Below are positions 1 to 64,000 of a DNA stretch of 64,000 nucleotides, piece after piece. Each line of letters begins with the position of its first letter. Position 1 is the first letter of the stretch. The stretch covers positions 28,679 through 92,678 of the forward strand of contig DAHUYQ010000010.1 of assembly GCA_027315115.1 (NCBI GenBank). The letters are read 5' to 3'. The notes beneath the pieces are model-generated. The model made no database searches, had not been told where the DNA came from, and saw only the letters and a list, made by a program, of their open reading frames with translations. The stretch is from Solirubrobacterales bacterium. Its GTDB lineage: Bacteria > Actinomycetota > Thermoleophilia > Solirubrobacterales > Solirubrobacteraceae. The position numbers and the translations under genes were made by a program.

Positions 1-282
1 ATCGAAGAGGTGCTCGGCGAGGTCTTCGGCCTCACGGTCCGCGCCCGCAACATCGGCTCGCAGTTCGGCGCCTCGCTGAAGTCACTGGTCGGCGGTGAGC
101 TCAAGGGGATGACCAAGATGCTCGCCGAAGGCAGGGCGCACGCGCAGCGGCGGCTGGAAGAAGAGGCTGGCGCCAAGGGCGCAAACGCGGTGGTCGCATT
201 TCGGTTCGACACCTCGGAGCTCGGCGCGACCTGGACGGAGATCTGCGCCTACGGCACCGCGGTGCGGGCCAGCAAGCTCTGA
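1..282 (+). CDS. YbjQ/UPF0145 family protein, 5' end outside window
   Basis: GEVFGLTVRARNIG...GANAVVAFRFDTSELG...EICAYGTAV is typical of YbjQ; frame is open from base 1. Confidence 0.85.
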   Translation: MEEVLGEVFGLTVRARNIGSQFGASLKSLVGGELKGMTKMLAEGRAHAQRRLEEEAGAKGANAVVAFRFDTSELGATWTEICAYGTAVRASKL

Positions 283-330
283 TCGACGAGCCCCCGCCCG
301 CCGGCCCGCGCCCGCCCGCCGGCGCCCGCC

Positions 331-352
331 GCGGGGCCGACGTCGGCCCCGC
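331..352. terminator. Perfect 22-bp GC palindrome between convergent genes
   Basis: gcggggccgacgtcggccccgc lies between the stops at 282 (+) and 366 (-); no U-tract. Confidence 0.45.
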
Positions 353-365
353 CGGCCACGCCGCC

Positions 366-824
366 TCAGCGCGGCTCCAGCACGAACAGGGGGATCTCGC
401 GGCTGGTGTGCTGCCTATATTCGTCGAACCCCGAGTACTGATCGTTCATCGCCCGCCACAGCTCTCCGCGCTCGGGCTCCTGCGCCACCCGCGCTCTGAC
501 CGGCCTGCGCTCTCCGCGCACCTGCACCTCGGCGTCGGGGTTTGCGATCAGGTTCAACGACCACGCCGGGGCGCGATCGTTTCCAGCATTGGAGGCGATC
601 ACGATCATGCGCTCGCCATCCTGCATGTAGACGACGGGCGCGGTCCTGGATTCGCCCGAGCGGCGCCCGGTGGTGGTGAGCAGCAGCACCGGCGCGCGGC
701 TGACGGCGCCCATCAGCCTGCCTTTGGTGGCCCTGTAGACGGGCACGTTGACCTTGCCGATGACGCGCAAGGCGGTTCCTCCGATCGCCATCGAGAAGCG
801 CGCGTATGGCCGATCTCCGATCAC
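366..824 (-). CDS. Deazaflavin (F420)-dependent nitroreductase family protein (Ddn-like)
   Basis: LLLTTTGRRSGESRTAPV, ASNAG...PAWSLNLIANP, YQ..TSREIPLFVL motifs; start GTG 824 or ATG 791. Confidence 0.9.
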   Translation of the reverse strand: MIGDRPYARFSMAIGGTALRVIGKVNVPVYRATKGRLMGAVSRAPVLLLTTTGRRSGESRTAPVVYMQDGERMIVIASNAGNDRAPAWSLNLIANPDAEVQVRGERRPVRARVAQEPERGELWRAMNDQYSGFDEYRQHTSREIPLFVLEPR

Positions 825-921
825 GTGGCGATTATCACACGAAACGGGTGGCGTAGTTTTCCGCAGCCATAGGCGACCCGTTGCGGATGCGGGGTCGCCC
901 GCCCGCGGCGAGCATGGTGCC

Positions 922-1854
922 GTGAGCGTGATCGCAGCCGAGATGCTTTCCAAGGACTACGGGTCGGGCCATGGCGTCTTCGAACTGGACTTCGAGGTGC
1001 GGCAGGGAGAGGTGTTCGCGTTCCTGGGTCCCAACGGCGCCGGCAAGACGACCACGATCAGGCTGATGCTCGATCTGATACGTCCGACCGGAGGCAGGAT
1101 CGAGATATTCGGCCTGGACGTGCGGGCGCGCGCGGTGGAGATCCACCGCCGGCTCGGCTACGTGCCCGGCGACCTGCGGCTCTACGAGCGGATGAGCGGA
1201 GGCGAGCTGATCCGCCATTTCGCGGGTCTGCGCGCCATCGGCGACCTCGCGCCCGCAAGGGAGATCGCGCAGCGCCTGCAACTCGACCTCGACCGGCCGA
1301 TCCGAGCTCTCTCCCGCGGCAACCGCCAGAAGCTGGGGCTGCTGCAGGCGACGATGCACAGCCCCGACCTGCTGGTGCTCGACGAGCCCACGAGCGGCCT
1401 CGACCCGCTGGTCCAGCAGGTATTCCACGAGCTGGTGAGAGAGACGACGGCGCGGGGAGGCACGGTGTTCCTCTCTTCCCACGTGCTCTCCGAGGTCCAG
1501 CAGATAGCGGACAGGGTGGCGCTGGTGCGGGCCGGGCGTCTGGCGCTGGTGGAATCGGTGCAGGCGCTGCGAGAGCTCGCCTCGATGCGCGTGGAGGCAA
1601 GCTTCGCGCAGCCTCCGCCCGCCGACGCCTTCCTGCGCGTGCCTGGGGTGAGCGAGCTCGAACGCCACGGCCAGGAGGTGGTCTTCTCGCTGGCGGGGCC
1701 GGTCGATCCGCTGATAAAGGCGCTGGCAGCTCACACCGTGCTGGCGCTCGACATCCACGAGGCCGATCTCCAAGACGTCTTTCTCGACCTCTACCGTGGC
1801 GCTGTCGAGGGGGATGGAGATGATGTGAGAGAGAGCGTGGCGAATGCTCTCTAG
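922..1854 (+). CDS. ABC transporter ATP-binding protein (ABC-2 exporter)
   Basis: Walker A GPNGAGKT, LSRGNRQK signature variant, LLVLDEPTSGLDP; GTG 922 chosen as start. Confidence 0.92.
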   Translation: MSVIAAEMLSKDYGSGHGVFELDFEVRQGEVFAFLGPNGAGKTTTIRLMLDLIRPTGGRIEIFGLDVRARAVEIHRRLGYVPGDLRLYERMSGGELIRHFAGLRAIGDLAPAREIAQRLQLDLDRPIRALSRGNRQKLGLLQATMHSPDLLVLDEPTSGLDPLVQQVFHELVRETTARGGTVFLSSHVLSEVQQIADRVALVRAGRLALVESVQALRELASMRVEASFAQPPPADAFLRVPGVSELERHGQEVVFSLAGPVDPLIKALAAHTVLALDIHEADLQDVFLDLYRGAVEGDGDDVRESVANAL

Positions 1855-2647
1855 CGTGCTCGGCCGGAGCCTGCACGAGATTCGGCGCTCGTTTGGGTGG
1901 TGGGCGCTGGGGATCGTCGGATACGTCGCCCTGATCGTCGCCGTGTGGCCGACCGTGAAGGGGATACCGGCGATCGAGAAGCTGCACAACAGCTACCCGG
2001 AGGCGCTGAAGGCCTTCACCTCCTTCGGCGGCAGCTTCGAATTCGGCACGCCCGCCGGCTATCTGGGAGCCGAGCTCTTCTCTTTCATCGCGCCGCTGCT
2101 GCTGCTCGTCGCCGCGATCGGCGCCGGCGCCAGGTCGATCGCGGGGGAGGAGGAGGCGGGCACGCTGGACCTCCTGCTCGCCAACCCGATCTCACGGGTG
2201 CGCCTGGCGCTGGAGAAGCTCGGTGCCGTCGCGATCGAGATGCTCGGGCTCGGCATCGTGCTGCTCGCGGCGCTGGAGGTGAGCGCGCGCGTCGCCGGCA
2301 TGCGGATCGGCTTCGACAAGCTCGCCGCCGCGAGCGTCAGCGCCGTGCTGCTCGCGCTCGCCTTCGGCGCGATCGCGTTCCTGCTGGGGGCCTCGACGGG
2401 TCGCCGTGGACGCGCGATCGGGATCGCCTCGGCGCTGGCCGTCGCCGCCTACCTGCTCAACTCGCTCGCTTCGCTGATCAAAGAGATCGAGTCGCTGCGG
2501 CCGATCTCACCCTTCTACCACTATGCGGCCTCCGACCCGCTGCACAGCGGGCTGCAGGCCGGGCACGTGCTCGTGCTCGCCGGGATCATCCTCGTGGCCT
2601 CGGCGGCCTCGCCGCTGCTCTTCGACAGGCGCGATCTGGCGGTCTGA
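1844..2647 (+). CDS. ABC-2 type permease
   Basis: About six hydrophobic segments, IAGEEEAGTLDLLLANPISR motif; overlaps the ATPase stop. Confidence 0.88.
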   Translation: MLSSVLGRSLHEIRRSFGWWALGIVGYVALIVAVWPTVKGIPAIEKLHNSYPEALKAFTSFGGSFEFGTPAGYLGAELFSFIAPLLLLVAAIGAGARSIAGEEEAGTLDLLLANPISRVRLALEKLGAVAIEMLGLGIVLLAALEVSARVAGMRIGFDKLAAASVSAVLLALAFGAIAFLLGASTGRRGRAIGIASALAVAAYLLNSLASLIKEIESLRPISPFYHYAASDPLHSGLQAGHVLVLAGIILVASAASPLLFDRRDLAV

Positions 2648-3014
2648 GCGTTCGCCTGGAACGGTCTTCTCAGGAGCGGCCCGACCCCGACCCCATCACA
2701 GGTTCGGCGGGGAACGACCTGGTCCCACGCGCGGGTGATCGTGTCGAGCTCGCGGAGCACGGTCTGGTCCCAGCCGTAGGACCACTTCTGGTCGAGGTCG
2801 GCTCGGGATCGGTCCCACACGTAGGGGCTTGCTCGGGGCTCGATCGCGGGCAGGAATTGCCAGCCCACTCTGAGCCTGTCGAGCTCATCGGGAGGCCACG
2901 ATAGCTCACGGCACCCCGGCGCTTGGCACGCGACGAGGTGTCCAAACGATCGGTGCCGGGCAAGATTGGGGCAGCGGGCTTTTGCCCGGCCACACGCTGC
3001 CGACGCGCAAGACG

Positions 3015-3302
3015 ATGAGCAAGCAACGACCCAGAGACGCTCGCCCCGCCGGCGACGGCGCCGCCTACGGCCTGCTGCTGCTCCGCATCGGCCTGCCGGT
3101 GAGCCTCGCCGCCGCCGGCATCGTCCTGCTGCTCGTCGGGCAGGCCGCGATCGCGATCGTGCTCCTCGGCACCGCGATCATCGCCGTCCTGGTCGGCTTC
3201 TTCGCCCGCATGACCAACGAGAGCGACCTCGACCGCGAACGTGAGGAGCAGGCAAGAAGCACCTTCATGCGCACGGGCCGTTGGCCGGGGAGACGGAGAT
3301 AG
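3015..3302 (+). CDS. Small two-TM membrane protein, unknown function
   Basis: Two hydrophobic helices, then ESDLDREREEQARSTFMRTGRWP; GC3-rich codons. Confidence 0.65.
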   Translation: MSKQRPRDARPAGDGAAYGLLLLRIGLPVSLAAAGIVLLLVGQAAIAIVLLGTAIIAVLVGFFARMTNESDLDREREEQARSTFMRTGRWPGRRR

Positions 3303-3369
3303 CTCCGGCCGGTTGCGCCGGGGAACGCCCGCCGGAGGCGCTGGCCTCGTAGACTTACGGTGTCGCCCT

Positions 3370-3460
3370 GGAGGGGTGGCAGAGCGGTTGAATGCGGCGG
3401 TCTCGAAAACCGTTTCGGGGGTCTAAACCTCCGACGAGGGTTCGAATCCCTCCCCCTCCG
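3370..3460 (+). tRNA. tRNA-Ser(CGA)
   Basis: Acceptor stem GGAGGGG/CCCCTCC, anticodon arm gcggt-CT-CGA-AA-accgt, long variable arm, GGTTCGAATCC T-arm; CCA not encoded. Confidence 0.97.
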
Positions 3461-3590
3461 TTGCCGGGCTTCGTGGGCCTGGATTGTGGCTCTACGGAGC
3501 CAAAACGTGGCCCTGCGATAGGGCAGGGGCGTTCGGCTCGTTTTCAAACCAAGGCACGCTACGGCAAGCTGGTGGCTCGGCCGCTGTCCA
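3458..3590 (+). repeat. Cassette leader repeat, copy 1 (starts at tRNA 3' end)
   Basis: Similar to 4604-4735; identical 25-bp core gttcggctcgttttcaaaccaaggc at 3531-3555 and 4675-4699; both begin ccGTTGCCGGGC. Confidence 0.85.
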
Positions 3591-3770
3591 TGCGGTTGCT
3601 GCCCCAGATTTGGCTCTGGGAAGCCGGGCCGTGGCCTGCGTTGAGGCGTGCCCGTGTCGGTGCCCGCTGAGAAGCGCTGGCGGGGGCTCCAACGGGGCAC
3701 CGGCCATGCCTGGTGGCGAGCACGACGTTCACGGCCTTCAACGCCCACTTCTGCTCGGTAGACTGAAGCC

Positions 3771-4007
3771 GTGAGTACAGCGCGAGCGAGCAAGCCCAAG
3801 GACCACGATCTGGTTGTCGCTCCTGACGGGAGCATCCCTGCCGAGCAGCTTGAGAGCCTCGGCGTATCGCCTGGCACCCATCTGCGCGTGGTGGCGGCGA
3901 GCCCGCCTGGGACGCTCGCAGGCTCGCTACCGCAACTCCCGGATCTGACCTGGGAGGAGTTCGAGCAGGCGAGCGCGCTCGCGACGCATGACCTCACCGC
4001 TACGTGA
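3771..4007 (+). CDS. Antitoxin (AbrB/MazE-like, VapB type)
   Basis: 78 aa; DGSIPAEQLESLGVSPGTHLRV resembles the AbrB fold; GTGA overlap with the PIN toxin. Confidence 0.7.
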   Translation: MSTARASKPKDHDLVVAPDGSIPAEQLESLGVSPGTHLRVVAASPPGTLAGSLPQLPDLTWEEFEQASALATHDLTAT

Positions 4008-4402
4008 GGGTTCTCGCCGACTCACACGCGGTCGTCTGGTACTTGCAGGGCTCAGACCGCTTGTCCGACCGCGCTGCGCAGGCACTCACGGAGTGCGAAG
4101 AAACGGATGGCATCGTAGTCTCGGTCGCCACTCTGATCGATCTGTGGTACGTGACCCAGACGACACGCAAGCTGACTGAGGCACACCTGGCCGGGGTGCG
4201 AAGCGTGCTGCTCTCCTCGACGGCGTTCACCCTTCACCCGATCGACCTGGCCGTCGTGGACGCCACGACCTCGATCGCACGAGACCTGCTCGCCGACCCC
4301 TGGGACCGCTTCATCGTCGGGACCGCCAGTGCGCTGGCCCTGCCGCTGGTAACCAGAGATGAAGCGATCCACGACGCGCAGATCGTGCCTGTCATCTGGT
4401 GA
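4004..4402 (+). CDS. vapC: PIN-domain toxin (VapC family)
   Basis: VLADSHAVVW, SVATLIDL, DPWDRFIVGTA, LVTRD acidic PIN tetrad pattern. Confidence 0.88.
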   Translation: MRVLADSHAVVWYLQGSDRLSDRAAQALTECEETDGIVVSVATLIDLWYVTQTTRKLTEAHLAGVRSVLLSSTAFTLHPIDLAVVDATTSIARDLLADPWDRFIVGTASALALPLVTRDEAIHDAQIVPVIW

Positions 4403-4480
4403 GAAGCGATTCAACGGAGTAGATCGTTAGGTCCGGCTCGCCGCCGGTTTCTGCGCGCCGCTAAGGGATCAGCGCACACG

Positions 4481-4506
4481 GCGTAGCGCCTCTGCGTAGC
4501 GCCTCT
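4481..4506. repeat. 13-bp tandem duplication
   Basis: gcgtagcgcctct x2. Confidence 0.8.
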
Positions 4507-4536
4507 GCGGCGCGACGCCGCGCCTCCTGTCCAGCC

Positions 4537-4610
4537 GGCTCCATCAGCGCCTCCAGCACGCGCTCCAACGCGGCGGCAGGGTTTGCAACCTGTCCCGGTC
4601 TCCCCGTTGC
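4537..4610 (+). repeat. Cassette trailer repeat, copy 1
   Basis: 71/74 identical to 5324-5397; ends TGCAAC-N16-GTTGC. Confidence 0.92.
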
Positions 4611-4735
4611 CGGGCATTGTGGGTCGGTTCGCGGCTTTAGGAAGCCAAACGCTGCCTTGCGACAGCGTCTGGGTGTTCGGCTCGTTTTCAAACCAAGGCG
4701 GGGCTACGGGACGCCCGTGGCTCGGCTGCGGTCCA
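4604..4735 (+). repeat. Cassette leader repeat, copy 2
   Basis: Similar to 3458-3590, including the 25-bp identical core. Confidence 0.85.
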
Positions 4736-4768
4736 CGCGGTGGCCCAGTTTCGTAATACAATTGCTGG

Positions 4769-5005
4769 ATGGAGGTCCATCCGTCGGCGCGTAAGCACGG
4801 CATGGTCGACGAGGACATAGAGCACGCAGTGGAGCACGCAATGGCAATTGACGACCAAGACGACGACACCCGGCTCTATCTCGGGCCGAGTCGTAGCGCG
4901 GCGCTGCTCGAGATCGTCGCGATCGCACGGGAGGATGGCTCGGAGTTGGCGATCCACGCGATGCCCATGCGAGCGAAGTATCAGCGGCTGCTGCCTGGAG
5001 GCTGA
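4769..5005 (+). CDS. Putative toxin (BrnT/RelE-like small actinobacterial toxin)
   Basis: 78 aa MEVHPSARKHG...LYLGPSRSAALLEIV...AIHAMPMRAKY, upstream of an RHH gene; AT-rich gtaatacaattg operator/-10 just upstream. Confidence 0.65.
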   Translation: MEVHPSARKHGMVDEDIEHAVEHAMAIDDQDDDTRLYLGPSRSAALLEIVAIAREDGSELAIHAMPMRAKYQRLLPGG

Positions 5006-5007
5006 AG

Positions 5008-5286
5008 ATGGCTGAGAAGACCTACGGACGGACGGCAAGCGGCGCCCCGATCACCGATGACCTCGTAGACAAGCTGGCTGCCGAGGCGGAGGCCGGGTAC
5101 GACGTGCAGCAGACGCTTCGCCGGCGCGGCGGGCGTCCGCCGATCGGCTCTGCCGCTGCCAGCGTTGAGTCTGTGCGGCTCGACCCGGAGCTCAGAGACG
5201 CGCTCGCGCGCAGGGCAGAGAGCGATCACGAAACAGCTTCGTCGGTGATCCGCAAGGCGTTGCGCGAGTACCTCAAGGCCGCCTGA
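5008..5286 (+). CDS. Ribbon-helix-helix (CopG-type) antitoxin
   Basis: RRGGRPPIG...SVRLDPELRDALARRA....SSVIRKALREYL RHH pattern. Confidence 0.82.
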   Translation: MAEKTYGRTASGAPITDDLVDKLAAEAEAGYDVQQTLRRRGGRPPIGSAAASVESVRLDPELRDALARRAESDHETASSVIRKALREYLKAA

Positions 5287-5323
5287 GCGAGGCCGCGGCC
5301 TTCCGTCGCGCCTCCCCCCCACG

Positions 5324-5397
5324 GGCTCCATCAGCGCCTCCAGCACGTACTCCAACGCGGCGGCAGGGTCTGCAACCTGTCCCGGTCTCCCCGTTGC
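5324..5397 (+). repeat. Cassette trailer repeat, copy 2
   Basis: 71/74 identical to 4537-4610; CTGCAAC-N16-GTTGCAG is a perfect 7-bp inverted repeat. Confidence 0.92.
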
Positions 5398-5493
5398 AGG
5401 TGTTCGTGGGCGCGTGAGGTTTGGCGCGCTTGTCACGTCGAGAGGCGGGGCGGATACGCGCGATCCGTCTCAAGCGCTGAGGATGATGGTGTT

Positions 5494-5622
5494 GTGCCTC
5501 AGATCAGCGTCTTCTACGGCATCGTCATCACGATGTACTTCTACGATCACGAACCGCCGCATTCGAACTGGAGCCGAGCGAAGGATGGCGGAGCTCCCGA
5601 GCCGATCGAGCCGCTGCCGTAA
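5494..5622 (+). pseudogene. DUF4160 (HicA-like toxin) gene with in-frame internal deletion
   Basis: Manual translation MPQISVFYGIVITMYFYDHEPPH|SNWSRAKDGGAPEPIEPLP joins the family N-terminus directly to its C-terminus (42 aa); not in the ORF track. Confidence 0.75.
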
Positions 5623-5631
5623 AATGGGCTC

Positions 5632-5895
5632 GTGGACGTTGTGAGGATCACTTCGGTCGAGGTGCTCGGTCACTATCGGCTGCGGATCGGCTTCAGCGAT
5701 GGCATCTCCCGTGATGTCGACCTTACGGGCGAGCTGCACGGCCCCGTCTTCGAGCCGCTTGCCGACCCCGGCTTCTTCGCGCAGGTTCGCGTGGACGACG
5801 AGCTGGGAACGGTCGTATGGCCCAACGGCGCCGACCTCGACCCGCTCGTGCTGCACGGCGACTTCGAGCCGGCGTCGCGCCTCGCGCATCGCTGA
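5632..5895 (+). CDS. DUF2442 family antitoxin
   Basis: YRLRIGFSDG...VFEPLADPGFFAQV...TVVWPNGADLDP. Confidence 0.88.
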   Translation: MDVVRITSVEVLGHYRLRIGFSDGISRDVDLTGELHGPVFEPLADPGFFAQVRVDDELGTVVWPNGADLDPLVLHGDFEPASRLAHR

Positions 5896-5946
5896 ATCTC
5901 CCCGGCACGGCAGTGGCGGCGATGGCCGCGACGTATGCTGGCCCTG

Positions 5947-6393
5947 ATGTCACGCGCGATCGAGGAGCGCAACAGGCGCATGCTGCGTGCCCGCGACACG
6001 ATGGATCGCGCGTTCGCCAAGCCGCTGGACGTGGCCGCGCTCGCGCGTGTCGCGCACGCCTCGCCCGCGCACTTCAGCCGCCAGTTTCGCGCCACCTTCG
6101 GCGAGACTCCGCACCGCTACCTCCAGCGCCGCCGCGTCGAGCGCGCGATGGAGCTTCTGCGCGAAACGATGGACCCCGTCACCGAGATCTGCTTCGACGT
6201 CGGCTTCAACAGCCTTGGCACCTTCAGCCGCACGTTCCGCGAGATCGTCGGCGAATCGCCCTCGGCCTATCGGGCCGGCCGCGGCGGTGGGTGCGAGGCT
6301 GAGCAGGTGCCGGCCTGCTGGGCGATGGCGTGGACGCGGCCGGCCGGCAGGACAGCAGTTTCGGAGAAGCGCGCCGCCGGCTCGGTGGCCTAG
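5947..6393 (+). CDS. AraC-family HTH regulator (DNA-binding domain only)
   Basis: SPAHFSRQFRATFGETPHRYL, EICFDVGFNSLGTFSRTF. Confidence 0.92.
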   Translation: MSRAIEERNRRMLRARDTMDRAFAKPLDVAALARVAHASPAHFSRQFRATFGETPHRYLQRRRVERAMELLRETMDPVTEICFDVGFNSLGTFSRTFREIVGESPSAYRAGRGGGCEAEQVPACWAMAWTRPAGRTAVSEKRAAGSVA

Positions 6394-6403
6394 CGTGCCA
6401 ACC

Positions 6404-6859
6404 ATGTTCAAGCGAATAACTCACACCTTCATCCATGTGCTCGACCAGGACCAGGCGCTCGACTTCTACGTCGGCAAGCTCGGCATGGTGGTGCAAGTAG
6501 ACGCCGACCTCGGCTTCATGCGCTGGCTGACGGTCTCCCTCCCCGACCAGCCGGAGCTTCAGCTCGGCCTGATGCTGCCGGGGCCGCCGGCCTACGACGA
6601 CGCGACAGCCGAGCAGATCAGGGAGCTGGTCACCAAGGGCGCCGGCGGCGGTGGCGTGATCTTCGAGACCGACGACTGCCAGCGCACCTTCGAGCAGCTC
6701 CGCGCCGCCGGCGTCGAGTTCACGCAGGAGCCGACCAAGCGCTTCTACGGAACCGACTGCGCGCTGCGCGACCCGTTCGGCAATCCGATCCGCTTCACGC
6801 AGCCCCCGGACGGGCCGATCGTAGTGCCCTCACCCGAGGAGCTTCGCGCGCGGGGATGA
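6404..6859 (+). CDS. VOC/glyoxalase family protein
   Basis: HTFIHVLDQDQAL.FY, FETDDC, GVEFTQEP..RFYG.DCALRDPFGN. Confidence 0.9.
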   Translation: MFKRITHTFIHVLDQDQALDFYVGKLGMVVQVDADLGFMRWLTVSLPDQPELQLGLMLPGPPAYDDATAEQIRELVTKGAGGGGVIFETDDCQRTFEQLRAAGVEFTQEPTKRFYGTDCALRDPFGNPIRFTQPPDGPIVVPSPEELRARG

Positions 6860-7437
6860 GCGCCGGCGAGACGCATCCGCGCATCCTGCTCGTGACGGGA
6901 AGCACCCGCGGCGGGTCCACCAACACCGCCGCGTTGCGCTCGGTCGCCGACCCTGGCGGCCGAGCCGTCACGGAGCTCTTCGAGGGGCTCGCCGACCTGC
7001 CGGCTTTCAACCCGGACGACGACCGCGACCCGTTGCCCGCGAGCGTCGAGGCGCTGCGGTGCCAGATGGGGTCGGCTGCGGGAGTCCTGTTCTGCTCGCC
7101 AGAGTATGCCGGAGCGCTTCCGGGCAGCTTCAAGAACCTCCTCGACTGGATGGTCGGCGGAGGCGGTCTGTACGGCAAGCCGGTTGCGTGGATCAACGTC
7201 GCGGGCCCCGGCCGCGCCGCCGCCGCCGATCAATCGCTGGCGGTCGTGCTCGGGTATCTGGGAGCTGAGGTCGTAGAGGCCGCGTGCAGGCATGTCGTCG
7301 TGCCGCGCGATGCTGTGGGCGCCGATGGCCTGATCCGAGACGAGGCCCTGCGCGCCGATCTCGCCGAGGCGATGCGCGCATTCGTGGACCACATCGCGAG
7401 CGGATCGGACGCTCTCGATCCCGGGCGCTCTCCCTAG
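6856..7437 (+). CDS. NADPH-dependent FMN reductase
   Basis: GSTRGGSTN, SPEYAGALPGSFKNLLDW flavodoxin-like motifs. Confidence 0.9.
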   Translation: MSAGETHPRILLVTGSTRGGSTNTAALRSVADPGGRAVTELFEGLADLPAFNPDDDRDPLPASVEALRCQMGSAAGVLFCSPEYAGALPGSFKNLLDWMVGGGGLYGKPVAWINVAGPGRAAAADQSLAVVLGYLGAEVVEAACRHVVVPRDAVGADGLIRDEALRADLAEAMRAFVDHIASGSDALDPGRSP

Positions 7438-8234
7438 CCTCCCGCCAGCGCCCCGGCGTAGACCTGCCAGGCCAGCGCGCTCTTGGCCAGCAGGCTGAGC
7501 CAGAGGTAGGCGCGCTCGGCGAAGACAGGGTCGCGCCACGGGCCGATGCGCCGGTACTGGAGCCACATGTTGACCGCGAAGCTGCTGAAGAGGAGCAGCA
7601 GCGTGAAGAAGATCGCGAAGACGAACGCCGGGATGCGGCCGGTCTGCGCCTGGGAGACCGCGAGCTGGATGCCGATCGCGACCCAGGGCACGGCTCCCGC
7701 GACGCAGCCGAAGAGAAACGGCCGCCACTCCACGCGCTCGCGCCCGAGGTTGACCCGCTCCATCAGCAGGCCGAAGAGGATCATCGCCGCGTTGACGCCG
7801 AAGAGCGCGACCAGGGCCACCGCGGAGCTCACGCCGGCGAGCATCGCGATCAGGACGACCATCAGCGACGCGCTGATCGAGTACTCCCACCAGCGGGCCG
7901 GGTTGACGCCGCGCGCGACGTTGGCCTGATACCAGGCCCTCGCCCACGGGCTGGCCATCGCCAGGTGGTCGATCGCCGCAAGCGCGAGGAAGGCGGCGAC
8001 CGCGAGATCGATGCGCAGATCGAACAGCAGCACCGGCCCGCCGTAGCGGCCGGCGCCCGGCGGGCCGCGCATGTAGGTCAGATCGACCGGAAGCGAGACC
8101 GGCTTGGCCAGCGCCACGATCAGCAGCGCCTGCCCCAGATGGGCGAGCCCAACCAAAACATTCAGGCGCAGAAGCCGCTTGCGCGCCTGCGGCTCAAGCG
8201 GCGACGGGGCTCGCTCGGGTGCTGCCAGACCCAT
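7434..8234 (-). CDS. heR: Heliorhodopsin
   Basis: Seven TM segments; LAHLGQA and IDHL histidines, NPARWWEYSISASLM counterion Glu, AYLWLSLLAKSALAWQ retinal Lys. Confidence 0.93.
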   Translation of the reverse strand: MGLAAPERAPSPLEPQARKRLLRLNVLVGLAHLGQALLIVALAKPVSLPVDLTYMRGPPGAGRYGGPVLLFDLRIDLAVAAFLALAAIDHLAMASPWARAWYQANVARGVNPARWWEYSISASLMVVLIAMLAGVSSAVALVALFGVNAAMILFGLLMERVNLGRERVEWRPFLFGCVAGAVPWVAIGIQLAVSQAQTGRIPAFVFAIFFTLLLLFSSFAVNMWLQYRRIGPWRDPVFAERAYLWLSLLAKSALAWQVYAGALAGG

Positions 8235-8290
8235 GGATCGCATCTAAGCGGAGGCCGAGCTGGCGCGTCTCCCACTAAACTACGGGTTCT

Positions 8291-8364
<74 letters not shown>

Positions 8365-8588
8365 CTTCTTATTGGCTCTGCGAAGCCAAATCTGCGCCGC
8401 GATGGTGAGCGTCCGCGCTTCCGCTTCGCTGGGTGGGCATGCGCGTGAGCAGGGCATCCTCGTCGGTCGTCTGCAACGCTGGGCGCAGTCGTGGTGCTGC
8501 TGGCGGCGCTTGACCGCGTGCGCGACGAGCGTGACGATCCGCTGTTCCTGCTCAAGGGCGGCACGCACGCGATCCTCCGCGGCGGTCC

Positions 8589-9332
8589 TCACGGCGCGAA
8601 CGCCGCTTCCAACGCGGGCGTCACGTCGCGGTAGCCGCGAACCAGGTGCAGCCGGCCGCGACCAGCGAAGGCGAGGTCGCGCGCCATCTCGCGGTCGTGC
8701 TCGGTCGTCACGTCGCAGAGCACGTCGAGTCGGGGCAGCGCCGCCGCCAGCGGGCGCGGGTCTGGCCCGGCATTGTGGACGCAGTCGGAGAGCAGGACCG
8801 CGCGCGCCCCGCGCGCATCGAAGCTCGCGAGCGCGTCGGTCGCGAGCTCCAGCGGGAAGGCGATGTTGGTCAGTCCCCTGGCCGGCAGCGAGAGCAGCCG
8901 GTAGATCAGCTCCGGTGCGCTCAGCGGCTCGTCGGCCACCTGCAACCAGGCGGCGTCCGACCAGAAGGCCAGCACCGCCAGCCGGTCGTGCGTCAGCGCG
9001 CCGCTCAGAGCGCCGACGGTCGCCGCCGTCAGCCGCACTCGCTCGCCACGCATCGAGCCGGACACGTCGACCAGCAACACGACCGTGCGGCGCGCTCGCG
9101 CACGTTCGCGCACGACGATGTCGGACTGCTCCGGCAGCCGCTTGCCGGCGAGTCGCTCCAGCGTGCGCTCGAGGTCGATCTCATCTGACCGCAACCGGTA
9201 CGGCAGCGCCTGCGCCGGCGCGCGTGGCAGCGGTCGCGGCCGCTGCGCGCGCAGCTGATCTAGCGCCAACCGCACCGCGATGCTTCGCGCCGCATCGCGC
9301 GCCGCGCGGTCCTGCTCGTCGGTCCCGGCCAT
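8589..9332 (-). CDS. VWA-domain protein (frame stays open 75 codons upstream, up to the AAA stop)
   Basis: MIDAS VDVSGSM, LTNI, LLSDCVHNAG; DLERTLE pre-VWA segment. Confidence 0.88.
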   Translation of the reverse strand: MAGTDEQDRAARDAARSIAVRLALDQLRAQRPRPLPRAPAQALPYRLRSDEIDLERTLERLAGKRLPEQSDIVVRERARARRTVVLLVDVSGSMRGERVRLTAATVGALSGALTHDRLAVLAFWSDAAWLQVADEPLSAPELIYRLLSLPARGLTNIAFPLELATDALASFDARGARAVLLSDCVHNAGPDPRPLAAALPRLDVLCDVTTEHDREMARDLAFAGRGRLHLVRGYRDVTPALEAAFAP

Positions 9333-9557
9333 CGCCGCGATCGCGGCCTGCTCGCCGGTGATGACGGTGCTCGGGCGGCCGGAGAGCCGAGCGTGCGCGT
9401 CGCCCGCCGGCAGCTCGAGCAGGATCGTGCTGCCGTCCAGCTTGCGCGCCAGCGCGAGCTCGCTCGGACGCTGATCGAGCTGCTTTGGCCGGCGTCGCAG
9501 CGGGCGTGCGCCCCTGGTGCGCGGGCGACGCGGCAGGCAATCGCCGGCCGGCGCTCT

Positions 9558-10469
9558 TCAGCCCGGCGCCGTCGCCGGGCTGGGAATCAGAAGCTGTTCC
9601 CAGAGCTCGCGCAGGATCGCCTCGGGCGTCTGCTCGCAGACCGGGTCCAGGATGATGCGTCCGCCGAGTGCCACCAGCGCCGCGTCGAGCAGCAGCAGGC
9701 CGTAGCTCTCGTCTTCCGGCTCGCGCACATCGCGCATCGCTGCTAGCCCCAGCGCAAGAGCCGCGGTGTCGATCGCGCCGCGCACGCTCGCGCCCTGACG
9801 GATCAGCTCGTGCTCCCTGGTTGCGCGCGTGAGCGCGACCGCATGCTCGACGAGCCGACGATCGAGCGGCCGCCCGCGGTCCACCGGCGCGCGGCGGCAG
9901 ACGATCTCCGCCTCGGCCTGCGCGTCCTGGTAGCCGACCGCCAGCCGGCAGAGGCGATCGTGGATGCTCGCGGAAAGGCGGGTGGTGCCGATGTTGTCGA
10001 ACGGGTTCATCGAGGCGATCACGCGGAAGGAGTCGCGGGCGGCGATCGTGCCGACGCGCGGGATCTCCAGGGCGCGCTCGCCGATCGCCATCAGCAGCGC
10101 GTTCAGCGTCTCCTCGGGCGCCCGGTTGAGCTCCTCTATGTAGAGAAAGCCTCCTTCTCTCATCGCCTGCACCAGCGGTCCGGCGACGAAGTTCTCGGCC
10201 GTGTATCCCTCGCGCAGCACGCGCGCCGGGTCATGGTGCCCCACGAGCTTGGCGGGCGTCAGATCGCCGTTGCCTTCGACCAGCACCAGCGGGATCTGCC
10301 AGGCGCTGGTGATCGCCGCCAGCATCGTGGTCTTGCTGGTTCCCGGCGGCCCCTCGAGCACGATGTCCCGGCCGGTGGCGACCGTCGCCAGCACAAGCTC
10401 CAGCTCGGCCTCGCGGCCGACCAGCTCGGCAGCCACGCGCTCGCGGATCTGTGAGGCTCCCTGTAACAA
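9558..10469 (-). CDS. MoxR/chelatase-like AAA+ ATPase
   Basis: Walker A variant GPPGTSKT, Walker B variant FLYIEELNRA, ASMNP, DRL, SVRG. Confidence 0.88.
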   Translation of the reverse strand: MLQGASQIRERVAAELVGREAELELVLATVATGRDIVLEGPPGTSKTTMLAAITSAWQIPLVLVEGNGDLTPAKLVGHHDPARVLREGYTAENFVAGPLVQAMREGGFLYIEELNRAPEETLNALLMAIGERALEIPRVGTIAARDSFRVIASMNPFDNIGTTRLSASIHDRLCRLAVGYQDAQAEAEIVCRRAPVDRGRPLDRRLVEHAVALTRATREHELIRQGASVRGAIDTAALALGLAAMRDVREPEDESYGLLLLDAALVALGGRIILDPVCEQTPEAILRELWEQLLIPSPATAPG

Positions 10470-10472
10470 CCT

Positions 10473-10652
10473 CTAAGCGCAGCCGATGTCGTTGACCGCG
10501 GCGAGCGGTAGATGGTGGGCCTGCGCCTCGGCGTACAGCAGATCGAGCTGGGCGCGCGCCTTCAAGGGTCGCGCGGCGGCGACGCCGGCCAGGATGCTGA
10601 TCGCCGTGTTGATGGCGCGCGCGCAGGCCGGCTTCGACGCATCGCTGCTCAT
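10473..10652 (-). CDS. 59-aa hypothetical protein, loosely ANTAR-like
   Basis: 53/59 codons end in G/C (counted); INTAISIL...LDLLYAEAQ..HLPLAAV resembles ANTAR helices; same frame as the AAA gene. Confidence 0.55.
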   Translation of the reverse strand: MSSDASKPACARAINTAISILAGVAAARPLKARAQLDLLYAEAQAHHLPLAAVNDIGCA

Positions 10653-10706
10653 CGACGCATTGTCAGGCCTGTGCCCGCGGCGGCGAGTTGAACCGCCCGC
10701 GGCGCG

Positions 10707-10722
10707 TTGGAGCCGATTACAA
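10707..10722. promoter_or_regulatory. TTGK-N8-MCAA palindrome (putative PucR/CdaR-type site)
   Basis: TTGG-agccgatt-ACAA in the divergent gap before the acyl-CoA dehydrogenase. Confidence 0.6.
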
Positions 10723-10795
10723 ACGCGCCGGCTCCAGGCGCCAGGGCGAGCGCCGAGGCGGCGGTATGGTCGCCGCCGCAAACCAAGGAGCCGCG

Positions 10796-12073
10796 ATGAC
10801 ATGGGATTTCTCGACAGAGCCGGAGTGGGAGCAGGAGCTCGACTGGATGCGCGACCTGATGCGGGAGGAGGTCCTGCCGCTGGAGAGCCTGGGCCTCGAC
10901 CATCAGACCTTCATGAAGGCGATTCGCCCGCTGCAGGAGCGCGTCAAGGCGCGGGGGCTGTGGGCCGCGCACCTCGGACCGGAGCTTGGCGGCGCCGGCT
11001 TTGGGCAGGTCAAGCTGGCGCTGATGCACGAGGTGCTCGGAGCGTCCGAGCTCGGGCCGCCGGTGTTCGGCAACCAGGCACCGGACTCGGGGAACATCGA
11101 GCTGATGGCGATCGCCGCGAACGAGGAGCAGCGCGAGCGCTGGCTGGCGCCGTTGCTCGGCGGCGAGGTCCTGAGCGCCTTCTCGATGACCGAGCTGGGC
11201 ACCGGCTCCGACCCCAGGCAGTTCAAGACGCGCGCGGTGCGCGAGGGCGACGAGTGGGTGATCGACGGCACCAAGTGGTTCGTCTCCAACGCCGACCGCA
11301 GCGCCTTTCACATCGTGATGTGCGTGACAGACCCCGATGCGGACCCCTATCGGGGCCAGTCGATGATTATCGTGCCGACCGACGCGCCCGGAATCGAGAT
11401 GCGTAAGCTCGGCATCCTCAACGACCCCCACCACGTCGGGCCGGTCCACGACCACTGCGAAGTCAACTATCGCGGCGTGCGGGTTCCCGCCGGAAACCTC
11501 CTTGGGGAGCAGGGCGGCGCCTTCACGCTCGCGCAGAAGCGGCTTGGACCTGGGCGCATCCACCACTGCATGCGCTGGCTGGGCGTGGCCAGACGTGCCT
11601 TCGACGCCATGTGCGAGCGCGCCGTCTCGATGAGCGTGCACGGGAGCCTGCTCGCGGAGAAGGAGTTCATCCAGGACTTCATCGCGCTCTCGGCGGCCGA
11701 GATCGCGGCGGCACGGCTGCTGACAATAAACACCGCCTGGAAGATCGATCAGGTGGGCGCCTCCAACTGCCGCGTGGAGATCTCGATGATCAAGTACCAC
11801 GGCGCAAAGGTCCTGCACAACGTGCTGGATCGCTCGATCCAGGTGCACGGATCGCTGGGGCTCTCGACCGACATGCCGCTGCAGGAGATGTACGCCTACT
11901 CGCGCTCTGCCCGCATGTACGACGGGCCGGACGAGGTGCACAAGGCGACCGCCGCCCGGCTGATCGCGCGCCAGTACGCGCCGCGCGAGGTCCCGACCGA
12001 TCACATTCCGACGCGTCGCGCGGCCGCGCTGGAGAAGTACCGTGACCTGTTCGACCTCGTCTCGGCGCAGTAG
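10796..12073 (+). CDS. Acyl-CoA dehydrogenase (ACAD10/11 / LvaC-like subfamily)
   Basis: NQAPDSGNIE, AFSMTE, QKRLGPGRIHHCMR, RMYDGPDEVH; aaggag SD upstream. Confidence 0.92.
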   Translation: MTWDFSTEPEWEQELDWMRDLMREEVLPLESLGLDHQTFMKAIRPLQERVKARGLWAAHLGPELGGAGFGQVKLALMHEVLGASELGPPVFGNQAPDSGNIELMAIAANEEQRERWLAPLLGGEVLSAFSMTELGTGSDPRQFKTRAVREGDEWVIDGTKWFVSNADRSAFHIVMCVTDPDADPYRGQSMIIVPTDAPGIEMRKLGILNDPHHVGPVHDHCEVNYRGVRVPAGNLLGEQGGAFTLAQKRLGPGRIHHCMRWLGVARRAFDAMCERAVSMSVHGSLLAEKEFIQDFIALSAAEIAAARLLTINTAWKIDQVGASNCRVEISMIKYHGAKVLHNVLDRSIQVHGSLGLSTDMPLQEMYAYSRSARMYDGPDEVHKATAARLIARQYAPREVPTDHIPTRRAAALEKYRDLFDLVSAQ

Positions 12074-12156
12074 AGGATCACGCGTGTCGTGGTCGCCTTG
12101 CTCTCAGCTTGAGGTGCCTCCACGTTTCTCGCTGAACTGGACAGTCGACGTGGTGG

Positions 12157-12172
12157 TTGGTGAATCATCCAA
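12157..12172. promoter_or_regulatory. TTGK-N8-MCAA palindrome
   Basis: TTGG-tgaatcat-CCAA, intergenic. Confidence 0.6.
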
Positions 12173-12319
12173 CGTGTGAGCGCTCGGGCTCACCCGCGCC
12201 TGCTCGCAGAAGCTAGCTTCGTGTCAGAAGCGCAGGGCGGTCGCGCCGGCATGGCCGTCCGCCGATGACGAACGCGAGGCGCGTGCGCAGCGTCGCAAGC
12301 GCATATGGGAGGAACGCCG

Positions 12320-12742
12320 ATGGCAACCGAGGTGGGTGCGGAGAGCGCGGAGGAGCGCAACAAGCAGCTCGTCACCGAGTTCATGGAGGTGTTCGGCCGC
12401 GGAGATGTGCAGGACATCCTCTCCTACATGAGCGAGAACGCCACGTGGTGGGTGGGCGGCACGATGGAAGGCATCTCCGGCACCAAGGACAGGCAGGCGT
12501 TCGGCGAGATGCTGAGTGGCATATCGGCCAGCGTCAACGGCGGCATCCAGCTCAAGCCGCTCGCCTGGACCTGCCAGGGCGAGCGCGTGGCGGTCGAGAC
12601 CGAATCCTACGCCGAGCTCCACAACGGCCGCATATACAACAATCTGTACCATTTCGTGTTCGTCGTCAAAGACGGCAAGATCGAATGTGTGAAGGAGTTT
12701 CTGGACACCGAGCACACGACGGCTGTCTTCCTGGCTCCCTGA
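12320..12742 (+). CDS. SnoaL-like/NTF2 family protein
   Basis: NKQLVTEF...YNNLYHFVFVVKDGKIECVKEFLDT. Confidence 0.85.
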   Translation: MATEVGAESAEERNKQLVTEFMEVFGRGDVQDILSYMSENATWWVGGTMEGISGTKDRQAFGEMLSGISASVNGGIQLKPLAWTCQGERVAVETESYAELHNGRIYNNLYHFVFVVKDGKIECVKEFLDTEHTTAVFLAP

Positions 12743-12756
12743 GCCCGCGGCAGTGC

Positions 12757-12772
12757 TTGTACAAAGCTCCAA
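12757..12772. promoter_or_regulatory. TTGK-N8-MCAA palindrome
   Basis: TTGT-acaaagct-CCAA, intergenic. Confidence 0.6.
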
Positions 12773-12874
12773 GCGTGTAGGCCTGTGCGCTGTCGGCAGC
12801 TCGTCGCGCGGAGAGATCGTGGCCGGCGACCGCAGCCAGCGAGCAAGACGGCGACCTAAGAGAAGGAGAAGAGT

Positions 12875-13396
12875 GTGACTGACCAGCCCGTCGAGGAGAC
12901 GCCTTTCATCGGCAACACGGTGCAGGTGGCGATCGTCAGCGACGACCTCCACAAGGGGATCGATCAGCTTGCGCGGCTTGGCATCGGGCCGTTCGCCGTC
13001 TTCAAAGTCACACCGGCGAACTGCACCGAGCAGCGTTACGACGGCAAGCCGGCGCGGTTCGAGATGACCCTCGCCTTCACGAACGCCGCCAACATGATGT
13101 GGGAGGTGATCCAGCCGGAATCGGGGCCGACGATCTACCAGGACTTCCTCGACGCCGGCCACCGTGGGATCAACCACGTAGCCGTCGACTGTGGCGAGCT
13201 CACCTACGAGCAGCGGGTCGCCGGCCTGATCGACCGCGGCTACCGCGAGCTGCAGGGGGGCGTGGCGTTCAACGGGGATGTGCCGTTCAGCTACTGGCAC
13301 AACGGTGATCCCGACGCGCCGATCATCGAGATCTTCGACTTCCCCGAGGGCTTCGAGCCGACGCCCGACGAAGTCTATCCGGCGCCTGCCGCCTGA
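12875..13396 (+). CDS. VOC family protein (methylmalonyl-CoA epimerase-like)
   Basis: QVAIV, WEVIQPESGPTIYQDFL...GINHVA. Confidence 0.85.
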   Translation: MTDQPVEETPFIGNTVQVAIVSDDLHKGIDQLARLGIGPFAVFKVTPANCTEQRYDGKPARFEMTLAFTNAANMMWEVIQPESGPTIYQDFLDAGHRGINHVAVDCGELTYEQRVAGLIDRGYRELQGGVAFNGDVPFSYWHNGDPDAPIIEIFDFPEGFEPTPDEVYPAPAA

Positions 13397-13452
13397 CGCT
13401 CGGTCTCCATCCGTCTCTCCACACAAACGAATCCGAGAAGAGGAGGTCCCCG

Positions 13453-14250
13453 GTGGGACTGACGCCTGAGCTCAGCGACTACAAGGATAAGTTCAAACAC
13501 TACAAGCTCGACCGCCAGGACGGGATCCTGCAGGTCACGATGCACACCGACGGCAGCGATCTCGTGTGGGGCTTCGGGCCCGACGAGGAGTGCGGCTTCA
13601 TGCTTGAGCACATCGGCCGAGATCCTGAGAACAAGGTGATCATCCTCACCGGCTCGGGCTCGAGCTTCATCGACAACGAGGAGTTCGGCACCGGCCAGGC
13701 CGATTCGAGCGTCCCGGCGTCCGTGTGGGCCGGCGTGCTGCAGTTCGCCAAGCGGCTGCTGCAGGCGCACCTCGACATCGAAGCGCCGATGATCGCCGCG
13801 ATCAACGGCCCGGCGACCATCCACGCCGAGCTCGCGCTGCTGTGCGACATCGTGCTCGCAGCGGACACCGCTGTGCTGGCCGACCAGCCGCACTTTCCCA
13901 ACGGGCTCGTGCCGGGCGACGGGGTGCAGGTGATCTGGCCGCTGCTGATCGGCTTCAACCGTGCGCGCTACCTGATGTACACGGGCCAGCACCTGACCGC
14001 CCAGCAGTCGCTCGAGCTGGGTCTGGTCTCGGAGGTCATGCCGGTGCAGGACCTGCTTCCGCGCGCCTGGGAGCTTGCCCGGCAGCTTTGTCAGTCACCG
14101 CCGTTGACGCTGCGCCTGACGCGCTCGGTCTTCACATCGCAGCTCAAGCAGGCGCTCGGGCCGAGCCTCGAGTACGGAGTCGCGGTCGAGGGGCTGGCCG
14201 CCACCGAGTTCTGGATCGAGAAGTTCAAGCGCGGCGGCGTAGACGCCTGA
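13453..14250 (+). CDS. Enoyl-CoA hydratase/isomerase family protein
   Basis: PMIAAINGPA..HAELALLCDIVLA, GLVPGDG crotonase fold. Confidence 0.88.
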   Translation: MGLTPELSDYKDKFKHYKLDRQDGILQVTMHTDGSDLVWGFGPDEECGFMLEHIGRDPENKVIILTGSGSSFIDNEEFGTGQADSSVPASVWAGVLQFAKRLLQAHLDIEAPMIAAINGPATIHAELALLCDIVLAADTAVLADQPHFPNGLVPGDGVQVIWPLLIGFNRARYLMYTGQHLTAQQSLELGLVSEVMPVQDLLPRAWELARQLCQSPPLTLRLTRSVFTSQLKQALGPSLEYGVAVEGLAATEFWIEKFKRGGVDA

Positions 14251-14276
14251 TCGCGACGCCGCCGGCGCGGCCGGCT

Positions 14277-14963
14277 TCAGCTCTCTGGCCAGATCACGCG
14301 ATACTCGTCGGCCAGGAAGCCGAGGCCGGCCCCGTCGGTAAGGTCGGCGTCGCAAAGCTGTGCCCAGGCGTCAGCGGCTTGCGCGCGAGACCGCAGGTAG
14401 GCGTCGGCGTCCTCGAACCACAGCTCGTGCACAGCGTCGAACACGGGCTCCGCGAAGGTGTAGGCGTCGGGATGCGCCAGGCACAGCACGTCGCGGCGTG
14501 CGCCGATCGCCTGAGTCTGTGCGCCCGCCAGGCGCTCGTAGCGCTCGGCGAACTCGCTCAGCGAACGCGTCCGGTCGCGGCGCAGAAGATGGACCAGCTT
14601 GACGCCCGGCGCGTCCTGGCGCAGCGGCTCTCCCTCATGCAGCGTGCGCTCCGTCGTGAAGAGGAAGGCAAGGTTGGGCAGATCGATGAAGTTGGGCTCG
14701 TCCGCGCCCGCTCCTTCGATGTAGTTGGGATCTTCCCCCATTTTCAGGCCGACGTCGATCGAGTCGAACCACGCCTCGGCGATGCCCTCGTAGATCGACT
14801 CCGGCAGCCCCGTCGCCGGCTCGTGGAGCCGATGGCTCTGCACGTAGCGGTGGATGGTGGTGATGCGCTTGGTGACCTCGCCATGCGGTTCACGCCAATG
14901 CTTGTGAAACCTGTCGTCCGAGATATCCGGACGCTTCGGCAGGAATGCGAACATCTTCACCAT
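14277..14963 (-). CDS. Tandem EthD-domain protein
   Basis: RFHKHWREPHG, RYVQSH, YEGIAEAWF, then a second FDAVHELWF repeat. Confidence 0.82.
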   Translation of the reverse strand: MVKMFAFLPKRPDISDDRFHKHWREPHGEVTKRITTIHRYVQSHRLHEPATGLPESIYEGIAEAWFDSIDVGLKMGEDPNYIEGAGADEPNFIDLPNLAFLFTTERTLHEGEPLRQDAPGVKLVHLLRRDRTRSLSEFAERYERLAGAQTQAIGARRDVLCLAHPDAYTFAEPVFDAVHELWFEDADAYLRSRAQAADAWAQLCDADLTDGAGLGFLADEYRVIWPES

Positions 14964-15055
14964 CGGGCGCGTGCTCCTCTTGGTTGGAAGGACGAGGACT
15001 GCCGGCGATTATCGGGAGCGCGCGCGCGTGGTGTGGCCGCGTGGCCGGGGGTCCG

Positions 15056-15071
15056 TTGGCGATCCCTCCAA
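15056..15071. promoter_or_regulatory. TTGK-N8-MCAA palindrome
   Basis: cgTTGG-cgatccct-CCAAcg in the divergent EthD/SDR gap. Confidence 0.65.
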
Positions 15072-15189
15072 CGGCCGGCGGCCAATCGCTCGCGCGGGCC
15101 GTCGGCCGCCAATAGCTTGGCGCCGTCACCGTTGCCCGCGGATCAGCCGCGGCCGCGATCCCAAGGCATGAGCAGAGGAGGTCTTCCAG

Positions 15190-16029
15190 ATGAGCAGTCT
15201 CGAGGGCAAGGTCGCGTTCATCACCGGAGCCGCGCGTGGCCAGGGCCGCAACCATGCGGTGCGCCTCGCCGAACGGGGGGTGGACATCATCGCGCTCGAC
15301 ATCAATCGTTCGATCGACACGGTGCCATACGCCGGTCCCAGCCCCGCGGACCTTGCCGAGACGGTGCGGCAGGTCGAGGCGCTCGATCGTCGCATCGTGG
15401 CGCGCGAGGCCGACGTGCGCGACCTGGCCGCGGTGCGCGCGATCGTCGACGAGGGCGTGGCCGAGCTCGGCCGCCTCGACATCGTGGTCGCAAACGCGGG
15501 CGTGGCCTCGACCTCGCCCGCGCGCGAGATGAGCGAGCAGATGTGGCGTGAGATGATCGACATCAACCTCCACGGGCCCTGGCACGCGGTCACCAGCGCG
15601 CTGCCGCACCTGAAGGCCGACGGCAGCGGTGGCGCGATCGTGCTGATCGGCTCGGTGGCGAGCTTCGAAGGGCTGCCCAACCTCGTCCACTACAACGCCG
15701 CCAAGCATGGTGTGCTCGGCATCATGCGCACGCTGGCCAACGAGCTTGGCCCCGAGAGCATTCGGGTCAACGCCGTGTGCCCGACGAACGTCGCCACCGA
15801 CATGGTGATCAACGAGCACATCATGAAGCTCTTCATGCCTGAGCTCGAGCGACCCACGCGCGAGGACGCCGAAAAGCCGGACTCGGCCTACCGGGCATTG
15901 AACGCGATCCCGGTGCCGTGGATCGAGGTGGACGATGTCACCAACGCGATCCTGTTCCTCGTCTCCGACGAGGCGCGGTACGTTACCGGCGTCGCGCTGC
16001 CTGTCGACGCGGGCTTTCTGGTGAAGTGA
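15190..16029 (+). CDS. Mycofactocin-coupled SDR oxidoreductase (carveol-dehydrogenase-like)
   Basis: ITGAARGQGRNHAVRLA, the IDTVPY..PADLAET insertion typical of the subfamily, HYNAAKHG. Confidence 0.9.
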   Translation: MSSLEGKVAFITGAARGQGRNHAVRLAERGVDIIALDINRSIDTVPYAGPSPADLAETVRQVEALDRRIVAREADVRDLAAVRAIVDEGVAELGRLDIVVANAGVASTSPAREMSEQMWREMIDINLHGPWHAVTSALPHLKADGSGGAIVLIGSVASFEGLPNLVHYNAAKHGVLGIMRTLANELGPESIRVNAVCPTNVATDMVINEHIMKLFMPELERPTREDAEKPDSAYRALNAIPVPWIEVDDVTNAILFLVSDEARYVTGVALPVDAGFLVK

Positions 16030-16041
16030 TCGCGTGCGGCG

Positions 16042-16057
16042 TTGGAGAAAGGCACAA
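16042..16057. promoter_or_regulatory. TTGK-N8-MCAA palindrome
   Basis: TTGG-agaaaggc-ACAA, intergenic. Confidence 0.6.
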
Positions 16058-16221
16058 CGCATGCCGGGACGCGACGCGCTGAGGCGGGCTCCAAGGCCGC
16101 CCGCCACGCTTGAGGGCGGGCTTGGGGAAGGACGCGCGTCCATCGACGGGCAGGCACGGTGCTGCCTCTCTGTGGGTGCGCGCCGGCGCCTGCTAGCTGC
16201 ACGCGCGGCGCTGGGCGCGAT

Positions 16222-16237
16222 TTGGCGGACCCGACAA
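16222..16237. promoter_or_regulatory. TTGK-N8-MCAA palindrome
   Basis: TTGG-cggacccg-ACAA, about 100 bp upstream of the ABC SBP. Confidence 0.6.
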
Positions 16238-16337
16238 CGGACTGACGGTGCTCCGCAAACACGACCTGGCGGCAGAACTATGCTCGGCTCATTGTGGGCT
16301 AAGCGTCTTTTGACTTAAGGGAGAAGAAGGGAACGTA

Positions 16338-17651
16338 ATGCGAAGAATGTTGCTTCGGGGCACCACAGGTGTGCTCATATCTCTGGCCGGCGCGTTCGGG
16401 GTGGCCGCCTGTGGCGGCTCCAAATCGAGCTCGGGCAGCACGACCGGCTCCGTCAAAGAAAGCGGTGGTCCCAGCCTCGTCACGGGCAACGGGCCGATAG
16501 TCATCGCCGACGTTCAGCCGCCTGAGGCCGAGGGCGGCTTCGACTTCACCTCAGGGATGTTGGTTGAGGCCAACAAGCTGAACAAAGAAGGCGGAGTCGA
16601 CGGCCACAAGATCGAAGTCAAGGTCTTCAACGAGCCTGGGACGCCCGCCGGGATCGTCGCGGGGTATCGCGCCGCGGCAGCCGATCAGTCGGCGATCGGC
16701 ACGTTCGTGGGAGATGCGGGAGACGAACTCAAGCCGCTCGGCGCGCAGCTCAAGCTCCCGGCGTTGACCGCTACCGGCACCTACTCGGTGATCCAGCCGG
16801 CCGCGCCCTACATCTTCTCCACGACCTGGGGCCCGCAGTATGCGACCTCGTCGACGGTCTGGGGCCTCAAGCACGCGAAAGGCAAGAAGATCGCGTTGCT
16901 CCACTACAACGCCGACTTCTCGGAGACGATCCCGGGAGCGATCAAGGAACTCTGCAAAGAAACGGGCAAGCCGTGGTCGGGCTGCGAAATCGTCGACGAA
17001 GAGGCGTCCACCGCCGAAGCGTCCGTCGAACAGCTGACGCCTCAGCTCGCGAAAATGAAGGCGGCCAAACCGGACGTCTACTACATCGAGGGTCTCGATC
17101 CGAACGGATTCAAGGCTGCCAAGCAGCTCGGGATGATGAGCGAAGGCATCCCGGTGGTCTCCGACCAGTGGCTCGGGGTGCCGGCGATCGCCGAAGCGTG
17201 CGGTGAAAACTGCAACGGAGCCGTGTTCGGCGGGCACAAGTGCAGGCTGAACGGCTCGGAATTCAAGGAACTGAACCAGAGCGAACCGGTGGTAGCGTTC
17301 TGCAAGTCATTCGTCAAGGAATGGGAAGCTGCATATCCGGGCAAGGAATTCGCGATCTACAGCATCTACGGCCACGACACGGTCGAGATTCTGGCGACGG
17401 TCGCAAAGGAACTCCTGGAAGCCAAAAAGCCGGTCACGCGCGCCGCGGTCGCCGAATCGCTGGAACACCGCAACGGGACCCCGGTCACCTCGCATGGGGC
17501 TGTGACCACCCACCCGGGCGATCCGCGACTGACCGGTACCTGGCACGAATCCTACATCAACACCAAGCTGACATATGTGAACGGCAAAATCGTCTATTCG
17601 CTGGCGTCGCCGTCCGAACAGTCGGCTGAAGTGTCGGAAAAGTCCTTCTAG
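16338..17651 (+). CDS. ABC substrate-binding lipoprotein (branched-chain/LivJ-like fold)
   Basis: Signal peptide with lipobox VAAC, Ser-rich linker, GGVDGHKIEV; strong SD. Confidence 0.88.
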   Translation: MRRMLLRGTTGVLISLAGAFGVAACGGSKSSSGSTTGSVKESGGPSLVTGNGPIVIADVQPPEAEGGFDFTSGMLVEANKLNKEGGVDGHKIEVKVFNEPGTPAGIVAGYRAAAADQSAIGTFVGDAGDELKPLGAQLKLPALTATGTYSVIQPAAPYIFSTTWGPQYATSSTVWGLKHAKGKKIALLHYNADFSETIPGAIKELCKETGKPWSGCEIVDEEASTAEASVEQLTPQLAKMKAAKPDVYYIEGLDPNGFKAAKQLGMMSEGIPVVSDQWLGVPAIAEACGENCNGAVFGGHKCRLNGSEFKELNQSEPVVAFCKSFVKEWEAAYPGKEFAIYSIYGHDTVEILATVAKELLEAKKPVTRAAVAESLEHRNGTPVTSHGAVTTHPGDPRLTGTWHESYINTKLTYVNGKIVYSLASPSEQSAEVSEKSF

Positions 17652-17770
17652 CGCGACTGGATTGAGGTTCTCACTGCCGGTCTGCGTGGCGCGGTGCGGA
17701 TTGCCTGCACCGCGCCCGCAGGCGGGCGGCGAGTGGCCTCCTGGATGGTGAAAGAGACCCGACAACTGCG

Positions 17771-19831
17771 ATGGCCCAAGTATTCCAATACATATTCTCC
17801 GGCCTGTCGAGCGGCTGCATATTCGCCCTCATCGCGCTCGGCTTCGTGATCATCGCGCGAGTGACGGGCGTCTACAACTTTGCGCAGGGCCAGTACATGA
17901 TGGTCGGCGGGATGGTGATGGCGTCGACGCACACGGACAAATTCCCGATCGCGGCGTCGGTGGTGCTTTCCGTTGTCGTCGTGGCTCTGGTGGCCGTGCT
18001 GCAGGAGCGCTTCACGGTCTCGATCGTCAGGGACAAGGTCGGGGTCGTGGGCTTGGCCGTGATCAGCCTCGGTGTGGGGGTGCTGCTGGAGGGACTGGCG
18101 CTGATCGTGTGGGGAAAGAACGCCCGCTCCATACCCTCCTTCGAGCCGGGCACGTTCACGCTCCTGGGTGCGCATCTGGACAATCAGACGCTCTGGATCT
18201 GGGGCGCCACGCTGGTTTCGCTGGTGCTCATGCTGGTGCTGTTCCAACGCACCACGCTCGGCAAGGCGATGCGCGCGTGCGCGCTGAACCCGACCGCGGC
18301 GCGGCTGCTTGGCATCCGCCTCGACCGGATGGCGATCCTCGCCTTCGCCATCGGTGGTGGCTTGGCGGGCCTTGTCGGTGCGATTGCGCTGCCACTGACC
18401 AGTGTGTCATGGGAATCCGGGGTCACCGTGGGCCTGGTGGGCTTCATCGCCGCCGCGGTGGCGGGCTTCGACCGGCCTGCGGTCGCGGTGGCGGCCGGCC
18501 TCGGTCTCGGCGTCGTGGAAAACGTGGCGGCGGGCGAGATCTCCTCGTCATATCGCCAGCTCTTCGTATATGGCGTGCTGCTCGTCTACCTGCTGGTGCG
18601 AGACGTTCTCGGCGAGGGCGGCTTCGTGGCACGGGTACGCCTCGCGCGAGCATCCGGCGGCCTGCGGCAGCGCAGGAGGCTGCGCCGAGCCGTGAGCGCG
18701 GGTGCGGGTCACGTGGCCCTCGCACGCGCGAGTGGCGACCGCATGCGCCGCGAGCCGCGATGGGCGATGCTGCTGCCGCTCGTGCTGCTCACGCTGATGG
18801 CGCTGGCCCCACTGGTGCTCGAATCCGGGAGCCAGGCGATGAGCGCGGCGATCGTGATCCTGCTCTCGGCGGTCGCCGCCACCGGTCTGACCTTGATACT
18901 CGGGCTGGGTCGCATGTTCAGCCTCGGGCACGCGGGCTTGGTGCTCATCAGCGGCTACACGGTCGCGATCCTTACCGTCAACCACGCTTGGAATCCGTGG
19001 GTCGCGCTTGCGGTGGGAGTCCTGCTCGCAGTCGTCGGAGCGTTCATCATCGGGTGGCTGACGCTCAGGCTGCAGGGCTTCAACCTGGCGATCGCAACGC
19101 TCGCGATCCACCTCATCCTGCTCGTGTTCGTCACTCAGGCGACGAGCTTCACCGGCGGCGAGCGCGGGATCGTCGGCGTGCCGGCTCTCAAAGTCTTCTC
19201 GCTCACCACGGAAAGCCAGCACGACTTCTACTGGATCACGTTCGTGGCGCTGCTCATATGCCTGCTGGTCGCCCGAAACCTGACCAAGTCGCGCGTCGGT
19301 CGCTCGTTGCGCGCCGTGGGCTCTGAGCAGGACGGCGCCAGCATGCTCGGCGTCAACGCCTTTCGCATGAAGTTGATGGTCTTCGTGATCGGCGGCGCGA
19401 TGGCTGGCCTGGCCGGTGGCCTGTGGGTGTTCTACCTGTCGCTAGCGGCGCCTGAAAACTGGGGCTTCGCCCTCACGATCAGCCTTGTGACATACGTGGT
19501 GGTCGGGGGACTGACCAACGTGTACGGCGGCGTCGTCGGCGCCGTCGTGGTGGGCGCCGTCCAGTACCTGGTCACCTCGCAGACCGCCGGCCTCGGCGAA
19601 TCATCATCCGAGTACGAAGTGCTGCTGAACGGCGCGTTCCTGATCATCTTCCTGCTCATCTTCCGGCAGGGCATCGCGGTGGCGCTCAGCGTCGAGCGGG
19701 TCAAGGGCTACGTCGCCCGCATACGGCGAGGCAAAGGCGCGTTGCGGGGGCCGACGGAGGGGGGCCCGAGCGCGGGACCGATGGTGCAGACGGGCACGGC
19801 CGGCTCCGCGGTGGCTGGAGCGAGTAGATGA
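17771..19831 (+). CDS. Fused LivH-LivM-type ABC permease
   Basis: Two permease units (TTLGKAMRACALN..A.LLGI and SRVGRSLRAVG....A.MLGVN) joined by a basic linker. Confidence 0.88.
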   Translation: MAQVFQYIFSGLSSGCIFALIALGFVIIARVTGVYNFAQGQYMMVGGMVMASTHTDKFPIAASVVLSVVVVALVAVLQERFTVSIVRDKVGVVGLAVISLGVGVLLEGLALIVWGKNARSIPSFEPGTFTLLGAHLDNQTLWIWGATLVSLVLMLVLFQRTTLGKAMRACALNPTAARLLGIRLDRMAILAFAIGGGLAGLVGAIALPLTSVSWESGVTVGLVGFIAAAVAGFDRPAVAVAAGLGLGVVENVAAGEISSSYRQLFVYGVLLVYLLVRDVLGEGGFVARVRLARASGGLRQRRRLRRAVSAGAGHVALARASGDRMRREPRWAMLLPLVLLTLMALAPLVLESGSQAMSAAIVILLSAVAATGLTLILGLGRMFSLGHAGLVLISGYTVAILTVNHAWNPWVALAVGVLLAVVGAFIIGWLTLRLQGFNLAIATLAIHLILLVFVTQATSFTGGERGIVGVPALKVFSLTTESQHDFYWITFVALLICLLVARNLTKSRVGRSLRAVGSEQDGASMLGVNAFRMKLMVFVIGGAMAGLAGGLWVFYLSLAAPENWGFALTISLVTYVVVGGLTNVYGGVVGAVVVGAVQYLVTSQTAGLGESSSEYEVLLNGAFLIIFLLIFRQGIAVALSVERVKGYVARIRRGKGALRGPTEGGPSAGPMVQTGTAGSAVAGASR

Positions 19832-20667
19832 GCGCGCCCGCGGCAACCACGCCGGCAGGCGGCGTCGCGGCCAGCGAGCCGCTGCTCTGCGCGCGAGGTC
19901 TCATCAAGCGCTTCGGCGGGTTCGTCGCCGTCAGCAACGTGGACGTCGACGTGCATGCCGGTCACATCACGGCGATGATCGGGCCCAACGGCGCCGGCAA
20001 GTCGACGGTCATCAACCTGCTCTCCGGCGCGCTGCTGCCCACAAAGGGCAGCGTCACGATCGGCGGCCAGTCGATCGTCGGACGCGGCTCGCACGAGGTC
20101 GCTCGGATGGGCGTGGCGCGCACCTTCCAGACGCCGCGGCTGTTCGACGGGCTGAGCGTCGGTGAGTCGATGATGCTGCCACGGGCGCTGTTCGCCAAGA
20201 GCAGCTATCTGGAGTGCTTCGTGCATTCGCCGCGCACGCGCAAGGACGAGGCCGGAGGGTGGGAGTCGGCGCTGGATTGGCTCTCGTTCGTAGGCCTCGC
20301 AGATGTCGCCGAGATGCCGATGAGCGCATTGCCGGTCGGCAGCCAGCGCCTGGTAGAGGTCGCGCGGGCGCTTGCGCTGGAGCCTGACATCGTGCTGCTG
20401 GACGAGCCTGCGGCCGGCCTGGACCACACAGAGACCGAGCGCTTGGCGCGGCTGATCGAGCAGATCGCGCAGAGCGGCATCGGCGTGCTGCTGGTGGAGC
20501 ACGACATGCACCTGGTGATGTCGGTGGCGGACACTGTGGTCGTGCTGGATGCCGGGGTCTGCATCGCCACGGGCACTGCCACCGCGGTCAGCGAAGACCC
20601 GACGGTCATAGAAGCCTATCTGGGCGTGGTGAACGACAAGGGTGCGGGCGAGGTGAAAGATGTCTGA
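19828..20667 (+). CDS. ABC ATPase (LivG-like)
   Basis: GPNGAGKS, RTFQ, VLLDEPAAG, EHDM. Confidence 0.92.
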   Translation: MSAPAATTPAGGVAASEPLLCARGLIKRFGGFVAVSNVDVDVHAGHITAMIGPNGAGKSTVINLLSGALLPTKGSVTIGGQSIVGRGSHEVARMGVARTFQTPRLFDGLSVGESMMLPRALFAKSSYLECFVHSPRTRKDEAGGWESALDWLSFVGLADVAEMPMSALPVGSQRLVEVARALALEPDIVLLDEPAAGLDHTETERLARLIEQIAQSGIGVLLVEHDMHLVMSVADTVVVLDAGVCIATGTATAVSEDPTVIEAYLGVVNDKGAGEVKDV

Positions 20668-21421
20668 GACGCGCAACGGCGCGACGCCCCACGCGCTCGC
20701 GGTCGAGAACGTCACCAGCGGCTACGGCCCGGTCACCGTTCTGCGTGAGGTGAGCGTGACGGTAGCGCAGGGGGAGATCGTCGCGATCCTGGGTAGCAAC
20801 GGCGCCGGCAAGAGCACGCTGATGAAGACGATCGCAGGGCTGCTGCGACCGAGCGCCGGCCGAGTGCTGGCCTACGGACGCGAGGTGTCCAGGCTCGCGC
20901 CGGAAAAGATCACCTCTGCCGGAGTGATGATGGTGCCGGAGGGCCGCCAGCTCTTCGGGGAGCTCTCGGTCGCGGACAACCTGCTGCTCGGCGCCTACCT
21001 GCACAAGCGGGAGCGTGAGCAGAACAGGAAGCAGTTGGAGATCGTCTACGACCTGTTCCCGATCCTGAAGGAGCGCCTGCGGCAGGCCGCGGGAGGCATG
21101 AGCGGCGGCCAGCAGCAGATGGTTGCGATCGCGCGAGGACTGATGGCACGGCCGCGCGTGCTGCTGCTCGACGAGCCCTCACTGGGCCTTGCGCCCCAGG
21201 TGATTGAACAGGTGTTCGCGGCGCTGGCTCGGCTGCGGGAGCTCGGCACGACGGTGCTGATCGTCGAGCAGAACGCGCTTCAGGCGCTGGATCTCGCCGA
21301 CCGTGCCTACGTGTTGGAGCGTGGCCGCGTGACGATCGAGGGCGCCGCGGGCCAACTGAAGGACGATCCGCGGGTGAGAGCGGCGTACCTCGGCCCGCGC
21401 GGTGAGCCGGCCACGCCATGA
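20660..21421 (+). CDS. ABC ATPase (LivF-like)
   Basis: GSNGAGKS, MSGGQQQM, LLLDEPSLGLAP. Confidence 0.93.
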   Translation: MSETRNGATPHALAVENVTSGYGPVTVLREVSVTVAQGEIVAILGSNGAGKSTLMKTIAGLLRPSAGRVLAYGREVSRLAPEKITSAGVMMVPEGRQLFGELSVADNLLLGAYLHKREREQNRKQLEIVYDLFPILKERLRQAAGGMSGGQQQMVAIARGLMARPRVLLLDEPSLGLAPQVIEQVFAALARLRELGTTVLIVEQNALQALDLADRAYVLERGRVTIEGAAGQLKDDPRVRAAYLGPRGEPATP

Positions 21422-21469
21422 GGTCGCAACGCCCCGGTCGAGGCTCGAGCGCTCGATCCGGTGGGATCG

Positions 21470-23032
21470 CTACGACGAGACGCCCGCGTCTATGCCGAGC
21501 TCGGCGGCCGCCCACGGCCGCAGGTCGCGCTTGAGGACCTTGCCAGACGGCGTTCGAGGCAGCGGCGCATCCCTGATCAGCACCTGTCGCGGACGCTTGT
21601 AGCCGGCCAGAAGCCGCTCGCACTCTCTCTGCACGGCCTCGGGCGTGGCAGCCGGGCCGGAGGGCACGACGATCGCGACGACCGTCTCGCCCCAGCGCTC
21701 GTTGGGCACGCCGACGACAGATGCCTCGGCGATGTCGTCGAGCCGGTAGATGACGTCCTCGATCTCCTTTGGGTAGACGTTCAGCCCTCCGGAGATGATC
21801 ATGTCCTTCTGGCGGCCGGTGATCGTCAGGAACCCACCGGCGTCGATCGTGCCCGAGTCACCCGAGTTGAACCAGCCGTCGGCGAACGAGGCCGCGGTCG
21901 CGTCCGGTCGGCGCCAGTATTCGCGCATGCTCGCCAGCGAGCGCAGGAGCACCTCGCCCTCGCCTCGCGCGGCAATCGCGCCATCTGCCTCGCGCACGGC
22001 GATATGTGTGATCGAGCAGGGCCGACCGGCCGAGCCGGCGTGGCTGATCGCCTCCTCCGGGCGCAGCGCGGTCGCGATCGTCGGGAACTCGGACATGCCG
22101 TAGCCCTGCAGCACGCTGCAGCCCGGCAGCTCCTGATCGACCGCTTCGATCACCGCGCGCGGCACCGGCTCGGCACCGGAGATGATCCAGCGCAGGCGCG
22201 AGTCGCGCAGGCGCGCGAGGTGCTCGGGGCTGGAGAGCAACTGCTTGAGCAACGTCGGCACGAGGAAGGTGTGCGTCACCTCTCCGGCGCAGGCCGCATC
22301 GACGATGCGCTCGATCGTGGCGCCGCCCGTGGAGAGCATCACCGAGTGCCCGCCGATCCACCACAGGGGCAGGATCAGGTTGTTGAAGCCTGCCGCCCAG
22401 GACATCGAAGGCACGGCCAGGTATGAGTCCTCGGCGGTGAGCCCGAAGTCGGCGACCTGGTGGTAGCTGTTCCAGAGCACGCCGCCATGCGTGTGCGCAG
22501 CACCCTTCGGGGAGCCTGTGGTGCCGGATGTGTAATAGAGGATGAAGAGATCCTCGACCCCGGGCCCGGCGAGCTCGTGTGCGCTCGCTCCCTCCAGCAT
22601 CCCCTCGTAGCCGATCGCCGTGGCGCCGGCCGGCGTGGGCACCGCGCCTACGGTCACGAGCAGCTCGGGTAGCCGACCGAGGCCCGCCAGCACCTGCTCG
22701 GCGCCGGCGTCGACGATCAGGCAGCGCGGTTCGCTGTCGTCGAGCACGAACTCGACCTCGTATGTGGAGAGCAGGACGTTGACTGGAACGCAGATCGCGC
22801 CCAATGCGGCGATGCCGAGGAACGACTCCGACCAAGGGTGGCCGTTGCGTAGCAGCACGGCCACGCGGTCGCCGGGGCGCACGCCCGCTTCGCGCAGGCC
22901 GTTGGCCAAGCGCAGAGCGCGCTCGCGAAGCTGCGCGAAGCTGCGGCGCTGCCCGTCGAAGACGAGCGCCGTGCGGTCCGCGTAGGGGCCGCTCGCGATC
23001 CGGTTGACAACCGAGAAGACGTTCTTGAACAC
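21470..23032 (-). CDS. Acyl-CoA synthetase (AMP-binding)
   Basis: YTSGTTGSPKG, GYGMSE, GWFNSGD, DMIISGGLNVYP, PRTPSGK; real start GTG 23032, not 23737. Confidence 0.93.
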   Translation of the reverse strand: MFKNVFSVVNRIASGPYADRTALVFDGQRRSFAQLRERALRLANGLREAGVRPGDRVAVLLRNGHPWSESFLGIAALGAICVPVNVLLSTYEVEFVLDDSEPRCLIVDAGAEQVLAGLGRLPELLVTVGAVPTPAGATAIGYEGMLEGASAHELAGPGVEDLFILYYTSGTTGSPKGAAHTHGGVLWNSYHQVADFGLTAEDSYLAVPSMSWAAGFNNLILPLWWIGGHSVMLSTGGATIERIVDAACAGEVTHTFLVPTLLKQLLSSPEHLARLRDSRLRWIISGAEPVPRAVIEAVDQELPGCSVLQGYGMSEFPTIATALRPEEAISHAGSAGRPCSITHIAVREADGAIAARGEGEVLLRSLASMREYWRRPDATAASFADGWFNSGDSGTIDAGGFLTITGRQKDMIISGGLNVYPKEIEDVIYRLDDIAEASVVGVPNERWGETVVAIVVPSGPAATPEAVQRECERLLAGYKRPRQVLIRDAPLPRTPSGKVLKRDLRPWAAAELGIDAGVSS

Positions 23033-23085
23033 GACGTCAGTCTCCCTGCTCGCCCCGGCCGGCGATCGCCCCTGCCCGCGCGCCG

Positions 23086-23101
23086 CTGGAGCATCCGACA
23101 A
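23086..23101. promoter_or_regulatory. One-mismatch TTGK-N8-MCAA site
   Basis: CTGG-agcatccg-ACAA in the divergent ligase/SnoaL gap. Confidence 0.4.
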
Positions 23102-23194
23102 TCGCCGGCCGCCGCGGTCGCTGCGGCGGCGATTCGGTATCCGATGATTGACCTGCCGGCAAGCCGCCGGACGGAGAACCGATGGAGGGTAACC

Positions 23195-23680
23195 ATGCCT
23201 GACCCGCAGCTCGCGCAACTGATCGATCACCATGAGATCTCGAAGGTCTTGATTCGCTACGCCCACGCTCTCGACGCGCGTGACTGGGAGCTGCTCGGCA
23301 CCTGCTTCGCCGCGGACGGCGTCACCGACTACGGCGAGCTGGGCGGCATCAACGACGGTCGCGAGCGGATCGTCGGGCTCTGCCGCGACGCGCTGTCGGG
23401 CCTCGACGCCAGCCAGCACCTGATCGGCTCTGTGGCGATCGAGCTGAATGGCGACGAGGCGAGCGCGGTCTGCTATCTGCAGGCACAGCACGTGTTCAAG
23501 GGCGCCGATGGCGGAGAGAACTTCCTGGTCGGCGGCACCTACAGAGATCGCCTCGTGCGCGCGCCCGAGGGCTGGCTGATCGCCCATCGCACGCTGCAGG
23601 CGAGCTGGGTGGAAGGCAACCCGGCGGTGTTCGAGCTGGCCGCTGCGCGCTGGGCCAAGGCGCAGCAGCCGCAAGCATGA
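23195..23680 (+). CDS. SnoaL-like (SnoaL_4) protein
   Basis: EISKVLIRYAHALDARDW, SQHLIG, GGTYRDRLVR..EGWLIAHR. Confidence 0.87.
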   Translation: MPDPQLAQLIDHHEISKVLIRYAHALDARDWELLGTCFAADGVTDYGELGGINDGRERIVGLCRDALSGLDASQHLIGSVAIELNGDEASAVCYLQAQHVFKGADGGENFLVGGTYRDRLVRAPEGWLIAHRTLQASWVEGNPAVFELAAARWAKAQQPQA

Positions 23681-24726
23681 CCGTCCGCTCAGGCAGTCCG
23701 ACGATGGATGAGCAGGCGCTGCTTGCCTATCTCGCATCGCAGCTTCAGCTCGACGGTTGCGAGCAGGCCACCGTGAGGCGCTTCGACTCCGGCCATTCGA
23801 ACCTCACCTATCTGGTTCAGGTCGGCGAGCGGCGCTACGTGCTGCGGCGCCCGCCCGCCGGCCCGCTGCCACCGACGGCGCACGACGTGCTGCGCGAGTA
23901 TCGCGTCCTGCAGTCGCTGCGCGGCGTGCGCGCGCCACGTCCGGTGCTCGCCTGTGAAGACCCCTCTGTGATTGGGGCGCCGTTTTACCTCATGGAGTTC
24001 ATTGATGGCTTCATCGTCGGGGAAGCGCTGCCGCCGGAGCTGGGCGACGGACGCGCGGCGGCGCGCCGCGAGGTCGGCGACGAGCTGGTCGGCGCGCTGG
24101 CCGAGATCCACCTGCTCGACTGGCGGGCCGCCGGCCTCGGTGGGATGGCACGCTCCACCGGCTATCTCGAGCGCCAGATGCGGCGCTGGAGCAGTCAGTG
24201 GGAAATCAACCGCACCCGCCGGATTCCCGCGCTGGAGCGGCTCGAGCGGCTGCTGCGGAGTCGCAGGCCGCGCTCGGAGCGCGTGACGCTCGTGCACGGC
24301 GACTACAAGCTCGACAACCTGATCTTCTCGCGCGCGCCACAGGTGCGCTGCCTGGCCGTCGTGGACTGGGAGATGGCCGCGATCGGCGATCCGCTCGCCG
24401 ACCTCGGCTATCTGCTGGCCTTCTGGCTGCAGCCGGGCGAGGCCGCCATCGGCCCGCTGTCGCTCGGGCGCGTCAGCGCCGAGCCGGGCTTCCACACGCG
24501 CGCCGAGCTGCGCGAGCGCTACGAGCAACTGACAGGCTGGCCCACCGACCGGTTGCACTGGTACGAGGCGCTTGCCCTGTGGAAGTTCGCGATCCTGCTG
24601 GAGGGCAGCTACCGGCGCTACCTGGCCGGCACGACCGACGACCCGTTCTTCGCCGAGCTCGACGAGGGCATCCCGCTGATCGCCGAGCGCGCGCTCGCGA
24701 TCCTCGCGGCCGCTGAGGAGCACTGA
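23677..24726 (+). CDS. APH-family phosphotransferase (LvaA/ACAD10-kinase-like)
   Basis: GHSNLTY, VLRRPP, HGDYKLDN, DWEMAAIGDPLADLG. Confidence 0.9.
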   Translation: MTVRSGSPTMDEQALLAYLASQLQLDGCEQATVRRFDSGHSNLTYLVQVGERRYVLRRPPAGPLPPTAHDVLREYRVLQSLRGVRAPRPVLACEDPSVIGAPFYLMEFIDGFIVGEALPPELGDGRAAARREVGDELVGALAEIHLLDWRAAGLGGMARSTGYLERQMRRWSSQWEINRTRRIPALERLERLLRSRRPRSERVTLVHGDYKLDNLIFSRAPQVRCLAVVDWEMAAIGDPLADLGYLLAFWLQPGEAAIGPLSLGRVSAEPGFHTRAELRERYEQLTGWPTDRLHWYEALALWKFAILLEGSYRRYLAGTTDDPFFAELDEGIPLIAERALAILAAAEEH

Positions 24727-24750
24727 GCAGCGAGGGCTCGGCCAGGGCGA

Positions 24751-25254
24751 TCAGCAACTGCCTGGATATGGCAGCTCGAGACCCGGGAAGGCGCCGCGGT
24801 GAAAGAGCAGCGGCCGGCTTCCGCGCTCTACCTCGAGCTCTGTGACGGAGCCGAGCACCAGCGAGTGATCGCCGGTCTCGATCTCGCGCTCGAGCCTGCA
24901 GTCGATCCAGGCCACCACTCCGTCGAGCAGCGGCGCGCCGCTGGGCGCCGGCCTCCAGGTCACGCCCGCGAACTTGTCCGCGCCCGACTGCGAGAAGCGC
25001 CTGCACAGCCCGGCCTGATCGTCGGCGAGCACGTTCACGCAGAAGCGACCGGCCGATCTGATCGGCGGCCAGCTAGTCGACTCGTGGCCCACGAAGAAGC
25101 CGACCAGCGGCGGCTCCAGCGAGACCGATGCAAACGAGCCCACCGCCACCCCGGCCGGTCCTCCCGGGGTGCTGCCGGCGACGATCACGACGCCTGTCGG
25201 GAAGTGGGAGAGCACATGGCGAAAGCGCTTCTGTCGCGTGGTGCAGCCGCTCAC
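24751..25254 (-). CDS. Flavin reductase
   Basis: FRHVLSHFPTGVV, SFASVSLEPPLV, GDH. Confidence 0.92.
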   Translation of the reverse strand: MSGCTTRQKRFRHVLSHFPTGVVIVAGSTPGGPAGVAVGSFASVSLEPPLVGFFVGHESTSWPPIRSAGRFCVNVLADDQAGLCRRFSQSGADKFAGVTWRPAPSGAPLLDGVVAWIDCRLEREIETGDHSLVLGSVTELEVERGSRPLLFHRGAFPGLELPYPGSC

Positions 25255-25262
25255 GTGCTCAT

Positions 25263-26276
25263 TCAGGCCAGGCCGGCGAAGCCGGCTGCCTCCTCGAACA
25301 GCAGGGGCACGTCGGCGGCGAGTTTGCGCGCGTACTCCGAGCTGACGTCGCCCGCCACGAGCAGGGCGTAGGCGCCCTCGACGATCGCCGCCAGCTTCCA
25401 GAAGGCGAGCGCCATGTAGTAGTGCAGATGCTCGACCGAGCGCCCCGTCAGCTCGCAGTAGCGCTCCGCCAGGGCGGCGCGCGACGGCGCCCCCTCGACA
25501 TAGCTGAAGCCCTGGACGCTCGGCATCGCACGTGGCGCCGGACGCTGGTTGCTCCAGAAGGCGAGCAGGAGGCCGAGATCGATCAGCGGGTCGCCGATCG
25601 TGGACATCTCCCAATCGATGATCGCCGCCACTCGCGACGGTCGCGACTCCGTCACCAGGCAGTTGTCGACATGGAAATCGCCGTGGATGATCGCGGGCGG
25701 CTGCGCCGGCGGCCGGTTGGCCTCGAGCCAGACGGCGAGCTCGCGAAAGAGCGGCAGGTCGCGCACCTCGCGCGCCTCGTACTGGCGCCGCCAGCGAGTC
25801 ACCTGGCGGTCGAGGAAGCCCTCGGGACGGCCATATCCTTCGAGCCCCAGCTCGCGCCAGGGTGCCGAGTGCATGCGCGCCAGCGCCTCGACCACGGCGA
25901 AGCCGACCTCGCCGACGGCGTCCTCGCCGAAGCCATCGGGCAGGCTCTCCGTCAGCGCGCAGCCGGGCACGTGCTCCATCACCAGGAACGGCACGTCGAA
26001 CACCTGCGGGTCCTCGCACAGCGCGAGCGCGCGCGGCGCCGGGACGTCGCTGGGCTCCAGCGCGCGCAGGATCCGGAACTCGCGCTCCATGCTGTGCGCC
26101 CCGTGGCCCAGTTGCGCGGCCGGCGGTCGCCGCAGGATGCGCAGACCTGCGTCGGTCTGCAGCAGCATCGTCTCATTCGAGTTGCCGCCGCTCAACGGCC
26201 TCAGCGATCGCACCTGCTCGCCGAGGTTGATCGCCACCCATCGCTGCAGCGGCTCCGTCTGCGTCTCGGCTGGCAT
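25263..26276 (-). CDS. APH-family phosphotransferase
   Basis: GGNSNET, LRRPP, HGDFHVDN, DWEMSTIGDPLIDLG. Confidence 0.9.
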   Translation of the reverse strand: MPAETQTEPLQRWVAINLGEQVRSLRPLSGGNSNETMLLQTDAGLRILRRPPAAQLGHGAHSMEREFRILRALEPSDVPAPRALALCEDPQVFDVPFLVMEHVPGCALTESLPDGFGEDAVGEVGFAVVEALARMHSAPWRELGLEGYGRPEGFLDRQVTRWRRQYEAREVRDLPLFRELAVWLEANRPPAQPPAIIHGDFHVDNCLVTESRPSRVAAIIDWEMSTIGDPLIDLGLLLAFWSNQRPAPRAMPSVQGFSYVEGAPSRAALAERYCELTGRSVEHLHYYMALAFWKLAAIVEGAYALLVAGDVSSEYARKLAADVPLLFEEAAGFAGLA

Positions 26277-26330
26277 CGCGCCATCATGGGCCCCGGCGGC
26301 CGGGCCGTCGCCGTCGCCTGCGCGGAGAGC

Positions 26331-26346
26331 TTGTAGCAATCGACAA
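26331..26346. promoter_or_regulatory. TTGK-N8-MCAA palindrome
   Basis: gcTTGT-agcaatcg-ACAAgc in the divergent APH/CoA-transferase gap. Confidence 0.65.
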
Positions 26347-26479
26347 GCATCGCCCGGCCTCTGCTCGCGCGCCGTGGACCGAAACCTAGGATGCCCTGCG
26401 TGTCGCGGAATTTCGAGAAAGAGCCAGGGCTCGACCGCGCATACCTGGCCCCCCTCGCCTCGCTCGCATCACGCGGCGC

Positions 26480-27742
26480 ATGAGTGGCGCAGCAGACGGC
26501 TTCGACCTCACCGGCCCGCTCGCAGGCGGCCCGCTCGCGGGCGTGCGCGTGCTCGACCTCACGCGCCTGCTGCCGGGCGCCTTCTGCATGTCGCTGCTCG
26601 CGGACTTCGGGGCCGAGGTCGTGAAGGTCGAGCAGCCCGGCATCGGCGACTACATGCGCTGGGGCGAGCCGCGGATCGGCGGCGAGTCGGCGGCCAGTTG
26701 GGTGACTGACCGCAACAAGCGCTCGATCGCGCTTGATCTGAAGCGACCGGAGGGCGTTGCTGTGCTCAAGCGCCTGGCGGCGCAGGCGGAGGTGATGGTC
26801 GAGGGCTTCCGCCCCGGCGTCGTGGCCCGCCTCGGCATCGACTACGAGGCGATGCGCGCTGTCAATCCAGCGCTCGTCTACTGCTCGATCTCCGGCTACG
26901 GCCAGCACGGCCCGCTGACCGCCGCGGCTGGCCATGACATCAACTACATGGGTCGTGCCGGCCTGCTGTCGATCACCGGCCCCGCCGACGGCGACCCGGC
27001 GGTGCCGGGAGTGCAGATCGCCGACCTGGCCGGCGGCGGGTTGCTGGCGGCCGTTGGGATACTCGCGGCGCTGACGAAGGCTCGCGCCGGCGGGAGCGGC
27101 GATCACGTCGATGTGGCGATGACCGACGGCGCCTTCGCGCTGCAGTCGATCCATCTCGGCGACTACTTCGCCAGCGGCGTCGTGCCGGCACGTGAGCAGA
27201 TGGCGCTCAACGGTCGCTACCCGTGCTACGGCGTCTACCGCTGTCGCGACGGGCGGCACATCACCGTCGGCGCGCTGGAGCCGCGGTTCTTCGCCGAGCT
27301 GTGCCGCGGCGTCGGCCGCGAGGATCTGATCGACACGGCTTTCGAGGAGAGCGCCAAGCAGATCTGGCGCGAGGTCTTCCTGGCGCGCGACCGCGACCGG
27401 TGGCTCGCCGACCTGGAGGGCTTCGACGCATGCGTGGGGCCCGTGAACGACTTCGCCGAGGCCTGCCGCGATCCTCAGATGATCGCGCGCGAGATGATCG
27501 TCGAGATCGCAGACCATGCGGGCGGCAGGCACCGTCAGGTGGGCGTGCCGATCAAGCTGCGAGAGCATGCCGGCACTCTCCGCACGCCTGCTCCGCGTCT
27601 CGGCGAGGCAACCCGGGAATACCTGGAGCTGGCCGGCTGCCCGCAGTCGGAGATCGAGCACCTGCTGGCGGAGGGGATTGCGGCGGAGCACGGCTCGGAT
27701 GACCACGCCCGGGTGGCCTCCGAGTCCTCCACGTCGGCCTAG
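26480..27742 (+). CDS. Family III CoA-transferase (CaiB/BaiF)
   Basis: VLDLTRLLPG, DFGAEVVKVE, NKRSIALDLK, GHDINY. Confidence 0.93.
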   Translation: MSGAADGFDLTGPLAGGPLAGVRVLDLTRLLPGAFCMSLLADFGAEVVKVEQPGIGDYMRWGEPRIGGESAASWVTDRNKRSIALDLKRPEGVAVLKRLAAQAEVMVEGFRPGVVARLGIDYEAMRAVNPALVYCSISGYGQHGPLTAAAGHDINYMGRAGLLSITGPADGDPAVPGVQIADLAGGGLLAAVGILAALTKARAGGSGDHVDVAMTDGAFALQSIHLGDYFASGVVPAREQMALNGRYPCYGVYRCRDGRHITVGALEPRFFAELCRGVGREDLIDTAFEESAKQIWREVFLARDRDRWLADLEGFDACVGPVNDFAEACRDPQMIAREMIVEIADHAGGRHRQVGVPIKLREHAGTLRTPAPRLGEATREYLELAGCPQSEIEHLLAEGIAAEHGSDDHARVASESSTSA

Positions 27743-27785
27743 CGTCCGGCCGCCCGCGGTCGTGCCTGCGGTCGCGGTCGCGCCA

Positions 27786-27834
27786 TGCGCCTGCGTCCTG
27801 CGCCTGCGTCCTGCGCCCGCGTCCTGCGCCCGCG
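27786..27834. repeat. 13-bp tandem repeat (about 4 copies) between convergent genes
   Basis: tgcgcc(t/c)gcgtcc x3 plus a partial copy. Confidence 0.8.
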
Positions 27835-27844
27835 CGGACCCCGC

Positions 27845-28579
27845 TCAGCTCATCGGCATGGCGGCCAGCAGGCCGCCGTCCACCGGCACGACAGCACCTG
27901 TCATGTAGGGAGTCCCAGCCACCCAGTCGACGACCGTGGCAATCTCCTCCGGGGTCGCCGTGCGCCCGATCGGGATCGCCGCGATGATCCGCTCGCGCGC
28001 ACGCGGGTCGAGCGCGGCTGTCATCTCGGTGTCGGTAAAGCCCGGCACCACGAGGTTCACCGTGATGCCCTTGCGGGCGAGCTCGACCGCAAGCACCTTC
28101 GTGAGGCCGGTCAAGCCCCCCTTGGCCGCGCCATAGGCGCTGTCGCCCGGAAACCCGCGCAGGCCGACGACTGCGCCGATGTTGACGATCGCCGCACCCG
28201 CCTGCATGTGCCCGAGCGCCAGTCGCGACATCGACCACGGCGCCGCGAGGTCGACGTCCAGCACCGCCGCGAAGTCGTCGGGGTGAAGGCGCGTTATCCG
28301 GCCGCTGCGATGGATCCCCGCATTGTTGACCAGCACATCGAGCGCGCCGAAGCGCGCGACCGTCTCGGACACCATCGCCTCCCGCGCTTGGGGATCGGCG
28401 ACATCGGCGGCGATTCCGAGGGCACGCTCGCCCATCTGCGCGGCGATCTCCAGTACCTCCCGGCCGCGCGCCACCAGAGCGACATTCTCCTCGCGCGCAA
28501 TCGCGCGGCGCGCGAGCGCGAGCCCGACGCCTCGCGATCCCCCTGTGATCAACCATGTGCGTGACACGGCGCGAAGCAT
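27845..28579 (-). CDS. Classical SDR (FabG-like)
   Basis: TGGSRGVG, NNAG, YGAAK. Confidence 0.88.
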   Translation of the reverse strand: MLRAVSRTWLITGGSRGVGLALARRAIAREENVALVARGREVLEIAAQMGERALGIAADVADPQAREAMVSETVARFGALDVLVNNAGIHRSGRITRLHPDDFAAVLDVDLAAPWSMSRLALGHMQAGAAIVNIGAVVGLRGFPGDSAYGAAKGGLTGLTKVLAVELARKGITVNLVVPGFTDTEMTAALDPRARERIIAAIPIGRTATPEEIATVVDWVAGTPYMTGAVVPVDGGLLAAMPMS

Positions 28580-28622
28580 CGCCGAGCCACGACGCTTTCA
28601 CATGCGCCGACGCGGAGGCGCC

Positions 28623-28638
28623 TTGGAGGAATGCACAA
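28623..28638. promoter_or_regulatory. TTGK-N8-MCAA palindrome
   Basis: TTGG-aggaatgc-ACAA in the divergent SDR/LLM gap. Confidence 0.62.
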
Positions 28639-28779
28639 CCCCGGCGGCGTTGGCAGACCACGGCCGCGGCGGCATGGGCGTTAGATGTCGTCAGCTGATT
28701 CGCGGCGCCGGCGGCCGTACGCCGCGGTGGCGCGGCCGCAGACGTCACAGCTTGAAAGCGTCAATCGAGGGAGCCCGGA

Positions 28780-29886
28780 ATGAAGTTCGGTTTGTTCTAT
28801 GTATTGGAGTGCCCCGACCACGATTACCGGCGGGCGTACGCGGAAATGCTCGACCAGATCGAGTATGCCGAGAGCCTCGGCTTCGACAAGGTGTGGCTGG
28901 CCGAGCACCACGGCTCCGACTATGGGTCCATGCCCTCCCCGCAGGTCGCCGCCGCTGCGATCGCCGAGCGCACCAGCACGATGCGGATCGGCGTGGCCGT
29001 CAGCAACATCACCTTCGCTCACCCGGTGCGCATCGCCGAGGACTACGCGATGGTCGACAACATCAGCAACGGTCGCCTCGACTTCGGCGTGGGGCGCGGC
29101 TACCAGCCCCGCGAGTTTCACGCGATGGGCATGGACGACAAGATGTCCCACAGCCGCGAGATCTTCGCCGAGTCCCTGGACATCATCCAGGGGCTTTGGA
29201 GCAACGAGAAATTCTCGTACGAGGGCAAACACTTCAGGCTCGAAGACGTCGACTGCCGTCCCAAGCCCGTGCAGTCGCCGCCCCCGATCTACGTGGCGGC
29301 GATCAGCCCCCAGACATTCGACCTGGTCGCCGAACAGGGCCACAACATGCTGATCACGCCGACGCTGATGACGCTGCCGGAACTGACGGACTTCGCCATC
29401 GAGGCCAAGCGCAAGCTGATCGCGCACGGCCGCGACCCGTTGACGCTGAACTTCCCGATGAACTGGCAGATCCACCTTGCGCCCACCGAGGAGCAGGCGC
29501 TGGCGGAGACCGAGAGCGCGTTCCTGTGGTACTTCGACGAGGTGATGAAGCACGTGCCTCAGGGCGCCAACGTGCCGCCCACCTACGAGCGCTATGCCGA
29601 ACTCGCCGCCGCGGCGGCAGAGGCCGGCGGGCTGTCGGTCGCCGGCCTGCGCGAAGGCGGCATCGTGCTGCTGGGCACGCCGGATGATGCCATCAGCGAG
29701 CTCAGCCGTCTGCACGACGAGATGGGCCTGCAGGAAATCTCCTGCTGGATGCGCATCGGCGGGCTTGACGACAAGGCGGTGCGCTCGTCGATCAAGCTGA
29801 TGGCCGAGGAGGTCATCCCGGCGCTCAAGGATGCCGGGCCGGTCATCCCGAAGCCGCTGCGAGACGAGGCGTCGGTGAACGTGTAG
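28780..29886 (+). CDS. LLM class flavin-dependent oxidoreductase
   Basis: WLAEHH, HPVRIAED.AMVDNISNGRLDFGVGRGY. Confidence 0.93.
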   Translation: MKFGLFYVLECPDHDYRRAYAEMLDQIEYAESLGFDKVWLAEHHGSDYGSMPSPQVAAAAIAERTSTMRIGVAVSNITFAHPVRIAEDYAMVDNISNGRLDFGVGRGYQPREFHAMGMDDKMSHSREIFAESLDIIQGLWSNEKFSYEGKHFRLEDVDCRPKPVQSPPPIYVAAISPQTFDLVAEQGHNMLITPTLMTLPELTDFAIEAKRKLIAHGRDPLTLNFPMNWQIHLAPTEEQALAETESAFLWYFDEVMKHVPQGANVPPTYERYAELAAAAAEAGGLSVAGLREGGIVLLGTPDDAISELSRLHDEMGLQEISCWMRIGGLDDKAVRSSIKLMAEEVIPALKDAGPVIPKPLRDEASVNV

Positions 29887-29903
29887 GCCGACGCGTCGCT
29901 GTA

Positions 29904-29975
29904 GGTCCGGCGGCGGCGTTCTCGTCGCGCCGGACCGGCTTTACGGCCGGGTCGCTCGGGCGGAGCGACCCGGCC
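29904..29975. terminator. Two tandem GC hairpins between co-oriented genes
   Basis: 9-bp stem 29904-29936 and 13-bp perfect stem ggccgggtcgctc/gagcgacccggcc at 29945-29975. Confidence 0.5.
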
Positions 29976-30019
29976 ACGAGCCGGGAGTCCGGTCAAGTGG
30001 AGCGATAGGGAGGTACGAG

Positions 30020-30823
30020 GTGGCTTATCTGGAGGTCGACGGCGGACGTCGTCTCTACTACGAGGACCATCGAGGCGACGGCCGTGCGGTCGTGCTGATC
30101 CACGGTTGGGGCGTGAGCACCCGCTGCTGGGACACGGTGCTGCCGGCGCTCTGGGAGCAGGGCAGTCGCGTGGTCACGCTGGACCTGCGTTGCAACGGAC
30201 GGTCGGACAAGGACTTCTCCGACGTCTCGATCGACGCGCTCGGGGGTGACGTCGTCGCGCTCGTCGACGCGCTGCGGCTGCAGCGGCCCGTGCTCAACGG
30301 CTGGTCGGCCGGGGGCGCGGTGGTGGTCGAGGCGGCCGCGCGGCTCGGAAGCCGTCTCGGCGGGCTCGTGCTGACCGGCGGCGCTACGCCCCGCTACACC
30401 AAAGCGGCCGACTGGGAGTGGGGCGACACGCTCGAGGGGGTGCAGGGCACGATCGCCGCGATCCGAGCCGATCGCGCGACCGTGCTGGCCGGCGTCGCCG
30501 CAGCCGTCTGCAACGTCGACGTCGGCCAGCGCGTGGTCGACTGGATGCACGGCATGTTCCTGGAAGCCGGACCGCGCGGGGACGAGTGGCTGATAGACCT
30601 CGCGCAGGTCGACCAGCGTGGACAGCTCGGCCAGATCGCCGCGCCGTCGCTGGTGCTTGCCGGTCGTCACGACACATTCGTCGCGCACGACGCTCAGGCG
30701 GCGGCCGCCGAGTTGCTGCCCGACGCGCGCCTCGTCAGCTTCGAGCAGAGCGGGCACGCTCCGTTCCTCGAGGAGGGCGAGAGGTACTGCCGCGAGCTCG
30801 TCGACTTCGTCGCCGCGCTATAG
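30020..30823 (+). CDS. Alpha/beta hydrolase (non-heme haloperoxidase/lactonase-like)
   Basis: LIHGW, GWSAGG nucleophile elbow, GRHD, SGHAPF triad. Confidence 0.9.
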   Translation: MAYLEVDGGRRLYYEDHRGDGRAVVLIHGWGVSTRCWDTVLPALWEQGSRVVTLDLRCNGRSDKDFSDVSIDALGGDVVALVDALRLQRPVLNGWSAGGAVVVEAAARLGSRLGGLVLTGGATPRYTKAADWEWGDTLEGVQGTIAAIRADRATVLAGVAAAVCNVDVGQRVVDWMHGMFLEAGPRGDEWLIDLAQVDQRGQLGQIAAPSLVLAGRHDTFVAHDAQAAAAELLPDARLVSFEQSGHAPFLEEGERYCRELVDFVAAL

Positions 30824-30840
30824 CCCACAAGGAGGATCAA

Positions 30841-31902
30841 ATGACCGACGAGACAACGACCTCGCGTGACGAGGTCCGCTTCGGGCTCTGGTACGACTTT
30901 CGCAACCCGGCCCAGTGGCGGCGTCCGTTCGAGCAGCTCTACGCGCAGGTGCTCGAGCAGATCGCCTGGGCCGAGGAGCTCGGCTTCGGCTCGGTGTGGC
31001 TGACCGAGCATCACTTCTGCGATGACGGCTACACGCCGTCCCCGCTGGTGATCGCCGCCGCGATCGGTGCGCGCACCAAGGACATGCGGATCGCCACGAA
31101 TCTGATGCTGCCGGCGCTGCACAACCCCGTGCGACTCGCCGAGGATGCCGCCACGCTGGGCATTCTCACCGACGGCCGCTTCGACCTCGGCGTGGCGATC
31201 GGATATCGCGAGGTCGAGTTCGACGCCTTCGGCCAGCGTGTCGTCAACCGTGTCAGCCTGCTCGAAGAGAGCGCCGCGATCGCGCGCAAGGCCTGGGCTG
31301 GCGAGTCTGTCGCCTTCGAGGGCAAACGCTTCCGGCTGCCAGACGTGCGCGTCTCGCCTGTGCCCACGCGCACCCCCGGGCTCCTGATCGGCGGCATGAC
31401 CGAGCCCGCGATCGAGCGCGCCGCCCGGCTCGGCGATGGCTTCCTGAGCACTCAGAACGAACACCATCAGATGTACATCGACGCGCTGGAGCGGCTCGGC
31501 CGCGACCCGCTCGAGGGTCGCATCTACGCCGGTCAGTGGACGATCGTCGACGAGGACCCTGAGCGCACCTGGGCGGCGATCGGCGACCACGCCCTCTACC
31601 AGCTCAACGAGTACATCGGCTGGGGCTCCTTCGGGCCGCCCGACCAGGTGCCGCGCTTCGAGAATCGCGATCAGATCGTCGAGGGCGGCGGCTTCGTGCT
31701 GCGGGACGGGCCGGCCGAGGTGGAGATGCTGGTCGAGATGCTGACTGCGCGCCCCCAGATCCGCGACGTGCACTTCTGGGCGCGACTGCCCGGGGAGCCG
31801 GTCGAGAGCGGCTCGCGGCGGATGCAGTACATCGCCACTCACGTGATCCCACAGGTCCGTGCGCGGCTGGCCGCGCACTCCTCCGACGCGCTCGCCGGCT
31901 GA
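30841..31902 (+). CDS. LLM class flavin-dependent oxidoreductase
   Basis: WLTEHHF, NPVRLAEDAA.L.ILTDGRFDLGVAIGY; aggagg SD upstream. Confidence 0.93.
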   Translation: MTDETTTSRDEVRFGLWYDFRNPAQWRRPFEQLYAQVLEQIAWAEELGFGSVWLTEHHFCDDGYTPSPLVIAAAIGARTKDMRIATNLMLPALHNPVRLAEDAATLGILTDGRFDLGVAIGYREVEFDAFGQRVVNRVSLLEESAAIARKAWAGESVAFEGKRFRLPDVRVSPVPTRTPGLLIGGMTEPAIERAARLGDGFLSTQNEHHQMYIDALERLGRDPLEGRIYAGQWTIVDEDPERTWAAIGDHALYQLNEYIGWGSFGPPDQVPRFENRDQIVEGGGFVLRDGPAEVEMLVEMLTARPQIRDVHFWARLPGEPVESGSRRMQYIATHVIPQVRARLAAHSSDALAG

Positions 31903-31932
31903 ATGCGCGGGGGTTGACAAGCGGGGTGACTT

Positions 31933-33033
31933 GTGGCCATTCTTGTCGCATGGGGCCATCCAATCGCGGCCGGGGATCGGCAGCCCGAGCCGGGGTGCGT
32001 CGCAGATCATGCCGGTGAGGCTCCGGGCGCCCAGATGCCACGCCGGCGCGGCGGTTGCGCGCGGCGAGCGCTTCCGGGGCATCGTGCACGCGCACCGCTG
32101 GAGCTTCGTGGCGGCCGGCGTCCTGCCCGCAGGTCGCGTGGCCGCCGTTCCGGCGCTGCCGAGCCCGACTGGCAGGCCGCGGAATCGCTCCTGGCGGAGC
32201 TCGTGCACGGCGAGCGTCGCGCCGGTCCGCTGGAGGGCCGCGCGAGCCTGCTCGGCGTCCCGCTGTCAAGGCCACATGTGCTCGTGCTGGTCACCAGTCG
32301 CGAGCGTCGCGTGCCGCTGCCGTCCTCGCGCGAGGTCAGCGGCGCCTTCACGGCCGCCGGCGGGTATGTGACCGTGCTCGCCGCCGGTTTCGCTGGGGGA
32401 GTGGTCGCGATGGTGCCTGTGCCCGACGGTCCCGTGAGAGGCGTCATCGACGCCGTTCGGGAGCTGGTCGCGGGCGTGCTGGAGCGATTGTCGGCCGATG
32501 GCCCGCTGATCGGCGCCGTCTCGACGATCTGCCGCTGTGCGCAGGACTACGTGGGCGCCTACAACGAAATTCGCGAGGTCGCCGAGCTTGCGCAGCGCAT
32601 GTATGGCGAGAGAGTCAACACCGTGCTGGCCGTCGACGACTTCGGAGCCGGCCGTCTGCTCCTGCTCGGCAACGACCGGCATCTGGCCGAGCGCTTCGTC
32701 GTCGATGTGCTCGGCTCGCTGCTGGACCCCGACGACGGAAAGCAGGTCGACCTGCTGAGAACGCTGGCGGCATTTCTCGGCGTCTCGCACAACGTCCGCC
32801 GTTGCGCCGAGCGCCTTGGTGTACACGAGAACACGGTTCGCTACCGCCTCGCTCGCATCGAGCAGATGACCGGCCTGGCCGTCAGCGTCGACTCCGACGC
32901 CCAGTTGACGGTCCAGCTCGCGCTGCTGGTGCTGCGCCTGCAGGGACGCCTGCCGTATGAACATGGCGTCCGGCGCGAGCGGTCAGGCCGATGCGACGGG
33001 GCGCCACCGCCGGCGGCCCACGGCGGAGCTTGA
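31933..33033 (+). pseudogene. N-terminally truncated/degenerate PucR-CdaR family regulator
   Basis: C-terminal LGVHENTVRYRLARIE HTH and GGDEF-like region align by eye with 36477-38372; no GAF domain; 5' part looks out of frame. Confidence 0.6.
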
Positions 33034-33154
33034 GACGACGCCGATGCCGAGCGGTGCGCGTTGCGTGGCTGAGAGCGCCGAGCGGCCTGGCCGGGGGGAT
33101 CTGCCTCGTGCGCGCCCCTGGCGCGATCGGTGGGCTCGGTCGCCTGAGGCGCCG

Positions 33155-34321
33155 GTGCCGGCGGCGATCGCCGAGCTGCTGCGCGGCCGGCCGCTGGTGG
33201 TCGTCGACGAGCGCGGCGATGGCCAGGTGGTCGTCGCGGGCGCGCGGGTGCGACCGGCCACGATCTCGTTCATGGCCGTGCATGCGTGCGGGCCGGTGTC
33301 GGTCGCGATCGCGCCCAAGCGTGCAAATGAGCTTGGCCTGCGCCTGCAGCCGGGTCGTAGCGGCCGACCGTTCCTGGTGTCGGTCGAGGCGCGCTCAGGC
33401 GTGACGACCGGCATCTCGGCGGCGGATCGCGCTCGAACGATCGCATTGCTCGCCGAGGTGACCACGGCGCCGGCGCAGCTCACGACGCCTGGCCACATCG
33501 CGCTGATCGCGACCGACGTCGACGGCGTGCTCGGCAGGAGCGGAGTCGAGGAGGCGGCGGTCGATCTGACGCGGCTCGCCGGGCTGCAGCCGGTTGCGGC
33601 TGTCTGCCCGATCATGGACGGTCAGGGTCGGCCGGCGAGCGGCGCCACCGTGTCGGGCTTCTGCGCCGAACACGGTCTGCGTCTGCTGCGCGCAGCCGAG
33701 CTGATCACATACCGTCGCTGTCGCGAGGAGGCTGTCGAGCGGGTCGTCGAGACGCGCCTGCCGACGTCTGCCGGCACTTTCCAAGCGCTCGGCTACCGTT
33801 CGCTTTGCAGCGGCGACGAGCACCTCGCGCTGGTCTGCGGCCAGCCGGGCGGGGCGCAGCGCGTCCCTGTGCGAGTCCAGCGCCATTGCGTGCTCGGCGA
33901 GGCGCTGCACGCGCGCAGCTGCGGCTGTCGCGCGCATCTCGACGCGGCGATAGCGGCGATCCAGGCGCACGGCTGCGGCGTGATCGTCCAGCCGGCCGCG
34001 CACCGGGCGCCCGGCATCTCCGCCCACTGGCCGGCGAGCCCGGCGGCCGCCCGCGCCGGGCGTGGATGCGAAGCGCAGGCAGATCACGTCGGAGGCGAGA
34101 CGACGGCGGGCGGTCCGGCCGAGCTGGCTGCGCTGCGCCACGAGAACGCGCTGGTGGCGCGCATCCTGTGCGACATCGGCCTCGGATCCGCGGTGCTGCT
34201 GTGCGCTCCCGGTGAGTGCCCGCGCCACCTCGAGCCGCACGGCGTGGCGGTCGCAGGCCACGCGGCCCTCGACTTCCAGCCAGCAGACATCCGATCAGCA
34301 GAGGGAGCGGCAAGTGCCTAG
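33155..34321 (+). CDS. Degenerate RibBA-like (DHBP synthase/GTP cyclohydrolase II) protein
   Basis: TTGISAADRARTI, PGHI, EAAVDL, LPT..GTF and three GCHII Zn Cys are kept, but catalytic motifs of both domains are altered. Confidence 0.75.
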   Translation: MPAAIAELLRGRPLVVVDERGDGQVVVAGARVRPATISFMAVHACGPVSVAIAPKRANELGLRLQPGRSGRPFLVSVEARSGVTTGISAADRARTIALLAEVTTAPAQLTTPGHIALIATDVDGVLGRSGVEEAAVDLTRLAGLQPVAAVCPIMDGQGRPASGATVSGFCAEHGLRLLRAAELITYRRCREEAVERVVETRLPTSAGTFQALGYRSLCSGDEHLALVCGQPGGAQRVPVRVQRHCVLGEALHARSCGCRAHLDAAIAAIQAHGCGVIVQPAAHRAPGISAHWPASPAAARAGRGCEAQADHVGGETTAGGPAELAALRHENALVARILCDIGLGSAVLLCAPGECPRHLEPHGVAVAGHAALDFQPADIRSAEGAASA

Positions 34322-34658
34322 ATTGCAGGGTGCCTACTATCTGACCGGCGACATGGACCGGGCCGTCGCCTTCTATCGCGACACGCTCGGTCTTGCGTTG
34401 AAGTTCCAGGACGGACTCGAATGGGCCCAGTTCGACGGAGGGGGAGCGAGCTTCGCGCTCGCCTCGCCGGCCGAGGGCGCCAGCGGTGCGGTCGGGGCGA
34501 CGGTGATCTTCGAGGTCGACGACCTCGATGCCCGCCGCGCGGCGCTCGAGCGGGTGGGCGTGGAGATCGTGGAAAGCCGCGAGGTCTCGCACGGTCGCTC
34601 GCTCGCTTTCAAGGATCCTGACGGCAACCTCGTGCAGCTCTTCCAACGGGCGGGCTGA
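34314..34658 (+). CDS. VOC family protein
   Basis: DMDRAVAFYRDTLGL, FEVDDLD, FKDPDGN. Confidence 0.88.
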   Translation: MPRLQGAYYLTGDMDRAVAFYRDTLGLALKFQDGLEWAQFDGGGASFALASPAEGASGAVGATVIFEVDDLDARRAALERVGVEIVESREVSHGRSLAFKDPDGNLVQLFQRAG

Positions 34659-34662
34659 GGGC

Positions 34663-35424
34663 GTGGTGGGCTACCGCAGCGCGGGCCATCATGCGGTGCT
34701 GACGATCGAACGGCCGCAAGCGCGCAACGCGGTCGACCCGGCCGTCGCGACCGGCATCGAGCAGGCGCTCGACCGCGCTGAAGCCGACCGGCAGGTGCGC
34801 GTGGTGATCCTCACGGGCGCACCGCCCGCGTTCTGCGCCGGCGCCGACCTGAAGGCCCTCGCCGCCGGTGAAGGCGACCGCCTGTCGACCGCTCGCGGCG
34901 GCTTTGCGGGGATCGTCGCTCGTCGCCGCAGCAAGCCGCTGATCGCCGCCGTCGATGGACCGGCGCTGGCGGGCGGCACCGAGATCGTGCTGGCCTGCGA
35001 TCTGGTCGTAGCCTCGCGCGCCGCCAGCTTCGGCGTGCCCGAGGTGAAGCGTGGCTTGATCGCCGGCGCCGGCGCCCTCTTCCGATTGGGTGCCAAGCTG
35101 CCGCCCAATCTCGCCATGGAGATGGTGTTGACGGGCGACCGCCTCGACGCGGTCGCCGCCCACGCGCATGGCTTGGTCAACCGCCTGTGCGCGCCCGGCC
35201 AAGCACTCGCCGGCGCTGTCGAGATGGCAGAGCGGATCGCCGCCAACGCGCCCCTGGCGCTCGCCACCGCTCGCGCGGTGATGCTCGACAGCGCAGGCAT
35301 GACCGAACGCCAGGCCTGGGCCCGCACCGCCGAGGGCAACCGCACGGTGCTCGCCTCCGAAGATGTGCGCGAGGGCATCGCGGCCTTCGTCGAGAAGCGC
35401 ACACCGATCTGGACCGGGCGCTGA
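34663..35424 (+). CDS. Enoyl-CoA hydratase
   Basis: AFCAGADL, ALAGGTE, PEVKRGL. Confidence 0.93.
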   Translation: MVGYRSAGHHAVLTIERPQARNAVDPAVATGIEQALDRAEADRQVRVVILTGAPPAFCAGADLKALAAGEGDRLSTARGGFAGIVARRRSKPLIAAVDGPALAGGTEIVLACDLVVASRAASFGVPEVKRGLIAGAGALFRLGAKLPPNLAMEMVLTGDRLDAVAAHAHGLVNRLCAPGQALAGAVEMAERIAANAPLALATARAVMLDSAGMTERQAWARTAEGNRTVLASEDVREGIAAFVEKRTPIWTGR

Positions 35425-35486
35425 CGGTGCGAGGGCGCGGCTTCTCCGAAGGCGTGGGCGGTGATTCGGTGATTGGATGCGGACAC

Positions 35487-36248
35487 CTACCAGTTGCGCC
35501 CGTTTACCGACCAGCCTCCGTCGACCGGATAGGTGAGGCCGCTGCAGAAGTCCCCGTCGGGCGAGAAGAAGTAAGCCATCATGCCCGCTATCTCCTCGGG
35601 CCGGCCGAGCCGCTTGATCAGGTGCGAGTTGGCGTTCGATTCGCGCATCTCGTCGGTGATGTCCTTGAGGATCGGCGTGTCGATGGTGCCGGGCGCGATC
35701 GCATTGACCAGGATGTTGTCCTTGCTGAATTCGAGCGCGGTCTGGATCGTAAGGCCCATCACGCCGGCCTTGGCGGCGGAGTAGGACGCCAGGTTCTCCA
35801 ACCCCTTGATCGCCGCCAGGGAGGAGATGTTGACGATCTTGCCGCCGCCCTGCTCGATCATGCCGGGAATCACGGCCTGCATCCCGAGCCACACGCCTCG
35901 CAGATCGGTGCCGATCACGGTGTCCCACGCCTCGTCTGTGAGGCCGACGACGTTGTCGGGAGAGAGCATGTTGACGACGCCGGCCACGTTGCCGAGCAGG
36001 TCGACGCGACCGAAGCGCTCCCTGGTCTCGGCGACCGCGCGCTGCCAGTCCTCGCGCTTGCGCACGTCCATCACCACGCGGTGCGCCTCGCCGCCGGCGG
36101 CGAGTATCTCCTGCACGGTGGTGTCGTCGTCTTGGATGTCGCAGATGACCACCTGGGCGCCCTCCTGCGCGCAACGTTGCGCGCATGCGCGCCCTATGCC
36201 CTGCACTCCGCCGCTGATGATCGCGACCTTGCCGTCGAGTCTTTTCAT
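35487..36248 (-). CDS. Classical SDR oxidoreductase
   Basis: ISGGVQGIG, NISS, YSAAK. Confidence 0.92.
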   Translation of the reverse strand: MKRLDGKVAIISGGVQGIGRACAQRCAQEGAQVVICDIQDDDTTVQEILAAGGEAHRVVMDVRKREDWQRAVAETRERFGRVDLLGNVAGVVNMLSPDNVVGLTDEAWDTVIGTDLRGVWLGMQAVIPGMIEQGGGKIVNISSLAAIKGLENLASYSAAKAGVMGLTIQTALEFSKDNILVNAIAPGTIDTPILKDITDEMRESNANSHLIKRLGRPEEIAGMMAYFFSPDGDFCSGLTYPVDGGWSVNGRNW

Positions 36249-36329
36249 CCTTCACCTCACCTGGTTCATAGTGACGCTGCCAGTGTCTTGCACAGCGGCT
36301 GGCGCGCTGCCAGCCTCGCCACGTATCCG

Positions 36330-36345
36330 TTGGCGAGATCTCCAA
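36330..36345. promoter_or_regulatory. TTGK-N8-MCAA palindrome
   Basis: cgTTGG-cgagatct-CCAAgc in the divergent gap in front of the GAF-PucR regulator. Confidence 0.65.
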
Positions 36346-36476
36346 GCGAGAGGCGGCGGCCGCCATGACCGGCGCGGCAGCATCGGTAGTCGCCATCCTC
36401 GAGTGCGCCGGCGGTAATTTCACCATCGCAGCCGCTTGCGTCACCAGAATTGTGCTTTGAGGGAAGGGAGAGATGT

Positions 36477-38372
36477 ATGGCTCAGTGGCAGGACACAGAC
36501 TCGATTGACGCCACGCAGTATCGGGAGATCGTGCATTCGTTCGGTGAGGTTGCTGCCGCACTGGGCGAGTTGAAGGATCTGACGCCGCTGCTGAGGATGA
36601 TCGCGACCCGCATCTGCCTCGTCACCGGAGTGCCACGCTGCAGCGTGTATCTGCGCGACGACGAGACGGGACTGTTCCATGGGCAGGTTGGCCATGCAGA
36701 CCAAGACATCGACGCGCTCGTCAAACGACTCGTCGCGGCCTCGGAAGGCGACGCCTTCACGCACGAGATCCTCGACACCAAGGGCCCTGTGCTGGCGGTC
36801 AACGCCCAGAACGATCCGCGGCTCGTCTGCTCCAGGATGCGGGCTTGGAAAGTGCGTTCGATGCTCGGGGTGCCGATGATGCTCCGGGGAGAGGTGATCG
36901 GCATCGTGTTCCTCGACGCGGAGGACGAACAGTGGACCTTCACGGATCGGGTGATCGAGGTCGCCTCGACCTTCGCCGACCTCGCGGCGGCTGCGATCGC
37001 GCAGGCGCGCCTGACCATAGATCTGCGAAACAGCCTCACGACCGTCGCCAAGCAGAACAAGCTCTTGCGCCAAGCAAGCGCGGTGGACGAGCGGCTCGGG
37101 ACGCTCTCGGTGGAAGCCGCGACCATCGCCGAGATAGCCGAGGCGGTTGCGGAGCTGACCGGAAAGCCGACGGGAGTCTATGACCACGAGCACCGCCTGC
37201 TCGTCGAATCGGTCCCGCCGTGGTTGGAGCGCTCCGATGCGCCCAATATGCCCGACGGGAGCATCTGGAAGCGGCCGGATGTGTCTGCCGCGGTCGCCGC
37301 TCTGAGCGATGTGCGCAGCCCGGTGCTCGCGCCGATGCTCGACGCCGGGTTGCAGCGGCGCCTGCTGATCGCTCCGGTCGTCATGCGTCACACGGAGTGG
37401 GGAAGGCTCGTGGTGATGGAGCACGGGGTCCGCTTCGGGGCGCTCGATCTTCACGTCGCGCGGCGGGCGGCCATCAGCGTGTCCCTGGAGATGTCGGCCG
37501 AGCGTCGGGCGGCACGCTCCGAGTGGGATGCCCGTTCGTCCCTGCTTGGAGAACTCATCCGCGGCAATCGCGACAGCGAGTCGCTCGCACGACGTGCGCA
37601 GCACCTCGGCATCGACCTGTTCGCTCCGAAGGCGCTCTGCCTGGTCGCCGCCGTGGACTCGCTCGACGCCCAGCTTCCGGTCGCGTCCGATGTCTCGGCG
37701 GCAGTGGTGGAGGCGCATGGCACGCCCGTGCTCGCCACGGGTGTCGCCGAGGGCGTGCTGCTTGCACTCGATCTCGATCCGCGGCTGTCGAGGCGGCAGG
37801 CCGGCGAGCGGGCGCGCGCCTCCGTCGAGGCTGGTCTGAAGGCGCTCGAGCCCCTCGCTGGACCGCTTGTCGCCGCGCTCTCTGGCCGATGCGCCGCCGC
37901 CTCCGAATACACGCGTGGATACAGCGAGACCTGCGAGGTGCTCGACTGCCTGATGAAGATCGGCGATCCGCACGCATCGAGCGTGCTGTGCGCCGACGAC
38001 CTCGGTCCGGCACGCCTGTTGCTCGCATCGACCGACCAGGCCGCGGCGCTGCGCTTCTCACGCGATGCGCTCGGCCCGCTGCTGAGCCCTGAACGGGGGA
38101 TGGTGGATCTGCTGGAGACGCTGCGGGTCTTCTTCGACTGTGGGCGCAGCGTGCGGCGGTCCGCCGAAGCGCTCTCGGTGCACGAGAACACGATCCGTTA
38201 CCGCCTGGCACGAATCGAGGAGCTGACGGAGCTGCTGGTCAGCGACAGCTCCGACGATCAGTTGACAGCTCAGCTTGCCCTGCTGATCCTGCGTATCAGC
38301 GGTGAGCTCGACGGCGAGCAGAACGCTGAAGAGCCGATCCCGTCGCTGGCGCTCCAACAGTCCGCCTGCTGA
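36477..38372 (+). CDS. GAF-domain PucR/CdaR-family transcriptional regulator
   Basis: GAF (RCSVYL...SMLGVPMMLRGEVIG) plus C-terminal LSVHENTIRYRLARIE HTH. Confidence 0.9.
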   Translation: MAQWQDTDSIDATQYREIVHSFGEVAAALGELKDLTPLLRMIATRICLVTGVPRCSVYLRDDETGLFHGQVGHADQDIDALVKRLVAASEGDAFTHEILDTKGPVLAVNAQNDPRLVCSRMRAWKVRSMLGVPMMLRGEVIGIVFLDAEDEQWTFTDRVIEVASTFADLAAAAIAQARLTIDLRNSLTTVAKQNKLLRQASAVDERLGTLSVEAATIAEIAEAVAELTGKPTGVYDHEHRLLVESVPPWLERSDAPNMPDGSIWKRPDVSAAVAALSDVRSPVLAPMLDAGLQRRLLIAPVVMRHTEWGRLVVMEHGVRFGALDLHVARRAAISVSLEMSAERRAARSEWDARSSLLGELIRGNRDSESLARRAQHLGIDLFAPKALCLVAAVDSLDAQLPVASDVSAAVVEAHGTPVLATGVAEGVLLALDLDPRLSRRQAGERARASVEAGLKALEPLAGPLVAALSGRCAAASEYTRGYSETCEVLDCLMKIGDPHASSVLCADDLGPARLLLASTDQAAALRFSRDALGPLLSPERGMVDLLETLRVFFDCGRSVRRSAEALSVHENTIRYRLARIEELTELLVSDSSDDQLTAQLALLILRISGELDGEQNAEEPIPSLALQQSAC

Positions 38373-38383
38373 CAGCGGAGCCT

Positions 38384-39772
38384 TCAGCCGCGCCCCACCG
38401 AGAGCACCGGCAGCAGCGCCCGCGTCTGGCGGTGCGCGATCGCCCCCCGCCAGACGCCTGCCGCGTAGGCGAGGTCGTCCAGGAGCCCGAGCGCCGCGGC
38501 CCGCAACAGGTCCAGCTCTCCGCTTGCGCGAGCCTGGAGCAGCGCCGGCAGCGTGAGCAGGCCAAGCACGGCCCGCGCCCTCCGGCGCGTGACGATCATC
38601 AGGACCGCCGGCACGCCAAGGGTGTCCGCGGGGCTGCCGAGACGCAGCAGCGTCTGACCGCTCGCCTTGGCAAACCAGCCGGCGGCGGCGTCGAGCGGCA
38701 CTCCACGCCGGCGCGTGCCGCGCGCGAACAGCAGGCCGTCGGCGAGCACGAGCGCCGCGCCCAGCCTCGGGCGACCGCAGAGCGCGAGCGCCGTGCCGGC
38801 CACCGCCGCTCGCCGTAGCGCCGACGGCGCGACCCGGCGGCCGTGGCGGGCGGCCAGTGGCCCCGCCGAGCAGCCGTAGTGGAAGCGCCTGGCCAGCATC
38901 GCCGCGAGCGTCGAGGGCTCGTCGTGCTCCACGGTCACGGAGGGGTCGTACCGGACGCTCCATCCCGCATCGTGCAGGCGCCAGACGAGGTCGACGTCCT
39001 CTCCGTAGCGCAGTGACTCGTCGAAGCCCTGGCCGAGCGCGGACCTGCGCACAAGCAGCGCAGCGCTCGGCACGTATGCGACCGCCGCGCCGGGCCGCAC
39101 GGCGGCGGGGCGCGCGCCCATGTCCAGCGGGCTGCGGGCGGCGAGGTAGGAAGCGATCGCACGGCGTCGGCGCCGCGGCGCGCTGGCGCCGGCCGGCCGC
39201 ACGCGCGGCGCGACCGCCCCGAGCGCCGGGTCCGCGAAGTGCCCGACCAGCAGGCGCAGCCAGTCGCGCGAGGGCACGCAGTCGCTGTCCAGGAACGCGA
39301 CTATCTCGCTCTCCATCCCATCCAGCGCCGCGTTGCGTGCCGCGGCCGGGCCGCCGGAGCACGGGCGCCGTATGAGCCGGGCGCCGTGACGCGCGGCGAT
39401 CGCCGCGATCGCCTCGCCCTGCTGCTGGGAGCCGTCATCCACGATCCTCACGGCAACGCCCTCCTCCAGCGCCTCCAGGCAGCGGGCGAGCTGCCGGGCT
39501 CGATCCCGCACCGGGATCACCACGGTGACCAGCTCACGCGGATCGTGCGGCGCCGGGTGCGGGTGTGCGACGCCCGCGTCCAGCAGCCGTCGCGCCAGCA
39601 GCCGCGCGGCCGGAGACTCGGCGCGGCCCTGCGCAAGCTCCTGCAACGCCTGCCGGCCAGCGGTCGAGAGCCGCAGCAGGCGGCGCGGCGATCCGCCGAT
39701 CAGCACCCCGTCGGTTTCGTGCCGCAAGCGGCCATCCAGGGTGACCTTCAGCCCGGCGGGCAGCGGTCTCAC
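38384..39772 (-). CDS. mftF: Mycofactocin glycosyltransferase MftF
   Basis: GGSPRRLLRL N-terminus, GT2 motifs VIPVRDR, VDDGS, AFLDSD, YVPSAALLVR, GEDVDL; position in the mft operon. Confidence 0.93.
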   Translation of the reverse strand: MRPLPAGLKVTLDGRLRHETDGVLIGGSPRRLLRLSTAGRQALQELAQGRAESPAARLLARRLLDAGVAHPHPAPHDPRELVTVVIPVRDRARQLARCLEALEEGVAVRIVDDGSQQQGEAIAAIAARHGARLIRRPCSGGPAAARNAALDGMESEIVAFLDSDCVPSRDWLRLLVGHFADPALGAVAPRVRPAGASAPRRRRRAIASYLAARSPLDMGARPAAVRPGAAVAYVPSAALLVRRSALGQGFDESLRYGEDVDLVWRLHDAGWSVRYDPSVTVEHDEPSTLAAMLARRFHYGCSAGPLAARHGRRVAPSALRRAAVAGTALALCGRPRLGAALVLADGLLFARGTRRRGVPLDAAAGWFAKASGQTLLRLGSPADTLGVPAVLMIVTRRRARAVLGLLTLPALLQARASGELDLLRAAALGLLDDLAYAAGVWRGAIAHRQTRALLPVLSVGRG

Positions 39773-40587
39773 AGCGCCAAGCCGCCGTCGACCGCGACGT
39801 CCGCGCCGGTCATCGCGCTTCCGTTTGGTCCCGCGAGCCAGGCGATCATCGCGGCGATCTCCTCCGGCTCCAGCAGGCGCTGGATCGGCTGCTGGGCGGC
39901 GAACTGCTCGCCGGAGGAGAGGTCGTAGAGGCGCGCGCTCTCCCTCAGGATCACGGTGTCCGTGGCCCCGGGGCTGACGGTGTTCACGGTCACGCCGCTG
40001 CCGCGAAGCTCCAGCGCCAGCGCTCGCGCCATGCCGGTGATGCCGGCCTTCGCCGCGCAGTAGGCCGCGAGCATCGGCATCCCGCGGGAGGCGGCGGTCG
40101 AGGCGACCGCGACCAGGCGCCCGGACCGCGGCTGCGGCCGGCGCAGCAGAGCCGGTATGCCGACGCGAGCCGCTGTGAGCGCGCTGCCGAGATTGCCCTC
40201 GATCACCGCGGCGAGCTGCTCGCTCGGCATCTCCCAGAGCGGAACCCCGCCGGCGATCACGCCCGCGGCCGCCACGATCACCTCGACGCCGCCGTGGTCG
40301 CGCTCGGCCGCGGCGATCACCTGCTCCATCTCCGCTGCGTCGCGCGCGTCCGCGAAGGCAGCCTGCACTCGCTCGCACCCTGTCGACTCCACGACCGCCG
40401 CGAGCTCCTCGCGCGTGCCGAGCGCATAGGGCAGCCGCGGGTCATCCTCGCCACGGTCGACCGCGACCACGCTCCAGCCGTCGAGCGCGAGCGCGCGCAC
40501 CGTCGCCGCGCCGATGCCGCGTGCGGCGCCGGTCACGATCGCGGCGCCTCTCGCAGGCGCCTTCGTGCGTGCACGCTCCCCGCTCAT
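39769..40587 (-). CDS. Mycofactocin-system SDR oxidoreductase
   Basis: TGAARGIG, DDPRLPYALGT insertion, YCAAK; lies between mftE and mftF. Confidence 0.9.
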   Translation of the reverse strand: MSGERARTKAPARGAAIVTGAARGIGAATVRALALDGWSVVAVDRGEDDPRLPYALGTREELAAVVESTGCERVQAAFADARDAAEMEQVIAAAERDHGGVEVIVAAAGVIAGGVPLWEMPSEQLAAVIEGNLGSALTAARVGIPALLRRPQPRSGRLVAVASTAASRGMPMLAAYCAAKAGITGMARALALELRGSGVTVNTVSPGATDTVILRESARLYDLSSGEQFAAQQPIQRLLEPEEIAAMIAWLAGPNGSAMTGADVAVDGGLAL

Positions 40588-41270
40588 GCGCTCGACCAGT
40601 TGTCCAGCAGGTCGAGCATCTGGCGGGTCGCGTGGTCGAGCAGCATGCGGCCGTGCTCCGCTGTGGCGCCGGTGGGATCGCCGAGCACGCCGTTGGGGCT
40701 CACGCTGCGCACGCCCTCGCGCGCCAGCCGCGGCAGGATCTTGCCCAGCGGGGCGCGCTCGCCGGGCTCGGCCAACTCCAGGCGCACCCGCGAGGGATCC
40801 AGCGCGAGCATGATCGAGGTCTCGACATGCCCGGCATGCGCGTCGCCGGGCAAGCGCGGGAAGAAGGCGCGCACGTCGCGTCCCTCGGCGCGCAGGCGCC
40901 GCTCGGCGTTGTGGACGGCCTCGCTGTTGCCGCCATGCGTCGAGACGATCAGCATCCGCGAGAACCGCTCGATCGCCGAGCGTCCGAGCTCCACGAGCAG
41001 CAGCTCGATCGCTTCGGAGCCGATCGAGAGCGTGCCGGCGAAGGCTGCGTGCTCGCCGCTGGAGCCGTAGGCGACTGGCGGCGCGACGACCACGCCGCCG
41101 CGCCTGCCGGCCAGTCGGAAGGCGAGTGCCTGGGCGATGTCGGTGTCGGTCGAGAGCGGCAGATGACGCCCATGCTGCTCGGTCGCGCCCACCGGCACCG
41201 CCAGCAGCGCCCCGCCGGAGGCGAAGTCGTCGGCGTCCACCCAGGTGAGCTCGCCCAGCGCCGTGCTCAT
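40584..41270 (-). CDS. mftE: Mycofactocin peptidase MftE (creatininase family)
   Basis: PVGATEQHGRHLPLSTDT, GSSGEH, HGGN, DAHAGHVETS, SPNGVLGDP. Confidence 0.95.
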   Translation of the reverse strand: MSTALGELTWVDADDFASGGALLAVPVGATEQHGRHLPLSTDTDIAQALAFRLAGRRGGVVVAPPVAYGSSGEHAAFAGTLSIGSEAIELLLVELGRSAIERFSRMLIVSTHGGNSEAVHNAERRLRAEGRDVRAFFPRLPGDAHAGHVETSIMLALDPSRVRLELAEPGERAPLGKILPRLAREGVRSVSPNGVLGDPTGATAEHGRMLLDHATRQMLDLLDNWSSA

Positions 41271-42466
41271 CCGGCCGCTTGCACCTCTTCCCTCTCGCCG
41301 CCCAGCCGCCGGACGAACCCCTCTGGGACCAGGACGTCGCTTGCCCGCAGCGAGCCGACCGAGTCGCGCGCGAGCCCCAGCAGCGCCGAGTCGATCCCGC
41401 CGCGCAGGATGTCGAGCACGTTCTCGACCCCGGCCTGGCCGTTTGCCGCAAGGCCCCACAGGTAGGGGCGGCCGATCATCACCGCTCTGGCGCCGAGCGC
41501 GAGCGCCTTCACCACGTCCGCGCCGCGGCGGATGCCGCCGTCCAGCAGCACCTCCACGCGATCACCGACGGCGTCGACGATCGCCGGCAGCGCGCGGATC
41601 GAGGCCGGGGTGCCGTCGAGGTTGTTGCCTCCGTGGTTGGAGACCGAGATCGCGCTCGCGCCGATCTCCGCCGCCCGCCGCGCGTCGTCGACGCGCATGA
41701 TCCCCTTGATCATCAGCGGCCCGTCCCACTGCTCGCGCAGCCACCGCAGGTCCTCCCAGGAGGGCGGCGGCGTCTGCATCCACTCGCCGTATGCCTCGAA
41801 GAACCTCGGTGGCGCCTCTCCGGGCAGCGCCATGTTGGGGACCGTCAGGTCTGGTGGCCCTCCGGCGCGCAGCCAGCCGGCCAGCCACCTCGGTCGCGAG
41901 AGCGCGGAGGGCGCCAGGCGCAGCATCGCCGCGACGCTCATGCTCTCCGGGATCTGCGGGCTGCCCCAGTCGCGCGCGTGGGAGAAGGTCCAGTCGAGAG
42001 TCACGATCAGGCCCGCGGCGCCGGCCTGTCGCGCGCGTGCCAGTCGCTCCGAGATCCGCTCCCGCGCACCGGCCCAGTAGACCTGCATGAACGTCTTCGG
42101 GTTGACGGCCAGCACATCCTCGATCGGACTGCTCGCGAACGCGCTCAGTCCCATCGCCGTGCCGCGCGCGGCGGCGGCACGGGCGACGGCGACCTCGCCT
42201 TCTGGATGCACCGCCTGCACGCCGACCGGCGAGATCAGCACCGGCAGCGCGATCTGCTGTCCCATCGCCGTCGTCGCGATCTGGCGTTGCGCAGGGGCGC
42301 CCGCGACGTGCGGCGCGAAGCCGAGATCCCCGAAGGCGGCGGTGTTCGATGCCAGCGTGACGCCTGCCTCCGCCCCCGCGCGAAGCGCCATGTAGACCGA
42401 GCGCGGCAGCGCCCGCTCGGCGCGCCGCTGCGCCTCGGCGACGCTCTCGAACCATCCTCCCGGCAT
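41267..42466 (-). CDS. mftD: Mycofactocin FMN-dependent deaminase MftD
   Basis: WFESVAEAQRRA, SPVGVQAVHP, HARDWGSP, SVSNHGGNNLDG, LDGGIRRG. Confidence 0.96.
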   Translation of the reverse strand: MPGGWFESVAEAQRRAERALPRSVYMALRAGAEAGVTLASNTAAFGDLGFAPHVAGAPAQRQIATTAMGQQIALPVLISPVGVQAVHPEGEVAVARAAAARGTAMGLSAFASSPIEDVLAVNPKTFMQVYWAGARERISERLARARQAGAAGLIVTLDWTFSHARDWGSPQIPESMSVAAMLRLAPSALSRPRWLAGWLRAGGPPDLTVPNMALPGEAPPRFFEAYGEWMQTPPPSWEDLRWLREQWDGPLMIKGIMRVDDARRAAEIGASAISVSNHGGNNLDGTPASIRALPAIVDAVGDRVEVLLDGGIRRGADVVKALALGARAVMIGRPYLWGLAANGQAGVENVLDILRGGIDSALLGLARDSVGSLRASDVLVPEGFVRRLGGEREEVQAAG

Positions 42467-43722
42467 CAGGGCGCTCGCAGGCCGGTCGATGCGTGAGCGG
42501 GCTCGCGGCGGTCCGGGCCCACAGGGCTCTGGTCGCACAGGCGAGAGGGCGGGGACTCGATCACCGGAGAGGGCGGGGACTCGATCACCGGCAGCCTGCG
42601 CGGCGCGCGTCGGGAGGGCCGCCGCTTGGACATGTCCACCGATGGCATCGGCCGCGGTCCTTTCCCGTGTGCCGCCAGCGCCCGCTCGCCGTGGCCGAGC
42701 ACGCACTCCGGGTCGGGCCCCTGCAGAGGCAGGCCGGTGAAGAACTTGGCGGCCATGCAGCCGCCGCGGCACGCGTCGAAGAAGCCGCAGCTCCCACACG
42801 CCCCCGCCGACTGGGGCTCTCGCAGCTCCCGCAGCAGCGCCGAGTCTCGCCAGACGCCGGCGAAGCCTCCGGGCTCGCGCACGTTGCCGGCCAGGAACTG
42901 CTCGTGGATCGCGAAGGGGCAGGCGTACACGTCGCCGACCGGGTCGATCAGGCAGACCACGCGGCCGGCTCCGCACATGTTCAGGCCCGGCAGCGCCTGC
43001 CCGTATGCGGATAGGTGAAAGAAGGAGTCTCCCGTGAGAACCTGCTCGCCCTGCGCCAGCAGCCAGGCATGCACCTCGCGCTGCTGCTCGGCCGTCAGCC
43101 GCAACTGGTCCCACACCTGCGCGCCGCGCCCGGATGGACGCAGGCGCGTGAGCCGAAGCTGCGCCCCGAAGCGGTCGGCGATCGCCTTCAGCGCGTCGAG
43201 CTGCCCGGCGTTCTCCCGCGTCAGCACGGTGGAGACCTTGAACTCGCCGAAGCCCGCCTCGGCGAGGTTGCTCATCGCGTCGACCGCCGTCTGGAAGGAG
43301 CCCTGCCCGCGCACCGCGTCGTTGACCTCCGCGGTGGCGCCGTCGATGGAGATCTGCACGTCGACGTAGTCGCAGGCCGCAAGCCGCGCCGCGGCCTGGG
43401 CATCGATGCGGCTGCCGTTGGTCGAGAACTTCACCCCCACGTCGTGGGCCTGCGCGTGGTCGAGCAGCTCCCAGAAGTCACGCCGCACGGTCGGCTCTCC
43501 GCCGCCGATGTTCACGTAGAAGACCTGCATCCGCTGCAGCTCCTCGATCACCGCCTTGCACTCCCGCGTGCTCAGCTCGCGCGGGTCGCGCCGCCCCGAG
43601 CTGGAGAGGCAGTGCGCGCACGCGAGGTTGCAGGCGTAGGTCAGCTCCCAGGTCAGGCAGATCGGCGCGTCGAGACCGGCTTCGAAGTGCTCGACGAGGC
43701 TCCTGGCCGTCGCGGCGCTCAT
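42466..43722 (-). CDS. mftC: Mycofactocin radical SAM maturase MftC
   Basis: APICLTWELTYACNLACAHC, SPASM CGAGRVVCLID, C..C..FDACRGGCMAAK, DPEC. Confidence 0.97.
   Translation of the reverse strand: MSAATARSLVEHFEAGLDAPICLTWELTYACNLACAHCLSSSGRRDPRELSTRECKAVIEELQRMQVFYVNIGGGEPTVRRDFWELLDHAQAHDVGVKFSTNGSRIDAQAAARLAACDYVDVQISIDGATAEVNDAVRGQGSFQTAVDAMSNLAEAGFGEFKVSTVLTRENAGQLDALKAIADRFGAQLRLTRLRPSGRGAQVWDQLRLTAEQQREVHAWLLAQGEQVLTGDSFFHLSAYGQALPGLNMCGAGRVVCLIDPVGDVYACPFAIHEQFLAGNVREPGGFAGVWRDSALLRELREPQSAGACGSCGFFDACRGGCMAAKFFTGLPLQGPDPECVLGHGERALAAHGKGPRPMPSVDMSKRRPSRRAPRRLPVIESPPSPVIESPPSRLCDQSPVGPDRREPAHASTGLRAP
42543..42590. repeat. 24-bp tandem duplication in the mftC tail
   Basis: gagagggcggggactcgatcaccg x2 (encodes PVIESPPS x2). 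Confidence 0.85.
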
Positions 43723-44006
43723 GCCGACGCGCCTTTTTGAGGATGGATCATGCCGGCGGCGGCGAGGCTTGCGAGCGCCCGCGCGAAGCGCGGCATCTCC
43801 TGCTCGCAGACGCCGGCCGCCAGGCATGCCTCGCGCGCGGTCGCGCGCGTCCCGAGCGTCCTGGCCACCTCATGCAGGCGGCGGTCCTTGAGAAAGCTCA
43901 GGCGGCGCGTTCCGAAGTGGTAGGCCAGCGCGCCGAAGCGCTCCGGTCGCAGCGCGACCTGAGAATCGAGTCGCCAGGCGCGATCGAGGTCGATGTGGGC
44001 CGACAC
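43719..44006 (-). CDS. mftB: Mycofactocin chaperone MftB (RRE)
   Basis: QVALRPERFGALAYHFGTRRLSFLK. Confidence 0.95.
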   Translation of the reverse strand: MSAHIDLDRAWRLDSQVALRPERFGALAYHFGTRRLSFLKDRRLHEVARTLGTRATAREACLAAGVCEQEMPRFARALASLAAAGMIHPQKGASA

Positions 44007-44014
44007 GGCTGCCC

Positions 44015-44176
44015 TCAATAGACGCCGCACATGCCGTCGATCGAGACTTCCTCGACGAGCAGGTCTTCGAGCACCAGAGCGTCGTCCGACTCGCCCGCGG
44101 TCGCGACGGCGTGTACGCGGACTTGCTCCGGCGCCTCGGGCGTCGCCAGGTCTGCCTCCAGGGTCTTCTCAGTCAT
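44015..44176 (-). CDS. mftA: Mycofactocin precursor peptide MftA
   Basis: Ends LLVEEVSIDGMCGVY; start MTEK at 44176 (or MEDP at 44188). Confidence 0.97.
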   Translation of the reverse strand: MTEKTLEADLATPEAPEQVRVHAVATAGESDDALVLEDLLVEEVSIDGMCGVY

Positions 44177-44244
44177 GGGATCCTCCATCCTCTTCTTGCG
44201 GCCGCGGATCCACCGGGGCTGCGTTCTCAATACAGCTACCATGT

Positions 44245-44263
44245 TTCGTCACCCGGTGTCAAA
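44245..44263. promoter_or_regulatory. Putative MftR operator
   Basis: T-tc-GTCA-cccgg-TGTC-aa-A, two substitutions from the mycobacterial T-N2-GGCA-N5-TGCC-N2-A pattern as I recall it; lies in the mftA/mftR divergent gap. Confidence 0.65.
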
Positions 44264-44277
44264 TTAAATCCGAGCGG

Positions 44278-44931
44278 ATGCCCGTCGACGCGCAAAGACG
44301 ATCGGGACGCCCGCGCACGAGCTCTCGCGAGGAGGTCTCCGAGATCGCCCTGCGGCTGTTCGTGCGACGCGGCTTCGAGCAGACCACGCTGCAGGACGTG
44401 GCGGACGCCGTCGGCGTCAGCAAGCGCACGCTCCTGCGCTACTTCCCTTCCAAGAACGACATCGTCTGGGGCGCCTTCGACGAGCAGCTCCAGGCGCTGC
44501 GCGCGCGACTGGCCGACGCAGATCCCACGCGGCCCATGATGGACGTCCTGCGAGAGGCGGTCGTCGCCTTCAACGACTACGGCGAGGCGGTGCTCCCCGA
44601 GCTGCGCGACCGGATGACGCTGATCACGTCCGTGCCCGCCCTGCAGGCGCACTCGATGCTGCGCTACGCGGACTGGTGCGCGGTGATCGCGGAGTTCGTG
44701 GCGCGGCGCCTGAGCCTGGAGCCAGATCACCAGTTCCCGCAGGTGATAGCGAGCGCCGCTCTGGGCACCGCGATGGCGACCTATCGCTGCTGGGTCGTCG
44801 ACCCCGACCTCGACCTGCTGGCAGCGCTCGACGAGGCGTTTCGGCTGCTGGCCGCGGGGTTTGACGCGCAGGCGCTCGGAGCCGGAAGACCCGCTCATGC
44901 CGGCAGCCGGGGAGCATCGCGGGCGCGCTGA
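44278..44931 (+). CDS. mftR: TetR-family regulator MftR
   Basis: GRPRTSSREE...GVSKRTLLRYFPSKNDIVWG, LITSVPALQAHSMLRYA.W; divergent from mftA. Confidence 0.95.
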   Translation: MPVDAQRRSGRPRTSSREEVSEIALRLFVRRGFEQTTLQDVADAVGVSKRTLLRYFPSKNDIVWGAFDEQLQALRARLADADPTRPMMDVLREAVVAFNDYGEAVLPELRDRMTLITSVPALQAHSMLRYADWCAVIAEFVARRLSLEPDHQFPQVIASAALGTAMATYRCWVVDPDLDLLAALDEAFRLLAAGFDAQALGAGRPAHAGSRGASRAR

Positions 44932-46880
44932 GTCGCGGCCAGGCCGGCGGCAAGCGCCTGGCCCTCGCGAATCGCAGCGGAGGCATCGCGTGGCGTCAGC
45001 GCGTCGCCGATCAGGATCGTGGGAACGCCTGCCGCGCCGAGCTGCGCCTCGATCTCGGCGCCGTCGGGGATCGGCGTCGAGGAAGCCACGATCGTCTCGG
45101 CGGGCACGGTGGCGGTCGCGCCGGAGTAGACGTTGAGGATCTCCACGCCGCTGTCCCCGGCGCTCACCGCGACGTGGTCGGTGATCATGCGCACGCCGGC
45201 GATCACGAGCTCGCGATAGAGGGAGAGGAAGGTGGGGCCGTCCAGATCCGCGCCCACGAGCGGGCCCGGCGTCACGAGCGTGATCGTCTCGATCCCTCGA
45301 AGATGCGCCTCCAGGGCGGCGCTCCACAACGGCGGCCCGGCGGCGCCGAGGTCCAGCAGCGCCACGCTCTCGGCGTCCCGCCGGCTCAGAAGGAACTCCT
45401 CCAGGGACAGCGCTCCGTCCAGCGCTGCGGGCGCCGGGGCCGGACGCGCGCCACATGCGAGCACCACCAGGTCGGGCGCGAGCGCCAGGATCGAGTCCGC
45501 GCTCGCCGCCTGGCCAAACCGCAGCTTCACTCCGTGGCGGCGGACTTCGGCTGCCGCCCACTCGACGTACTCGCCCCAGCCGTCTCGCCGGCCGGTTGCC
45601 GCCGCCAGCGCGAGCCTGCCGCCCACCGCCTGCTCGCGCTCCAGCAGAATCGTCTCGTGGCCGGCGCGCGCCGCCGCGCAGGCCGCCTCCATTCCCGCCG
45701 GCCCGGCGCCGACGACCACGACGCGCTGCCCGCCGCCGGCGGTGCCGGCGGGAGCTCGCTCCCCGGCGCCGACCCATGGGTTGACCGTGCAGCCGACGGG
45801 CAGCAGCTTCATCGAATTGCCGACGCATAGCTGATTGCAGCCGGTGCACGGCCTGATCCGCTCGCGCTCGCCGCGCAGCGCCTTGGCGGCGAAGTCGGGG
45901 TCGGCGATCAGCTCCCTGGCCATCCCGATCGCGTAGGCGTGCCCTTCCTCCAGCAGCCGCTCGGCGTACTCCGGCGTCCTGATGCGACCGAATGCGACGA
46001 TCGGCACGCCGACCTGTCCGGCGGCGGCCGAGAAGGCCTCCTGCGCGTATCCCTCGGGTGTCGGCATCGGCGCCACGACCCTGTCCACGCTCGCCCAGAT
46101 GCCGACGTCGGCGCAGATCCCGTCCACCAGCCCGGAGTCCGCGAAGGCACGGGCGAACGCGAGCCCTTCCTCCAGTCCGTAGCCGCCGGGCAGGCACTCG
46201 TCCAGGACCAGCCTGACGCTCAGCGCGACTCCGGGGCCGATCGCCTCGCGCACCGCGGCGGCGATCTGCAGCGGGTAGCGCATCCGGTTCTCCACGCTAC
46301 CTCCGTACCCGTCCCGGCGGTCGTTGCACAGGGGGGAGAGGAACTGCCGCAGCAGACCGTCGTGAGCGACCTTGATCTCCACTGCGTCGAAGCCTGCGGC
46401 CGCGAAGCTGCCGGCCCCGGCGGCGAAGTCCCCGCGCACGCGCTCCATGTCGGCCTCGTCCATCGGGCGGGAGGACTCTCGCATCGCCGCGTCGGGCAGC
46501 CGCGAGGGACCGATCAGGGGCGCCCGAGTCACCAACTGGGCGGCCTGATTGCCGTAGTGGGTGAGCTGCCCGGAGATGCTCGCGCCGTGGCTGTGCACGG
46601 CCGCCGCGATCCGGGCGTAGCCCTCGACGCAGCCGGGATCGCTGGAGAGCACCAGCGGCGCGCCCTGCTGGCCGTCGAGCGAGACGACCGAGGACTCCAC
46701 GCACACCAAGCCGACGCCACCGGCCGCGCGGGCCTCGTAGTAGCGCAGGTGCGCCTCGGTCGGGCGCAGCGCTCCGCGCTCGGCGAAGAACAGCCCGTGC
46801 GGAAGCAGCACGATGCGGTTGGCCAGCTCCATCGGCCCGATCCGGCCCGGGCTTGCCAGCAGGGGAAAGGCACTGCTCAT
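44895..46880 (-). CDS. OYE/FadH-family flavin oxidoreductase (mycofactocin-associated type)
   Basis: NRIVL, DGYGGSVENRMR, CTGCNQ.C...CTVNP Fe-S motif, VGAGPAG Rossmann motif. Confidence 0.9.
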   Translation of the reverse strand: MSSAFPLLASPGRIGPMELANRIVLLPHGLFFAERGALRPTEAHLRYYEARAAGGVGLVCVESSVVSLDGQQGAPLVLSSDPGCVEGYARIAAAVHSHGASISGQLTHYGNQAAQLVTRAPLIGPSRLPDAAMRESSRPMDEADMERVRGDFAAGAGSFAAAGFDAVEIKVAHDGLLRQFLSPLCNDRRDGYGGSVENRMRYPLQIAAAVREAIGPGVALSVRLVLDECLPGGYGLEEGLAFARAFADSGLVDGICADVGIWASVDRVVAPMPTPEGYAQEAFSAAAGQVGVPIVAFGRIRTPEYAERLLEEGHAYAIGMARELIADPDFAAKALRGERERIRPCTGCNQLCVGNSMKLLPVGCTVNPWVGAGERAPAGTAGGGQRVVVVGAGPAGMEAACAAARAGHETILLEREQAVGGRLALAAATGRRDGWGEYVEWAAAEVRRHGVKLRFGQAASADSILALAPDLVVLACGARPAPAPAALDGALSLEEFLLSRRDAESVALLDLGAAGPPLWSAALEAHLRGIETITLVTPGPLVGADLDGPTFLSLYRELVIAGVRMITDHVAVSAGDSGVEILNVYSGATATVPAETIVASSTPIPDGAEIEAQLGAAGVPTILIGDALTPRDASAAIREGQALAAGLAATQRARDAPRLPA

Positions 46881-48400
46881 GTGTGGGTCTCCCCGCCCTC
46901 GTCCGGGCCGGGTGCCTTCGCCTGAGCCGGCGCCTCGCTCGGCGCGGAGACCGCCGCATCGACTGGCGCGGAGACCGCCACATCGACCGGCGCGGTGCGC
47001 GACGGGTCGATCGGATGCCAGTGCGGCGGGCTCAGCAGCGCGCGGCGCGCCTCCGCGTCCGGCTTTTCCCCGGGCCCGTAATGGCGGCCGTCGATCGGCC
47101 ACACGTAACCCTCAAGCTCGTCGCTGCCCTTGCCGAGGATCTCGCCGCCGCTGGCCACGAAGTGGCTGCTGACCGCATCCAGGCCGTATCGCTGGACGGG
47201 GCAGACCTTCATGCAGACCGCGCAGCCCTCCGCCGTCGCGACGACCGGGAAGCACCGCTCGGTCTTGATCTTCACCTTCCGGATTCCGCGGTGCTCGCCG
47301 CGGCGGTTGGGGATCGCTCCCACCGGACAGCGCTGCACGCACGCCTGGCATGCATCGCAGATCGCGTGCACGCCGTAATCGACCGGCTCGTTGTGGACTA
47401 GCAGCGCGTCGGTGGTGATCAGGCTCAGGCGGGCCCGCGACCCGGCGGCCGGCGTCAGTAGCTGGCCGTTGAGGCCCAACTGGCCCAGGCCGGCCTGCAC
47501 GCCGTAGTGAATCGCCACCGCCTCACCGGTGAAAGAGTGCGGATGCGCGCGGTGGCCCTGGCGCTCGACGAACTCCGCGAGCGCGACCGCACGGGTCTGC
47601 AAGCCCGCATAGGCGCGGAACGCGGCACGCTCGGAGCGCGCGCTGGGGGCCGTCTGCGTGGCCGCCCAGTCCTGCTCGTAGACGCAGACGATCACGCTGC
47701 CCTGGTCGTGGCTGCCCGCGTACTCCGCGAAGGTGTACTTCGGGTCGTAGGCGGCGAAGCCGACGGCACTGATGCCAAGCCGGGCCGCCTCGGCGCGGAT
47801 CTGAGCGCTCAGCCGCGCGGCGTCGAGCCTCTGGCCGGTTGCGGCCGCGGTCGCCGCTGACCCCTGGTCGGCCGCGGTCGCCGCGGGCCTCTGGTCTGCC
47901 GCCCCGCCGGCTGCCGCGGGGCTGCGGCCCGCGAGCGCCGCCCCGCCCCGCCGTTGGGCCCCCCGCGCGCTGGCCAGCATCGGGACCCGTGCGAGCGCCT
48001 TGGCCATCTCGGGCGCCGCCGGCAGCACGAAGTGCCAGCTATGCCTGAGGATCGCGGGCAGGTTCTCGCTGTGCACGCGCATGAAGTCGTGCAGCGGACG
48101 CTCTCGAAACGCGGCCTCTTCGGCATCGGCGTCGCGCCAGATCCCCGCCACGGTGCGAAGCTGCTGCGGGGTCTCGGTGCTCGAAGCCGGCCACACCGGG
48201 GCCGGCGCGACCCGGCGCAGCGAGCGCGGCAGTGCCGGTAGGTGGCGCATCCAACCGACGCCCTCGGGGTCCAGGCTGCTGCTCGTCAGACGCCCGACCA
48301 TCGGATCGAGCGACATGCGCGCGCGCCGCAGCGCGGTGCGCAGCCGCGGCGGCAACGCCAGCCATAGGTCGTGACTGTCATCTCCCCACTTCACTTGCAC
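46877..48400 (-). CDS. Reductive dehalogenase/QueG-family cobalamin 2x[4Fe-4S] protein
   Basis: AGLGQLGLNGQLLTP..GSRARLSLITTD, CDACQACVQRCP, C-X9-CAVCMKVCP; no TAT signal seen; gaggaaagg SD before GTG 48400. Confidence 0.8.
   Translation of the reverse strand: MQVKWGDDSHDLWLALPPRLRTALRRARMSLDPMVGRLTSSSLDPEGVGWMRHLPALPRSLRRVAPAPVWPASSTETPQQLRTVAGIWRDADAEEAAFRERPLHDFMRVHSENLPAILRHSWHFVLPAAPEMAKALARVPMLASARGAQRRGGAALAGRSPAAAGGAADQRPAATAADQGSAATAAATGQRLDAARLSAQIRAEAARLGISAVGFAAYDPKYTFAEYAGSHDQGSVIVCVYEQDWAATQTAPSARSERAAFRAYAGLQTRAVALAEFVERQGHRAHPHSFTGEAVAIHYGVQAGLGQLGLNGQLLTPAAGSRARLSLITTDALLVHNEPVDYGVHAICDACQACVQRCPVGAIPNRRGEHRGIRKVKIKTERCFPVVATAEGCAVCMKVCPVQRYGLDAVSSHFVASGGEILGKGSDELEGYVWPIDGRHYGPGEKPDAEARRALLSPPHWHPIDPSRTAPVDVAVSAPVDAAVSAPSEAPAQAKAPGPDEGGETHT
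46941..46995. repeat. 24-bp tandem repeat in the Rdh-like C-tail
   Basis: ggcgcggagaccgcc(g/a)catcgac(t/c) x2 plus a partial copy. Confidence 0.8.
47842..47895. repeat. 27-bp tandem repeat in the Rdh-like linker
   Basis: cggccgcggtcgccgc...ctggt x2. Confidence 0.75.
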
Positions 48401-48550
48401 CCGACCACCCTTTCCTCTTCCCGAGGACTCGCCCGTCGCGGCCACGAAGGTGTTCGGTGGCGGCAGCGGGCTTGGCTTTTCGAGCATACCAGTGCAACGC
48501 CAGCACAAGCGGTCGCCGCGAGCGTCTCGCAAAAAAATCGCGACCAAGGG

Positions 48551-48613
48551 TTGACTTATGCAGCCGTCAGCGAATATGGTCGGGTCTAGGGAAGGATCAA
48601 ACAAACGATTGGT
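48551..48613 (+). promoter_or_regulatory. Sigma70-like promoter plus palindromic operator
   Basis: TTGACT-N18-TATGGT (48551-48580), then AACAA-acga-TTGGT (48600-48613). Confidence 0.5.
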
Positions 48614-48762
48614 GCATTGGGTGATGGGGTGCAGGCGCTCTCGGGATCGCGTCAGCGCATGCCGGCGCTTGCGCGCTCTGGCATTGGCTTTGCGGGAACG
48701 AAGCGCGTCGAGCAGGCTCCGCGGCCCTGGCCCAACAGAACCAGGAGTAGTGAGGCGTTCTC

Positions 48763-49506
48763 ATGATCAAGCTCTTGTACTGCCTGCGCCGCCGTCCGGA
48801 GTTGACCCTTCAGGAGTTTCAGCAGCATTGGGCCGAGCACCATTCCCAGTTCGGCCGCGCCAACCGGCAGGTTCTGCGCTACGTGCAATACCACGCGCTG
48901 CAGGACGACCCGATCCGGCAGGCGCTGCCGCAGGCCGGCGCGGGACACGATGACCCGGCCCCCTACGACGGCATGGCCGCCGCGTGGTTCGAGAGCCCGA
49001 GCGCGCTCGCCGAGAGCATGACCTCCCCGAACGTCGCGGCGGCTCTCGAGGACGAGAAGCTGTTCATCGATCACTCCCGCTCCAGCGCGGTCCTTTGCGA
49101 TGAGCATGTGATCGTCGAGCCGGAAGGGCAGGGCCCGATCGTGCTGGTCGAGTGTCTTGCGCGCCGCGCGGACATCGACCGCCGCTTCTTCAGCGAGCGC
49201 TGGCTGGCGCACGGGCACATCGGACGCAAGGCCAACGAGCTCGGCCTGCTGCAGGGCTACATCCAGAACCATGCGCTCGTTGAGGACGACGCGCGCGTGC
49301 GCGAGCTCGAGAAGCTGGGGACCGCGGCGCAAGGGTGGGACGGGATCGTGACCGCCTACTTTCACAGCATCGCGGTGGCAAAGGCGCTGTTCGGCAACCC
49401 GCTCGCCTCAGAGGAGTCCTTCGAGGACGAGAAGCAGTTCATAGACCACAGCAAGGGTCAGTACATGCTCGCGCGCAGGCACGTGGTCAAGGACTTCGTG
49501 CGCTGA
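48763..49506 (+). CDS. Tandem EthD-domain protein
   Basis: EFQQHWAEHH, RYVQYH, YDGMAAAWF...EDEKLFID, then a second GYIQNH/WDGIVTAYF/EDEKQFID. Confidence 0.85.
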   Translation: MIKLLYCLRRRPELTLQEFQQHWAEHHSQFGRANRQVLRYVQYHALQDDPIRQALPQAGAGHDDPAPYDGMAAAWFESPSALAESMTSPNVAAALEDEKLFIDHSRSSAVLCDEHVIVEPEGQGPIVLVECLARRADIDRRFFSERWLAHGHIGRKANELGLLQGYIQNHALVEDDARVRELEKLGTAAQGWDGIVTAYFHSIAVAKALFGNPLASEESFEDEKQFIDHSKGQYMLARRHVVKDFVR

Positions 49507-49532
49507 GCGGGCGCCGATACGGGAGTCATTCG

Positions 49533-50621
49533 ATGATCGAGCCATATACAGCAGTCGCTCTCTCACCGCGCGTGTCCGCGTGCGCCGACCGCGGCGACTA
49601 CATGCGCAACATCGAGCACATCAAGTCATTCATGGACACCGCCTACGGCATGGCGAGCACCGATGGCCCGCCGGTCAAGCTGATGGTGCTCCCCGAGGGC
49701 GCCTTCCAAAGCCTGCTGGTGGACTTTCGCGGCGGAGATCGGCGTCGCGAGGCAGAGATGGCGGTCGAGATACCCGGCCCCGAGACGGCGGCGCTGGGCG
49801 AGAAGGCGCGCGACCTCGGGACGTTCATAGCCGGCAACGCCTACGTCGTGCGCGACGACGACTTCCCCGACCGCTACTTCAACCGCGCGTTCCTCATAGA
49901 CCCGCGGGGCGACGTGGTCTACACGCGAACCAAGCTGCAGGTGGAGCCCTTCGAGCCCGAGGTGGTCAGCACCTGCGTGCCGCATGACGTCTGGGACCGG
50001 TGGATCGAGGTGAAGGGAAATGGCGATCCGATGCAGGCGCTCTACCCGGTCGCCGACACCGAGATAGGCCGCATCGGAATGATCATCTGCATGGAGGGTG
50101 GATACCCCGAGATCGGCCGGGGCCTGGCCCTGAACGGCGCGGAGATACTGCTGCGGCAGGTCTACCACGAGCCGTATGTGAGCAATGGATGGTGGGAGCT
50201 GCAGAGCCGCTCCTTCGCGGTGGCCAACAACGCCTACGTCGTGGCGCCCAACCTCGGGCCGCAGAGCTACAGCTTCGACGGGCCGCTGTATGACATCGGC
50301 GGGGGCAAGTCGATGATCGTCGACTTTCGCGGCCACGTGATGGTTCAGCGCGAGTTTGCCGCCGCCGACACATTCGTCTCCGAGTGCCTGGACGTCGAGG
50401 CGCTGCGGCGCTACCGCAGCCAGAACGGGTTCGGCCGCTGGTTCAAGGACCTGCGGATGGAGCAGTTCGCCGCTATCTACCAGCGGCCGATCTATCCGAA
50501 GAACCAGTACCTGGAGGAGCCTCCGACGGAGGGATGGGGAGAGCGCGAGCAGGCCGTGCTGGCGGCGAACATCGAGCGTCTGAAGCAAGGGGGAGTGCTG
50601 GCGTCGCCCGCCGGCGCCTGA
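49533..50621 (+). CDS. Nitrilase-related carbon-nitrogen hydrolase
   Basis: Triad candidates: LPEG Glu, TRTK Lys, IICMEG Cys. Confidence 0.85.
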   Translation: MIEPYTAVALSPRVSACADRGDYMRNIEHIKSFMDTAYGMASTDGPPVKLMVLPEGAFQSLLVDFRGGDRRREAEMAVEIPGPETAALGEKARDLGTFIAGNAYVVRDDDFPDRYFNRAFLIDPRGDVVYTRTKLQVEPFEPEVVSTCVPHDVWDRWIEVKGNGDPMQALYPVADTEIGRIGMIICMEGGYPEIGRGLALNGAEILLRQVYHEPYVSNGWWELQSRSFAVANNAYVVAPNLGPQSYSFDGPLYDIGGGKSMIVDFRGHVMVQREFAAADTFVSECLDVEALRRYRSQNGFGRWFKDLRMEQFAAIYQRPIYPKNQYLEEPPTEGWGEREQAVLAANIERLKQGGVLASPAGA

Positions 50622-50733
50622 GCCGAGTCGCTCTCTGTGCGGGACGAGGAGGGGAAGCCCGCGGGTCTGCTGCAAAAACGACGCGTCCATCGAACGCCCT
50701 GCCAAGCACGGCTGCTGAAAGGAGCAGACTTCC

Positions 50734-51612
50734 ATGCCCGAACCCGTATTTCCGCACACGGAGTCCAAGGTGCGCGACGTGCGCCAGGTCAACTGGGACT
50801 TCCGCGGCGAGGTGGTCCTGATCACCGGCGCCGCGCACGGACAGGCCCGCACCCATGCCCTCGCCTTCGCGAAGGCCGGCGCGAGCCTCGCCCTCTGCGA
50901 CGTCTGCGAGAACGTGGCCAGCATTCACTACCCGATGGGCACGGAGGCCGAGCTGGAGCAGACGGCCGAGCTTTGCCGTGCGCAGGGCGCGACCGTCATC
51001 ACGCGCAAGTGCGACGTCCGCAGCGACGCCCAGGTGAGCGCTTTCGTCGAGGACGCTGTCGCCGAGCTTGGCCAGATCGACATCGCGATCGCGAACGCCG
51101 GCGTCGCCTCCATCGTCGAGGTCGCGGACATGAGCGAGCAGGAGTGGGACGTGCTGCTCGACATCAACCTGAAGGGCGTCTTCCTCACGCTCAAGCACGT
51201 GGCTCGCCAGATGATCGAGGCCGGCGGCGGAGGCCGACTGATCGCCACCGGCTCGGTGCACAGCTTCACCGGCGTGCCCGGCAGCGCGCACTACGTGGCC
51301 TCCAAGCATGGTGTCGCCGGCCTATGCAAGTCGCTCGCGATCGAGCTTGCTCCGCACAAGATCCGCGTCAACTACGTCTGCCCGACGGCGGCCAACACGC
51401 ACATGGTCGAGGCGATGAACGATCCGCGCGTTCCCGCCGACCACGGCGAGCGTCTGTTCGCCACCACGGGTAGCTGGAACATGCTCGACTACGGCTCACC
51501 GCCCATCGAACCATGCGAGATCACCCAGGCGATCATGTGGCTCGCCTCGGACTCCTCGATGTACGTCACCGGCGCCGCGCTGCCCGTGGACGCCGGCTTT
51601 CTGACCAAGTAA
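50734..51612 (+). CDS. Mycofactocin-coupled SDR oxidoreductase
   Basis: ITGAAHGQARTHA, SIHYPMGTEAELEQT insertion, HYVASKHG, CPTAANT. Confidence 0.9.
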   Translation: MPEPVFPHTESKVRDVRQVNWDFRGEVVLITGAAHGQARTHALAFAKAGASLALCDVCENVASIHYPMGTEAELEQTAELCRAQGATVITRKCDVRSDAQVSAFVEDAVAELGQIDIAIANAGVASIVEVADMSEQEWDVLLDINLKGVFLTLKHVARQMIEAGGGGRLIATGSVHSFTGVPGSAHYVASKHGVAGLCKSLAIELAPHKIRVNYVCPTAANTHMVEAMNDPRVPADHGERLFATTGSWNMLDYGSPPIEPCEITQAIMWLASDSSMYVTGAALPVDAGFLTK

Positions 51613-51645
51613 GCGCCTTTTAATGGCGCGAAATGATCAGACCGC

Positions 51646-51674
51646 TTGACAATCAATCAACCGTTTGATAGAAA
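51646..51674 (+). promoter_or_regulatory. Promoter -35 with a palindrome in the spacer
   Basis: TTGACA 51646-51651; ATCAA-ccgt-TTGAT 51656-51669; weak -10. Confidence 0.5.
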
Positions 51675-51797
51675 CACTTGTCCGCAGCGTGGACGGCAGA
51701 TCGCCGCTATGCGGCGACAACTCGCCGGTGTCTCAGCAGGGAACTGAGCACGGGGGGATGGAGGACGACTACCCACATGAGCAGAGGTGACTGGAAT

Positions 51798-53054
51798 ATG
51801 AAAATGAGACGGCTCGCTGCCGGCTTTCTGATCCTGCTGGCGATCCCAGTGGCGATCGCGGCCTGCGGGGGCTCTAGCAAATCGTCGAGCAGCGAAAAAG
51901 AAGAATCGAGCTCGACCAAGAGCAAGGGCACCATCAACGTCGGCAACATCTCCTCGATCGCCAATCTCGGAGGCACATTCAACGCATTCCGAGCGGGCGT
52001 GGAGGCGTACTTCGAATACAACAACGCCAAGGGCGGCGTGGACGGCTACAAGGTCAACCTCACGGCGCTTGACGACGAAGCCAACCCGAGCAAGGCCACG
52101 CAGGACGCGCGCACGCTCGTGGACGAAAACAAAGTCGTGGCGATCGTCGGTGAGGCGAGCCTCGCCGATGCGGCGACGCAGAAGTACTTCGAAGCGCAGA
52201 ACATCCCCGTGATCGGGGGCTGGGCCACCAGCAGCGGCTGGGAGAGCCCTTCCAAGAACATGTTCGTGAGCCTGCAGGGCCCGCAGAAGCCTGACTGCGT
52301 GGTGTGGTCCAACTACACCGCCAAGGCGCTGGGGATCAAGAAGATGGCCTTCATCGCCGAAGACTTCCCGGACGCGGTGGCGGACGCCGAATGCCGCGAG
52401 GCGGGCGCGAAGTACGAGGGCATCGAAGTGCTCGGCAAAATCATCACGACCTCGCTGACGCAGACCGACTACCGGCCCGCGATCCAGCAGGCGATGGCGA
52501 CCGGAGCCGAAGCGATCTACTTCTCGACCGGCGCCGGTGGGCAGATCCACGGCATGGAAGCGGGCGTGCAGCTCGGCTTCAAAGGCCTCTACATCGCGAC
52601 GCAGCCCTCGGGTCTGCTCAAGCCGCTCGCGCCGATCGCGAGCAAGCTGGAAGGTCACCTGATCACGGAGGCCTTCTCGTTGATGCCCAACGACCCGAGC
52701 TCCTACAGCCCCGAACTGGCGGCGTTCAAGGAAGGCATGGCGAAGTACCAGCCTGAATACAAGAACGAAATCACCGCGGTGAGCGGCTGGGCGGCGGGCG
52801 TCGAGTTCGCGGAAGCGCTCAAGAACGCCGGCCCCAACGGCCCGAAGATGATCGAATTCATGAAAAAACTCACGAAATTCGACTTCGGCGGGCTACAGGG
52901 TGAAATGAGCTACACCGAAGGCAGCCTGCCGAACACCTGCACGCTGCCGCTGACCATCAAGAACGACGAATGGGTACGCGCATCGAACGCAAGCAAGCCG
53001 CCCGCGTTCAACTGCAACCCGTTGGTCAACCTCGAAGGCAAGGAACTCAAATAA
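51798..53054 (+). CDS. ABC substrate-binding lipoprotein (branched-chain-type)
   Basis: Lipobox IAAC, Ser/Lys linker, GGVDGYKVNL..LDDEANP. Confidence 0.9.
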   Translation: MKMRRLAAGFLILLAIPVAIAACGGSSKSSSSEKEESSSTKSKGTINVGNISSIANLGGTFNAFRAGVEAYFEYNNAKGGVDGYKVNLTALDDEANPSKATQDARTLVDENKVVAIVGEASLADAATQKYFEAQNIPVIGGWATSSGWESPSKNMFVSLQGPQKPDCVVWSNYTAKALGIKKMAFIAEDFPDAVADAECREAGAKYEGIEVLGKIITTSLTQTDYRPAIQQAMATGAEAIYFSTGAGGQIHGMEAGVQLGFKGLYIATQPSGLLKPLAPIASKLEGHLITEAFSLMPNDPSSYSPELAAFKEGMAKYQPEYKNEITAVSGWAAGVEFAEALKNAGPNGPKMIEFMKKLTKFDFGGLQGEMSYTEGSLPNTCTLPLTIKNDEWVRASNASKPPAFNCNPLVNLEGKELK

Positions 53055-53106
53055 CCCTGGTCGGCAATGACGCCGTGCTGACCGAATAAGAAAGACGCCT
53101 GCGACC

Positions 53107-55020
53107 ATGTTCAACGCCACTCTGCTCATATCAGTGCTCGCAACAGCGATGATCTACCTGTTTGCGACCTACGGGCTCGTGGTGACCTACAGGGTCGCGG
53201 GCGTCTTCAACTTCGCCCTGGGCTTCCAGGCGGCATTCTCGGCGTTCGTCTACTGGCAGATGGTCACGGGCTGGCACATCGACCGCTACCTGGCGGCCGC
53301 GCTGGTGGTGCTCGTGATCTCGCCGATCTTCGGCATCGCCGTCCAGCAGTCCCTCTTCCGCAGGCGGCGCGAGATCCTCTCGGCGATCATCATCACGCTC
53401 GGGCTCGGCACGGGCCTTGACGGACTGATCGGCGTGCTGTGGGGAGAGAGCGCCGAAGTGCGCACCGCGCCCTCGCTGTTCGGGCGCAAGTATTGGCACA
53501 TCGGCCACGCGGTGCTCACCGCCAACGAGGTCGGTGTGATGGCGATCGCGATCGTGGTGGGCCTGCTGGTCTGGCTTCTGATGAGCCGTAGCCGGCTCGG
53601 CCTTCAGATGCGCGCCGCGGTCGACGATCCGGAGCTGGCCGGCGCGACCGGCACCCCCTACGGCCGCGTGGGGTCCTCGGCCTGGATCATCGGGGTGATG
53701 CTCGCCTCGATCGCCGGCATCATGCTGGCCCCCGAAGTCAATCTCGAAGTCAACCTGCTCAACGCGCTTGTGGTCAACGCCTTCGCGGTGGTCGCCTTCA
53801 GCGGCATGACCAGCCTGCGGATGGCGGTGCTGGGCGCTCTGATCCTCGCCTACGCCCAGGCGCTGGTCCAGCGCTACCCGGAAGTCTTCTCCTTCGTCGG
53901 CGCCGGCGCGCCCGACGTTGTGCCGTTCGTGATGCTCGGGATCGTGCTGCTCGTGCACCCGGCGGCACGCCGCACGGTGCGCGTGGTGGGCGGCGGGATG
54001 CAGCGGCGGCTGCGCGAGCGCGCGTCCGGCAACTTCTCCTTCGCGCTGGTGCTCGGCGTGCTGCTCACGGTGGTGGCGCTGCTGCTCAACCAGTCGTGGG
54101 CGTTTGCCGCCGAGCTCTCCGCCTGCTACGCGCTGGCCGCGCTCTCGCTGGTCCTGCTCGTCGGCGCCTCGGGGCAGATCTCGCTGTGTCAGGTCTCGTT
54201 CATGGGCATCGGCGCGATAGTGCTTGGACAGCTCAGTTCCCTGCCCTGGGGTGTTGGGCTGATCATCGCGGTGGCGGCCGCGGCGGCCGCGGGCCTGCTG
54301 GTCTCTCTGACGGCGTTTCGCCTGCGCGGGCTGTTCCTGGCGCTCGTGACCTTCGCCTTCGCCTACGCGGTCAACGTGCTCCTGTTCGAAAACCCGCGCG
54401 TGATCAGCTTCGCCGGCCTGACCGTGGCGCGGCCGGCCTTCTTCGGCATCGACTTCGTCAACGAACGCAACTTCCTCATCCTGCTCACCGTGATCGTGCT
54501 CGTGGCGATCGCGATCGTCGGCACCATCCTGAAGGGGCCGTGGGGCAGGGCGCTGCAGACGCTCAGCGCCGGCGACTCCGTGGCCAGCGTGTCCGGGCTC
54601 TCGGTGCGCACGTGGAAGATGGTGGTGTTCACCGTCTCGGCGGGCATCGCGGGGCTGGCCGGCGCGCTGTTCGCGGCGGTCAACCAGACGGTGACGGGCA
54701 GCTCGTTCATCCCCGAGCAGTCTGTGTTCCTGCTGGTCTTCGTCGTGGTCGGCGGCGTGACCACGCCCGTCGGCGCTCTGATGGCCGGAGTGATCGCCGG
54801 GGCAAGCGGGCAGATCCTGCACCTGGTCGTGGCCAACCCCGGCTCGTGGTCGCTGGTGCTCTTCGGGGTGATGGCGATTCAGATGGCGATCCAGTACCCG
54901 GCCGGCTACGGCGGGATGCTGCCGCGCTCGCTGCCCGGCCTGGAGCGCCTCGGCGCCCGGCTGCGGACGCGCTTCCTCGAAAAGGAGCCGGTCCCACCGC
55001 TTGCGGGGAACACGCCATGA
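53107..55020 (+). CDS. Fused LivH-LivM-type ABC permease
   Basis: SRLGLQMRAAVDD unit and GQISLCQ/GPWGRALQTL unit in one ORF. Confidence 0.88.
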   Translation: MFNATLLISVLATAMIYLFATYGLVVTYRVAGVFNFALGFQAAFSAFVYWQMVTGWHIDRYLAAALVVLVISPIFGIAVQQSLFRRRREILSAIIITLGLGTGLDGLIGVLWGESAEVRTAPSLFGRKYWHIGHAVLTANEVGVMAIAIVVGLLVWLLMSRSRLGLQMRAAVDDPELAGATGTPYGRVGSSAWIIGVMLASIAGIMLAPEVNLEVNLLNALVVNAFAVVAFSGMTSLRMAVLGALILAYAQALVQRYPEVFSFVGAGAPDVVPFVMLGIVLLVHPAARRTVRVVGGGMQRRLRERASGNFSFALVLGVLLTVVALLLNQSWAFAAELSACYALAALSLVLLVGASGQISLCQVSFMGIGAIVLGQLSSLPWGVGLIIAVAAAAAAGLLVSLTAFRLRGLFLALVTFAFAYAVNVLLFENPRVISFAGLTVARPAFFGIDFVNERNFLILLTVIVLVAIAIVGTILKGPWGRALQTLSAGDSVASVSGLSVRTWKMVVFTVSAGIAGLAGALFAAVNQTVTGSSFIPEQSVFLLVFVVVGGVTTPVGALMAGVIAGASGQILHLVVANPGSWSLVLFGVMAIQMAIQYPAGYGGMLPRSLPGLERLGARLRTRFLEKEPVPPLAGNTP

Positions 55021-55784
55021 GCGGGCCGGTGTTGCAGGCGCGCGACGTGACGCTGCGCTTCGGCGGCTTTGCCGCACTCGACAAATTCAACCTGGAGGTG
55101 CGGCCCGAAGAGGTGCACGGGCTGATCGGGCCAAACGGCGCGGGCAAGACCACCTCCTTCGACGTGATCACCGGCGTCTACCGCCCCAACGAGGGCTCCG
55201 TGCTGCTGGAGGGGCGGGACATCACGCGCTGGCGCTCGCACCGGCGCACGCGGGCCGGCATCGGCCGCTCCTTCCAGACGGTCGGGCTCGCGCCCGGACT
55301 GACCTCGCACGGCAACGTGCTGGCGACCGTGGAGGCCGTGCAGCGAGTGTGGGCGCCGTTCCCGGCTCCCGCCGCCAGGGCGCGCAGGCGCGCCGAAGCC
55401 GACGAGCTGCTCGCGTTCTTCGGGCTCCAGGACGTCGCCGACACGCAGGTCACCGAGCTTCCGCTCGGGCTCACCAAGCTGCTGGAGCTGGCCAAGGTCT
55501 TCGCCGGGCAGCCGAAGGTCGTGCTGCTGGACGAGCCGTTCGCGGGCCTCTCCACCGGTGAGGCGAGCGAGCGGGTGAAGCTGATCTCGGAGCGACGCAA
55601 GCAGGCCAGAACCGGTGTGGTCATCGTCGAGCACGACGTGCCGCTGCTGCTCGACCTGTGCGACACCCTGACAGTCCTGGATGCCGGCTCGGTCGCGGTC
55701 TCCGGCATCCCGCATGAGGTGATGTCCGACGCCGCCGTGCGGGAGGCATACATGGGCGAGGTAGTGGAGGAGGCGGGCGTATGA
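55017..55784 (+). CDS. ABC ATPase (LivG-like)
   Basis: GPNGAGKT, RSFQ, VLLDEPFAG, EHD. Confidence 0.92.
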   Translation: MSGPVLQARDVTLRFGGFAALDKFNLEVRPEEVHGLIGPNGAGKTTSFDVITGVYRPNEGSVLLEGRDITRWRSHRRTRAGIGRSFQTVGLAPGLTSHGNVLATVEAVQRVWAPFPAPAARARRRAEADELLAFFGLQDVADTQVTELPLGLTKLLELAKVFAGQPKVVLLDEPFAGLSTGEASERVKLISERRKQARTGVVIVEHDVPLLLDLCDTLTVLDAGSVAVSGIPHEVMSDAAVREAYMGEVVEEAGV

Positions 55785-56590
55785 GCGCGGGCTCCCAGCC
55801 GGACTCGCAGGGCGCGCAGTCGGTGCTGCAGGTCAGGGACCTCGAGGTCCACTACGGGCCGCTGACGGCGCTGCAGGCCACGAGCTTCGACGTCGCCGCC
55901 GGCGAGATCGTCGTGCTGCTCGGCGCAAACGGGGCGGGCAAGTCCTCGCTGCTGAAGGCGATCATGGGCCTGGAGCCGATCGCGGCGGGCACGGCGTCCT
56001 TCGACGGGCGCGACCTTGGCCGCCTGCCCTCCCACAGACGGGCGCGTCTCGGCATCGGTTATGTGCCCGAGGGGCGGGGCGTGTTCCCGACGATGAGCGT
56101 CGAGGAGAACATCTTCGTGGGACTGCGCAAGGACGGCGCACGGGAGAAGGTGCTGAGCACCGTCTTCGAGCTCTTCCCGGTGCTCTCCGAGCGCCGCCGC
56201 CAGGTCGCCGGCTCGATGTCCGGCGGTGAGCAGCAGATGCTCGCTCTGGCGCGCGCGCTGGCCGGCGAGCCGCGCCTACTGCTGATCGACGAGCTCTCGC
56301 TCGGGCTGGCGCCGAAGATAGTGGCGCGCCTGTTCGAGAAGGTCGCGCAGCTTCGCGACTCGGGCATCTCGATCCTGCTGGTGGAGCAGTTCGCACACGC
56401 GGCACTGCGCGTCGCCGATCGCAGCGGCGTGTTCGTGCGCGGCGAGATGACGGCGTTCGGCGCGGCCGCCGAGCTGGCGGCGCTGACACCCGCCCAACTG
56501 ACCGAAATGTACTTCGGAACCCGTGGTTCCAACGTTGCCAACGGCAGCGAGGCTGCGGCCAACTCGACAACGGAGGTGCAACAGCAATGA
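55781..56590 (+). CDS. ABC ATPase (LivF-like)
   Basis: GANGAGKS, MSGGEQQM, LLIDELSLGLAP. Confidence 0.92.
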   Translation: MSAGSQPDSQGAQSVLQVRDLEVHYGPLTALQATSFDVAAGEIVVLLGANGAGKSSLLKAIMGLEPIAAGTASFDGRDLGRLPSHRRARLGIGYVPEGRGVFPTMSVEENIFVGLRKDGAREKVLSTVFELFPVLSERRRQVAGSMSGGEQQMLALARALAGEPRLLLIDELSLGLAPKIVARLFEKVAQLRDSGISILLVEQFAHAALRVADRSGVFVRGEMTAFGAAAELAALTPAQLTEMYFGTRGSNVANGSEAAANSTTEVQQQ

Positions 56591-57594
56591 GCGTTGTGGC
56601 CAAGACGCCGTCGCTCGTAGGGATGTACGAGTCGATCAAGCGCATTCGCGAGTTCGAGGAGACCGCGATCTCACTCTTCCAGGACGGGATCGTCCCGGGC
56701 TTCACCCACACCTACATCGGCCAGGAGGCCGTCGCGGTCGGTGTCTGCTCCGCGCTCACGCCCGGCGATCGCGTGGCATCCAACCACCGCGGCCACGGGC
56801 ACATCATCGCCCGCGGCGCCGACACCTCGCGGATGCTGGCCGAGATCCTCGGCAAGAAGGACGGATACCTGCAGGGGATGGGGGGCGAGCTCCACATCAT
56901 GGATGCGAGCATCAACATCATCGGCGCCAACGGGATCGTCGGAGCCGGCATCCCGATCGCGGTCGGCGCGGCCCTCTCAGACCAGATGCAGGGCAACGAC
57001 AACGTGACCGTGAGCTTCTTCGGCGACGGCGCCACCAGCGAGGGTTACTTCGCGGAGGCGATGAACCTCGCTGCGATCTGGCGCCTTCCGATCGTCTTCG
57101 TCTGCGAGAACAACATGTACGGGGAGTTCACTCCTGCCGCCGAGGTCTGCGCCGGCGTCATCTACAAGCGCGCGGAGGGCTATGGGATTCCGGGCGTCGA
57201 GGTGGACGGACAGGACGTGGTCGCGGTGCGCGACTGCGCGCTGGAGGCAGTGGAGCGCGCGCGCAGCGGCGGCGGCCCCACGCTGATAGAGGCCAAGACG
57301 TACCGCTGGTACGGCCACTTCTACGGCGAGGAGGCGATGATCGGCAGCTACTCCTACCGCAGCAACGAGGAGATCGCGGACTGGAAGCAGAACCGCGATC
57401 CGGTCACGCTCACGCGCCAGCGCGTGCTCGACGAGGGCATTGCCGAGGAGGCCGAGCTGGCCCGCGTCGACCAGGCGATCGCGGAGGAGATGAAGCGGGC
57501 CTCGGAGTTCGCCCAAAGCTCGCCGCTGCCGCCCGCGGAGCAGGCGCTCGACTTCATCTTCGCCGAGCCCGTCTACGGGCCCGCACAGGCCTGA
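56587..57594 (+). CDS. TPP-dependent dehydrogenase E1 alpha (AcoA/PdhA-like)
   Basis: HRGHGH, FFGDGA...VCENN TPP motif, TYRWYGH. Confidence 0.93.
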   Translation: MSVVAKTPSLVGMYESIKRIREFEETAISLFQDGIVPGFTHTYIGQEAVAVGVCSALTPGDRVASNHRGHGHIIARGADTSRMLAEILGKKDGYLQGMGGELHIMDASINIIGANGIVGAGIPIAVGAALSDQMQGNDNVTVSFFGDGATSEGYFAEAMNLAAIWRLPIVFVCENNMYGEFTPAAEVCAGVIYKRAEGYGIPGVEVDGQDVVAVRDCALEAVERARSGGGPTLIEAKTYRWYGHFYGEEAMIGSYSYRSNEEIADWKQNRDPVTLTRQRVLDEGIAEEAELARVDQAIAEEMKRASEFAQSSPLPPAEQALDFIFAEPVYGPAQA

Positions 57595-57610
57595 AAGGAC
57601 CAAGCTGAAA

Positions 57611-58597
57611 ATGCCACGCAACATCACCTACATCCAGGCGCTCAAAGAGGCCATCGACGAGGAGATGGCTCGCGACGAGTCCGTCTTCGTAATGGGCGAG
57701 GACGTCGTCGTGGGGACCTTTGGCGTCACCACCGGACTGGCGGACACATACGGCACCAGCCGAATCCGCAACACGCCGATCTCCGAGGCGGGATTCGTGG
57801 GCGCCGGCCTCGGCGCCGCGATCGCCGGGTCGCGGCCGATCGTGGAGGTCGAGTTCGCGAGCATGGTCTACATGTGCTTCGACCAGCTCGTCAACCAGAT
57901 CGCCAAGACCCGTTACATGAGCGGCAACCAGGCGCACGCGCCGTTGACGATTCGCACCGCGGTGGCGATGGGACTCTCCGCCGGCGCCCAGCACTCCGAC
58001 ACGCCGCACGCGCTGTTCATGCACATGCCGGGCCTCAAGGTCGTCGTGCCCTCCGGGCCGCGCGACGCGAAGGGTCTGCTCAAGACGGCGATCCGCGACG
58101 ACGACCCGGTCATCTTCCTGGAGAACATGGTGCTCGCCGCCAGCAAGGGCGAGGTGCCCGACGAGGAGGAGCTGATCCCCTTCGGCCAGGCCAACCTCGT
58201 GCGCGAAGGCCAGGATCTGACGATCGTGGCGCTCGGATCGGCGCTGCCGCCGGCGCTCGCCGCCGCCGACGCGCTGATCGCGGAGGGCGTCTCGGTCGAG
58301 CTGCTGGACCCGCGCACGCTGGTGCCGATGGACTGGAAGGCGCTGTTCGCCTCCGCGCGCAAGACCGGCCGCGTGGTGGTGGTCGACGACGCCACGCCCT
58401 ACTGCTCGTTCGCAAGCGAGGCGTGCGCGGCGATCGCCGAGTACTGCTTCGACGATCTCAAGGCGGCGCCCCGCCGCGTCACGCGCGAGAACACGCCGGT
58501 GCCGTTCTCGCCCCCGATGGAGCAGCACATCCTGATCAACCAGGAAAAGGTGGAGAACGCCTGCCGCGGGCTGCTCTCGCTTGAGGCCGCTCGATGA
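57611..58597 (+). CDS. TPP-dependent dehydrogenase E1 beta
   Basis: MGEDV, NTPISE, AQHS, DDPVIFLE. Confidence 0.93.
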   Translation: MPRNITYIQALKEAIDEEMARDESVFVMGEDVVVGTFGVTTGLADTYGTSRIRNTPISEAGFVGAGLGAAIAGSRPIVEVEFASMVYMCFDQLVNQIAKTRYMSGNQAHAPLTIRTAVAMGLSAGAQHSDTPHALFMHMPGLKVVVPSGPRDAKGLLKTAIRDDDPVIFLENMVLAASKGEVPDEEELIPFGQANLVREGQDLTIVALGSALPPALAAADALIAEGVSVELLDPRTLVPMDWKALFASARKTGRVVVVDDATPYCSFASEACAAIAEYCFDDLKAAPRRVTRENTPVPFSPPMEQHILINQEKVENACRGLLSLEAAR

Positions 58598-58833
58598 GGC
58601 GCGAGGTGAAGATCCCCAAGTGGGGGCTGACGATCGAGAAAATGACCATCCTCTCCTGGCTCGTCAAGGTCGGGGACGAGGTGAAGAAGGGCGACGCGCT
58701 CTGCGAGGTCGACACCGACAAGGCGCAGACCGATCTCGAATCGCCCGCGGACGGGCGCGTGGTCGAGCTGTCCGTGCAGGAGGGCGACGAGTGCACGGTC
58801 GGCCAGACGATCGCGGTGCTGGAGACCGAGTGA
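58594..58833 (+). CDS. Stand-alone lipoyl domain
   Basis: 79 aa, EVDTDKA lipoylation motif; stop immediately after the domain. Confidence 0.9.
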   Translation: MRREVKIPKWGLTIEKMTILSWLVKVGDEVKKGDALCEVDTDKAQTDLESPADGRVVELSVQEGDECTVGQTIAVLETE

Positions 58834-58873
58834 GCGGCGCCCATCCCAGAGCTCAACGACCAACGAGGTGACC

Positions 58874-59698
58874 ATGGAGAAGCGATTCGAGGGCAAGGTT
58901 GCGTTCATCACAGGCGCGGCGCGCGGCCAGGGCCGCTCGCACGCGCTGAACTTCGCGCGTGAAGGAGCCGCCGTCGCGGTGTCCGACATCTGCGCCGATG
59001 TCGCGACCGTGCCCTACGGCCTGAGCAAAGACGGCGACCTGGAGGAGACGGTCCGCCTCTGCGAAGCGGAGGGCGTGCGCGCGATCTCCGCGCGCGTGGA
59101 CGTGCGCGACTACGAGCAGGTGGCGGCCTTCGCCGCGCGCACGCGCGAGGAGCTCGGTGAGATCGACGTGCTCGTCGCGAACGCGGGGATCTTCACCTTC
59201 GGAACGCTCACCGAGATGAGCTCAGAGCAGTTCGACGACATGATCGACACGAACCTGAAGGGCACCTGGCACACCGTCAAGGCGGTGGTGCCCGGCATGG
59301 CGGAGCGCAAATACGGGCGGGTCGTGATCATCGGCTCCTCGGCCTCGCTGATCGGGTATCCGAACGTCGGTCACTACGTGGCCAGCAAGCACGCCGTCTG
59401 GGGGCTGACCAAGAGCCTCGCCCTGGAGCAGGCCCCGAACAAGGTCACAGTGAACTGCGTCTGCCCGACGGGGGTGCACACGACCATGCTGGAAAACGAG
59501 GCGGCCTACGCCCTGATGAACCCGGAGAACCCCACGCTCGAAGGCGCGCTGCCGGCGCTGGCGTCGTTGAACCCGCTCGGCGATCCGTGGCTGGAGCCCG
59601 AAGACGTCTCGCGCATGGTCCTCTTCCTGGCCTCCGACGAAGCGCACTACATCACCGGCGCGGAGTTCAAGGTGGACATGGGGCTGACGGCGCCGTGA
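58874..59698 (+). CDS. Mycofactocin-coupled SDR oxidoreductase
   Basis: ITGAARGQGRSHA, VATVPYGLSKDGDLEET insertion, HYVASKH, CPTGVHT. Confidence 0.92.
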   Translation: MEKRFEGKVAFITGAARGQGRSHALNFAREGAAVAVSDICADVATVPYGLSKDGDLEETVRLCEAEGVRAISARVDVRDYEQVAAFAARTREELGEIDVLVANAGIFTFGTLTEMSSEQFDDMIDTNLKGTWHTVKAVVPGMAERKYGRVVIIGSSASLIGYPNVGHYVASKHAVWGLTKSLALEQAPNKVTVNCVCPTGVHTTMLENEAAYALMNPENPTLEGALPALASLNPLGDPWLEPEDVSRMVLFLASDEAHYITGAEFKVDMGLTAP

Positions 59699-59737
59699 GC
59701 GGATCGTGCAAGTCAAATCGATCGGGAGGCCAATGAG

Positions 59738-60106
59738 ATGAAGCGCACCGTTCTGCACGTCTTCGACGAGGGCGAGAAGACCCGTTTCAGGGATGGCGAG
59801 GTCGAGCTCGCCGCGATCGAGGGCGTCTCGCCCGGGGGCGTCTTCGACGCCGCGTCGCTCGGTGAGGGCGCGGTCGCGCTGGCGGTCTTCGCGGCGGGCT
59901 TCAACTGCGGCTTTCACAACAGCCCGGCGCCGACGTGGATGTTCATGATGACCGGCGAGATGGAGTTGGAGGTCAGCGACGGCGAGAGCCGCAGGATCGC
60001 CGCCGGGGACCTGGTGCACTTCGCCGACGCGAGCGGCCAGGGCCACCGCTCGCGGGTGCTCGGCGACCAGGACGTCGTGGTGGCCACCGCAGGGTTCGCG
60101 CCCTGA
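59738..60106 (+). CDS. Cupin-domain protein
   Basis: FHNSPAPTW.F.MTGEMELEVSDG, DASGQGHRS. Confidence 0.85.
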   Translation: MKRTVLHVFDEGEKTRFRDGEVELAAIEGVSPGGVFDAASLGEGAVALAVFAAGFNCGFHNSPAPTWMFMMTGEMELEVSDGESRRIAAGDLVHFADASGQGHRSRVLGDQDVVVATAGFAP

Positions 60107-60148
60107 GAACCAGACCGCGCGTCATTCGGGCGCGCGTAAAGGAGGAGC

Positions 60149-61396
60149 ATGCTTTTCAACCGGCCTCGCGCCCATGAGAAGATGGAGCAGTACGGCGTGG
60201 ACGCCATCGTGGGCGCCACGCCGAGGAACTTCTACTACGCCTCCGAGTACTGGACGACGGTGGCGAAATGGGGCCATCAGGAGAACATCTTCGCCGCGAT
60301 CGTGCCGCACGACGAGAGCGTCGAGGCGCAGATGGTGATACCCGAGGGCTTCTTCGGGAACATCTTCTTCTATCCGACTTGGATACCGAAGGTGCGCCCG
60401 GTGGAGATGATGAACACCTCCGTGATCGCGCACGAGCCCGAGGAGGTGCGGCTGGAGCCCTTCCAGTCCGATGCGGAGGCCGCCTACGCGCAGCGCGTGG
60501 TGGCGCCGCTGGCCGAGAGCCTGATCGAGGGCATCGTCGAGGGTCTGATGGACATGGGCCTGGCCTCCGCGCGGGTCGCCTTCGACGATCTGAGGATCGC
60601 CGGATACGTGAAGGCGAGGCTTGACGCGCTGCAGGTGGTCGACGGCCACGACCTTTGGCTGGACATTCGCAAGGTCAAGACCCCGGAGGAGATCGAGCGG
60701 CTGCGGATCGGCGCGAGGATCAACCAGGACGCGATCGAGCACGTCATCCCGATGATCGAGCCGGGCGCAGTCTGGGGAGAGATCGCCGGCGCCTACTGCC
60801 AGTTCGTGCGCGACCACGACGCGGAGGTGATCGCGCCCGAGCGCGCGCTGCAGTTCGGCAGCCAGTACGAAGGCGAGTACTACCCGGACATGCTCTTCGG
60901 CGACGTCGATTGGCGTGTGCGCGAGGGCAAACCGATCATCTTCGAGAGCTGGGGCACCTACAAGGACTACCACTTCGACTTCTCCCGCACCGTGTTCGTG
61001 GGTGAGCCGAGCCGCGAGTACGTCGAGATGTGCGAGCGGATACATGCGGCCTGGCAGGAGGGCATCCAGAGCAAGCTGCGTCCTGGCATCAGCACGAGCG
61101 AGCTGTTCAAGAGCGGCATGGAGCTGCTCTACGACGCGGCCGACGTGCCCACGCCGAAGAAGACGCTGCCGTTCTTTCACAGCATCGGCCTTGACATCAT
61201 CGAGCACCCGAGCGGATATCCGGCATTCGGACGCCTGAAGCCGTGGGACATCGAGGAGAACACCGTCCTCAACTGTGAGTTCCTCTATTTCGGCCACACG
61301 CTCGACCCGTTCCACATCGAGAGCACGTTCGTGGTCACGGCCGACGGGGCCGAATGCTTCCAGACGATGCCCGAGAAGCTGCGGATACTGGTCTGA
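60149..61396 (+). CDS. M24 family hydrolase (Xaa-Pro peptidase/creatinase fold)
   Basis: KTPEEIERL, YHFDFSRT, HSIGL, NCE, HIE. Confidence 0.85.
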   Translation: MLFNRPRAHEKMEQYGVDAIVGATPRNFYYASEYWTTVAKWGHQENIFAAIVPHDESVEAQMVIPEGFFGNIFFYPTWIPKVRPVEMMNTSVIAHEPEEVRLEPFQSDAEAAYAQRVVAPLAESLIEGIVEGLMDMGLASARVAFDDLRIAGYVKARLDALQVVDGHDLWLDIRKVKTPEEIERLRIGARINQDAIEHVIPMIEPGAVWGEIAGAYCQFVRDHDAEVIAPERALQFGSQYEGEYYPDMLFGDVDWRVREGKPIIFESWGTYKDYHFDFSRTVFVGEPSREYVEMCERIHAAWQEGIQSKLRPGISTSELFKSGMELLYDAADVPTPKKTLPFFHSIGLDIIEHPSGYPAFGRLKPWDIEENTVLNCEFLYFGHTLDPFHIESTFVVTADGAECFQTMPEKLRILV

Positions 61397-61397
61397 T

Positions 61398-62084
61398 ATG
61401 AGCTCAGAGGAGAACGCACAACAGGACGAGGTCTCCACGCGCGTGCCGCTGTCGCGGATGCGACGTGCGATAGCCGCCTCGATGAACGTGAGCGCCCAGG
61501 TGCCGCAGTTCACGCTCGACCGAGCCGTCGGGCTGGCGCAGGCGGCCGCCCTGCGCGAGCGGCTGCGCGCCGGCGGCGCGGCCGCGTCCTGGGAAGACCT
61601 GCTGGTGGCCGCGTGCGCTCGGGCGCTGCGCGAGCACCCGTGGGTCAACGCGAGCTTCGACGATGACGGGATCGAGCTGCACTCCGGGATCAACATCGGC
61701 CTGGCGACCGCGTTGGAGGACGGGCTGGTCAGCCCCGCGGTGCTCGACGCGGACAAGCGCACGCTCGCCGAGCTCGGCGAGGCGCGGCGTGAGCTCCGGG
61801 AGAAGGCGGCGAGCGGCGGCCTGCGCGGCGCCGTGCTCTTCGGCGCGACGTTCACGATCTCCAACCTCGGCCCGTATGGCATCGACCGCTTCAGGGCGCT
61901 GGTGATTCCCCCGCAGGCAGCGATCCTCGCCTGCGGGCGGATCATGGAGATCGACGGGGAGCCGAGCATGAGCCTCACGCTCTCCTGCGATCACCGCGTC
62001 CTGGATGGGGCGCCCGCGGCGCGCTTCCTGGCCAGCGTCTGCTCGCTGCTGAGCGAGCCAGCCTGGCTGCAGGAGCTGGCCTGA
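61398..62084 (+). CDS. 2-oxoacid dehydrogenase E2 acyltransferase, catalytic domain only
   Basis: Starts at PLSRMRRAIA; TFTISNLG, LSCDHRVLDG; no lipoyl or subunit-binding domain. Confidence 0.9.
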   Translation: MSSEENAQQDEVSTRVPLSRMRRAIAASMNVSAQVPQFTLDRAVGLAQAAALRERLRAGGAAASWEDLLVAACARALREHPWVNASFDDDGIELHSGINIGLATALEDGLVSPAVLDADKRTLAELGEARRELREKAASGGLRGAVLFGATFTISNLGPYGIDRFRALVIPPQAAILACGRIMEIDGEPSMSLTLSCDHRVLDGAPAARFLASVCSLLSEPAWLQELA

Positions 62085-62144
62085 TCGGGCGCGGGCCTCC
62101 GGCCGGGGCGCTGGCATCCCTCGGCGGCGCCCCGCCGCCTGCCC

Positions 62145-62651
62145 TCAGCCAAGCGCCTCTTCGCACTCCGGGGGATCGTGGGCGCCGCACTCGGCATCCG
62201 GGCACTCGTGTGCCGGAAGCTGGTCCCCAGCCGCCCGCAGCAGGAGGGCGTGGAGGGTGTCGCGCTCCTCTTCGCTGAGCGCTCCGAGCACGCGGTCCTC
62301 GACGCAGGCCAGCCGCTGCTCGGTGTCCTGCAGCGCCGCGTGCCCGTCGTGTGCGAGCTGCACGATGTGGCGGCGCCTGTCGCTCGGGTCTCGCGTGCGG
62401 CTGATCAGATGACGCTGCTCGAGCTCGTTGAGCAGGCCGACGAGGTTGCTGGGGTCCAGGCGTAGCGCCTCCGCGAGGCCCTGCTGGCCGACCGCGCCGT
62501 GGTCGCGCAGCAGAGTGAGCGCTACGAGGTGCCTGGGACGCAGCCCGCCGCCGTCGAGCACGGCGTCGGCCTCCCGGCGCGCAACTCGTGAGAGGTGGTT
62601 GAGCAGCGCGAGTGACTGATGCGCCGCGGCCTGCTTGGCGGTCGTGGCCAT
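62145..62651 (-). CDS. MarR-family regulator
   Basis: QQGLAEALRLDPSNLVGLLNELE..LISR.RDPSDRRRH. Confidence 0.93.
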   Translation of the reverse strand: MATTAKQAAAHQSLALLNHLSRVARREADAVLDGGGLRPRHLVALTLLRDHGAVGQQGLAEALRLDPSNLVGLLNELEQRHLISRTRDPSDRRRHIVQLAHDGHAALQDTEQRLACVEDRVLGALSEEERDTLHALLLRAAGDQLPAHECPDAECGAHDPPECEEALG

Positions 62652-62733
62652 GAGGCAATGGTAGTGGCGCCGGGGAGCGTCGCAACGTCCGGCGCGGCCG
62701 CCGCGACCGGCGACCGGCCACGGAGCCAGCCGC

Positions 62734-62762
62734 TTGCTAGCTTACCAAACGATCGGTAGATT
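62734..62762 (+). promoter_or_regulatory. Promoter with a palindromic operator in the spacer
   Basis: TTGCTA-N17-TAGATT enclosing ACCAA-acga-TCGGT (62744-62757). Confidence 0.55.
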
Positions 62763-62832
62763 ACGGGTGACCCCCGCCTTCAGGGACGAATCTCAGCCGG
62801 CGGCTGCCGGCGCAACGAAAGGGAGCGCATAG

Positions 62833-64000
62833 ATGGGCAAGGTGGACGTTGTTGTGATCGGCGCCGGAGCGGCGGGGTTGACGGCCGCGGCGCTGCTGGC
62901 CAAGGAGGGCCGCAGCGTGAGCGTCGTTGAGGCCAGTCCCTGGCTCGGCGGTCGCGGCATGGCGGTGCCGGAGGAGGGCTTCCGGCTCAACCTCGGCGGT
63001 CATCTGCTGGAGGACAGCGGTGGCGGCCTCACGAAGGTCTTCGAGTACCTCGGTCGCAAGCTCGGCCACGGGGCCTCCAACAGCGACATGGTCGTCTGGG
63101 ACCACGAGCATGACCGCTGGGGCTCGATCAGGGACCGCTACTCGGGCGAGAAGTCGGAGCTCAAGAAGGTCATCAAAGTGTTGCTGGACACACCCTACGA
63201 GGAGCTCGACCGCCTCGACGACCAGCCGATGCGCGCGTGGCTCTCCAAGTACACCAGCGATCAGGGGGTCTTCGACCTCTTCGAGTTCATCGCGGTGCTG
63301 GAGTGCATGACCGACGACTGGTGGGACCACTCCGCCTCGGACAACCTGATCTGCCGCAAGATGCACTACGAAGAGGCGGGCAGAGCCGCGTACTCCTTCT
63401 GGCCTGAGGGCGGCTGGGACGGGCTCTTCCAGGAGCTCCATGACGCGGTGATCGAGAACGGCGGGCAGGTGCTGATGGGCACGCCGGTGGAGACCGTGAT
63501 CATCGAGAACGGCGAGGTCAAGGGCGTGCGCCTGGGTCGGGAAAAGGTGCTGCCCAACGAGATCCTGGAGGGCGAGGTGCTGGAGGCCGACTGCGTGATC
63601 TCCACCCTGCCCGTGTGGAACGTTCTGCGCGTCGTGCCCGAGAGCCTGCTGCCGGACTGGTACTCCGCGCAGATCCGCTTCCTGGCCGCCGATCATCTGC
63701 GCATCTCCTGGCTTGGCCTCTACATGGCCACCAAGGAGCCCGTCCACATCAACAGCGAGCACGAGCTCGCGACCTGGTTGCACGCGCCCACCAGCCGGAT
63801 CTCGGGCTTCTTCTTCAACCAGACCGCGATGGACCCCACGACCTCCCCGGCCGGCACCAACCTCTATGTCTGCGGCGGGATGATCCCGGGCTCCAAGGCT
63901 CGCGACATGCAGTACGTGCAGCGCATGTTCGAGGCCTTCGAAGCCGACTTGAAGGTGATGTACCCCGGTCTGGAGGGCACCTACTGGCGCCGGCGTCACC
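62833..64000 (+). CDS. FAD-dependent oxidoreductase (phytoene desaturase/amine oxidase superfamily), runs off the window
   Basis: Manual translation MGKVDVVVIGAGAAGLTAAALLAKEG..VEA..LGGR..., WPEGGWDGL; absent from the ORF track because there is no stop in the window. Confidence 0.85.
   Translation, partial: MGKVDVVVIGAGAAGLTAAALLAKEGRSVSVVEASPWLGGRGMAVPEEGFRLNLGGHLLEDSGGGLTKVFEYLGRKLGHGASNSDMVVWDHEHDRWGSIRDRYSGEKSELKKVIKVLLDTPYEELDRLDDQPMRAWLSKYTSDQGVFDLFEFIAVLECMTDDWWDHSASDNLICRKMHYEEAGRAAYSFWPEGGWDGLFQELHDAVIENGGQVLMGTPVETVIIENGEVKGVRLGREKVLPNEILEGEVLEADCVISTLPVWNVLRVVPESLLPDWYSAQIRFLAADHLRISWLGLYMATKEPVHINSEHELATWLHAPTSRISGFFFNQTAMDPTTSPAGTNLYVCGGMIPGSKARDMQYVQRMFEAFEADLKVMYPGLEGTYWRRRH

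Follow-up and report, generated by a model that had tools for sequence, protein, structure and literature searches.

Textbook 2-oxoacid dehydrogenases are covalently tethered assemblies, in which the E2 core bears lipoyl arms and docking domains, and the active sites are thereby coupled. The operon described here raises the question of how such an enzyme would operate when its lipoyl domain and its acyltransferase core are encoded as two separate proteins and nothing recognizable is encoded to dock them. The most economical reading is that a free lipoyl carrier serves both E1 and a bare E2 core. We describe the gene content of the locus, the occurrence of the split in other genomes and the partner proteins available in the same genome, and we weigh this reading against four others.

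Gene content of the operon

The window, by which we mean the whole 64,000-nucleotide stretch of DNA that was analyzed, carries the genes listed in Table 1. Open reading frames and Pfam/NCBIfam matches gave the order E1α, E1β, a 79-residue lipoyl protein, a short-chain dehydrogenase (SDR), a cupin, an M24 hydrolase and an E2 catalytic domain, tightly packed on the plus strand, which is the seven-gene order described in an earlier, sequence-only reading of this DNA. That reading had also stated that no peripheral-subunit-binding domain (PSBD) is encoded and that no E3 lies in the window, and profile searches agreed on both counts. The PSBD model PF02817 matched no protein of the operon and nothing elsewhere on the contig (E≤0.1); no lipoamide dehydrogenase was found in the window, and the matches of TIGR01350 on the contig were short FAD-motif matches only.

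Table 1. Genes of the operon, with their positions in the window and the profile matches obtained
Feature	Position	Strand	Profile match and remarks
Liv-type periplasmic substrate-binding protein of ABC importer, operon head	51678..53054	+	PF13458 Peripla_BP_6, 153 bits
Branched-chain-amino-acid-type ABC permease	53107..55020	+	PF02653 BPD_transp_2, 158 bits, two stretches
LivG/UrtD-like ABC ATPase	54096..55784 as listed	+	PF00005, residues 328-483; TIGR03411, 187 bits, below cut-off
LivF/UrtE-like ABC ATPase	55781..56590	+	PF00005, 108.7 bits; 4-base overlap with each neighbor
ThDP-dependent E1α (PDH/acetoin type)	56587..57594	+	PF00676, 278 bits
E1β	57611..58597	+	PF02779 and PF02780; PRK09212, 312.8 bits, below cut-off of 321
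Free-standing E2-type lipoyl domain, 79 aa	58594..58833	+	PF00364, 80.7 bits
Mycofactocin-coupled SDR (SDR subfamily 1)	58868..59698	+	TIGR03971, 350.2 bits against cut-off of 300
Small cupin	59738..60106	+	Cupin_2, 25.1 bits, slightly below cut-off of 27.2
Creatinase/prolidase-type M24 hydrolase	60149..61396	+	PF00557, 68.6 bits
Bare E2 acyltransferase catalytic domain, 228 aa	61398..62084	+	PF00198, 187 bits

The dehydrogenase genes follow a set of genes for a Liv-type importer. A homolog of the substrate-binding protein (57% identity) has the same placement relative to the E1 genes in L022, one of the two closest relatives. The LivG/UrtD-like reading frame as listed overlaps the permease frame, and its ABC domain runs from near 55077; the true start is probably at about 55000. 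A scan for promoters and terminators gave matches no better than chance. We think it fairly probable that the whole forms one long catabolic operon for an imported compound, and that its 2-oxoacid/acyloin dehydrogenase works unassembled.

The E1 genes would be compatible with either a pyruvate dehydrogenase (PDH) or an acetoin enzyme. E1α scored 333.8 bits against the PDH equivalog model TIGR03182, which is below its cut-off of 393.85, and the nearest protein among solved structures is human PDH E1α. The automatic names of its nearest metagenomic homologs are mixed, being acoA or pdhA, with several acoA.

The lipoyl gene is coupled to E1β through a 4-base overlap of its ATG with the E1β stop codon (ATGA). 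Lipoylation is predicted at K43 (codon 58720-58722), the DKA lysine of the motif DTDKAQ. The best NCBIfam match of the protein was the acetoin E2 model PRK14875 (81.7 bits), over the lipoyl domain only. Against the H-protein family PF01597, it scored 22.1 bits, under the cut-off of 22.2 and over only 38 residues, and it was not classed as an H-protein. The comparison with GcvH made in the sequence-only reading thus holds as an analogy, but not as kinship, since the carrier is an E2-type lipoyl domain.

The other half of the E2 lies 2.5 kb downstream of the lipoyl reading frame, beyond the SDR, cupin and M24 genes. Its start is most likely the ATG at 61398, separated from the M24 stop codon by a single base (T); the GTG at 61275 was rejected, as it would start inside M24 with a 122-base overlap and homologs use the later ATG. 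In this protein, 13 residues precede the first strand of the domain, and a lipoyl domain, linker and PSBD are absent. It is a CAT-fold domain that retains both the DHRxxDG histidine (H199 in DHRVLDG; codon 61992-61994) and the conserved serine (S155 in TISNLG), and the two motifs are invariant across 25 relatives (alignment A1). Among solved structures, 3b8k, the human PDH E2 core, is its best relative.

The first of the three intervening genes encodes the SDR. Its score exceeds the curated cut-off for mycofactocin-coupled SDRs, and the genome has a mycofactocin biosynthesis gene, mftC (634 bits), encoded on this contig at about 42682-43695 of the window. The sequence-only reading suggested that the SDR could make an α-hydroxyketone substrate from a diol; what speaks for this conjecture is that related loci often have SDR genes as neighbors. 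Homologs of the cupin occur in both closest relatives, L021 and L022 (52-58% identity), and Atlas look-ups for its function returned neighbors in cupin clusters without names. The M24 protein, which has a homolog in L021 (77% identity), combines the PF00557 domain with five metal ligands at the columns that we take to be those of P. furiosus prolidase 1pv9; in the alignment with 1pv9 they contain E, D, H, E and E in that order, with E in place of the first D of the presumed 1pv9 set. Atlas look-ups for M24 function gave generic names only.

Recurrence of the split in other genomes

The source genome is a metagenome-assembled genome of 65 contigs, and one could envisage that an assembly or frameshift error created the stop codon behind the lipoyl domain, or that this codon marks a recent, pseudogenizing split of a normal E2 gene. 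Three genes lie between the two parts, however, and the catalytic residues of the core are invariant. The lipoyl stop codon (58831-58833) is kept in the two closest relatives, at the identical position in L022 and two codons further on in L021. Independent assemblies encode a 92% identical 228-residue core and, on a 148-kb JGI contig, a protein 97% identical to E1α. Moreover, separation of carrier and core recurs in about 35 other genomes, and in five more distant ones (L024, L028, L030, L042 and L048) the lipoyl stop codon overlaps the E2 start codon (ATGA/GTGA). Because the stop is conserved, the independent assemblies agree and stop and start codons overlap elsewhere, we reject an artifact or pseudogene, whose probability we regard as negligible. 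The split E2 proposed in the sequence-only reading is therefore genuine and conserved.

L021 and L022 have retained the bare core as well as a free lipoyl gene, and L023 has retained the bare core. All 34 split or orphan bare cores fell into one clade (SH-aLRT 97), mostly from Thermoleophilia and Actinomycetes; two members of this clade (L040 and L045) are still fused and retain the PSBD. Cultured organisms with the split are Streptosporangium sp. NPDC051022, Mycolicibacter longobardus DSM 45394, Mycobacterium deserti and Antrihabitans sp. YC2-6. When the E2 core was used as the query, the seven-gene order was absent from all 24 same-genus genomes, and among 400 sampled genomes of the phylum no ortholog of M24 and none of the split-clade E2 core was found. 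A full-text literature search returned no description of a split E2 and none of a link between mycofactocin and lipoyl systems.

The seven-gene order, for which a synteny check had been suggested, did not hold up as a unit: it is rare, and SDR and cupin are common to L021 and L022 only, M24 being seen in just the former of these two. The genes between carrier and core vary by genome and include an MR/MLE enolase-family gene, a GntR regulator, and a P450 with its reductase. The E2 core is on the opposite strand in L021 and L022, and neither an E1 nor a lipoyl gene lies within 10 kb of nine related cores, which argues against a strict link of the core to this E1 and carrier. The gene surroundings of orphan cores (L025) gave nothing informative.

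These arrangements bear on the possibility that carrier and E1 bind the bare core in a stable noncovalent particle, with other interfaces taking over from PSBD and linkers. The C-terminus of canonical E2 cores makes trimer-trimer contacts, and since the C-terminal end of this core family has a conserved P-x-W-L segment, assembly of a large core may still be possible. Matched stoichiometry would also be favored by the coupling of lipoyl-gene translation to that of E1β or E2. Nevertheless, domain searches detected no docking element, and in relatives the carrier and core genes are either separated by 0 to 6.7 kb and unrelated genes or on opposite strands. We consider a particle of this kind unlikely.

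Partner proteins and a proposed reaction cycle

A lipoyl carrier requiring lipoylation and reoxidation could draw on proteins encoded elsewhere in this genome, where lipB-lipA and two LpdA genes (contigs C11 and C58, at the level of TIGR01350) are present. The sequence-only reading had left E3 as either borrowed or replaced by another acceptor. Because the genome has two LpdA genes, the first of these is plausible, and a borrowed E3 is the simplest reading.

As to a replacement, the dihydrolipoyl carrier might instead be reoxidized by a mycofactocin-linked or other flavoprotein route. The operon has no E3, it carries a mycofactocin SDR, and the mft cluster is 13 kb away; just one of about 35 split loci has an LpdA gene within 10 kb. 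All of this would fit such a route. On the other hand, many canonical loci are likewise without a nearby E3, and the two LpdA genes of this genome are bona fide. An amine-oxidase-like flavoprotein encoded downstream was tried as the E3 substitute and rejected: it matched at the FAD motif only, has no disulfide-reductase dimerization domain (Pyr_redox_dim) and is missing in relatives. We also know of no mycofactocin client that works on lipoyl groups. Recycling independent of E3 is thus very unlikely in our view, and the radical version of the cycle, in which the carrier is recycled by a non-E3 route linked specifically to mycofactocin, about as unlikely.

The PSBDs found in the genome are those of three canonical E2s encoded elsewhere, and given these E2s the operon E1 could dock on a housekeeping core. 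Carrier and bare core would then be accessory or specialized acyl-transfer parts of a hybrid complex, comparable to the corynebacterial PDH/ODH hybrid, and OdhA offers a precedent for the sharing of lipoyl domains and E3 between systems. Such a complex would leave unexplained why the operon brings a lipoyl domain and an acyltransferase of its own, coupled in translation to E1, and why the split set travels as a unit across classes of genomes, which would be needless if host cores served. A hybrid complex therefore appears improbable.

Returning to the reading in which a free carrier serves E1 and the bare core, we propose the following cycle, every step of which derives from family chemistry. 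The substrate would be imported by the Liv-type ABC system; the mycofactocin-coupled SDR, together with the cupin and the M24 metallohydrolase, would then turn it into a 2-oxo or α-hydroxy-keto intermediate, in tailoring steps whose sequence and chemistry are conjectural. E1α-E1β would cleave the intermediate with ThDP, and the lipoyl-K43 of the 79-residue carrier would be reductively acylated. The acylated carrier would diffuse to the bare E2 core, where H199 and S155 would pass the acyl group to CoA. Finally, the dihydrolipoyl carrier may be reoxidized, undocked, by one of the two housekeeping lipoamide dehydrogenases, much as L-protein reoxidizes H-protein.

A broader proposal, which we advance tentatively and at somewhat less than even probability, concerns the clade as a whole: an untethered dehydrogenase, in which an E2-type lipoyl protein would diffuse between E1, a core lacking docking domains and a shared E3, may be a module that spread in Actinomycetota (and at least one alphaproteobacterium) and was placed in diverse catabolic operons. 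If this is true, the swinging-arm tether would be dispensable in a whole natural clade. A conserved clade with carrier and core separate and the docking domain lost would show that the chemistry can run loosely, and would supply a minimal set of small soluble parts with which to test what tethering contributes. The split also marks a group of catabolic operons, in this case one tied to mycofactocin redox chemistry.

Comparison with known systems

The canonical complexes with a heterotetrameric E1 (Geobacillus and human PDH; BCKDH) share with this operon E1α and E1β, an E2-type lipoyl domain with the DKA lysine, and a CAT-fold core with DHRxxDG and TISNLG. They differ in that here lipoyl domain and core are made as two proteins, that linkers, PSBD and an operon E3 are absent, and that three unrelated genes lie in between. 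The AcoABCL system resembles it as a catabolic, inducible-type operon with a PDH-like E1α-E1β beside an SDR, whereas neither a fused E2 of the AcoC type nor AcoL (TIGR01350, in the window) is present here. To our knowledge, aco operons are without M24, cupin and amino-acid-type ABC genes.

The actinobacterial OdhA contains an E2 domain without a lipoyl domain and uses lipoyl groups given in trans (PMC10415282), a precedent for the reading with a free carrier. In OdhA/KGD, however, the E2 domain forms one polypeptide with E1o, and a full E2p scaffold bears the lipoyl groups, whereas here both core and carrier are small, free-standing proteins. The glycine cleavage system (H-, P-, T- and L-proteins) is alike by analogy, as a small free lipoyl protein there visits separate enzymes and the lipoamide dehydrogenase is undocked. 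There, the carrier is GcvH and an aminomethyl group is transferred; here, the carrier is an E2-type lipoyl domain and the predicted reaction is acyl transfer to CoA.

Gene content of the operon

The open reading frames and domain matches bear out the sequence-only reading of an operon in the order E1alpha, E1beta, lipoyl domain, SDR, cupin, M24 hydrolase and E2 catalytic core; the sole correction is the E2 start, now placed at 61398. The frame opens at GTG 61275, yet this position falls inside the M24 gene. The ATG at 61398 lies one base (T) past the M24 stop codon, and the resulting protein, in which TISNLG and DHRVLDG are retained, has 13 residues before the catalytic domain's first strand. 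The stop of E1beta and the start of the lipoyl gene share bases in the sequence ATGA, and the lipoylation motif of the carrier is DTDKAQ, with lysine K43. Genes from 51678 to 62084 are separated by very short gaps or overlap by 4 bases. The source bin comprises 3.33 Mb in 65 contigs (completeness 90.65%), and the contig also carries mftC, the mycofactocin radical-SAM gene, near 42682-43695 in window coordinates. Downstream of the E2 core, 750 bases of 73-74% G+C (62085-62832) precede the next plus-strand gene, and the sole long ORF there, 248 aa on the minus strand, matched nothing in Pfam.

Features of the operon and of the genes directly upstream (window coordinates)
Feature	Position	Strand	Match
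Two-domain EthD protein, carbon-nitrogen hydrolase (CN-hydrolase), second SDR; directly upstream of ABC genes	48763-51612	+	Pfam
Liv-type binding protein	51678-53054	+	
Permease	53107-55020	+	
ABC ATPase (first)	ends at 55784	+	
ABC ATPase (second)	55781-56590	+	
E1alpha	56587-57594	+	PF00676, 278 bits
E1beta	57611-58597	+	
Lipoyl domain, 79 aa	58594-58833	+	PF00364, 80.7 bits
SDR	58868-59698	+	TIGR03971 mycofactocin-coupled, 350 bits (cut-off 300)
Cupin	59738-60106	+	
M24 hydrolase	60149-61396	+	
E2 catalytic domain, 228 aa	61398 (ATG)-62084	+	PF00198, 187 bits

Among solved structures, E1alpha was nearest to the mitochondrial-type PDH E1alpha (236 bits), with BCKDH-type and Geobacillus PDH at 139 bits or less. 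It scored under the NCBIfam PDH equivalog cut-offs, and automatic annotation calls some of its nearest homologs acetoin oxidoreductase and others PDH; an acetoin-type assignment is taken as a lead only. Aligned with P. furiosus prolidase, M24 has E, D, H, E and E at the five positions taken as the metal ligands of that enzyme; it is probably an active hydrolase, to which DoeA and the prolidases are only remotely related. The relatives of the cupin were uninformative. SDR genes commonly adjoin split-E2 loci, which would be consistent with an SDR that oxidises an alcohol and so supplies E1 with its carbonyl substrate, and the EthD, carbon-nitrogen hydrolase and SDR genes upstream suggest an amide or nitrile group in the substrate.

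Evidence that carrier and core are separate proteins

The nearest database cores are likewise PF00198-only proteins of 210-240 aa, one of them, at 92% identity, having the same length of 228 aa, and an E1alpha of 97% identity was found on an independent 148-kb contig. Scanning a single genome per species yielded 80 loci. Where the core was at least 48% identical to that of the operon, the lipoyl domain was in another reading frame or absent nearby, with five exceptions; all loci at 47% or below had ordinary fused E2 genes. The core start codon overlaps the stop of the lipoyl gene (ATGA or GTGA) in five loci, L024, L028, L030, L042 and L048, as is typical of separate cistrons with translational coupling. 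L022 has the carrier stop, after ...ETE, at the identical position, and in L021 it comes two codons further on. These comparisons show that the split E2 is real.

Phylogeny and distribution

When 101 core domains were placed in a maximum-likelihood tree, the split or orphan cores, 34 in number, all fell into one clade (SH-aLRT 97); because the split and fused labels were assigned from the feature itself, this clustering describes the pattern and does not test it statistically. The same clade includes two fused genes, L040 and L045, in which the lipoyl domain is still followed by a recognisable peripheral subunit-binding domain (PSBD) ahead of the core, which fits a fused ancestor that would later have lost linker and PSBD. 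Its members come from Thermoleophilia (Solirubrobacterales, Gaiellales), from Actinomycetes, including cultured Streptosporangium, Mycolicibacter longobardus, Mycobacterium deserti and Antrihabitans, and, outside these classes, from one Stellaceae alphaproteobacterium. The split E2 is a recurrent phenomenon, wider than this window; in the full-text literature searched, neither a fully split E2 nor a link to mycofactocin was described.

The genes separating carrier and core differ by genome, and in some genomes nothing intervenes. The intervening genes are the SDR, cupin and M24 genes in the source operon, an enolase-superfamily enzyme gene in L031 and L037, a GntR/FCD regulator in L047 and L050, and, on a Thermoleophilia chromosome (L038:5775-8233), a cytochrome P450 with a flavoprotein resembling ferredoxin reductase. 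A tight subclade of nine cores from Gaiellales and Actinomycetes MAGs (L025-L027, L029, L032-L034, L036, L046) lacked both E1 and lipoyl genes within 10 kb; an SBP_bac_5 binding-protein gene precedes the core of L025. Separately, Armatimonadota PDH operons (L065, L067, L070, L074, L075, L083, L084, L087, L093, L097, L100) matched a lipoyl domain once more between E1alpha and E1beta; this additional match probably represents a lipoyl domain at the N-terminus of E1beta (cf. model PRK11892).

The module was common only to L021 (Thermoleophilaceae) and L022 (Solirubrobacterales), in the order E1-lipoyl-SDR-second SDR-cupin and at identities of about 52% to 82% (E1beta 82%). M24 is present in L021 as well (77%); the L022 locus ends short of that position. 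Both have a bare core nearby on the opposite strand. The seven-gene order, taken literally, is not conserved as a unit. No core ortholog was found in 24 same-genus genomes, and a sample of 400 genomes from the phylum yielded no ortholog of the M24 gene and no core of the split clade. Judged from this absence, the operon is a rare accessory trait among the genomes sampled, probably acquired horizontally.

Docking, E3 and a proposed cycle

PF02817 matched no operon protein, in agreement with the earlier observation that no PSBD is encoded; genome-wide (E<=0.1) it was restricted to three canonical E2 genes, all on other contigs. With such genes in the host, the E1 of the operon might dock on a canonical E2 to form a hybrid, which we consider unlikely, and the assembly of carrier, E1 and core into a non-covalent particle, in an operon lacking the docking domain, seems similarly doubtful.

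The window was also correctly said to lack a lipoamide dehydrogenase (E3, LpdA), the TIGR01350 matches on its contig being 35-40-residue FAD motifs only. Two full LpdA genes lie elsewhere in the genome (C11:108944-110296 and C58:12940-14328); lipB and lipA directly follow the latter, so E3 is grouped with the lipoylation machinery (G000:C58:12940-16962). LpdA was within 10 kb in one split locus only, L039, and was also missing near many canonical loci. E3-independent recycling of the carrier, to which the missing local E3 might point, is very improbable, the least likely of the three alternatives.

On C11, a second bare E2 catalytic domain of 232 aa, 35% identical to the operon core, follows an LpdA gene at a distance of about 650 bases (L101:8933-11647, equivalent to G000:C11:108932-111646), with no E1, lipoyl domain or PSBD nearby. 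Because its motifs are altered (DHRIVYG, and TLTDS replacing TISNLG), it may be non-catalytic or E3-associated.

In the cycle that we favor, the substrate would be imported, oxidised and hydrolysed; E1 would cleave it and reductively acylate the free carrier; the bare core would move the acyl group to CoA; and housekeeping LpdA would re-oxidise the carrier without docking. E1 can act on lipoyl domains in isolation, as in the classic studies of PDH domains. For the core, actinobacterial OdhA provides a precedent, in that its E2 domain works with lipoyl groups provided in trans (PMC10415282).
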